Virus record (IMG/VR): IMGVR_UViG_2734482772_000015
Location: 1 to 9,336 of that record
Source of the DNA: a virus
Lineage: Duplodnaviria; Heunggongvirae; Uroviricota; Caudoviricetes
Strand: one strand, 5' to 3'
DNA: 9,336 bases
Shown here: positions 1-9,336 of the stretch, piece after piece
Position numbering within the stretch: position 1 is the first letter of the stretch
How the letters are laid out: each line of letters starts with the position of its first letter
Translations under genes and position numbers: made by a program
The notes under the pieces: generated by a model
Databases searched by the model: none
The model's input: the letters and a program-made list of their open reading frames with translations, nothing else
Told to the model about the DNA's origin: nothing

Positions 1-537
1 TTACTCGTCCAGCAGAATCACTTTGCCAATATACGGCAGATGACGGTAACGCTGTGCGTAATCAATGCCGTAACCCACCACAAACTCATCCGGGATCGAG
101 AAACCGATAAATTCTACCGGGACGTTCACTTCACGACGGGACGGTTTATCCAGCAGCGTACAAATCGCCAGCGACTTCGGTTCGCGCAGGCTTAAGATCT
201 CACGCACTTTCGACAGTGTATTCCCCGAGTCGATGATATCTTCAACAATCAGCACGTCCTTGCCACGGATATCTTCATCCAGATCTTTGAGGATTTTCAC
301 ATCACGGGTGGTGGACATGCCGCTACCGTAGCTGGAGGCGGTCATAAAGTCGACTTCATGAGATACCTGAACTTCACGGCACAGGTCCGCCATAAACATA
401 AATGAGCCACGCAGCAGACCCACCAGCACCATATCGCTGCCGCTGTCTTTGTAACGCTCAGTAATCTGACGACCCAGTTCGGCGATACGCGCTTTAATCT
501 CCGCTTCGGGGATCATTACTTCTACAATATGTTTCAT
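1..537 (-). CDS. hpt: hypoxanthine phosphoribosyltransferase
   Basis: 178-aa ORF with ATG at 535-537 and TAA at 1-3. The translation matches enterobacterial Hpt as I remember it almost residue for residue, including the PRPP-binding loop [14 protein letters not shown]. Confidence 0.95.
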
Positions 538-551
538 AAACTTTATATCCC

Positions 552-567
552 ACTGATTTTAATCAGT
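552..567. promoter_or_regulatory. perfect 7-bp inverted repeat ACTGATT-tt-AATCAGT in the hpt leader/promoter region
   Basis: Read directly from the sequence, 16-31 nt upstream of the hpt ATG. Function unknown; possibly a native operator or leader hairpin. Confidence 0.3.
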
Positions 568-790
568 TAAATTAACAAACACGCCATGCATTTTAGCTAA
601 AAGTGATACACCGAGTGATATACGGATTATTGCACAAAGCCGAAAATATGCGAAAGCATGAGCACGGTAGAAAGGCGGCGAGTATAACAGTATTAAAAAG
701 CAAATTATGAATCTCTTATTGTATGAGACATCTATCCCACAATAACCCATTATCAGCATCCCCACGCATCATGCCCACCAGCGTGAAGCA

Positions 791-876
791 TTTTTCGCGG
801 GTATAAAAAATCGATGGAGCGGGCAGTCCGGAAGACGTCAGGGTACAGAGATTTGACCCGCCCCTCCCTGTGCATG
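791..876. repeat. degenerate ~85-bp repeat, copy X1
   Basis: About 70% identical by eye to 1085-1165. Shared blocks: TTTC(g/a)CGGG, TAAAAAaTCGA, GGCGGGCA(g/c)TCC, GATTT, CCCCTCC, TG(c/a)ATG. Confidence 0.45.
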
Positions 877-890
877 AGCACAATAAGTAA

Positions 891-914
891 CCGAAGGCGG
901 AATTCCGCCCTCGG
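891..914 (-). terminator. GC-rich hairpin centred on GAATTC; possible minus-strand intrinsic terminator
   Basis: As minus-strand RNA, CCGAGGGCGG-AAUU-CCGCCUUCGG forms a 10-bp stem with one G-U pair and is followed by UUACUUAUU. The plus-strand version has an A-C mismatch, so the structure favours the minus strand. Confidence 0.35.
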
Positions 915-942
915 TACTCACATATGAGAAACGATATTTCTT

Positions 943-1060
943 CCACCGATACCCTTTATTTGGGTATCGCGAGTAAGCCCCAAAATCTGGGTGTTACTCT
1001 TACTACCCAAACTACGGGTAGTTTCCGTAGTTTCATAGTCGAGTTGCAGATCTGCAACTC
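943..1060. repeat. 118-bp direct repeat, copy A (three internal hairpins)
   Basis: Near-identical to 1379-1496 with about 5 mismatches. Contains hairpins GATACCC-tttattt-GGGTATC, AAACTACGG-gtagttt-CCGTAGTTT, and the perfect 20-bp palindrome GAGTTGCAGATCTGCAACTC. Confidence 0.8.
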
Positions 1061-1084
1061 GCTATCAGTCAGGGAAATTTTGTA

Positions 1085-1165
1085 ATTTCACGGGGGTAAA
1101 AATTCGAAGAGGCGGGCACTCCAAGAGATAAGAGACGGTAGGGATTTTGCTCCCCCTCCTGAATG
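1085..1165. repeat. degenerate ~85-bp repeat, copy X2
   Basis: Diverged copy of 791-876 (see there). Confidence 0.45.
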
Positions 1166-1175
1166 CAATTTTTCG

Positions 1176-1350
1176 TATATATATATACAAAACAGTGCGG
1201 GTTATGCGGGTTAGCGGGTTATCTTTGCGTGCTAAGTATTTTTTATTCTTTAATATCAATGCGTTGAAAAATGACACGTTCAAATGTTAGCCAAATCGTA
1301 ACCCGCAAGCCATTCAAAATAACCCGCAACCACCCCCAAATAACCCGCAA
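1176..1350. other. iteron-flanked AT-rich segment: candidate replication origin (alternative: recombinase arm-type binding sites)
   Basis: (TA)6 at 1179-1190. Three tandem 9-bp units GCGGGTTAT / GCGGGTTAG / CGGGTTAT at 1197-1222. A 76-bp AT-rich spacer at 1223-1298. Three inverted copies of ATAACCCGCAA at 1299, 1320 and 1341, spaced exactly 21 bp apart. Confidence 0.5.
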
Positions 1351-1378
1351 ACACATCAGGAAAATGGGGCCAGTGACG

Positions 1379-1496
1379 CCACCGATACCCTATATTTGGG
1401 TATCGCAAGTAAGCCCCAAAATCTGGGTGTTACTCTTACTACCCAAACTACGGGTAGTTTCCGTAGTTTCATGGTCGAGTTGCAAATCTGCAACTC
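1379..1496. repeat. 118-bp direct repeat, copy B
   Basis: Direct repeat of 943-1060. The terminal palindrome is imperfect here (GAGTTGCAAATCTGCAACTC), so the central GATC is lost. Confidence 0.8.
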
Positions 1497-1786
1497 ACCC
1501 ACCAGCCAACCCATTTTGGGGCTGTCGGAAATATCAACCAGTTACTGACAATGCTCTGGGCGTTCTGTCTAGCTGGTGGCTGTGGCTGGACGCTAATTTT
1601 TGCGTACCACTTTTGCGCACTTTTTCAGGGTCGGATTTCAGATCCCCACCATTCTGGGAGCAGTTGCAGGGGCCGAATAAATCAATAGCCGTGCTGGTAA
1701 CGTTTTGCATGACAAGTTTTGACAGTTTTTTATCTTCCGGCCTCCTCAAAATTGAGGATTGAAGAAAAGTCAATGGGTTAGGTCAT

Positions 1787-1827
1787 CGTGCAAATTTGCA
1801 CTATGCCAGCCAACGCAATTTTGCGTT
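1787..1827. promoter_or_regulatory. two related palindromes (operator-like)
   Basis: GTGCAAATTTGCAC at 1787-1800 and AACGCAATTTTGCGTT at 1812-1827 share the core GCAA(A/T)TTTGC and lie just downstream of the 96-aa ORF on the minus strand. Confidence 0.3.
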
Positions 1828-1845
1828 ATCGGGAATATCAGCAAG

Positions 1846-2136
1846 TTACCGCCGCAGTCGTTCCGGCTTCTTCCACTGGTAAGTATTTTTCGCGCTCTCC
1901 CTCCGTTGTTGAGAACGGCGACGGTATGCCAGCAACTCAAGGACTCTGGTTCGTATGTTGCGCATATCCACGCCGTTAAGCTCAATACCGTCACGGCGCA
2001 TCACCTCAGCCACCACACGCGCGTAATTTTCGGCTATCACGCTGTCCGGCTGTGTAGCCTGTTCGTCAGGCTGCTGACTGATTCCGGTAATGCGGCGAAT
2101 TATTTTTAGTAGATCAGTTTCAGTCATTCTCGTCAT
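1846..2136 (-). CDS. hypothetical 96-aa protein, translationally coupled to terL
   Basis: ATG at 2134-2136 overlaps the terL stop codon (ATGA). Charged, helical-looking composition, unlike the Cys/His-rich antisense ORF. No family recognised. Confidence 0.5.
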   Translation of the reverse strand: MTRMTETDLLKIIRRITGISQQPDEQATQPDSVIAENYARVVAEVMRRDGIELNGVDMRNIRTRVLELLAYRRRSQQRRESAKNTYQWKKPERLRR

Positions 2137-3794
2137 ACCCCATCAAACGCCGCAAGTCGCTTTTTGTGGCTGTCGCTCATATCAAATGCAAATTCCTCAT
2201 GCTCTGCCTGGAATGTGCCAAACGCCATCAGCGCCGCAACGCTCGGGTCTATCTTGTTGGATGATTTTTTCTTGTTCGGCTTGATATTGGCGTTCGCGTC
2301 ACTCTGCATCACAACATTACTCATTGACCAGGCCAGCACCGGATCACCACGATGCACAATCACCTTCCGGTTAACAAAAACTTCGAACGATTTCGCCGCC
2401 GGACTGAAACGAAGGTATGTTTGCGGGAACGGCTCCACTTCTAATCCTGCCCCCTGTAGCTGCGTCCTCAGGTGCGTGGCGTTCCATGTATCGAAGCCCA
2501 CCAGCCTGATATTGAAATTCTCTGCATCCGCCATGATGTCATCACGGATACGGTCATAATCAATGCAGTCACCCGGTGTTGTGCGTATCCAGCCCGCCTT
2601 TACCCACTGGCGATAGATGGCGCGGTTTTTATTGGCGGGGTTCTGTAGCTGAAATTCCGGCAGATAGTGACGGGAAACCAGCATAATCTTTTTACCGACC
2701 GGAAAGGCATAGCACACGCTGGAAATATCGCTGGTTGATGATAAGTCCAGCCCCGCGTAGCACTCCTGCCCGTATAAATCCGCCTCCGCGAACGTTCCGG
2801 CGCACTCCGTCCATGCACCGTTACCCATCCACGGCGTAGCCCCCTGACACCAGATATTGAATCGCTTGGTGAGCATTTCCACCCACTGCGACGGAATACC
2901 CCGCGCTTTCTGGATGGTTGAGGCCAGTTTTTCACGATCGACGGAAACATCGATATTTGGATTCGCCTTTATCCACATCGCCGGATCGTCAACCTCGCTT
3001 TCATCATCCAGCTCGTAAATCAGAACGAACATGGATTCGTTCATCTCTTCACCATCCAGTATCTGACAGCAATAGTCATAGTGTTGTTTACAGGCTGAAA
3101 CAACGTTGCTCCCCGATGTGGTAATGGCAAATAACAGCCCCTCCGGACGCGCCCCCATCCCCAGCTCAAGTGCGGAATAAACCCCGTTGTCTGGGTGCAG
3201 GTGATATTCATCCACAATGGCAAGACTCGGGTTTGTCCCCTCAATGGTTGCCGCTTTTGCTGCCAGTGGCTTTAACAGGCTGTTGGTTTTCGGGTGTATC
3301 ACCTTGTGCGCCTGAATATTTACCCGCTTTCGTAACGGTCGGGATAAAAGGCACATCTGACGCGCATCATCAAACACGATCCGCGCCTGATCACGACTCA
3401 CGGCGGCGGTGTAAATATCCTGCTGCCCGTTTTCCATAACCAGAAACCAGTTAGCCAGGATAGCGGCGACCGTGGATTTGGCATTTTTTCGCGGTACTTC
3501 AATGAATGCGCTGGTGTATTTGCGCCGTCCGGTGGCCTTAACCTTAAAGCCCAGGATGCACGCAAAGGCGAACTGCTGCCACGGCTCCAGCTCAATGGGG
3601 CTACCACGCATTGCGCCTTTTACGTGCGGACACACCCTGGAAAAGGCAATAAACCGCTCAACGACCTCCGGATCGAACGTGTAAAGGGGGTTTTCAAGGT
3701 CAGAAAAATACCGTTTAACGGCCTGTTTCAGTCGTTTACAGGCCGTAATTTTGCCGTTTTTTACGCCTTCTGCGTACTCATGCCAGGCAGTCAA
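2133..3794 (-). CDS. phage terminase large subunit
   Basis: 553 aa with the overall layout of a phage terminase large subunit, including an N-terminal ATPase region with a Walker-A-like PRKNAKST. The start codon is TTG at 3792-3794, preceded by the SD-like GAGGAAGAGGA. No in-frame ATG occurs until about residue 62. Confidence 0.88.
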   Translation of the reverse strand: MTAWHEYAEGVKNGKITACKRLKQAVKRYFSDLENPLYTFDPEVVERFIAFSRVCPHVKGAMRGSPIELEPWQQFAFACILGFKVKATGRRKYTSAFIEVPRKNAKSTVAAILANWFLVMENGQQDIYTAAVSRDQARIVFDDARQMCLLSRPLRKRVNIQAHKVIHPKTNSLLKPLAAKAATIEGTNPSLAIVDEYHLHPDNGVYSALELGMGARPEGLLFAITTSGSNVVSACKQHYDYCCQILDGEEMNESMFVLIYELDDESEVDDPAMWIKANPNIDVSVDREKLASTIQKARGIPSQWVEMLTKRFNIWCQGATPWMGNGAWTECAGTFAEADLYGQECYAGLDLSSTSDISSVCYAFPVGKKIMLVSRHYLPEFQLQNPANKNRAIYRQWVKAGWIRTTPGDCIDYDRIRDDIMADAENFNIRLVGFDTWNATHLRTQLQGAGLEVEPFPQTYLRFSPAAKSFEVFVNRKVIVHRGDPVLAWSMSNVVMQSDANANIKPNKKKSSNKIDPSVAALMAFGTFQAEHEEFAFDMSDSHKKRLAAFDGV

Positions 3795-4134
3795 GCTCGT
3801 CCTCTTCCTCTGTTTCCGGTGGATTTCTGCGGCGGCTTACCGGGTCAAAACCCAGCAAAGAAGCCATTTTGATCATTATTCTTTCTGCGTCAGCCTTTGC
3901 GCTCAGGGCGGGGTTTCTGCTCTCGCTGCCCTGACTGTTAACAATGCTGAACCCGCGCGTCGCAAGGTCTTCGACGGCTTTGCGGTATATGGAGTAGTTA
4001 ACGCAATACAGTTCCAGATTGCTCCAGTCGGCGGGGGTAAGGTCTTCCCGCCCGGAAAGCTGGCGCGATTTTTCCTTCCACTGCCTGACCGCGATTTCAT
4101 CCAGGTAAGCGGGGGCTTTTGGTGGTCTTGCCAT
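3778..4134 (-). CDS. phage terminase small subunit (P27-like)
   Basis: 119 aa from the ATG at 4132-4134, beginning MARPPKAPAYLDE, which is typical of P27-family small terminases. Acidic C-terminal tail. Its 3' end overlaps the terL start by 17 nt. The longer 165-aa reading was rejected. Confidence 0.75.
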   Translation of the reverse strand: MARPPKAPAYLDEIAVRQWKEKSRQLSGREDLTPADWSNLELYCVNYSIYRKAVEDLATRGFSIVNSQGSESRNPALSAKADAERIMIKMASLLGFDPVSRRRNPPETEEEDELDCLA

Positions 4135-4149
4135 GTTCTTTTTTCGCCC

Positions 4150-4260
4150 AATTATTTTCAAAAAAATTACCGTGCACAAAAATTTGAGGGGGCGGTCGGT
4201 GTCCGGCAGGGACGGTTTCGTCCTGAAAACCACCCCCACCCCCTCTGACGGCCTCACCAG
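4150..4260. other. candidate cos / packaging-initiation region in the HNH-TerS gap
   Basis: The 285-bp non-coding gap (4138-4422) holds an A-rich tract (4155-4185) and a GC-rich segment with inverted GAGGGGG (4186-4192) / CCCCCTC (4239-4245) flanking GGACG-gtt-tCGTCC. The position between HNH and TerS is where cos sites sit in HK97-like phages. Confidence 0.35.
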
Positions 4261-4422
4261 CGATTGCGAAAACATTCCATGACCTCGCGGTCACGGTCGG
4301 TTAATCGCTTCGCTGTGGTGCGTTTTGTGCGCCCTGTCCTGTTGGCTTTGTGCTCTGTCTCCTGTGTCTTCCATGTGTCACGCTGCCTTATCAGTCCACG
4401 TATCAGCCTGGTTTGCTCCTGT

Positions 4423-4863
4423 TCAGTCATCATCGCCATACATCCAGTCGTTACGGTGTGCCGCCCGTTCTTCCTGCTCGCGATACATGCCCGCTTTACG
4501 GTTTGCTTTCGTGGCTGGATCTTCCCGTGTCGTCTTACGGTTGTGGCACGTCTGGCACAATGCCTGGTGATTCCACTCAGGCCAGAAGAGAACATCACCG
4601 CCGCCATTGATGGGAATGATGTGATCCACCACAAGAGCTGGCGTATAAATCCCCTTAGCCAGACAACGCACGCATAACGGGTTTTTGCTCAGGTACAGGG
4701 CGCGGTATTTGTCCCACTGTCGGGAATACCCGCGCGCGCGGCGGTGTCCCCGTCTGGCATCCTCTGCACGCCATGCAGCCCGCCTGTGCTCTTCACACTT
4801 GCCGGACTTCACGCGCTTATTACAGCCAGGCTCAGTGCATCGCCTTAATGGTTGCCACGGCAT
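4423..4863 (-). CDS. HNH endonuclease (terminase-associated)
   Basis: 146 aa with paired Cys pairs (CTEPGC...C and CVRC), VDHIIP, and N...LC..CHNRKT, i.e. an HNH motif. Its start overlaps the connector stop (TGATG). Confidence 0.85.
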   Translation of the reverse strand: MPWQPLRRCTEPGCNKRVKSGKCEEHRRAAWRAEDARRGHRRARGYSRQWDKYRALYLSKNPLCVRCLAKGIYTPALVVDHIIPINGGGDVLFWPEWNHQALCQTCHNRKTTREDPATKANRKAGMYREQEERAAHRNDWMYGDDD

Positions 4864-5165
4864 CAGTACACCCCCACATCACGATAAACCGACCAGAGCG
4901 CAGAAATAGCCATAGGCAGTTCCGAGTGCTCAACTGGTGAAACCGCTTCCCGGTTCTCGTACAGAAAAGCGATGTACATCAGGCAACCAACACGTATTGC
5001 CGGGGTAAATTCCAGGCCGTCTTCAAAACGTTTCCCGATATGCTTCTGGCAGGCTTCCAGCGCCGCATCGGTATATATTTGCAGAAGTTCAACCTCACCA
5101 TAAAAATCATCATCAAGGCGAAGATGGGCCATTACTTCATTAAGCGTAATTCTGGATTCACTCAT
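4863..5165 (-). CDS. head-tail connector / DNA-packaging protein (gp6-like)
   Basis: 100 aa from the ATG at 5163-5165, with the SD AAGGTGA upstream. The N-terminus MSESRITLNEVMAHLRLDDD resembles gp6-type head-tail connectors. Its start overlaps the portal 3' end. Confidence 0.65.
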   Translation of the reverse strand: MSESRITLNEVMAHLRLDDDFYGEVELLQIYTDAALEACQKHIGKRFEDGLEFTPAIRVGCLMYIAFLYENREAVSPVEHSELPMAISALWSVYRDVGVY

Positions 5166-6372
5166 CTTTTTCACCTTTAATTTCCACAGTCTGCTTCCAT
5201 GCCTGGCTGAACTCGTCACCCCCTTCACGCGGCGGCATACCCTCACGCTCACGGGCTTCGTTCGGATTCATGATCCCGTTCTTAATCCCTTTCTCATACG
5301 TGGCATAACGTTCGGTGGGTGTGGCGCGTAATAAATCGGCTGAATCAAACTCAACCAGATAACGGGTACCAGGTACGGGAGAAGCCACCAGCAAAGCGGC
5401 CTTGATTTGCTGTTCGAAGTTCGCCAGCCATGGGCGCATTGTCATGGTCAGAAACGCGCGGCTTGCCTCGCTGAAATTGCTGTAGGTGCTGTTGCTGTAT
5501 TCCTGCAGAAAAATAGGCGATACGTTGAACATGCGGGCGATGTCTTCAATGGAGAAGCGACGGGAGGCCAGCCATTCCGCATCCTGGTTACTCATTCCCA
5601 GTTGCTTGTAATCCATGCCCCCTTCAAGGATTGGCGTTTTTCCGGCATTTTTCGCCCCCTTGTAGCGTTCCAGAGCATCTAATGCCTGTTTACCTTTCAC
5701 GCCGTCCAGCCATTCGCCTGACGTGATAATCCCTGCCGCCATCATGCCATCTTTCATAATGCTGGCTCCGTGGCGCTGTTGAGCAAGGCCAAGCCCAAGC
5801 GCCTCACGGCAAATCGTGACAGGGGAACGCCCCAGAAAGCCATCATCCGAGGCATAGCGGAGATGCAGAACTTCTTCCTGTAAATACGTGCGCACCGTTC
5901 CTGTATAGGGTTCGGTGATGGTATAGCGGTATTTGTGTGCGCCTGTGCGTTCCGGTACAACACACCCCGGCGCATAAGGATGAAGTGATTTTGGCTGCCC
6001 GTCTTGCCCCCACTCAATAACCGCATAGGCGTTACCGTTCAGCAGGCAGTGACGCATCATTGTGCGTTTAAACTGGTAAGGTGTCTGGCACGAATTAGGC
6101 TGCTCATTCAGCAGAATATCTACCGGGTGACTGTCCAGCCATTCCCGCGCCTCCCTGCCCTTGTCATTACGTACCAGATACAGATAACACGGCATCGTGG
6201 CCACCGCCTCAGCGATGACAGAAACCGCGTTCATCACTGCAGGCAATGATTCAGCCGTCCCGGCAGAAACATATTCTCCGGATCCGGTATTCGGTACGCC
6301 GGACAGCGCCAGAAAATCATCAATGGACAGGTTACGCTGCTCGCTTTTTTTACGACTAAAAGGCCACCACAT
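5158..6372 (-). CDS. phage portal protein (HK97 family)
   Basis: About 404 aa from the ATG at 6370-6372, which lies 1 nt after the protease stop. Size and position fit a portal. The track's longer start at 6462 is a TTG and was not preferred. Confidence 0.88.
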   Translation of the reverse strand: MWWPFSRKKSEQRNLSIDDFLALSGVPNTGSGEYVSAGTAESLPAVMNAVSVIAEAVATMPCYLYLVRNDKGREAREWLDSHPVDILLNEQPNSCQTPYQFKRTMMRHCLLNGNAYAVIEWGQDGQPKSLHPYAPGCVVPERTGAHKYRYTITEPYTGTVRTYLQEEVLHLRYASDDGFLGRSPVTICREALGLGLAQQRHGASIMKDGMMAAGIITSGEWLDGVKGKQALDALERYKGAKNAGKTPILEGGMDYKQLGMSNQDAEWLASRRFSIEDIARMFNVSPIFLQEYSNSTYSNFSEASRAFLTMTMRPWLANFEQQIKAALLVASPVPGTRYLVEFDSADLLRATPTERYATYEKGIKNGIMNPNEAREREGMPPREGGDEFSQAWKQTVEIKGEKDE

Positions 6373-6373
6373 A

Positions 6374-6934
6374 TCACAACCCCGCCAGCTCAGACCAGCG
6401 ATGACGATTATTTCCTGTCGGGCATAATTCAGGGTGCTGTGCAAACAACGAACGGTGGGCAATCTCCACGCCAGATTCTGGATAAGCAGGCATCGACGTT
6501 ATTGTGATTTCACGGAGTTCAGCGGCGGTTACGGTACGCAAATACGGTTTTTGCGCGATACTCCACTCCTCGCATAATGCGCGAAAACCAAAGCTCATTC
6601 CTGTAATGTCGCCACGCTCCACCAGCGTAAGCACATCTTTTCCAAGCTGGGTATCCGGCGGTGTCAGTTCAAAACGTAACCCGGTGTTATCCTCAGTCAG
6701 TACCAGAGTGCCGGATTTGGTGCGCCCCAGCAGTTGGGTATAGTCATGCTCATACAGGCAGCGCACATCATTACCCGCCGCCAGATAGTCAGCAAAAGCC
6801 CCCGGCGTGAACTGTTCGCGGAATTCGTCCCAGATAATTTCTGAAAGGCTGTTCCAGCGAACGGCATACCCCACCAGCTTTTTATTGCTGGCGGTCAGTT
6901 CAGATGTGCGGATTTCAAAATCGGTGTTTTTCAT
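6374..6934 (-). CDS. prohead maturation protease (HK97 family)
   Basis: 186 aa with ATG at 6932-6934 and SD GGGGA. Size and its position between the capsid and portal genes fit a prohead protease. Confidence 0.8.
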   Translation of the reverse strand: MKNTDFEIRTSELTASNKKLVGYAVRWNSLSEIIWDEFREQFTPGAFADYLAAGNDVRCLYEHDYTQLLGRTKSGTLVLTEDNTGLRFELTPPDTQLGKDVLTLVERGDITGMSFGFRALCEEWSIAQKPYLRTVTAAELREITITSMPAYPESGVEIAHRSLFAQHPELCPTGNNRHRWSELAGL

Positions 6935-6953
6935 CGGTGTATCCCCTGAAGCT

Positions 6954-6977
6954 AAAAAAGGAGGCCGAAGCCTCCTT
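6954..6977 (-). terminator. intrinsic terminator / attenuator between the capsid and protease genes
   Basis: Minus-strand RNA reads AAGGAGGC-UUCG-GCCUCCUU followed by UUUUAG: an 8-bp stem with a C(UUCG)G tetraloop and a U-tract, lying between the capsid stop (6983-6985) and the protease start. Confidence 0.6.
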
Positions 6978-6982
6978 GCTCA

Positions 6983-8128
6983 TTACTCACCAGCCTGAAT
7001 TTCCAGAATCTTGATGGCGTTCGAATCCACCACACCACCGCCCAGATATTTCTGGGTATAGATGTTAATGAATCCGGGTTCGCTGAAGTCCGGACGGGTA
7101 CGCGTACCGGTTTCATGGTCAACGATGAAATAACCGCGCTTAAAGTCACCTACTGCAATCACACCGTCCGGCATAAATTCCAGATATTCAACCGGAAGCC
7201 CCAGCAGAGAATCAGGATCACCAGCCTGTAAACGATCGCGCCAGATGTAATCACCAGTGGCATTTTTCAGTTTTTGTGCGGAGGCGGCTGTATTTGAGTT
7301 CATCACCCATACAGCTTTTTTGCGGTACTTATTGCGCAGCGTAAATTTCAGGTCAATCAGCATGTCGGCGCTGAGACTGCCAGTAACTTTTTTCGTCTGG
7401 AGCGTACCGAAAGGACGGGTTTTGTCGTTATCCGCAGTGCGCGGGAACGCCAGGAAACCTTTAGCTTTTTTCTCGCCGTCACCGGAAACCAGATCCGTTT
7501 CTTCGGTATCAACGAAAGTGTCGCCAATTTCAGAAGATAACCAGCTCATAATATCGACTTCGGAAAAATCGATAATTTCCTGAGTGGTTTTCGGGTAAGC
7601 GTAGATCGGATACAGGCGGATGCTGACTTCGTTCAGTTTCGGCGTTGCCGTCTGGTTACGTGCCGCACCTTCCTCGCCATGCTCAACCACCGCGCCACCA
7701 GCGGAAACCAGTTGCTTAAATTCATTGCTGTGAATGGTTTTAACGGTACAGATTTTGCGCATCACCGATTCATCGGCAAGCTGGCGCATAATCTCTTTAT
7801 TCAGCTCGGGAATAACGGTATAGCCACCATCAGCCGGGACACTGCCGGACAGGTTGCGGGTTTCCCCGGTCAGAATGTAAGAGCGCAGTTCATCTTTGGT
7901 GATTTTCTCTTCGACGGAAACACCAGGCTGGTTACGTTCTTCATCCGCAACAGCTTCAAGACGGGAAATTTCTGTGTCGAGGGAATCGGCTTTTGCACGC
8001 AGTTCATCAAACTGTTTGCCCTCGTCATCGTTCAGGCTGCGGTTTTCACTGTCGGCTTTTTCCAGCAGGGATCGCATCTGGTTTTTCAGGGCGGTTTTTT
8101 GCTGGCGGAGTTCGATTAATTTCTTCAT
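6983..8128 (-). CDS. major capsid protein (HK97 fold) with N-terminal scaffolding (delta) domain
   Basis: 381 aa with ATG at 8126-8128. The first ~100 residues are coiled-coil-like and charged (delta domain), followed by a capsid-like body ending in a Gly-rich C-terminus. Confidence 0.9.
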   Translation of the reverse strand: MKKLIELRQQKTALKNQMRSLLEKADSENRSLNDDEGKQFDELRAKADSLDTEISRLEAVADEERNQPGVSVEEKITKDELRSYILTGETRNLSGSVPADGGYTVIPELNKEIMRQLADESVMRKICTVKTIHSNEFKQLVSAGGAVVEHGEEGAARNQTATPKLNEVSIRLYPIYAYPKTTQEIIDFSEVDIMSWLSSEIGDTFVDTEETDLVSGDGEKKAKGFLAFPRTADNDKTRPFGTLQTKKVTGSLSADMLIDLKFTLRNKYRKKAVWVMNSNTAASAQKLKNATGDYIWRDRLQAGDPDSLLGLPVEYLEFMPDGVIAVGDFKRGYFIVDHETGTRTRPDFSEPGFINIYTQKYLGGGVVDSNAIKILEIQAGE

Positions 8129-8198
8129 GAAGGTTTTCTCGTATTGGTTAAGATTCAGGACGTGAAACCAACACGGAGGGAGCGCCGCCCGACACTCT

Positions 8199-8247
8199 CG
8201 GCATCTCGCAGATCAACCCGGCATCGCGCAGGGGGTCAGGCGGCATT
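8199..8247 (-). promoter_or_regulatory. phased direct repeats upstream of the capsid operon (candidate activator site / late promoter region)
   Basis: CGGCATCTCGCA at 8199-8210, CGGCATCGCGCA at 8219-8230 and CGGCATT at 8241-8247 are spaced about 20-22 bp apart, 70-120 nt upstream of the capsid ATG in the 245-bp gap. Confidence 0.3.
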
Positions 8248-8361
8248 GTGGCGGCTCACGTCTGAGTGCCACACGCCAACATATACATAAAAATCAGTAT
8301 GTAAATATCAGCCAGAATCACTGAACAGCCAGAAACAACCACGAACAAATAATTTACAAAA

Positions 8362-8390
8362 CCTGAAAAGAAAACCCGGAAAAATCCGGG
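8362..8390 (-). terminator. putative intrinsic terminator after the 82-aa ORF
   Basis: Minus-strand RNA reads CCCGGA-UUUU-UCCGGG followed by UUUUCUUUUCAGG, beginning 12 nt after the stop codon at 8402-8404. The stem is short (6 bp). Confidence 0.45.
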
Positions 8391-8401
8391 CCTTTATCGC
8401 T

Positions 8402-8650
8402 TTACTGTTTCATGGAATCCCGCATTCTGCGTCTTATTTTCCACAGATATTCGATCATCGCTTCCACCTGCTCACGGTTGGTTGCGAAAATTTCCCCTGT
8501 CAGTGAGCTACGCAGAAAATCATGATGATCTACAAAAAACAACGCATCGGAAGAAAGCAGACGGCGATATTTTTTTGCTGTCGTGGTTTCCAGATCATCA
8601 AAACCATGAAACTTTTTATGTTGCTGGACTTCTTCAAATGTCACTGGCAT
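8402..8650 (-). CDS. hypothetical 82-aa protein
   Basis: ATG at 8648-8650 with a strong SD (GGGGGGA) and good spacing after the SSB stop. No family recognised. Confidence 0.5.
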   Translation of the reverse strand: MPVTFEEVQQHKKFHGFDDLETTTAKKYRRLLSSDALFFVDHHDFLRSSLTGEIFATNREQVEAMIEYLWKIRRRMRDSMKQ

Positions 8651-8668
8651 GTATCCCCCCTGTTATCG

Positions 8669-9094
8669 CTAAAACGGTATTTCATCCCCGTACGGGTCAT
8701 CGTGCTGGCCTGTCTGTTGTTTTGCCCTGTTCAGTGCGTCAGTGGCCTGCCCCTGCTGGCCTTTTTTGCCACCAGGTCGCGCCGTTCGCGCACTGATTAC
8801 GCTGTCTGCGATAACCTGCCAGCCCTGCCGCGTTTCCCCGTTCTGGCCTGTCCACTGGCTTACCTGCATGTTACCCGCCACGCTCACCAGCTCGCCTTTG
8901 TGGTGTTTTGCCAGTGCGTCGGCCTGTCTGCCAAACGCCAGGACGGATAACCACATCATCGCCGTTCCGTCATCTGCCTGGCTGCACGGCAGGGGGACCG
9001 CCATGCTCGCCATAGCCATTTGTGTGCCCTTGCTGGTGGTCTTTAACTGTGGGTCAGCCACCAGCCGTCCGTAAGCCGCTATCTGTGCTGTCAT
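8669..9094 (-). CDS. ssb: single-stranded DNA-binding protein (SSB-like)
   Basis: 141 aa with an OB-fold-like N-terminal core, a Gly/Gln-rich linker, and an acidic C-terminal tip ...DDPYGDEIPF (compare the canonical SSB tip DDDIPF). Its start overlaps the upstream ORF stop (ATGA). Confidence 0.75.
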   Translation of the reverse strand: MTAQIAAYGRLVADPQLKTTSKGTQMAMASMAVPLPCSQADDGTAMMWLSVLAFGRQADALAKHHKGELVSVAGNMQVSQWTGQNGETRQGWQVIADSVISARTARPGGKKGQQGQATDALNRAKQQTGQHDDPYGDEIPF

Positions 9095-9336
9095 GCTGTC
9101 TGCTCTCCGGTTTTAACGTTGATGGTTGTCACCTGTTCCGCTTCGGCAATCTCCCGTTCTGTCAGCGTGGCAAAGTTTGCAGCTGCCGTTGTCATGAATG
9201 AGCTAATCAGTTCGGGATGTGCTTTCGCATATCCTTCCCCGGCGTTGCGGTCGATGATTTTTATCGACACCCTTAACCAGTGTTCCGTCAAATCAAGGGC
9301 GTGCGATTGTGATTTTTTTGTGTGCTTCGCTGTCAT
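9091..9336 (-). CDS. hypothetical 81-aa protein (start coincides with window edge; may extend upstream)
   Basis: The ORF begins at an ATG at 9334-9336 and is translationally coupled to ssb. No family recognised. The true start cannot be verified because the window ends here. Confidence 0.4.
   Translation of the reverse strand: MTAKHTKKSQSHALDLTEHWLRVSIKIIDRNAGEGYAKAHPELISSFMTTAAANFATLTEREIAEAEQVTTINVKTGEQTA

Follow-up and report, generated by a model that had tools for sequence, protein, structure and literature searches.

What is the nature of two nearly identical, hairpin-rich sequences of 118 nt that lie 436 bp apart, counted from start to start, in viral DNA, and why are there two of them? 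The question is raised by a stretch of 9,336 nucleotides (hereafter the window, that is, the whole of the DNA analysed), in which the two sequences had been noticed in a reading made from the sequence alone. A repeat search of the window recovers them as one family of direct repeats with two copies, A and B (Table 1), and direct comparison of the bases confirms that the pair is real. A repeat of 118 nt cannot arise by chance in 9.3 kb. The two copies are identical in 114 of the 118 positions, so that the number of differences, given earlier as about five, is four by direct count (unit positions 14, T/A; 29, G/A; 95, A/G; and 107, G/A).

Folding yields four hairpins per copy on either strand, one more than the three strong hairpins of the sequence-only reading. 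As single-stranded DNA, the copies fold at -27.5 to -31.5 kcal/mol compared with -9 to -11 kcal/mol for shuffled sequences (z-scores of -7.0 to -9.6, with none of the 200 shuffles equalling the native value), and copy A folded as RNA, with 8-10 nt of flanking sequence on each side, reaches -55.4 on the plus strand and -58.5 on the minus strand (z-scores of -7.8 and -8.4, respectively). The first hairpin has the form CGATACCC-N7-GGGTATCG. The last one is, as the sequence-only reading had it, a 20-bp palindrome, which is perfect in copy A (GAGTTGCAGATCTGCAACTC, positions 1041-1060), with 8-bp arms around GATC or, equivalently, 7-bp arms around AGATCT; in copy B, the corresponding sequence is GAGTTGCAAATCTGCAACTC (1477-1496), where the centre is GCAAATCTGC and the central GATC is indeed gone. 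No family of Rfam 15 matches the unit at the gathering threshold, and at a relaxed E-value, the search returns only matches at the level of chance (E of 6.5-9.9).

The variation of the unit was assessed among copies with flanking sequence, which were gathered by pattern scans of IMG/VR and metagenomes and comprise 135 copies with 40 sequence variants, all of them about 92% identical or more. The loop of the first hairpin is the sole hypervariable stretch of the unit. In the first helix, two pairs are altered on both sides, C-G to U-A in four variants and A-U to C-G in two, and intermediates with a single change exist; the other stems and most of the loops and linkers are nearly invariant among the variants. 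Over 41 variants, 98.5% of the cells are paired. The changes that affect one side only include about eight events that are compatible with a G-U pair on the minus strand only and about four, among them the frequent A54G, for which this holds on the plus strand only. A resemblance to boxA/boxB (nut-like) sequences, seen by eye on the plus strand in the G54 variant only, was judged to be coincidental.

Comparison with matching E. coli records establishes that the window is the end, remote from the integrase gene, of a capsid-forming phage-inducible chromosomal island (cf-PICI) whose insertion site is the 5' end of hpt. Beyond hpt, the matching islands carry, on the minus strand, genes for SSB, the HK97 major capsid protein, prohead protease, portal, head-tail connector, HNH, TerS (P27 family), TerL and a small hypothetical protein. 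The element is found entire in strain KSC9, where it spans 16 kb between hpt and gcd and further on encodes a DUF927 primase, DUF4222, an Icd-like protein, regulators and a tyrosine integrase; islands of this kind have an SSB and a primase of their own. Capsid-forming PICIs with the same set of genes are described in bioRxiv 10.1101/2022.09.08.507074, a paper that is silent on the non-coding end considered here. When the window is aligned with the two ends of the KSC9 island and with the unoccupied hpt-gcd site of K-12, the sequence that they share is the att core CTTCTACARTATGTTTCATA, which can be written as CTTCTACA(A/G)TATGTTTCATA, and its second copy in KSC9 adjoins the integrase gene. The island arm next to the att core (538-765) is rare, being present in no more than about a dozen genomes, with 80% or greater coverage of positions 538-1000 in only 12 of the 5426 complete E. 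coli genomes, and in islands at other sites, homology to the window starts only from position 766, 789, 871, 886, 895, or exactly 943, the first base of the unit.

Table 1. Features of the window around the two repeat units (positions counted from the first nucleotide of the window; a strand is given where one is assigned)
Feature	Position	Strand	Basis
hpt, hypoxanthine phosphoribosyltransferase, chromosomal neighbour of the island	1-537	-	Annotation of matching E. coli records; 99.6% identical to K-12
att core CTTCTACAATATGTTTCATA, overlaps the hpt start codon	519-538		Found once in the empty K-12 site and at both KSC9 island ends
Island arm specific to hpt insertions, replaces the native upstream region of hpt	539-765		Genome coverage comparison
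cos1, phiP27/SfV/SfII type; cosN-like decamer GGAGCGGGCA at 816-825	789-868		Homology to phage cos
Terminator-like hairpin ACCGAGGGCGGAATTCCGCCTTCGGT then TACTTATTGT	890-915	- (late-operon strand)	Terminator scan: 11 pairs, 8 of them G-C, loop of 4
Unit copy A, four hairpins	943-1060	- (late-operon strand)	Repeat search, folding, base comparison
Junction: degenerate right flank GCTATCAGT... (cf. GCCACCAGT), joined to the cos2 block at ATTTT microhomology	1061-1084		Limits of homology
cos2, second cos-like segment; decamer GAGGCGGGCA at 1109-1118	1085-1165		Aligns with cos1 and with the cos of L005, JP538 and phiP27
Satellite replication origin	1166-1378		Iterons, IHF-consensus site, homology to L005 segment
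Unit copy B, four hairpins, central GATC gone	1379-1496	-	Repeat search, folding, base comparison
Chi GCTGGTGG, 2 nt after copy B	1499-1506	-	Sequence match
Tail module copy 1 of the 44-bp repeat (IHF-consensus box and short palindrome)	1502-1545	-	80% identical to 1806-1849; IHF core at 1532-1544
Tail module copy 2, overlaps the stop codon of the last late gene	1806-1849	-	Repeat search, module comparison
Last gene of the late/packaging operon, 96-aa protein, phrog_1561, constant upstream neighbour of the unit	1846-2136	-	Gene and family assignment, neighbourhood survey
Terminase large subunit of the capsid-forming satellite	2133-3794	-	Annotation of matching records

The position of the att core bears directly on the suggestion of the sequence-only reading that the repeats are tandem att sites. 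The unit begins 400 bp inside the island, away from the core, and the far end of the element, where a further copy was to be sought, has none: the integrase end of the KSC9 island is free of the unit. Placement of the att core outside the repeats is the very outcome that the earlier reading had named as speaking against its proposal, and by these alignments, the unit is not an att site, the att reading being refuted.

The unit is nevertheless far from being confined to this island. The copy-number survey that had been called for finds it in 665 of the 5426 complete E. coli genomes, at 755 places (median of 1 and maximum of 6 places per genome), and in every one of these genomes, it is unannotated. 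Every context inspected is a satellite, so that the family of repeated elements that had been envisaged does exist but is restricted to phage satellites. With 1-6 places per genome, presence in 12% of the genomes and contexts next to phrog_1561, the pattern is not one of REP-, ERIC- or MITE-type dispersal in the core genome. The similarity opens at CCACCGAT and closes at TGCAACTC in every context, with both borders sharp, and the flanks of the 135 copies fall into only five left and about 10 right types that are otherwise unrelated.

The unit is carried by at least four types of satellites, which differ in insertion site, cos region and replication genes: cf-PICIs that encode terminase and capsid themselves, such as those of the window and KSC9; classical PICIs with a TerS-like gene along with capsid and decoration genes, inserted beside clpS (locus L005); a PICI similar to that of L005 but located near narP (L004); and, in O157:H7, a satellite that resides inside a prophage terminase gene (L238). 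The unit is unchanged in the satellites of the latter three locations, contrary to the notion of a core specific to a single island site. The replication proteins encoded alongside it differ as well, including a DUF927 primase, a ‘DNA primase family' protein and a primase-like protein. Searches for homologues of the unit in phages and plasmids find none except for a 20-mer within KilA-N genes, comparison with phage cos regions reveals no homology, the sequence strings of the unit have no match in the searchable literature, and the papers searched do not mention a 118-bp unit.

The constant neighbour of the unit is the gene of the phrog_1561 family, which ends 46-527 nt, mostly 49-52 nt, upstream of it on the same strand in 72 of the 76 copies. 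When loci with enough downstream sequence are sampled by the phrog_1561 protein only, 21 of the 48 contain the unit, always in the same orientation, and a profile search (nhmmer) detects no diverged copy in the remaining 27, which indicates that the unit is optional and dispensable. It is also extremely well conserved: in L004, the unit stays 95.8% identical while the phrog_1561 DNA there is only about 81-82% identical. Across the islands, the phrog_1561 protein is 70-100% identical, and the DNA identity is about 81-82% also in JP538 and AST20. The protein has neither a Pfam family nor a PDB sequence match; its AF2 model consists of four helices with a basic C-terminus (pLDDT of 69), for which Foldseek returns nothing with an E-value below 1. 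A search with one genome per species yields a single Shigella locus, which lacks the unit, and the family is apparently limited to Escherichia and Shigella, with a few Salmonella entries. Together, these genome comparisons establish the unit as a discrete, optional, very conserved non-coding cassette of E. coli and Shigella phage satellites; it is an undescribed conserved structured cassette.

The gene of phrog_1561 is the last one of the late operon, and on the operon strand, the unit lies between its stop codon and a terminator-like hairpin in both common flank contexts: in islands of the L004 type, a hairpin with a U tract that is unrelated to the one in the window directly abuts the unit in the same place. 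For copy A, such a 3'-UTR position between stop codon and terminator is valid only with read-through of the origin described below. The tail of the operon is mosaic. The 44-bp repeat of the window consists of two tail modules around a 260-bp insert, and modules of this type recur 3' of phrog_1561 in other islands as arrays of one to eight, about 45-50 nt each, with a common anatomy, namely, a box TAAC..TGATATTYYCG, the reverse complement of which fits the IHF core WATCAANNNNTTR, a short palindrome that differs between modules, and GGCYGG, sometimes in the form of Chi. The unit is one larger optional cassette within this mosaic tail, and the Chi sequence CCACCAGC follows it in 72 of the 135 copies.

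What lies between the two copies had been described as an iteron segment bracketed by the repeats. The iterons are real, but a second cos-like site is found inside the segment, too. The first site, cos1, precedes copy A and shares 81-95% identity with the cos regions of SfII, SfV, SfIV, SfI, ST64B and phiP27; its decamer lines up with the 10-nt cos-site annotated in phiP27, and in SfI, SfV and SfIV, the matching regions abut the genome ends. The decamer of cos2 is 293 bp away from that of cos1, in the same orientation. The origin that follows cos2 contains two sets of iterons, GCGGGTTA three times at 1197-1221 and TAACCCGCA three times at 1299, 1320 and 1341 (to 1349), with a spacing of 21 bp, and, between the sets, an A+T-rich stretch that holds an IHF-consensus site at 1254-1266. 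Origins of PICIs consist of two iteron sets around an A+T-rich region (PMC6092414), and these features are present in 1166-1378 and missing in the units; the iterons occur only at 1197-1221 and 1299-1349 and in neither copy of the unit.

The origin shares 83.5% identity with the segment that immediately follows the DUF927 primase gene of L005 (L005 13313-13474), and the same type of origin is located just 3' of the primase gene in the islands with a single unit, L005, L013, L033 and L146; the position after the primase or rep gene is the canonical place of the PICI origin (PMC6092414). In KSC9, the only origin is the one between the units. The full origin segment is detected in 160 genomes and at 95% identity or more in only 13, and in most islands, there is a single unit, about 4 kb from the origin.

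Positions 1078-1385 of the window are 88% identical to a contiguous cos and origin block of the JP538 cf-PICI (at yifB), which lacks the unit, and the block holds the only cos-like segment identified at that locus; the last bases of the match, CCACCGA, are also the first seven of copy B. On the other side, homology to L005 reaches position 1082 and homology to JP538 begins at 1078. The two copies resemble different relatives. Copy A is 100% identical to the single units of L042, L038, L037, L028 and L020, all of which have the right flank GCCACCAGT; to the right of copy A itself stands GCTATCAGT, a degenerate version of this flank. Copy B agrees with b-flank single units, such as that of L035, in its right-hand variants and in the flank ACCCACCAGCC, which includes Chi. 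There are two copies here because a block with a cos-like site and an iteron origin sits between units of different lineages, and since copies A and B come from different lineages, the repeat would be a product of modular recombination rather than local duplication. Such recombination would have joined the cos1-terminator-unit part of one island type to the cos2-origin part of another, with its own unit, at short homologies, Chi-like CCAYCAG or ATTTT on one side and CCACCGA on the other. The arrangement, then, appears to stem from modular recombination between satellites, being neither an in-place duplication nor an att pair. The idea of a remnant of a second element, raised by the sequence-only reading, has a real counterpart in this scheme, because the DNA between the copies is a cos-like site with an origin of the kind found in another cf-PICI.

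With respect to function, the reading that we favour, tentatively and with less than even confidence, is that of a cis-acting structured RNA in the 3' UTR of the late operon. Under this candidate role, the unit would be transcribed on the minus strand within the 3' untranslated region, its four stem-loops, placed directly ahead of the terminator, would make up a stable 3' domain, and this domain might protect or process the late transcript or give rise to a stable 3'-derived small RNA. The RNA reading is preferred on account of the fixed place of the unit between the last stop codon and the terminator in two unrelated contexts, along with its fixed orientation and a conservation that exceeds that of the gene. 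Several observations weigh against it. The near-invariance of stems, loops and linkers alike fits sequence-specific recognition by a protein equally well; the one-sided changes single out neither strand; no Rfam family matches; with the origin and cos2 interposed between the gene and copy A, an RNA role of this copy requires about 320 nt of read-through across the origin; and satellites that have phrog_1561 but lack the unit are common (27 of the 48 loci). The best explanation as a whole, a satellite cassette present twice through modular recombination and with a putative role as a cis-acting RNA, falls just short of an even chance in our estimation.

Among the alternatives, a DNA-level site near the end of the packaged genome, which would aid replication or concatemer processing, is unlikely but carries appreciable weight. 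It could be an array of inverted repeats bound by a protein, comprising three YACCC-N7-GGGTR motifs and the 20-bp palindrome, or a single-strand initiation or priming signal with hairpins extruded on the strand displaced in rolling-circle replication. Almost all of the 118 bp are invariant, including most loops and linkers, the changes in the first helix are symmetric, as expected of a dimer site with a free spacer, and both strands fold equally well, all of which is compatible with such a site, as are the SSB and primase genes of the islands, the copies on both sides of the origin in this lineage, and the distance of 118-235 bp between the unit and the cos1 decamer, on the side packaged last. 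However, the unit occurs alongside different replication proteins, origins and cos types, so that no single island protein obviously matches it, the origin iteron is absent from it, related islands do without it, and a DNA site would have no reason to be placed on the gene side of the terminator-like hairpin in both common contexts. A functionless passenger in a recombination-prone mosaic tail, kept similar by exchange or gene conversion among co-resident satellites, is a distinctly unlikely explanation, even if the setting suits it: the tail 3' of phrog_1561 is a variable array of shuffled modules, the unit is optional (21 of 48 loci), Chi adjoins it, up to six copies coexist in a genome, and the variants that a unit carries go with the flank next to them, which implies crossovers inside the unit. 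What a passenger leaves unexplained is the identity of at least 92% despite unalignable flanks and a neighbouring gene that is about 80% identical, the sharp borders, which are alike in every context, the compensatory changes that preserve the helix, and folding z-scores more extreme than expected of neutral DNA.

Other interpretations fare worse. That the unit encodes a small protein, or is an independent sRNA gene expressed from a promoter of its own, is highly improbable. Four of the six frames are open or nearly so across the unit, and in two unrelated contexts, an ATG in the same frame lies immediately beyond the left border; the candidate ORFs are one of 26 codons on the minus strand, MKLRKLPVVWVVRVTPRFWGLLAIPK, and one on the plus strand that starts in the left flank. 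Yet there is no Shine-Dalgarno sequence, the 26-codon ORF ends within the hypervariable loop, at a stop codon that many variants, copy B among them, have lost, and with synonymous to non-synonymous changes of 15/17, 13/21, 12/24 and 12/23 in the four frames, no frame stands out; as for an sRNA gene, the units and the sequences next to them contain no promoter-like site, and different contexts have unrelated flanks. The chance that the unit is a regulatory RNA or a sensor site of the satellite that addresses the helper phage is very slim. Here, the satellite transcript would pair with KilA-N mRNAs over 20 nt, or one phage protein would bind both sites: the 20-nt self-complementary sequence of the unit is the same as, or one base off, a conserved stretch, coding for (S/T)ELQICNS, in the KilA-N domain (antirepressor-like) genes of SfII, Stx2a and related phages, and the phage contigs with this gene often share the cos type of the satellite. 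Least credible of all is a tyrosine-recombinase core in the palindrome, with the units serving as tandem att or cassette-recombination sites. The recombinase-core shape that the sequence-only reading pointed out is there, in the sense of two inverted arms around a short centre, and a cos2 and origin block between direct copies is what a site-specific or Campbell-type insertion would leave. But the centre varies between G and A in many copies and no crossover maps to it: one junction of the block, at 1078-1082, is 18-22 bp past the palindrome, and the other, CCACCGA, comprises the first 7 nt of copy B, at the end opposite the palindrome. The att core at 519-538 and at the integrase end, where the unit is absent, and the presence of the unit in islands with other insertion sites tell against this reading as well.

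Among enterobacteria, PICIs and cf-PICIs serve as major vehicles of gene transfer; dissection has covered the proteins of these islands and not the non-coding ends. At such an end, a strongly constrained, structured cassette of 118 bp is present in about one-eighth of E. coli genomes, is better conserved than the adjacent gene and is described neither in Rfam nor in the searchable literature. The locus further exposes a satellite lineage in which the origin has moved from the canonical place after rep and is fused to a second cos-like site, and a satellite tail that is a shuffling array of modules, each with an IHF-type box and a palindrome, in which Chi is oriented for entry from the cos end. 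Should the unit be a cis-acting RNA or a site of replication or packaging, it would represent a new control element of satellites and a marker for finding them; should it be only a passenger, the locus would be an ordinary mosaic junction.

In gene order and content, from int through TerS and TerL, the island resembles both cf-PICIs, such as EcCIEDL933, and classical E. coli PICIs, such as EcCICFT073, and it shares with PICIs the two iteron sets around an A+T-rich region (PMC6092414). EcCICFT073 provides a precedent for two cos sites in one island (PMC6092414, PMC6739421), and of the P4 replication elements, PMC6092414 mentions only ori/crr. It differs from the PICIs in that the origin is away from the rep gene and joined to a cos-like site at the island's far end.

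The crr (cis replication region) of satellite P4 is a pair of direct repeats, each about 120 bp long, that act together with ori, and it functions by carrying the same octamers, bound by the alpha protein, that are present in ori. The parallel is that here, too, two direct repeats of about 120 bp lie near the origin of a satellite replicon driven by a primase-helicase. Unlike crr, however, the unit does not contain the origin iteron TAACCCGCA, is mostly single and some 4 kb off the origin, and is accompanied by varied replication proteins. The att sites of the lambda type and the cores of tyrosine recombinases resemble the palindrome in having inverted arms around a short centre, but the unit is off the junction of the element with the chromosome, does not occur at the other end and is not tied to one integrase. 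REP/BIME extragenic palindromic repeats, including the IHF-containing BIME-1/RIP, stabilise the upstream mRNA when located in 3' UTRs. Unlike them, the unit is not distributed genome-wide, is longer (118 bp, with four different hairpins) and has no sequence similarity to REP; like them, it is hairpin-rich, repeated and intergenic, between a stop codon and a terminator, and the tail modules around it are reminiscent of BIME-1/RIP in pairing an IHF-consensus box with a palindrome.

Copy A of the unit, the 118-bp four-hairpin non-coding cassette, lies between two cosN-like decamers of the same orientation, spaced by 293 bp, one in each of the two cos-like segments, cos1 and cos2 (see the table). 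If both decamers were cut, copy A would be missing from the packaged progeny. In the available sequence of L023, an island of the unit-origin-unit type, cos1 was not seen, so the functional site in this case may be cos2. The cos-side copy of the unit in this island is truncated (unit positions 34-118) and borders unrelated DNA. In L238 (O157:H7 strain 146N4), the match to the window begins only at 871, and the SfV-type cos1 homology is absent from the match; this satellite, located inside a prophage terminase gpA gene, terminates in phrog_1561 (the last late-operon gene), the unit and the terminator-like hairpin. The window also contains a strong excess of Chi sites with an orientation bias (9 versus 2). 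By reasoning from their orientation, the nine would be active for RecBCD going from the cos end into the island, and one of these is 2 nt past copy B.

Positions of features in the window or, where a locus is named, in that locus
Feature	Sequence	Position	Remark
cosN-like decamer	GGAGCGGGCA	816-825	same orientation as decamer at 1109-1118
cosN-like decamer	GAGGCGGGCA	1109-1118	same orientation as decamer at 816-825
Chi	CCACCAGC	420, 775, 1499, 2498, 5385, 6619, 6871, 7695, 9058	9 sites
Chi	GCTGGTGG	1572, 9032	opposite orientation, 2 sites
IHF core consensus	TATCAATGCGTTG	1254-1266	perfect
Tail modules		1502-1545, 1806-1849
Unit palindrome, 20 nt		1041-1060, 1477-1496
Terminator-like hairpin		890-915 (-)
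att core and island DNA upstream of hpt		519-765
Promoter-like sites		777-749, 654-626	hpt strand, weak, predicted
Truncated cos-side unit, L023		9996-10080
Palindrome remnant, L131	TTTCATAGCC...ACCCACCA	~5440-5530
Hairpin, L004	ACCGAAGGCGGAA.TTCGCC..	9119-9160

The perfect IHF core match occupies the A+T-rich center of the origin. Past the end of the last late gene, the non-coding tail consists of arrayed ~45-50-nt modules, in the window as well as downstream of phrog_1561 in L248-L316, with one to ~8 modules per island. Each module consists of the box TAAC..TGATATTYYCG, which matches the IHF core on the opposite strand, followed by a short palindrome that differs from module to module and then by GGCYGG.

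The unit itself varies among islands. Five loci (L207, L165, L126, L157 and L149) carry a variant from which 9 bp (CCGTAGTTT) are missing, namely one of the copies of a short direct repeat inside the unit; with this loss, one arm of the third hairpin of the minus-strand fold is gone, and the alternative hairpin CTACCC-N7-GGGTAG is unaffected. Locus L131, where only the palindrome and its immediate flanks are found, adjoining a different iteron array (ATACATGCTGCA, four copies), is a truncated unit next to another origin type. In islands of the L004 type (L004 is a PICI near narP), a hairpin resembling the terminator-like hairpin of the window sits on the opposite side of the unit, and comparison of L004 with the Shigella locus L171 reveals the unit and the hairpin as a single insertion of ~160 bp in L004.

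The palindrome is found also within KilA-N domain genes of temperate phages (SfII, Stx2a_1447, 2H10, Kati, YeP1-3 and Pmp14, along with L043, L046 and L057), where it encodes (S/T)ELQICNS. In two diverged KilA-N genes, the 20-mer differs at just one base, and a cos1-type cos is often present on phage contigs that carry this gene. Because the BLAST E-value of the match is only 0.03, this sharing could reflect chance or an old fragment.

At the junction with hpt, the att core shares bases with the start codon of this gene, so the native sequence upstream of hpt is replaced by island DNA. Two weak promoter-like sites are predicted within the island DNA on the hpt strand. The same att site is used by another cf-PICI, L168 of strain AST20, which is devoid of the 118-bp unit, has a different tail, and carries a RepA-type helicase, an SSB and a ProQ/FinO family gene.

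Follow-up and report, generated by a model that had tools for sequence, protein, structure and literature searches.

SaPI origins are built from two sets of iterons, and these iterons are specific to the initiator. P1 incA and F incC are iteron arrays that lie beside rep, lack an AT-rich melting region, and exert negative copy-number control. For PICIs, the origin was described as two iteron sets that flank an AT-rich region immediately 3′ of rep, and that of the EcCICFT073 PICI was tested functionally (PMC6092414). In the annotated P4 record (NC_001609), crr is located immediately 3′ of alpha, the helicase-primase gene, and ori 4.7 kb away, and both carry TGTTCACC. The origin type considered here is already known, and P4 is a precedent for split sites; for origins of capsid-forming PICIs (cf-PICIs), no description was found in the searchable literature.

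We analyzed a 9,336-bp stretch of DNA, hereafter the window, which RefSeq genomes with the same DNA identify as the terL-distal end of an E. coli cf-PICI beside hpt, and which is 100% identical to positions 146-9481 of L260 (GCA_000797915.1, JUBR01000055.1). Pfam assigned positions 1-537 (minus strand) to hpt and the minus strand thereafter to a full HK97-type head and packaging set (capsid, protease, portal, connector, HNH, TerS, and TerL), with the TerL gene at 2133-3794 and the capsid gene at 6983-8128; an SSB gene occupies 8669-9094 (minus strand). At 9091-9336 (minus strand), an 81-aa gene comes after the island's own origin, and the same order was seen in sister islands. In RefSeq genomes, the cf-PICI measures approximately 15 kb and carries at its opposite end int, regulators, an Icd-like gene, DUF4222, and a large rep gene. 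The att core at the hpt-side island end is a 19-bp direct repeat, TATCACTCGGTGTATCACT, present at 602-620 as the reverse complement; in the full-length sister island L255, this 19-mer occurs just upstream of int and beside hpt. A tRNA/tmRNA scan of the window found none. Rfam searching of the whole window at E values up to 1 returned nothing in 900-1500 and one match at 6954-6984 (minus strand), BSR0709, which was rejected as spurious (21 bits versus a gathering score of 382). This match coincides with a terminator hairpin that follows the capsid gene.

The earlier note had singled out an origin-like cluster of repeats, here called X. Inspection of the sequence together with a repeat finder showed that the cluster is real and that every described part is present, with small corrections only. 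A (TA)6 tract at 1177-1188, a candidate easily melted element, forms the outer edge of the unit. Three tandem iterons GCGGGTTA start at 1197, 1206, and 1214 (1197-1221, plus strand, spacing 9 and 8) as claimed, but the middle copy has G instead of T as its ninth base. The AT-rich spacer does measure 76 bp (1223-1298); it is 68% A+T versus 49% for the whole window, and positions 1233-1272 are the most AT-rich 40-mer of 540-2140. On its other side, inverted iterons TAACCCGCAA start at 1299, 1320, and 1341 (1299-1348, minus strand, TAACCCGC(AA)) with the exact 21-bp phasing reported, but the first is preceded by G (GTAACCCGCAA) and not by A. An exact IHF core consensus, TATCAATGCGTTG, one of only two in the window, lies in the spacer at 1254-1266 and had been missed. 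We define the X core as 1150-1365 on the minus strand, the orientation in which X follows rep in the unsplit origins described below; 27 distinct copies and the geometry of the Rep family suggest that it is unit 2 of a two-unit DUF927-type origin. In alignments, the left part of the X cassette, E′ (1061-1149), is conserved as well.

All six exact copies of the 8-mer GCGGGTTA in the 9,336-bp window fall within 152 bp (1197-1348). When one mismatch or fewer was allowed, 21 matches were counted against 7.6 ± 2.6 expected, a number that none of 200 shuffles reached. Furthermore, the iterons, (TA)n, and spacer core show little or no variation among 27 distinct homologous copies from several flanking contexts, indicating that the cluster is not a chance pattern. 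The ATCAA...TTR positions of the IHF consensus were kept in 27 of 27 variants, and the length of (TA)n ranged from 5 to 8 repeats among islands with otherwise near-identical X copies. No DnaA boxes were found in or near X, and a promoter/terminator scan of 540-2140 gave neither enrichment nor a promoter-like site inside the cluster. It is worth noting that unsplit origins have (TA)n approximately 7-15 nt before the start codon of the following gene and that a ribosome-binding site lies in the gap; (TA)n might thus also act as the −10 element of a promoter whose −35 position is taken by the tandem iterons. The open reading frames at 1147-1290 (plus strand), 1271-1762 (plus strand), and 1065-1283 (minus strand) overlap the repeats, are unannotated in RefSeq genomes, and were taken as noncoding; the frame 1271-1762 was called as a 163-aa gene in four fetched assemblies and has no Pfam match.

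The X core was present in 137 of 5,426 complete E. coli genomes, and an exact-pattern scan detected X in 38 IMG/VR contigs. In a scan of one genome per species, the exact 28-mer of the tandem iterons had no matches, and the 21-bp-phased pattern gave at least 120 chance single matches in unrelated MAGs. In an unrelated genome, an uncultured Staphylococcus MAG (L092), three 21-bp-phased matches to the pattern TAACCCGCA occur within 520 bp (2374-2895).

X is bracketed by a 118-bp direct repeat, R, which the earlier note had missed; its two copies, at 943-1060 and 1379-1496, are 97% identical. R forms four consecutive hairpins (RNA fold z = −8.5), has no Rfam match, and shows in hairpin 1 a two-sided compensatory change between islands (GATACCC/GGGTATC versus GATCCCC/GGGGATC); either a structured RNA or a group of palindromic protein-binding sites would be conceivable. 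Many related islands have a single R near the island end. Between R and segment E, a conserved terminal island segment (766-880), there is a strong GC-rich hairpin at 890-915 (minus strand). As the alignment of E, E′, and the left flank of X showed E and E′ to be paralogous, the island end reads E-terminator-R and then E′-X-R, two tandem versions of one terminal unit. This tandem hints that an island with X and one without it recombined by unequal crossover. Recombination between the two R copies removes the cassette, and islands without X carry a single R. L254, which is 99.96% identical to window positions 1379-9336, joins 1060 directly to 1379, a precise R × R deletion of X; together with 12 similar places, it shows that near-identical X-less islands occur at least as often as those with X. 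X thus appears to be readily lost through recombination between the flanking 118-bp repeats, and the pair of window/L260 and L254 provides natural near-isogenic X-positive and X-negative islands for experiments.

That the segment might be native intergenic DNA had been named in the earlier note as the outcome that would overturn the origin reading. It proved instead to travel with the island and to occupy several chromosomal sites: the segment 900-1800 is at least 99% identical next to clpS/cspD and is also found at thiM/rcnR, tRNA-Ile/mug, and hpt, and the islands at these four att sites carry different integrases. Islands at other att sites begin to match the window at 766-789, and integrase-specific DNA is therefore confined to approximately 620-766.

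A search for the same motif beside a replication gene had been suggested, and it was successful in sister cf-PICIs. In strains 2824 (L001) and KSC9 (L005), a second cluster, TGCGGGTTAT, is located directly 3′ of a 707-aa DUF927 rep and consists of four copies phased by 21, 21, and 11 bp, an AT-rich gap, and two tandem inverted copies. When reversed, this rep-proximal cluster matches the window layout, including the G-variant first phased copy (GTAACCCGCAA). The encoded SaPI-Rep-like protein, RepA, matches the solved "pathogenicity island protein" 8TCH (E = 2.7e-15) and Pfam DUF927, as well as the helicase entry 5DGK (E = 0.0013). X-like sequence also occurs within contiguous origins. The L213/L244-type elements are PICIs that carry another capsid and packaging set; here rep, unit 1, X, and the next gene are contiguous, as seen in several of the IMG/VR contigs and, at a coverage of at least 80%, in 135 complete E. 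coli genomes, and the X homologue includes the spacer and (TA)n. In the O157:H7 cf-PICI L263, both units are adjacent after rep, and no distal copy was found in that island.

The Rep family was then surveyed in the best 80 of 110 loci, which cover RepA relatives of 100-67% identity and come from predicted viral contigs only. Among these best 80 loci, nearly all unsplit origins keep one geometry: two tandem copies, an AT-rich gap, and four phased copies, followed by one plus two phased copies, a second AT-rich gap, and two or three tandem copies, and (TA)n ends the origin in most loci but not all. In the same 80 loci, the iteron is GCGGGTTA with Reps at least 94% identical to RepA, GTGGGTTA with those 74-76% identical, and GAACCAAC with those 67-70% identical. 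RepA′, which differs from RepA mainly in its last ~100 residues, is accompanied by the iteron TGGGACAAC, i.e., (T)GGGACAAC. This change of iteron with Rep class, which occurs in both units, is the main evidence suggesting that the C-terminal domain reads the repeats and that unit 2 is an integral part of the origin. Rep would accordingly be expected to bind the iterons, and both units are probably needed, as two were present in all GCGGGTTA-type elements examined. Judged from sequence, X is a genuine origin module with an origin-like architecture.

Among the best 80 of 110 loci, those of GCGGGTTA type fell into 12 with 10-12 iterons beside rep and 27 with unit 1 only, the latter having 5-7 iterons without (TA)n. 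Wherever the remainder of such an island was available, the missing unit was X, located after terL with its orientation preserved; in L001, it lies approximately 7.8 kb from unit 1. After removal of duplicate contigs, distal X was found in 26 of 26 cf-PICIs with a GCGGGTTA Rep versus 11 of 33 with other Reps, for which Fisher's test gave p = 3.5e-8, a value that overstates the association because the loci are not phylogenetically independent. The 11 comprised 6 of 16 islands with an alpha-like Rep, 4 of 12 with an AAA_25-type, and 1 of 4 with a second alpha-like class, and the one RepA′ island had none (0/1); as 5 of the 22 X-negative loci extend only ~300-490 bp beyond the single R, a strict criterion changes the fraction to 11 of 28. 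X accompanies RepA in several flanking contexts. A P4-like split origin, with one repeat in two clusters kilobases apart, was thus present in the RepA-type sister cf-PICIs (26/26), and in the window's island X alone carries GCGGGTTA. In L341 (IMGVR_UViG_3300028977_000034), which belongs to the GAACCAAC class, the 1 kb downstream of rep holds only six iterons, i.e., unit 1 only. A split or half-origin may have evolved on more than one occasion.

The island in the window has a replicon of another kind. The 145 bp past its right end (L260:1-145) contain TGTTCACC/GGTGAACA repeats, and the L260 contig ends inside this TGTTCACC iteron array, where the repeats of the island's own origin probably interrupted the assembly. 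The rep gene of this very island lies neither in the window nor elsewhere on the contig. L255 and L254, 98-99.96% identical to the window, and other relatives, L006 and L007, encode a 605-aa Rep (RepB) with D5_N, DUF5906, and Pox_D5 domains, the C terminus of which matches the P4 origin-binding domain 1KA8 (E = 3e-24). In sister islands, RepB is followed by oriB, with nine TGTTCACC copies in ~215 bp, and then by the 81-aa gene; TGTTCACC is the annotated type 1 repeat of P4 (NC_001609). From the 145 bp of adjacent origin and from the islands 98-99.96% identical to the window, we infer that this island has a Rep of the same P4 alpha-like type with TGTTCACC iterons, and X would therefore be noncognate here. 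X does have the two iteron sets and AT-rich region of a PICI origin (three tandem and three phased iterons, 76 bp). It lies, however, after terL and ~8 kb from the rep region rather than immediately 3′ of rep, the position taken by its homologues in L213/L244 and L263, and its iterons are GCGGGTTA, which belong with DUF927 Reps, rather than the TGTTCACC of the island. Therefore, the origin reading of the earlier note holds for the architecture, which is that of unit 2 beside rep in other PICIs, but X does not appear to be this island's own origin.

Comparison of the two island types located the exchange. The similarity of RepA-type islands to the window stops at 9127, and residues 1-146 of RepA and RepB share 95% identity, beyond which the two proteins are unrelated. 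The exchanged block therefore comprises the helicase and DNA-binding domains plus the proximal origin, and X is outside it. The N-terminal 146 codons of rep (L001:25117-25554, L006:20834-21271) end at a sharp recombination junction inside the gene; the shared 146-residue domain that they encode has no Pfam match. A fourth replication module, in which a 471-aa AAA_25 protein replaces the DUF927 or alpha-like Rep, is found in three hpt-site cf-PICIs (L256, L258, and L259). Because these islands are otherwise similar and use the same att site, the replication cassette appears to be freely exchanged.

Taken together, these data suggest, with a probability of roughly 70%, that X is a stranded unit 2 of a DUF927-type two-unit origin that is noncognate in this island. 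In the mechanism that we propose, the C-terminal domain of a DUF927 (SaPI-Rep-like) helicase-initiator would recognize GCGGGTTA(T), and the iteron sets would surround an AT-rich, IHF-site-bearing melting region, accompanied by (TA)n. Units 1 and 2 lie side by side after rep in most relatives, but in one cf-PICI lineage unit 2 is ~8 kb off, after terL at the island end. On the excised circle of such an island, the initiator would bind at both of these distant sites, much as alpha of P4 binds crr and ori. The present island would then have swapped the helicase/DNA-binding part of rep and the proximal origin for a P4 alpha-like cassette (TGTTCACC), and unit 2, being outside the exchanged block, would have stayed behind without a cognate initiator in cis. 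X is most likely inert in this island unless another element supplies a GCGGGTTA-type Rep.

Two further readings connect X with the ends or the packaging of the island. The earlier note had offered a cluster of integrase or excisionase arm-type sites as the alternative to an origin, here as part of attR, and the position near the island end and the short motifs in direct and inverted repeat would agree with it. The cluster, however, is 577-730 bp from the att core (602-620), outside the ~620-766 to which integrase-specific DNA is limited; identical repeats occur in islands at hpt, clpS/cspD, thiM/rcnR, and tRNA-Ile/mug with different integrases; and in L244 and L263 the cassette is internal and adjoins rep. 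Arm sites of attP are expected within the arms and specific to the integrase, and X is neither, which makes this alternative hardly credible. Similarly, the cluster is just downstream of terL and contains an IHF consensus, and lambda cosB also holds an IHF site, so that a packaging signal (cos or terminase-binding sites) of the HK97-like cf-PICI packaging module could be imagined. Such a site would be inherited together with its cognate terminase. X does not follow this pattern: it adjoins rep in PICIs whose packaging set is unrelated (lambda-like capsid, decoration protein, and different terS), and many cf-PICIs whose TerS, TerL, and HNH are 92-99% identical are X-less. Because X accompanies rep and not the terminase, the packaging reading fails, and we regard it as extremely improbable.

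The remaining readings assign the orphan copy a function in replication. X might be a crr-like cis element also used by the island's own Rep, for example through the shared N-terminal 146 residues reading GCGGGTTAT; these residues are 95% identical between RepA and RepB, and the annotation of the P4 record states that alpha requires crr as a second site in cis in addition to ori. Yet RepA′ has the N terminus and core of RepA but TGGGACAAC iterons, no GCGGGTTA cluster, and no X, indicating that specificity follows the C-terminal domain, which in RepB has the P4 TGTTCACC-binding fold. As 10 of the 16 RepB islands also lack X, one of them being 99.96% identical to the window's island, a role for the resident Rep seems improbable. 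A less improbable, although still tentative, alternative is that X works in trans, either because the GCGGGTTA-type Rep of a co-resident PICI fires X and co-amplifies the island or because X titrates or handcuffs that Rep, causing incompatibility or interference. X alone has a complete PICI origin layout (two iteron sets, AT-rich spacer, IHF site, and (TA)n), about one-third of the non-RepA islands keep it, and E. coli genomes often contain several related islands, at up to 5-8 places per genome. All six iterons are kept in 9 of 11 orphan copies versus 25 of 26 cognate copies, with no significant difference, and the orphans are spread over two flanking contexts and three other Rep types; intact orphan copies could mean retained function rather than leftover. 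However, the window's X is ~99% identical to that of RepA islands, so that the orphan copies are too recent for decay to be informative. Near-identical X-less islands are at least as common, and every GCGGGTTA-type element examined has two units, of which one may not suffice. Moreover, the best 80 of 110 RepA loci include no contig from the seven IMG/VR genome ids in which orphan-X islands occur, which is a weak test that covers predicted viral contigs. We therefore consider it doubtful that orphan X is kept for replication by, or sequestering of, another satellite's DUF927 initiator; if true, it would amount to origin-level cross-talk or interference between competing phage satellites.

With X read as a stranded unit 2, cf-PICI origins are located, and DUF927-type PICI origins would consist of two units in a fixed geometry. 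The searchable literature yielded no description of this two-unit geometry, of the cf-PICI split form, or of orphan units after module exchange. In a widespread E. coli cf-PICI lineage, the two units are parted by the whole packaging module, providing a natural and genetically testable parallel to P4 crr and ori. Replication modules would swap as cassettes of helicase/DNA-binding domain plus proximal origin, stranding the distal unit, and an orphan X could thus serve as a simple marker of such swaps. When such islands are annotated, the resident Rep needs to be checked before a terminal iteron cluster is called the island's origin.

Compared with the known systems, X resembles PICI and SaPI origins in that two iteron sets flank an AT-rich melting region (PMC6092414), and further in that its iteron is found beside a SaPI-Rep-like (DUF927) initiator gene and covaries with initiator specificity. 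Unlike the described PICI origins, X is found past terL at the island's far end, with ~8 kb separating it from any rep, and is mismatched to the resident initiator; within its family it is moreover the second of two units, a doubling that is not explicit in PMC6092414. Like P1 incA and F incC, X would be an extra iteron array beyond the minimal origin, able to bind the initiator, but unlike them it has a full origin layout. It differs from P4 in that the RepA-type initiator is a DUF927 protein and not alpha, that the iteron is GCGGGTTA and not TGTTCACC, and that the units of relatives are contiguous; in the window's island, the P4-type iteron occurs only next to rep. The RepA-type cf-PICIs nevertheless share with P4 ori and crr one initiator-specific repeat in two clusters, which are ~8 kb apart in the islands and 4.7 kb apart in P4.

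Follow-up and report, generated by a model that had tools for sequence, protein, structure and literature searches.

Among the capsid-forming satellites known as cf-PICIs, the closest described system to the present locus is the prototype EcCIEDL933 of E. coli O157:H7, an element of 15.4-15.5 kb, and in this family two head-tail proteins have been shown to set the tail compatibility (bioRxiv 10.1101/2022.09.08.507074; 10.1101/2025.02.11.637232; PDB 9GYI). The members are recognised by their own capsid-formation genes (major capsid protein, prohead protease and portal), their own hnh-terS-terL set lying 3' of the morphogenetic genes in the proteobacterial order, two head-tail genes (adaptor and connector/head-closure), the lack of tail and lysis genes, a terminal integrase together with an AlpA-type regulator and a primase/rep gene with an adjoining iteron origin, a size of about 10-18 kb, a specific att site left unused by prophages, and induction that depends on a helper phage, with small capsids built by the island and helper tails for the transfer. 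As many as 969 such elements had been catalogued by 2023 with SatelliteFinder, of which 459 belong to Type B, the commonest class, where one missing core component is allowed (de Sousa et al., NAR 2023, PMC10085698). The classical Rpp-type PICIs, such as EcCICFT073, possess rpp (DUF1441) as well as a lambda-like cosQ/cosN, have neither portal nor terL and use helper capsids (PMC6092414, PMC6739421).

The window analysed here, the whole stretch of 9,336 nucleotides, represents, with a probability of about 0.88, the int-distal ~9 kb (the right-hand two thirds) of a ~15.5 kb cf-PICI of the EcCIEDL933 family, inserted by a tyrosine integrase within the 19 nt that open the E. coli hpt gene. Its gene content is shown, and its induction, capsid formation and transfer would be expected by homology to EcCIEDL933. 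The window is a further member of a common, widespread family that was published in 2022-2023 and has been on record since 2022, and the finding is accordingly ordinary.

Head and packaging genes

The minus strand between 1846 and 9336 encodes eight proteins of assigned function and four small ORFs without one (orf96, orf61, orf82 and orf81), and every ORF of the window is intact:

9091..9336, minus strand: orf81, 3' of the rep-proximal ori (phrog_1231, 8e-49)
8669..9094, minus strand: single-stranded DNA-binding protein, SSB (1.7e-15; Pfam, PHROGs)
8402..8650, minus strand: orf82 (phrog_1957, 2e-36)
6983..8128, minus strand: major capsid protein (MCP), HK97 fold with N-terminal delta region (PF05065, 1.3e-60; TIGR01554, 1.4e-88)
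6958..6977, minus strand: possible attenuator, a hairpin and T-run directly 3' of the capsid gene (consensus match only)
6374..6934, minus strand: HK97-family prohead serine protease, S78 (Pfam, 7e-46)
5158..6372, minus strand: portal (profile match 6e-93; Pfam, PHROGs)
4863..5165, minus strand: gp6-like head-tail adaptor, Ad1 (PF05135, 7e-5; phrog_40 'Ad1', 8e-30; TIGR01560, 2.5e-20)
4423..4863, minus strand: HNH endonuclease, packaging accessory (profile match 9e-10; Pfam, PHROGs)
4254..4439, minus strand: orf61, basic 61-aa protein between HNH and the candidate cos (phrog_3173, 6e-27; homologue in the EcCIEDL933 type 77% identical, aa)
4135..4253: candidate cos GAGGGGGTGGGGGTGGTTTTCAGGAC ... 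CCGCCCCCTC, conserved non-coding stretch in an HK97-like position between HNH and terS
3778..4134, minus strand: small terminase TerS, P27 family (Terminase_4, 4e-23)
2133..3794, minus strand: large terminase TerL (ATPase 4e-26, nuclease 5e-53)
1846..2136, minus strand: orf96, 96 aa (93 aa from the alternative start 2127), conserved PICI gene (phrog_1561, 1e-53)

The capsid, protease, portal, connector, HNH, TerS and TerL assignments of the initial annotation, which had called for profile searches, were each upheld with strong support from Pfam, PHROGs and NCBIfam, and no window ORF matched the tail, tape-measure, baseplate or lysis families (Pfam, PHROGs). The satellite-like gene order that it had pointed out equals the one published for proteobacterial cf-PICIs, with hnh-terS-terL 3' of the morphogenetic genes, and follows EcCIEDL933 throughout (SSB, small ORF, MCP, protease, portal, gp6-like, HNH, small ORF, TerS, TerL, small ORF), the SSB and small ORFs orf82 and orf81 being present upstream of the head genes as described. 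The proteins are 58-93% identical to those of the EcCIEDL933-type island L009 (MCP 75%, portal 81%, HNH 84%, TerS 88%, TerL 93% at the amino acid level). Neighbouring ORFs overlap by 17 nt (TerS/TerL and orf61/HNH), 1 nt (HNH/adaptor), 8 nt (adaptor/portal) and 4 nt (TerL/orf96), and such start/stop overlaps of 1-17 nt fit the translational coupling proposed for this co-directional operon.

The start of TerS lies at 4134 and not at the longest-ORF start 4275, and the gap noticed between HNH and TerS is real, holding the conserved orf61 and 119 nt of non-coding DNA. The latter stretch is highly conserved with an EcCIEDL933-type island (A2), and LR881103, a record of 16.5 kb obtained from virions, has its linear ends at about window position 4220; the cos placed here is a candidate by position. 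At the other end of the module, orf96, with no match in Pfam or NCBIfam, recurs 3' of terL in the EcCIEDL933 type (75% aa).

The Pfam capsid domain of the MCP begins at residue 101, preceded by a delta/scaffold-like region at the N-terminus, and the protein finds its best PDB match in the EcCIEDL933 cf-PICI capsid, 9GYI (E 5e-187, ~75% identity), with the 'connector loop' ungapped between the two. All of the residues D257, K290, D295, E319 and R345, whose mutation impaired EcCIEDL933 transfer, are retained.

The head set had initially been called complete, and this holds for the MCP, protease, portal and adaptor, whereas the head-closure gene carried by EcCIEDL933, EcCIGN02175 and KpCIDSM30104 (9820-10158 in L009) is missing, so that the adaptor at 4863-5165 is the sole head-completion gene, one head-tail gene against the two of the prototype. 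A tblastn search of the window with the EcCIEDL933-type head-closure protein gave nothing better than E 9, and the 8-nt overlap leaves no room for such a gene between portal and adaptor; a single head-tail gene is likewise found in every close relative inspected. A stopper is needed for DNA retention in heads of the SPP1/HK97 type, and with no head-closure (stopper) protein DNA would be lost from the filled capsids unless one came from the helper in the same cell. The locus might accordingly be a cf-PICI-derived element no longer independently transmissible as tail-less capsids, working by the known mechanism but depending more on the helper, and with one of the two proteins that set tail compatibility missing the subtype may be less autonomous. 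We hold this tentative reading to be unlikely, while giving it some weight, because the frequency and good conservation of the subtype argue for function, and because a small ORF could be a non-homologous substitute for the head-closure protein. Moreover, when scored against the SatelliteFinder cfPICI class (PMC10085698), the island has 10 of the 11 core components with the sister copy included, the forbidden tail and holin genes are absent, and the one missing head-tail component would make it 'Type B'; in that catalogue no cfPICI class is commoner than the one with 10 of 11 components, and many of its elements are reported to be functional. The adaptor is 58% identical (aa) to the EcCIEDL933-type connector, from which a different helper tail may be expected.

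Island boundaries and complete sister copies

The right-hand end of the window comprises the host gene and the adjoining edge of the island:

1..537, minus strand: hpt, hypoxanthine phosphoribosyltransferase, host gene (ORF; annotated hpt in relatives)
519..537: attR core CTTCTACAATATGTTTCAT, the first 19 nt of the hpt coding sequence and right island boundary (the 19-mer recurs beside int in sister islands)
602..625: candidate integrase arm-type sites, tandem GAGTGATA(C/T)AC repeats (putative function)
626..654, minus strand: candidate replacement hpt promoter, sigma-70-like with extended -10, in island DNA ~90 nt upstream of hpt (consensus match only)

Comparison with the empty gcd-hpt locus of K-12, as had been proposed, and with five sister islands (L001, L002, L008, L011 and L012) defined the boundaries and placed the att core at the first 19 nt of hpt, and the insertion 'beside hpt' has to be corrected to one within these 19 nt. 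The 19-mer, whose ninth position is G as in K-12, adjoins int in all five sister islands, the K-12 gcd-hpt intergenic sequence resumes directly past this int-side copy, and K-12 and the window diverge immediately upstream of the hpt ATG. Within the gene, residue 4 is Ile in the window versus Thr in K-12. Directly upstream of int, L001 and L002 have a 45-nt stretch similar (82%) to the candidate arm-type repeats.

The window is 100% identical to the E. coli draft contig L017, which ends ~145-146 nt past it, and those ~146 nt beyond orf81 carry TGTTCACC iterons and are 100% identical to the ori of the complete sister copy L011, itself differing from the window by 3 mismatches in 7958 nt (99.96%). 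The order in L011 is gcd / int, DUF6387, AlpA, ORF6N, Icd-like, DUF4222, a P4-alpha-like (D5_N/Pox_D5) primase, iterons, SSB and the packaging module / hpt, and its length is 15,031 bp from core to core, or ~15.47 kb with the extra 436 nt of the window version. Extension past the contig by way of the sister copies, advised in the initial annotation, revealed integrase, AlpA, primase and ori on the left with gcd as the border in all five islands, none of which has tail or lysis genes between the cores. The integrase, AlpA and primase of the windowed island itself lie off both window and contig and are predicted from the 99.96% identical L011. Gene content, gene order, the complete sister copies and the 9GYI capsid match together support the tail-stealing capsid-forming satellite first suggested.

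EcCIEDL933 is alike in the conserved HNH-terS gap, in the int, alpA and primase of its left half and in the absence of tail and lysis genes, and differs in its att site (phoQ/roxA versus the 5' end of hpt), its integrase and its replicase, which is of the DUF927 type with GCGGGTTA iterons versus P4-alpha-like with TGTTCACC iterons. In support of mobility of the module, the same packaging genes occur at no fewer than three att sites, with different integrases. Among the relatives, A41 has a frameshifted protease and CFS3292 bears IS insertions.

The resemblance to HK97 comprises the HK97-fold MCP with delta region, the S78 protease, portal, gp6-like adaptor, HNH-dependent cos terminase and a cos, here a candidate one, upstream of terS. 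These phage-derived head and terminase genes, the one head-completion gene missing relative to the prototype and the damaged relatives might suggest a remnant rather than a satellite, left by an HK97-like prophage whose tail, lysis and immunity modules have decayed away. Such decay is very improbable, given that the window ORFs are all intact, the same layout of 15-16 kb, precisely bounded by att, is met with at no fewer than three chromosomal sites and in many genomes, the left half is of the PICI int-alpA-primase type and not a phage immunity/replication region, the gene order, permuted relative to integration when compared with HK97, is that of cf-PICIs and not the terminase-first order of phages, and the adaptor is at most 40% identical to its matches in true phages. 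A prophage proper, functional or defective, was rejected as well, the contiguous tail, lysis and immunity modules and the terminase-first order having not been found in the sister islands; the element is one third of the HK97 genome in size.

A P4-like satellite (P4, NC_001609) has next to no probability, since its likeness, namely the D5_N/Pox_D5 primase resembling P4 alpha, AlpA, the type-1 iteron TGTTCACC 3' of the primase in the position of P4 crr, and the iteron sites of related islands split between two distant places, as are P4 ori and crr, is confined beyond AlpA to the replication module, whereas sid, psu and delta are absent from the window and L011 and the island, unlike P4, encodes its own capsid, portal and terminase. 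The classical Rpp-type PICIs resemble the island in their left half (int, alpA, Icd-like, DUF4222, primase, SSB) and share the right end: orf96 lies 3' of rpp (L004, 87% nt), and strains F11 and STEC313 have the GCGGGTTA iteron module with 87-88% nt identity. In contrast to them, the window island gives no DUF1441 (rpp) match, has no lambda-like cosN above chance (6 matches versus 8.2 expected) and carries its own capsid, portal and terminase genes, and this family was rejected.

The non-coding zone and the proposed cycle

A non-coding repeat zone had been described between the operon and hpt, and such a zone exists, though inside the island and not outside it: by comparison with K-12 and the sister islands, 538-1845 is element DNA and not host intergenic sequence. 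Its features are the following:

890..915, minus strand: likely terminator, strong GC-rich hairpin of 11 bp where the rightward operon of the island ends (fold/consensus)
943..1060: first copy of the 118-nt direct repeat, forming a row of hairpins (97% identity between the two copies; fold z-score -9)
1061..1378: ori-like module, AT-rich tract with three GCGGGTTA iterons (1197-1221) and three inverted TAACCCGC iterons at 21-nt spacing (1299-1348)
1379..1496: second copy of the 118-nt direct repeat (repeat search)
1502..1545: 'Y' unit, variable hairpin and box GGAAATATCAACCAGTTA, second copy of the junction 3' of the last ORF
1806..1849: 'Y' unit, including the orf96 stop codon

With an identity of at least 90%, the 118-nt repeat occurs in 665 of the 5426 E. 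coli genomes. The ori-like module that the two copies flank (318 nt, six exact iterons of the GCGGGTTA type around the AT-rich tract) is homologous to the ori beside the DUF927 replicase of EcCIEDL933-type islands and is absent from the otherwise 99.96% identical L011. Being of the DUF927-Rep type, it is foreign to the island's own replicon, which is P4-alpha-like.

In the cycle proposed for the cf-PICI, a helper prophage would lead to AlpA-dependent expression and to island excision, and replication would proceed from the island's P4-alpha-like primase and TGTTCACC-iteron ori. The island MCP, protease and portal would build a small (T=4-type) procapsid, and its HNH-TerS-TerL would cut a cos within the 119-nt gap that precedes terS, packing one island genome per capsid. 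The portal would then be capped by the gp6-like adaptor, with tail and lysis provided by the helper phage, which in this subtype probably also supplies the head-closure protein. The 1.3 kb from the last ORF to hpt is island DNA and holds the 3' hairpin cluster, the foreign-type iterons, the candidate integrase arm sites and the candidate promoter that would now drive hpt.

It is a doubtful, speculative proposal that 1061-1378 works as a second, foreign-type ori and that, linked to this, the subtype needs the head-closure protein of a helper too; the foreign-type iterons, in an island whose own replicase is of the P4-alpha kind, could allow replication in trans by the Rep of a different co-resident satellite. 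If true, one satellite would exploit another by means of a foreign ori, and the single-adaptor subtype would be a more dependent variant of the cf-PICIs.

Gene content and family of the element

The initial annotation had proposed a capsid-forming phage-inducible chromosomal island (cf-PICI), with capsid, protease, portal and connector genes joined to HNH, TerS and TerL in one operon of satellite-like order, and these genes were borne out by Pfam, PHROGs and NCBIfam, whose matches (E-values of 1e-5 to 1e-180) back each function named. All of the genes are encoded on the minus strand, and adjoining genes overlap or abut, which fits a coupled operon; the TerS start is at 4134 and is not the longest-ORF start. 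No tail, tape-measure, baseplate, holin or endolysin family was matched in the window with the same three collections.

Features of the window (coordinates, strand, feature), with the protein identity to the EcCIEDL933-type island of an O157:H7 genome (L009) where compared
9091-9336, minus: orf81
8669-9094, minus: SSB
8402-8650, minus: orf82
6983-8128, minus: major capsid protein (MCP), 75%
6374-6934, minus: S78 prohead protease, 62%
5158-6372, minus: portal, 81%
4863-5165, minus: gp6-like head-tail adaptor, 58%
4423-4863, minus: HNH endonuclease, 84%
4254-4439, minus: orf61, 77%
between orf61 and terS: non-coding gap, 119 nt
3778-4134, minus: P27-type TerS, 88%
2133-3794, minus: TerL, 93%
1846-2136, minus: orf96, 75%
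between orf96 and hpt: stretch without credible genes, 1.3 kb
1-537, minus: hpt

Among solved structures, the MCP is closest to PDB 9GYI (E 5e-187), the capsid of the cf-PICI EcCIEDL933 (He et al., bioRxiv 10.1101/2025.02.11.637232), whose sequence is also matched by the MCP of the L009 island. The "connector loop", a feature that sets the T=4 capsid protein of EcCIEDL933 apart from that of HK97, is kept in the MCP of the window, as are all five of the five residues whose mutation impaired EcCIEDL933 transfer. The predicted satellite-like gene order equals the published proteobacterial cf-PICI order, namely capsid, protease, portal and head connector(s), followed by hnh-terS-terL (Alqurainy et al., bioRxiv 10.1101/2022.09.08.507074). 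The interpretation of the element as a cf-PICI is supported, and the family is already known: it was described in 2022-2023, a capsid structure has been solved, and roughly a thousand members have been catalogued. Of 5426 complete E. coli genomes, 531 carry MCP homologues.

The small ORFs of the window without an assigned function gave no credible PADLOC defence match and zero NCBIfam matches, and each of them has a homologue in the EcCIEDL933-type island. Classical PICIs carry orf96 too, so that it belongs to PICIs in general and is not a capsid gene. A hairpin with a T-run lies directly after the capsid gene (6958-6977) and may be an attenuator setting the ratio of capsid to protease and portal.

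The whole island and its site in hpt

The window is 100% identical to the draft contig JUBR01000055.1 (GCA_000797915.1), which stops 145 nt beyond it. A complete sister island, L011 (E. coli, GCA_012044375.1), has 3 mismatches to window positions 1379-9336 over 7958 nt, and the additional 146 nt of the draft contig match it at 100%. L011 runs from gcd through the integrase, DUF6387, AlpA, an ORF6N anti-repressor-like gene, an Icd-like gene, a 106-aa ORF and DUF4222 to a D5_N/DUF5906/Pox_D5 primase and an iteron region, then orf81, SSB and the genes down to TerL and orf96, followed by hpt and can. The integrase, AlpA and primase looked for in an extension of the contig are thus present in the sister copy. 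The L011-like layout occurs at the same hpt site in the complete RefSeq genomes KSC9, D8 and CFS3292, and the packaging module is also found, with other integrases, at thiM/rcnR (GF66.1, L010) and tRNA-Ile/nfeF (A41). Neither tail nor lysis genes, which would have marked an ordinary prophage, were found in any of these islands. The SSB/orf81 junction of the window had no match in an exact-pattern scan of species-representative genomes.

The comparison with the empty gcd-hpt locus of K-12 defined the boundaries of the insertion. The K-12 sequence parts from the window directly upstream of the hpt start codon, and the first 19 nt of hpt, the 19-mer CTTCTACA(G/A)TATGTTTCAT, recur beside int in every complete copy, with the K-12 gcd-hpt intergenic sequence resuming straight after; this puts the integration site of the island in the 5' end of hpt. 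Accordingly, the annotated insertion at hpt holds, but its place is inside the gene and not beside it, and the "non-coding repeat zone" (538-1845) is by these boundaries island DNA. At 519-700, the integration swaps the first codons of hpt (Hpt T4I, Thr to Ile) and its entire upstream region. Island DNA takes the place of the native hpt promoter region, and a sigma-70-like site within it (626-654) is a candidate for the new promoter. From the core-to-core length of 15,031 bp in L011, the copy in the window is about 15.47 kb long, matching the 15.4-15.5 kb of EcCIEDL933.

Among the relatives, as shown by setting the window against islands L001, L002, L013 and L015, one packaging module is paired with three replicases, DUF927, P4-alpha-like D5_N/Pox_D5 and AAA_25, and with two capsid alleles of 381 and 389 aa (about 70% nucleotide identity). 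The window matches the KSC9-like islands up to 9127 and the D8-like islands beyond. These patterns point to frequent modular recombination. In CFS3292 (L008), the MCP gene is 100% identical to that of the window, and IS elements are found in the repeat zone (ISApl1) and the left half (IS1A), at L008 5219-6193 and 16830-17527.

The single head-tail adaptor and the candidate cos site

The head set had been called complete, and its capsid, protease, portal and gp6-like adaptor were all found; however, a head-closure gene is lacking, with no remnant of it detected by tblastn in the window. In the EcCIEDL933-type islands this gene lies between the portal and the gp6-like gene (L009 9820-10158), whereas the window and all its close relatives carry the gp6-like adaptor only, and the portal and adaptor genes overlap by 8 nt (5158-5165). 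No small ORF looks like a head-closure substitute, since the homologues of the small ORFs coexist with the head-closure gene in the EcCIEDL933-type island. Adaptor and connector genes are present in all three islands studied by He et al. (bioRxiv 10.1101/2025.02.11.637232), and these proteins set the tail compatibility. In the terms of SatelliteFinder, the island has 10 of the 11 core components and is of "Type B", the commonest cfPICI class and, according to its authors, often functional (PMC10085698). We infer that the subtype of the window would either borrow the head-closure function from the helper or dispense with it. The only close phage-database matches of the adaptor are other satellite-sized records, and true phages reach at most 40% identity, which agrees with earlier work placing cf-PICI genes far from those of phages (Alqurainy et al., bioRxiv 10.1101/2022.09.08.507074).

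The 119-nt gap between orf61 and terS sits where the cos of HK97-like HNH-dependent phages lies and, though non-coding, is highly conserved in comparison with the EcCIEDL933-type island; it contains GAGGGGGTGGGGGTGG ... CCGCCCCCTC. The record LR881103 (16.5 kb, a "phage" record from an induced prophage) is a cf-PICI-like element whose linear ends fall in the HNH-TerS gap, straight after a conserved GGGGTGGGGGNGGTTTTCAGGAC motif corresponding to about 4220 in the window; as support for a cos in the gap of the window, these ends are suggestive only. LR881103.1 was deposited as "Escherichia phage vB_KppS-Ant" (16,548 bp), with the layout int, regulator, primase, capsid, protease, portal, two head-tail genes, HNH, TerS and TerL, and a 2.3 kb gene after TerL that carries a tape measure label. 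A lambda-like cosN (GGGCGGCGACCT, up to 3 mismatches) gave 6 matches against 8.2 expected by chance, so the repeat zone is not a classical PICI cos.

Iterons and hairpins of the distal end

Two 118-nt direct repeats (943-1060 and 1379-1496, 97% identical) flank an ori-like 318-nt module (1061-1378), which holds an AT-rich tract and six exact GCGGGTTA iterons, three at 1197-1221 and three inverted at 21-nt spacing (1299-1348). The module aligns with half of the iteron region directly 3' of the DUF927 replicase in the EcCIEDL933-type island, and the region directly 3' of the replicase is the PICI ori (Fillol-Salom et al. 2018). In the DUF927-replicase islands of KSC9, CFS3292 and STEC313, iterons of the GCGGGTTA type occur beside rep and at the distal end alike. 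The island of the window has instead P4 type-1 iterons (TGTTCACC) next to its P4-alpha-like primase, with about nine copies 3' of it (L017 1-146, in the draft contig; L011 9486-9707; L002 20630-20916), with the same sequence as the iterons of ori and crr in the annotated P4 record, so that the distal module is foreign in type to this island. A literature search with the P4 iteron string returned unrelated primer matches only.

Classical Rpp-type PICIs that have a third iteron type also bear the module at their int-distal end. It occurs in 138 genomes and is missing from the otherwise identical L011 (99.96%). Its iterons show 0 differences in 48 positions, against 20 in 190 in the remainder. 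It may be a site letting the Rep of another satellite replicate the island of the window, or it may be a relic of module exchange. The idea that the module is simply the own origin of the island was rejected, as it does not co-vary with the replicase: DUF927, TGTCTACC-type and P4-alpha-like replicons all have it.

Several hairpins in a row make up the 118-nt repeat (z about -9 for each strand), whose available copies are 93-100% identical; after it, at 890-915, comes a strong hairpin that resembles a terminator. At 90% identity or more it occurs in 665 of the 5426 complete E. coli genomes, and it is more conserved than the protein genes of the islands. It is most simply read as a stabilising 3' end for the late operon; a 3'-UTR stabiliser is thus one possible role, and an RNA or a site of recombination are others. 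It matches no described RNA family in Rfam, and the Rfam (gathering and E<=1 thresholds) and tRNA/tmRNA scans gave no match in the window or the repeat zone; a scan with its 20-nt palindrome returned the bare hairpin only, in unrelated taxa. Separately, a box GAAAATATCAACCAGTTA with a variable hairpin includes the orf96 stop codon (1806-1849) and recurs downstream (1502-1545), twice in the window and five times in L009 (L009 6107-6503); the boxes resemble repeated cassette junctions at a hot spot for accessory genes.

The att site in the 5' end of hpt, the gene-by-gene comparison of the single-adaptor layout with the prototype and the foreign-type iteron module go, modestly, beyond the literature that could be consulted. 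None of these results alters the present understanding of cf-PICIs, and an element of this kind proved recognisable from its gene order by a first-pass model working with the sequence alone. What is added to the picture of the family is a defined att site, with promoter replacement, and a common single-adaptor subtype that makes a useful comparison for tail choice, since the head-tail proteins set which tails are used. The foreign-type iterons, the conserved 118-nt hairpin element and the shared right-end genes indicate that E. coli satellites swap modules freely, and the tail-less cf-PICI capsids can join the tails of unrelated phages, whereby DNA is moved across species.

Follow-up and report, generated by a model that had tools for sequence, protein, structure and literature searches.

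Where is the DNA of a satellite cut for packaging if the satellite encodes both its own capsid and its own terminase? This question is raised by the space between the HNH endonuclease gene and terS in the window, i.e. the whole stretch of 9,336 nucleotides that was analysed, for which a cos site of the satellite's own had been suggested (original prediction). The window is part of a capsid-forming PICI (cf-PICI) of the EcCIEDL933/KpCIDSM30104 family, an E. coli satellite lying beside the chromosomal gene hpt (1-537), which follows the element's last gene. All genes are encoded on the minus strand in the order SSB, small hypothetical gene, major capsid (6983-8128), prohead protease, portal, one head-tail connector, HNH, TerS, TerL and a 96-aa hypothetical gene. 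The assignment to the cf-PICIs is based on the presence of the element's own capsid, protease, portal, connector, HNH, terS and terL genes in this order and on the lack of tail and lysis genes. In the annotated identical E. coli locus, which was read to 18 kb, the SSB gene, a DUF927 primase-like gene and an Icd-like gene are located upstream, and no tail genes were found. Such a tail-less order has been published for proteobacterial cf-PICIs, and EcCIEDL933 and KpCIDSM30104 share the module order from capsid, protease, portal and connector to HNH, terS and terL. Only one head-tail gene (4863-5165) is present between portal and HNH, whereas EcCIEDL933 has two, for head closure and connector; according to the published work on cf-PICIs, tail specificity is set by the head closure and connector proteins.

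The DNA between HNH and terS is present in 490 of the 5426 complete E. coli genomes, and it is 85% identical to the copy in EDL933, an O157:H7 strain that carries the prototype EcCIEDL933. Up to five copies of the region occur in some complete E. coli genomes, which indicates several cf-PICI-like elements per chromosome. At the other end of the packaging module, the 96-aa ORF (1846-2136, minus strand) overlaps the TerL stop, matches PHROG 1561 (E = 1e-53) and occupies the same position in EcCIEDL933. Between hpt and this last ORF of the element lie a 118-nt direct repeat (943-1060 and 1379-1496; 97% identical, 436 nt apart, with palindromes in each copy) and, between the two copies, three tandem 21-nt units (TAACCCGCAA..., 1299-1361). 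These repeats could be an att, end-of-island or iteron region.

The genes on both sides of the space are those that had been proposed. Pfam searches confirmed an HNH endonuclease gene upstream (4423-4863; PF01844, 8.8e-10; PHROG 144, 3.6e-45) and a TerS-TerL pair downstream, all on the minus strand. The HNH protein is a homologue of HK97 gp74 (36% identity, E = 6e-17). The large terminase (2133-3794; PF03354 and PF20441) resembles HK97 gp2 over its full length (28% identity, E = 1e-49). The small terminase (3778-4134) belongs to the P27 family (PF05119, 1.6e-23), and no pairwise similarity to HK97 gp1 was detected. Its start, ATGGCAAGACC, is invariant among the relatives. A mechanically called ORF of 165 aa (3778-4275, minus strand) was discarded; it consists of TerS and an accidental in-frame upstream extension through the conserved DNA described below, in which the relatives carry indels.

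The space itself had been described as 285 bp of entirely non-coding DNA (4138-4422). In fact, it covers 288 nt (4135-4422), and a conserved ORF of 58 to 61 aa fills about 60% of it, leaving a non-coding remainder of 119 nt (4135-4253). The description as a sizeable gap still applies, since the 288-nt space is the largest intergenic one in the run from capsid to TerL and the 119-nt remainder is still the largest of the operon. A small conserved ORF in the gap had been named in advance as an argument against a cos site. Such an ORF does exist; the cos reading stands all the same because the ORF ends 10 nt before the first conserved non-coding block, the G-block. The functional signal occupies only about 4152-4243.

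How strongly this signal is maintained can be seen from the column entropies of 15 representatives (<97% identity), which were taken from loci found through the TerS protein only. Reading along the minus strand, the first conserved block is the G-block GGGGGTGGGGGTGGTTTTCAGGAC (4220-4243; entropy 0.20, 71% invariant columns), followed by a variable spacer (4201-4219; entropy 0.87) and a core (4152-4200; entropy 0.28, 65% invariant columns). The core starts with the invariant A4200 and C4199. The next ten nucleotides, 5'-CGACCGCCCC-3' (4189-4198), which are the predicted 3' cohesive end, are moderately conserved (entropy 0.56). They are followed by CTCAAATTTTTGTGCACGGTAATTTTTTTGAAAATAA (4152-4188), a segment with two phased T-tracts and the predicted TerS recognition region, of which 4160-4188 has an entropy of 0.26 with 69% invariant columns. 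The terS leader with the RBS region (4135-4151) is variable (entropy 0.95) and carries indels in the relatives. For comparison, the third codon positions have entropies of 0.76 in TerS and 1.01 in HNH. The conservation of the two non-coding blocks matches that of first and second codon positions and indicates purifying selection. Both blocks also recur in AT-rich elements that share no other flanking sequence with the window. The core pattern CCNCCTCAAATTTTT has a single exact match in the window, with 0.13 matches expected by chance at up to two mismatches, and the exact core (29 specified bases) was found in 20 species-representative genomes of the Enterobacterales and Pasteurellales. One IMG/VR contig carries the G-block expanded to five tandem GGGGTA units upstream of the cos core, an arrangement prone to form a G-quadruplex.

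The individual motifs pointed out in the original prediction can be placed on this map. The A-rich tract is real and corresponds to the plus-strand A-tracts CAAAAAAATT (4159-4168) and CACAAAAATT (4175-4184); the idea that it is an IHF site was not borne out, as the IHF consensus WATCAANNNNTTR has no match with up to one mismatch in 4135-4422. The lack of this consensus and the P27-family TerS also set the region apart from a lambda-type cos site. Likewise, GAGGGGG (4186-4192) and CCCCCTC (4239-4245) are present and conserved, each as part of a separate block and not as symmetric partners of an inverted repeat. The C-run holds the predicted cohesive end. The GGACG..CGTCC dyad between them (GGACGGTTTCGTCC, plus strand, 4211-4224) exists, and most of it lies in the variable spacer; it is specific to the subgroup of this element and not conserved in the relatives.

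Since the two blocks are located directly upstream of terS, and since AT-rich tracts could resemble promoter or UP elements, they might serve the expression of terS-terL as a late promoter, an operator, a translational enhancer or an RNA element rather than DNA cutting. However, a scan for sigma-70 promoters in the gap found none on the sense strand, and the sole promoter-like match is on the plus strand. The terminator scan of the gap returned two weak hairpins and nothing convincing, and an Rfam scan of the whole window (E <= 1) had no match in the gap. When 4180-4250 was folded as single-stranded DNA, the minus strand reached -18.3 kcal/mol (z = -2.84, one of 200 shuffles being as stable), and the plus strand was not clearly beyond the shuffles (z = -1.38). 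Among 99 unique cores that were folded, there was no conserved hairpin in the spacer, the RNAalifold consensus was only -2.2 and the folds differed from sequence to sequence. The gap therefore holds neither a covarying structure nor a known RNA family. Moreover, the region nearest to the start codon is the most variable one, and homologous blocks straddle the physical genome ends of several phages and of a Klebsiella particle assembly (see below). We regard a role in expression as very improbable, and a cos site is favoured because no Rfam family, sense-strand sigma-70 promoter or convincing terminator accounts for the conservation.

The comparison with phage cos regions was run on HK97-type phages, whose cos sites were located through TerS relatives and by reading both ends of the linear records. 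A BLAST search of the gap against the phage records returned two matches only. A MAFFT alignment of the window and the Klebsiella cf-PICI with the junctions of phi1026b, EPP-1, SfV, HK97 and AbIPP1 is gapless between the G-block and the first T-run, and A4200 and C4199 are invariant in it. The records of HK97, phi1026b and EPP-1 break after one and the same column, which is 4189 of the window. With a slash for the break, phi1026b reads ...GGGTGGGGAGGGGGGGAG...GGGAC CGCCCGCTTC / GTCAAATTTTCACGCCCGCG... (terS at +46), EPP-1 reads ...GGGTAGGGGGTGGG...CCGTAC TGCCCGCCTC / CCCCAATTTTTATGACCGCG... (terS at +48) and HK97 reads ...GGGGGGGGG...ATGAC CGCCGCCAAA / GTTTGAATTTAACGC... (terS at +50). The corresponding stretch of the window is ...GGGGGTGGGGG...GGACAC CGACCGCCCC CTCAAATTTTTGTGCACGG..., and the terS ATG is located 54 nt downstream of the predicted cut. 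Gordonia phage Kita, which was compared by eye, has the same layout with the cut, 6 nt and then T5 (...GGTAGGGGGGGCGGG...CGGCTGGGGA / GCTCGCTTTTTACACGC..., terS at +56). A G-run is found in the same place in HK97, phi1026b, EPP-1, SfV, AbIPP1, Kita and YeP2; in the window, it lies 21-54 nt upstream of the predicted cut. Two further candidates for comparison were set aside, namely the S. thermophilus cos phage CHPC879, whose record ends overlap and whose layout is not comparable, and Salmonella phage As1, a partial myophage scaffold that is uninformative. The layout of a G-block, a 10-nt end, 6 nt and T5 thus extends from Gordonia phages to E. coli satellites. To our knowledge, a cos layout shared across HNH-dependent terminases has not been described before.

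Several of the junctions that were used have been defined by experiment. The Burkholderia phages phi1026b, phiE125 and phi644-2 have ten-base 3' extensions with the right end 5'-CGCCCGCTTC-3' (PMC2920897), and the phi1026b record closes with exactly these ten nucleotides. For EPP-1, PhageTerm analysis of a ligation-based library was used to correct the ends. In HK97, the overhang measures 10 nt, and the minimal TerS site spans +15 to +29 and includes the T-tract (bioRxiv 10.1101/2023.07.17.549218). By position, about 4161-4174 of the window would correspond to this minimal site; the transfer is an analogy because the TerS of the element lacks pairwise similarity to HK97 gp1. The predicted nick positions are carried over from the alignment of the phage junctions, and the length and polarity of the overhang are likewise taken from the relatives. 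Judged on this basis, nicks between 4189 and 4188 on the minus strand and between 4199 and 4198 on the plus strand, which would leave the 10-nt 3' overhang CGACCGCCCC, have a somewhat better than even chance of being exactly right.

It is conceivable that the cos site is located here and that the nicks fall elsewhere in the segment, for instance in the spacer about 21 nt upstream, or that the overhang differs in length or polarity. The SfV record (NC_003444) contains the cos-like blocks, and its first base lies 21 nt upstream of the shared break column, so that either its ends were defined differently or SfV is cut differently. Because of this discordance, record termini are not uniformly reliable. 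In addition, the first base of the YeP2 record lies 1 nt ahead of the equivalent 10-mer, at the opposite edge of the cohesive end, and the Klebsiella assembly described below leaves some freedom as well. Against a different position, four records of independent source (HK97, phi1026b-type, the PhageTerm-corrected EPP-1 and Kita from SEA-PHAGES) share one break column, the invariant AC directly precedes the 10-mer, and the spacer is the least conserved part of the segment. Cutting elsewhere within the site is therefore considered improbable, and the predicted nick positions are retained.

Further evidence comes from a sister element. The assembly LR881103 ('vB_KppS-Ant', 16.5 kb) was obtained from particle DNA of K. 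pneumoniae DSM 30104 with a Nextera XT library and SPAdes. Its description as 'Escherichia phage vB_KppS-Ant', a filamentous ssDNA phage, does not hold, since it is actually the cf-PICI of DSM 30104/ATCC 13883 (100% identical, with HK97-type capsid and terminase genes). The cos core of the cf-PICI in K. pneumoniae ATCC 13883 is the same as that of the window. LR881103 is linear, starts 22 nt before terS and ends with ...GGTTTTCAGGAC. At both ends of the record, 1500 nt match the chromosome of ATCC 13883 (= DSM 30104) with 100% identity, the last at the locus coordinates 2256-3755 and the first at 3825-5324, and exactly 69 chromosomal nucleotides are missing from the assembly, GAACACGAGGGCGCCAGGCACCACCCGCCCC/CTCAAATTTTTTCGCACGGTGATTTTTTTGAAAATAAA, where the slash marks the predicted cut that splits the hole into 31 and 38 nt. 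A hole of this kind would be expected if a linear molecule had been tagmented, as sequence at both of its ends is lost from such a library, whereas a circular or permuted molecule would give overlapping contig ends instead. The assembly bounds the ends to within about 35 nt and not to the base, and the hole could partly be a coverage dropout in a homopolymer-rich stretch instead of molecular ends. Among the virome matches listed, no contig ends at the cut, and the two contig ends near the region fall elsewhere.

The sister element also bears on the question of whether the blocks could be a pac-type initiation site for headful packaging, as the TerS-dependent sites of pac phages are also found near or within terS. 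Only one pair of defined ends is seen in the particle assembly, which is not a circular or permuted contig. Moreover, HNH-associated HK97-type terminases are reportedly cos enzymes. For KpCIDSM30104, whose host is DSM 30104, renaturation of the DNA via cohesive cos ends has been reported (bioRxiv 10.1101/2025.02.11.637232). Of all explanations considered, a pac site is the least probable. The proposal that the gap holds the satellite's own cos gains support from three independent lines, namely the conservation of the non-coding blocks, the gapless alignment to mapped junctions and the particle assembly of the sister element. The site is located between HNH and an HK97-type terS-terL pair and is homologous to experimentally defined junctions with the termini in register, SfV being off by 21 nt. 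We conclude that the non-coding DNA at 4152-4243 is very probably the cos site of the cf-PICI, a homologue of the HK97/phiE125-type sites that are used by HNH-dependent terminases. In the literature searched, no paper gives the position of a cf-PICI cos and no physical mapping of the ends of any cf-PICI was found.

By analogy to the phages, packaging could proceed as follows. On replicated concatemers, the satellite TerS would bind the core with its T-tracts directly in front of terS (about 4152-4188) and position TerL, with the HNH protein as a cofactor, for the staggered nicks in the minus and plus strands that would release the 10-nt 3' overhang. Packaging would then start from the terS side with the left end CTCAAATTTTT... 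and run around the element until the next cos ends it, so that the satellite-made capsid would take up HNH, the small ORF and the G-block last. As a guess, the G-block could act as a termination signal comparable to lambda cosQ. In this scheme, the exact nick positions, the binding of TerS to the T-tracts and any role of the G-block are inferred.

The small ORF that separates HNH from cos had been expected least of all the features and deserves attention in its own right. It encodes 58 aa (4254-4430, minus strand), its ATG overlaps the stop of the HNH gene (ATGA), and the match of the protein to PHROG 3173 (E = 5e-27) covers positions 1-57 of 57. In the identical E. coli DNA, PGAP has placed the start at 4439, which gives 61 aa (4254-4439); the start that aligns with the relatives is 4430. 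The length differs between elements, with 58 aa here, 57 aa in EDL933 and 50 aa in the Klebsiella cf-PICI. Of the 156 related loci, 148 carry it intact, and four or five divergent types with 50 or 58 aa can be distinguished among the sequences; it is frameshifted or missing in about 10 loci, and two are without the ORF. The N- and C-terminal thirds vary mainly at third codon positions (C-terminal entropy 0.36/0.25/0.71 for the three positions), the C-terminus reads RDRExxECFRNR, and the middle third is unconstrained. The pooled pN/pS is 0.61 in frame versus 1.27 and 1.14 in the other frames. A homologue search for the small protein returned relatives from E. coli or E. fergusonii only, all of them annotated as 'hypothetical protein'. 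Thus, the ORF is a real and weakly constrained gene that is separate from cos.

The PHROG 3173 protein was found solely in enterobacterial cf-PICI-like elements, and no ORF of this family is present between HNH and cos in HK97, phi1026b, EPP-1, SfV, YeP2 and Kita. Acinetobacter phage AbIPP1 carries a 72-aa ORF, unrelated in sequence, between HNH and its cos-like G-block/GACCGCCCCCT core. The position may therefore be a recurrent slot for small accessory genes. In the cf-PICI paper, a 'hypothetical gene 1792' of the packaging module has been described, whose mutation severely reduced but did not abolish the transfer of EcCIEDL933. This gene may be the small ORF, the other candidate being the 96-aa ORF behind terL. 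That the basic 58-aa protein is a satellite-specific packaging factor is a speculative and rather unlikely idea; such a factor might aid the satellite terminase in recognising its own cos or keep the HK97-type terminase of a helper off.

The predicted site can be compared with several known systems. In HK97, cos is likewise flanked by the HNH gene and terS, and the TerL and HNH proteins are homologues of those encoded here. The layout is also the same, in that a G-run and a spacer precede AC and a GC-rich end of 10 nt, the cut is followed by 6-7 nt and then by T-tracts, and the distance between the cut and the terS ATG is about 50 nt. However, the overhang is CGCCGCCAAA instead of the predicted CGACCGCCCC, the sequence of the TerS site differs as well, and no PHROG 3173 ORF is annotated behind the HNH gene. 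The Burkholderia siphophages phiE125, phi1026b and phi644-2 have a P27-family TerS with 32-34% identity, and the phi1026b-type cos core is the closest mapped one (ACCGCCCGCTTC/GTCAAATTTTCACGC versus ACCGACCGCCCC/CTCAAATTTTTGTGC here). Unlike the satellite, these are complete phages that have tail genes; the arrangement of their second A/T tract is different, and a small ORF between HNH and cos is lacking. The cos of phage lambda, with cosQ, cosN and cosB, has a 12-nt 5' overhang and IHF sites and is used with a Nu1-type TerS and no HNH protein. It follows the same tripartite logic, in which the nick site is flanked by an upstream element and by a region beside the small-terminase gene that TerS binds, and it differs from the window, where the gap has no IHF consensus. 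SaPIbov5-type cos satellites and P4 are also packaged via cos; they use the cos and the terminase of the helper, whereas the site described here pairs with the satellite's own TerS, TerL and HNH.

It has already been published that cf-PICIs encode their own packaging specificity with their own HNH, TerS and TerL (bioRxiv 10.1101/2022.09.08.507074). A satellite with HNH-dependent cos packaging of its own is thus known, and the present result refines this picture by placing the site through homology, with the cut predicted to the nucleotide. Both the difference between the predicted end CGACCGCCCC and the HK97 end CGCCGCCAAA and the lack of pairwise relatedness between the TerS proteins fit the reported packaging exclusivity between satellite and helper. 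The cf-PICIs package only themselves in self-built capsids and cross species with borrowed tails, and the cos site would be the cis half of this exclusivity. A signal of roughly 90 bp would be transferable to plasmids for testing or exploiting satellite-specific packaging, and the core with its 29 specified bases may serve as a sequence tag for finding related elements in the Enterobacterales and Pasteurellales. Finally, the prediction for the cohesive end is precise, and the predicted end is distinct from that of HK97, the model for HK97-like helper phages.

Follow-up and report, generated by a model that had tools for sequence, protein, structure and literature searches.

A conserved terminator-like hairpin directly behind the major capsid gene in the packaging operon of capsid-forming PICIs

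Intercistronic hairpins that stabilise mRNA are known from the REP elements of malEFG and from the puf and pap operons, and hairpins behind major capsid genes have long been known from phages such as HK97 and T7. In malEFG, the segment upstream of the REP hairpins outlives the downstream ones. In T7, a single, incompletely efficient terminator for T7 RNA polymerase is located directly behind the major capsid gene 10A (PMC6068830). The GenBank record of HK97 (NC_002167) lists the feature 5192-5213, behind the major head gene gp5, as 'terminator, putative', and similar putative terminators follow the portal, tail-terminator, major-tail and moron (Gp15) genes. The HK97 capsid stop codon is followed after about 6 nt by the hairpin GGGCGGG-GAAA-CCCGCCC and the run UUUU, and the ATG of gp6 lies within about 10 nt. 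Little further literature on terminators after major capsid genes was found beyond T7 and SPP1. The consequences of placing a terminator close to a stop codon have been studied with tR2 of phage lambda: moving tR2 from 28 to 5 bp off the stop codon decreased termination from ~90% to <10%, since a ribosome at the stop codon blocks folding of the hairpin, and full termination was seen above 27 nt (PMC4824070, Li et al.).

Here, we describe a hairpin at the corresponding position in a window of 9,336 nt (the whole stretch of DNA analysed, from IMG/VR record IMGVR_UViG_2734482772_000015), which its gene content and surroundings identify as the operon for packaging in a capsid-forming PICI (cf-PICI) of ~15 kb, located in E. 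coli between hpt and gcd. The head-gene families of both HK97 and the window match those named for the cf-PICI packaging module, and both loci have the same succession of capsid stop codon, short spacer, GC hairpin with a tetraloop, U run and next gene. The HK97 terminator is, like the hairpin of the window, a predicted one; however, the two hairpins lack sequence homology, and the capsid gene is the fifth gene of the HK97 operon with the head-tail adaptor downstream, whereas in the window it comes first, with the hairpin between it and the genes for protease, portal and terminase. The T7 terminator T-phi is likewise a single internal terminator after the most highly expressed structural gene and would follow the same capsid-excess logic, but it acts on T7 RNA polymerase, has a longer stem, is experimentally proven and is unrelated in sequence. 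The lambda tR2 reporters (PMC4824070) resemble the window in that a hairpin and a U run are found a few nucleotides after an ORF, with the spacing between stop codon and hairpin tuning efficiency; tR2 differs in being strong (~90%) when unobstructed, while the stem and the U run of the window are shorter. The REP, puf and pap hairpins share the position inside an operon, 3' of a cistron needed in excess, and the idea of differential mRNA stability, but they have no conserved U run and are not positioned like terminators, and REP sequences are dispersed, whereas the hairpin of the window is present in a single copy.

Since HK97, T7 and other phages have hairpins behind their capsid genes, this kind of element is already known, and the hairpin in itself changes no concept. 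What differs is the order of the operon, with the capsid gene first and protease, portal, connector, HNH, TerS and TerL behind the hairpin; the satellites placed the capsid gene at the head of the operon while retaining a phage-type hairpin behind it. A full-text search of the primary cf-PICI papers found no mention of a terminator, hairpin or promoter; the hairpin adds to the transcription map of these islands, whose published descriptions are silent on promoters and terminators.

The packaging operon and its intergenic hairpin

Over the query, the window is 100% identical to a locus of E. coli B1172, where an island of ~15 kb lies between gcd and hpt and encodes an integrase, HTH regulators, an Icd-like protein, a DUF927 primase-like protein and an SSB, followed by the genes from capsid to TerL. 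No tail or lysis genes were found in this ~15-kb island, and its gene content is the one described in the genomic criteria for cf-PICIs (bioRxiv 10.1101/2025.02.11.637232). The window's island is syntenic with EcCIEDL933, the island of E. coli O157:H7 EDL933, which is the prototype cf-PICI (bioRxiv 10.1101/2022.09.08.507074). Related capsid-protease junctions were found in 531 of 5426 complete E. coli genomes. Further marks of a cf-PICI would be induction that depends on a helper phage and transfer in small capsids of its own; a related 16.5-kb element has been deposited as 'induced prophage' vB_KppS-Ant. On the minus strand of the window, Pfam domains are arranged in the order SSB, capsid, S78 protease, portal, gp6-like connector, HNH, TerS (Terminase_4) and TerL, followed by the host gene hpt, and it is apparently the capsid gene that opens the packaging operon. 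At the identical B1172 locus, the RefSeq name of the capsid gene product is 'phage major capsid protein'. The features around the junction of the capsid and protease genes are the following:

8128..6983, minus strand: major capsid protein gene, 381 aa, HK97 fold family (Pfam Phage_capsid PF05065, 1.3e-60)
6985-6983, minus strand: capsid stop codon TAA
6977..6958, minus strand: terminator-type hairpin AAGGAGGC-UUCG-GCCUCCUU, read from the sequence and found by the consensus scan
6977-6970, minus strand: 5' arm of the hairpin, AAGGAGGC
6975-6960, minus strand: GC core of the hairpin, GGAGGC/GCCUCC, 6 bp
6969-6966, minus strand: UUCG loop of the hairpin
6965-6958, minus strand: 3' arm of the hairpin, GCCUCCUU
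6959-6954, minus strand: unbroken run of 6 U (UUUU at 6957-6954), followed by AGC
6947-6942, minus strand: Shine-Dalgarno-like AGGGGA, 7 nt upstream of the protease ATG
6934-6932, minus strand: protease ATG
6934..6374, minus strand: prohead serine protease gene, 186 aa (Pfam Peptidase_S78 PF04586, 7e-46)

A preliminary description of this DNA had placed a minus-strand UUCG hairpin with a U-tract between a capsid stop codon and a protease start; hairpin and U run are present at 6977..6954, and the Pfam matches (Phage_capsid, 1.3e-60; Peptidase_S78, 7e-46) bear out its naming of the flanking genes. The operon had also been called otherwise continuous, which is correct for the junctions from protease to TerL, where genes overlap or lie 1 nt apart, but not for a gap of ~118 nt before terS, which is rich in G and C runs. 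This gap and the capsid-protease spacer are the only two real non-coding gaps in the string of genes. The spacer comprises 48 nt and holds the hairpin together with U6. The hairpin begins 5 nt after the stop codon (UGAGC on the minus strand), and the first two U of the run are able to pair with A6977 and A6976. The isolated 20-nt hairpin has a fold energy of -13.3 kcal/mol with both A-U pairs included, and the GC core alone reaches -10.8 kcal/mol; the consensus scan recorded a terminator-like site with 8 pairs, 5 GC and a 4-nt loop. The position of the AGGGGA motif is occupied by GGAG in relatives, with GGAGTCC/GGAGTAC conserved in the spacers of the family, and the motif would allow an independent start of protease translation.

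Both strands of the window were searched for perfect stems of at least 8 bp with at least 5 G/C, a loop of 3-8 nt and, in the 6 nt that follow, 4 T or more, and exactly one such element was found, the capsid-protease hairpin. Among 2000 windows simulated with a first-order Markov model, the mean number of elements was 0.027, and 2.5% of the windows contained any. The T run is absent from the opposite strand, and the hairpin can therefore be regarded as unidirectional. Processing sites for RNase III are long duplexes of roughly two helical turns, about 20 bp; such a site was ruled out, since the stem has 8 bp and an extended fold gives just a few weak extra pairs. A dispersed palindrome of the REP/BIME type, which would occur many times in a genome, in intergenic regions unrelated to one another, was ruled out by the single copy in the window. 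In E. coli genomes with any match to the capsid-protease junction, the median number of matching places was 1, always with capsid and protease annotations, and this single copy per island argues against a dispersed repeat. In an Rfam scan with E<=1, the sole match was RF02610, a Brucella sRNA model, with 21.1 bits as compared with a gathering score of 382; the match is confined to the terminator end of the model (positions 282-312 of 318) and is a generic terminator likeness. A small ORF starting at the TAATG stop/start overlap (MSKEASASFF...) was rejected as a candidate gene, as its frame is kept only in the group of loci represented by L025; in the close L048 group, a difference of 1 nt breaks the frame, and elsewhere the ORF is missing.

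Conservation of the hairpin among relatives

Relatives were collected by searching one genome per species, as well as IMG/VR, with the protease as anchor, and those with the order capsid-then-protease were kept, which gave 228 loci with 88 distinct spacers; in three of them (L012, L013 and L189), the spacer contains an in-frame ATG, and the protease start was set by eye. A hairpin of at least 5 bp is located 1-14 nt past the capsid stop codon in 219 of the 228 loci, which come from Escherichia, Klebsiella, Enterobacter, Pantoea, Pectobacterium, Xenorhabdus and others. A degraded 4-bp version is found in three loci, and the hairpin is missing in the remaining six (L206, L213, L222, L238, L220 and L221), which have spacers of 8-18 nt and belong to Xenorhabdus/Photorhabdus-like lineages. 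Because these six short-spacer loci do without it, the hairpin is dispensable.

The loop sequences vary, with UUCG in 15 cases, another UNCG in 9 and then GAAAA, ACAAC, AAAA and others, so that the UUCG loop as such is not conserved. The stems change as well, but pairing is kept: the window group has GGAGGC/GCCUCC, and other relatives have GGGGC/GCCCC, GGGGU/GCCCC or ACCCC, GGGAU/AUCCC, GGGUG/CACCC and GGGGC/GUCCC. Some lineages carry unrelated longer hairpins at this position, namely AGCGUUCCUG/CAGGAGCGCU, and CAAGCGGUA/UACCGCUUG plus U7. Pairs were counted on two ungapped alignments, one for hairpins with a 5-nt loop and one for those with a 4-nt loop. In the 5-nt-loop class, 96.6% of the cells are paired, whereas sliding the partner by one column leaves 62-81%; both sides have changed in 4 pairs, and only 3 of 500 shuffles attain the covariation score. 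In the 4-nt-loop class, the paired fraction is 89.6% against 64-75% for the slid partner, with 2 pairs changed on both sides and a score reached by 10 of 500 shuffles. Covariation within the classes is modest, because the G-run and the C-run are nearly invariant, and the replacement by non-homologous hairpins is the stronger argument for selection on structure. This pattern of conservation means that the hairpin is under selection across the family, and that its structure rather than its sequence is selected.

A second kind of variation concerns the neighbouring genes. One type of island, represented by L026, matches the window at ~100% identity in the leader that precedes the capsid gene and again from the hairpin on, but only at 59-87% inside the capsid gene, with the divergent stretch between about 8000 and 6950; at the protein level, the identity is 100% for the protease versus 62% for the capsid. 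In these comparisons, the capsid ORF behaves as a cassette that could be exchanged between islands. A mosaic breakpoint thus coincides with the hairpin, with islands matching the window on both sides and differing across the capsid ORF, and this would be expected if the palindrome marked a boundary between modules or a joint for recombination, belonged to a dispersed repeat or had arisen fortuitously, with no role in RNA. Such an origin at the DNA level or by chance is hardly credible, however: chance is excluded by the simulation and by the conservation in 219 of 228 loci, the T run is confined to the coding strand, compensatory changes point to RNA, each island has one copy and no dispersed repeat, and a conserved intergenic element is in any case a place where a breakpoint is expected.

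In another locus (L103), an inserted ORF for an HNH_3/AP2-type endonuclease (1.5e-21) separates the hairpin from the protease gene, and the hairpin is still found directly after the capsid stop codon, which indicates that it goes with the capsid gene's 3' end rather than with the protease. This bears on a possible role in translation. The 5' arm of the window hairpin, AAGGAGG, resembles a Shine-Dalgarno sequence and the 3' arm, CCUCCUU, the 3' end of 16S rRNA, so that the stem is a perfect pair of Shine-Dalgarno and anti-Shine-Dalgarno sequences. When a ribosome terminates 5 nt upstream, the 5' arm has to be melted, and this frees CCUCC, which could pair with the Shine-Dalgarno-like AGGGGA/GGAG of the protease about 12 nt downstream; the hairpin or its melted arms could in this way modulate the loading of ribosomes at the protease start or uncouple protease from capsid translation. 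However, the likeness is limited to the subgroup of the window, and most relatives have GGGGC/GCCCC or unrelated stems. The Shine-Dalgarno sequence of the protease lies outside the hairpin in all members, the frame of the short ORF at the TAATG overlap is broken in close relatives (L048), and in L103 and HK97 the hairpin accompanies the capsid gene and not the protease. A translational element is therefore considered very unlikely.

Terminator character and expected effect on capsid expression

In all hairpins of the family, the 5' arm is G-rich and the 3' arm is C-rich and abuts U. Among 84 distinct spacers, U makes up 92/87/86% at positions 1-3 past the GC core and 58/50% at positions 4-5, with no U enrichment past position 5, and the U run is kept even where a spacer offers no upstream A for pairing. 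These three conserved traits, the G-rich and C-rich arms, the abutting U and the persistence of the U run, are specific to terminators. The median number of U in the 8 nt after the core is 5, and 17 of the 84 spacers have just 3. The U-tract of the family usually comprises 3-5 nt, the 6 nt of the window being the best of the short-stem class, as compared with the 7-9 nt that a passage in PMC3993855 gives for the U-tract of canonical terminators. Between stop codon and GC core, the median distance is 7 nt. In published models, the main determinants of efficiency are how good the U-tail is, the length-normalised energy of the hairpin and a G...C closing stack (PMC3643576); the closing stack is present in the window hairpin, and its energy and tail are middling. 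To call it a 'strong' and 'textbook' terminator, as had been done at first, overstates these properties, given a GC core of 6 bp, a fold energy of -13.3 kcal/mol, U-tracts of 3-5 nt in the family and a position 5 nt from the stop codon. With this short distance and a short U-tract, termination is expected to be incomplete and sensitive to the proximity of the lead ribosome, and the tR2 result at 5 bp implies that the terminated fraction could be very small under tight coupling of transcription and translation. The maximal efficiency is probably below that of unobstructed tR2, given the shorter stem and U run. The 8-bp stem and 4-nt loop fall within the ranges of intrinsic terminators, about 5-14 bp and 3-8 nt. 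By composition and position, the hairpin has the form of an intrinsic terminator, very likely a leaky one.

As the hairpin has this form, attenuation is the most economical reading of its function, and the likeliest role is that of a leaky terminator and/or a 3' stabiliser favouring the capsid mRNA. The specific proposal, to which we give about an even chance, is that of a leaky intrinsic terminator which also caps the 3' end of the capsid mRNA, thereby leading to more capsid than downstream message. Some RNA polymerases would stop at the U run, at about 6954-6951 (in EDL933, the corresponding 3' end would lie just after GCCCCUUU), which would result in an abundant capsid-only mRNA, whose 3' hairpin would shield it against 3'-exonucleases. 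Other polymerases would continue into the protease, portal, connector, HNH, TerS and TerL genes, and the protease would be translated from its own ribosome-binding site. The net result would be an excess of capsid over downstream message, which would suit a shell of about 235 capsid subunits as opposed to 12 portal subunits and a catalytic protease and terminase. The shell of EcCIEDL933 has 240 MCP positions, with one penton replaced by the portal (bioRxiv 10.1101/2025.02.11.637232). A probable attenuator before the protease, portal and terminase genes would be a simple route to about 20 times more shell protein than portal, and in the engineering of such islands into particles for DNA delivery, the hairpin offers a candidate point of control over the ratio of capsid to portal and terminase.

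The same capsid excess could be achieved by decay instead of termination. If the polymerase essentially always reads through, the hairpin could still block 3'-to-5' exonucleases after endonucleolytic cleavage, so that the capsid segment outlives the downstream segments. Several observations are in line with a function as stabiliser only: with 1-14 nt from the stop codon, the hairpins lie in the range where ribosomes repress termination, and the U-tracts of many relatives are poor, e.g., UUUCCAAG and UUGUUGGG. By capsid similarity (36%), the true phages closest to the window are Shigella phage VIT_AJPSC and Salmonella phage 118970_sal3, in which, as in HK97, the protease gene precedes the capsid gene in the usual order; they have a strong GC hairpin of 10-11 bp right behind the capsid stop codon with hardly any U run, its end being ...GCGCCCCUG plus UUCUGA. 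Furthermore, terminator hairpins are able to raise the expression of the upstream gene through stabilisation of the mRNA (PMC10204088). However, an exonuclease barrier needs no U run, and proximal U is kept at 86-92% even where no complementary A is present upstream; in addition, the constant arrangement of a G-rich 5' arm and a C-rich 3' arm is a terminator trait, and the window itself has U6. A pure stabiliser is thus possible, but on balance unlikely. Beyond the family, in distant contigs with the normal gene order (protease identity of 28-52%), a strong hairpin behind the presumed capsid gene was found in about 6 of roughly 25; the feature is recurrent, but not universal.

The structured leader upstream of the capsid gene

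A conserved structured leader in front of the capsid gene is a more novel feature of this region than the hairpin behind it. It is located between the upstream genes and the capsid start codon and is accompanied by the following features:

8392..8365, minus strand: second terminator-like hairpin, GGCCCGGA-UUUU-UCCGGG plus UUUUCUUUUC, read from the sequence (-13.0 kcal/mol)
8361-8348, minus strand: motif TTTTGTAAATTATT, conserved in every family member inspected
8305..8129, minus strand: structured leader of ~150 nt with a promoter-like site (folds, RNAalifold)
8305-8278, minus strand: promoter-like TTTACA-16-TATGTT, found by scan
8272-8248, minus strand: leader hairpin P1, GUGGC-A-CUCA-GACG-UGAG-CC-GCCAC, the first 25 nt (fold)
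8244-8235/8193-8184, minus strand: covarying leader stem P2 (RNAalifold)
8170-8159, minus strand: invariant leader segment TGGTTTCACGTC

Of 268 fetched loci, 117 have one exact copy of the 23-nt core of P1, in every case about 130-150 nt before the capsid ATG, and the 23-nt motif is present in at least 119 matching stretches of IMG/VR. RNAalifold predicted 18 pairs for the whole leader, 8 of which have compensatory changes, 7 of them in P2. The invariant segment TGGTTTCACGTC is complementary to the loop and the 3' arm of P1. EDL933-type islands have a leader of different sequence, but of the same design and with a long P2; their P1, GUGGU-G-CCAG-GACG-CUGG-G-GCCAC, shares the GACG loop, and its inner stem is fully compensated. 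The final hairpin of the EDL933-type leader, GUCCUGG...CCAGGAC plus U8, is located directly before the capsid AUG, and its 5' arm GCGUCCUGG is complementary over 9 nt to CCAGGACGC of P1. The z-scores of the leader folds are -5.3 for EDL933, -5.7 for a further island (L005) and -2.4 for the window. The leader matches no Rfam family, no match was found in 50,697 phage records beyond three cf-PICI-like deposits, and the leader is missing from most Xenorhabdus-type islands. A sigma-54 promoter at the invariant TGGCAC of the leader was considered and rejected, as the sequence does not have the GG-N10-GC spacing. From its sequence and predicted folds, the leader looks like an undescribed cis-regulatory element, possibly an attenuator. 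A precedent is Pseudomonas phage YuA, in which premature termination was observed in the 5'-UTR of a major head gene (PMC10914365).

If the leader does confer resistance to terminators, polymerases would pass the hairpin behind the capsid gene while the operon is on. This leads to an alternative in which the hairpin is a conditional terminator or insulator, i.e., a checkpoint and not a device for stoichiometry: in the uninduced island, it would halt leaky transcription by unmodified polymerases, so that no portal or terminase is made, and after induction polymerases modified through the leader or by a helper factor would bypass it. Lambdoid late operons are read through under Q antitermination, and HK97 late transcription is under antitermination of this lambdoid Q type; we know of no such system for a cf-PICI island. 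The presence of a conserved structured leader before the capsid gene, with its invariant 23-nt motif in 117 of 268 loci and the covarying P2, is compatible with such a checkpoint, as are the attenuator-like end of the EDL933-type leader (a hairpin plus U8 before the capsid AUG) and the annotation of several putative terminators in HK97-type late operons. On the other hand, neither an antiterminator protein nor a known antitermination RNA was identified, and the leader is without an Rfam hit and absent from genuine phage records. Moreover, most Xenorhabdus-type islands have no leader, yet still carry the 3' hairpin, and processive antitermination is not obviously needed, because the non-coding gaps of the operon contain one internal terminator-like site only. 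A conditional terminator is therefore rather improbable, and the leaky terminator that also caps the capsid mRNA remains the preferred reading.

A more speculative proposal, which we consider doubtful, treats the capsid gene as an RNA-regulated cassette, in which the leader acts as an attenuator or antitermination switch, the hairpin behind the gene is a second checkpoint and both elements serve as homology arms for capsid swaps. The leader, beginning at the presumed 5' end of the transcript, would be a switch read by a factor of the helper phage or of the island, and the hairpin would decide whether polymerases go on to the portal and terminase genes.

Further upstream, the second terminator-like hairpin is located just past an ORF of 82 aa, and an equivalent hairpin is found in EDL933; as predicted from its form, it would act as an insulator between the replication module and the capsid transcription unit. 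The adjoining motif TTTTGTAAATTATT is also found in EDL933-type and Xenorhabdus-type (L019) islands with one position different, as TTTTGCAAAT.

The leader RNA upstream of the capsid gene

The capsid gene of the island is preceded by a structured RNA leader, a new cis-regulatory RNA candidate for the packaging operons of cf-PICIs. The leader and the elements next to it are as follows (window coordinates unless stated otherwise):

8365-8392, minus strand: terminator-like hairpin GGCCCGGA-UUUU-UCCGGG plus UUUUCUUUUC, 3' of the upstream 82-aa ORF
8348-8361, minus strand: motif TTTTGTAAATTATT, next after this hairpin
8129-8275, minus strand: structured leader of ~150 nt, 5' of the capsid gene
8272-8248, minus strand: first leader hairpin, P1, with a GACG loop and the core TGGCACTCAGACGTGAGCCGCCA
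8244-8235 / 8193-8184, minus strand: second leader stem, P2, covarying
8170-8159, minus strand: invariant leader segment TGGTTTCACGTC
L003 (island of E. coli EDL933) 10441-10500, minus strand: final leader hairpin GUCCUGG...CCAGGAC, then U8, immediately 5' of the capsid AUG

The 23-nt core of P1 is found as an exact match in several genera (117 of the 268 loci), the second stem P2 shows covariation, and the invariant segment, which is located 3' of P1, is complementary to it. The leader of EDL933-type islands has the same topology as that of the window, and its P1 stems are compensated. No Rfam family was assigned to the leader, and it was not found in genuine phage records. In the EDL933-type islands, the 5' arm of the final hairpin (GCGUCCUGG) is complementary over 9 nt to P1 (CCAGGACGC). 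The layout resembles a terminator/antiterminator arrangement, a possible transcription attenuator that would precede the capsid gene.

The hairpin that follows the 82-aa ORF is missing from the list of the consensus scan. The adjacent motif was present in all family members inspected, including the EDL933- and Xenorhabdus-type (L019) islands, where it reads TTTTGCAAAT and differs from the window at one position. This motif may act as a promoter element or as an activator site.

Capsid gene exchange and the capsid-protease junction

Comparison of the window with the IMG/VR locus L026 and the L025 group, which comprises 26 loci, revealed a swap of the capsid gene cassette between ~8050 and ~6950. 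The flanking regions, namely the leader on one side and the capsid-protease hairpin and the sequence beyond it on the other, are ~100% identical, whereas the capsid ORF shows an identity of only 59-87% at the DNA level and 62% at the protein level. The reverse pattern is seen in the related locus L014, with 90% for the capsid and 81% for the protease. The breakpoints of the cassette swap coincide with the positions of the two conserved non-coding elements.

The junction itself varies between islands. In a single IMG/VR island (L103), the capsid hairpin and the protease start are separated by an inserted ORF (1959-2504), which encodes a homing endonuclease-type protein of 181 aa with an HNH_3 and an AP2-like domain and whose stop codon overlaps the protease ATG. 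The hairpin is wholly lost in six Xenorhabdus/Photorhabdus-like IMG/VR islands (L206, L213, L222, L238, L220 and L221), in which the spacer is reduced to 8-18 nt; these islands represent natural "deletion mutants", which could serve for a comparison of capsid and portal expression. An enterobacterial-type cf-PICI junction with an 83% identical protease was also found on a 798-nt scaffold of the Flammeovirga aprica JL-4 assembly (Bacteroidota), which is probably a contaminant contig.

The gap before terS and the stretch next to hpt

The operon contains only one other non-coding gap, and an additional hairpin lies towards hpt:

4135-4253, minus strand: non-coding gap of ~118 nt between the small ORF 3' of the HNH gene and terS
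915-890, minus strand: 11-pair hairpin within the ~540-1845 stretch

The gap contains T runs as well as G runs (GAGGGGGTGGGGGTGG, 4245-4230) and a complementary C-rich stretch. HK97 has the order HNH, cos, terS, and by analogy the gap is a likely cos site. The vB_KppS-Ant record stops 3' of the head-tail connector genes, and its fetched part contains neither an HNH nor a terS gene, which fits with physical ends near the HNH-terS gap.

A stretch of ~1.3 kb (~540-1845), which separates hpt from the last island gene, carries no annotation in the RefSeq record and contains ORFs without a Pfam match, e.g., 1271-1762 on the plus strand (163 aa). It could harbor the island end or the att site, or else an accessory gene that was left unannotated.

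The window matches the record of E. coli B1172 (NZ_CP120549) to 100% across 6700-7300. Coordinates are offset by 1 nt at terS/terL and by 10 nt at hpt, and small indels must therefore be present outside this region, including at least one in the gap 5' of terS, which is rich in homopolymers. The source of the window is probably a close relative of B1172 rather than B1172 itself.
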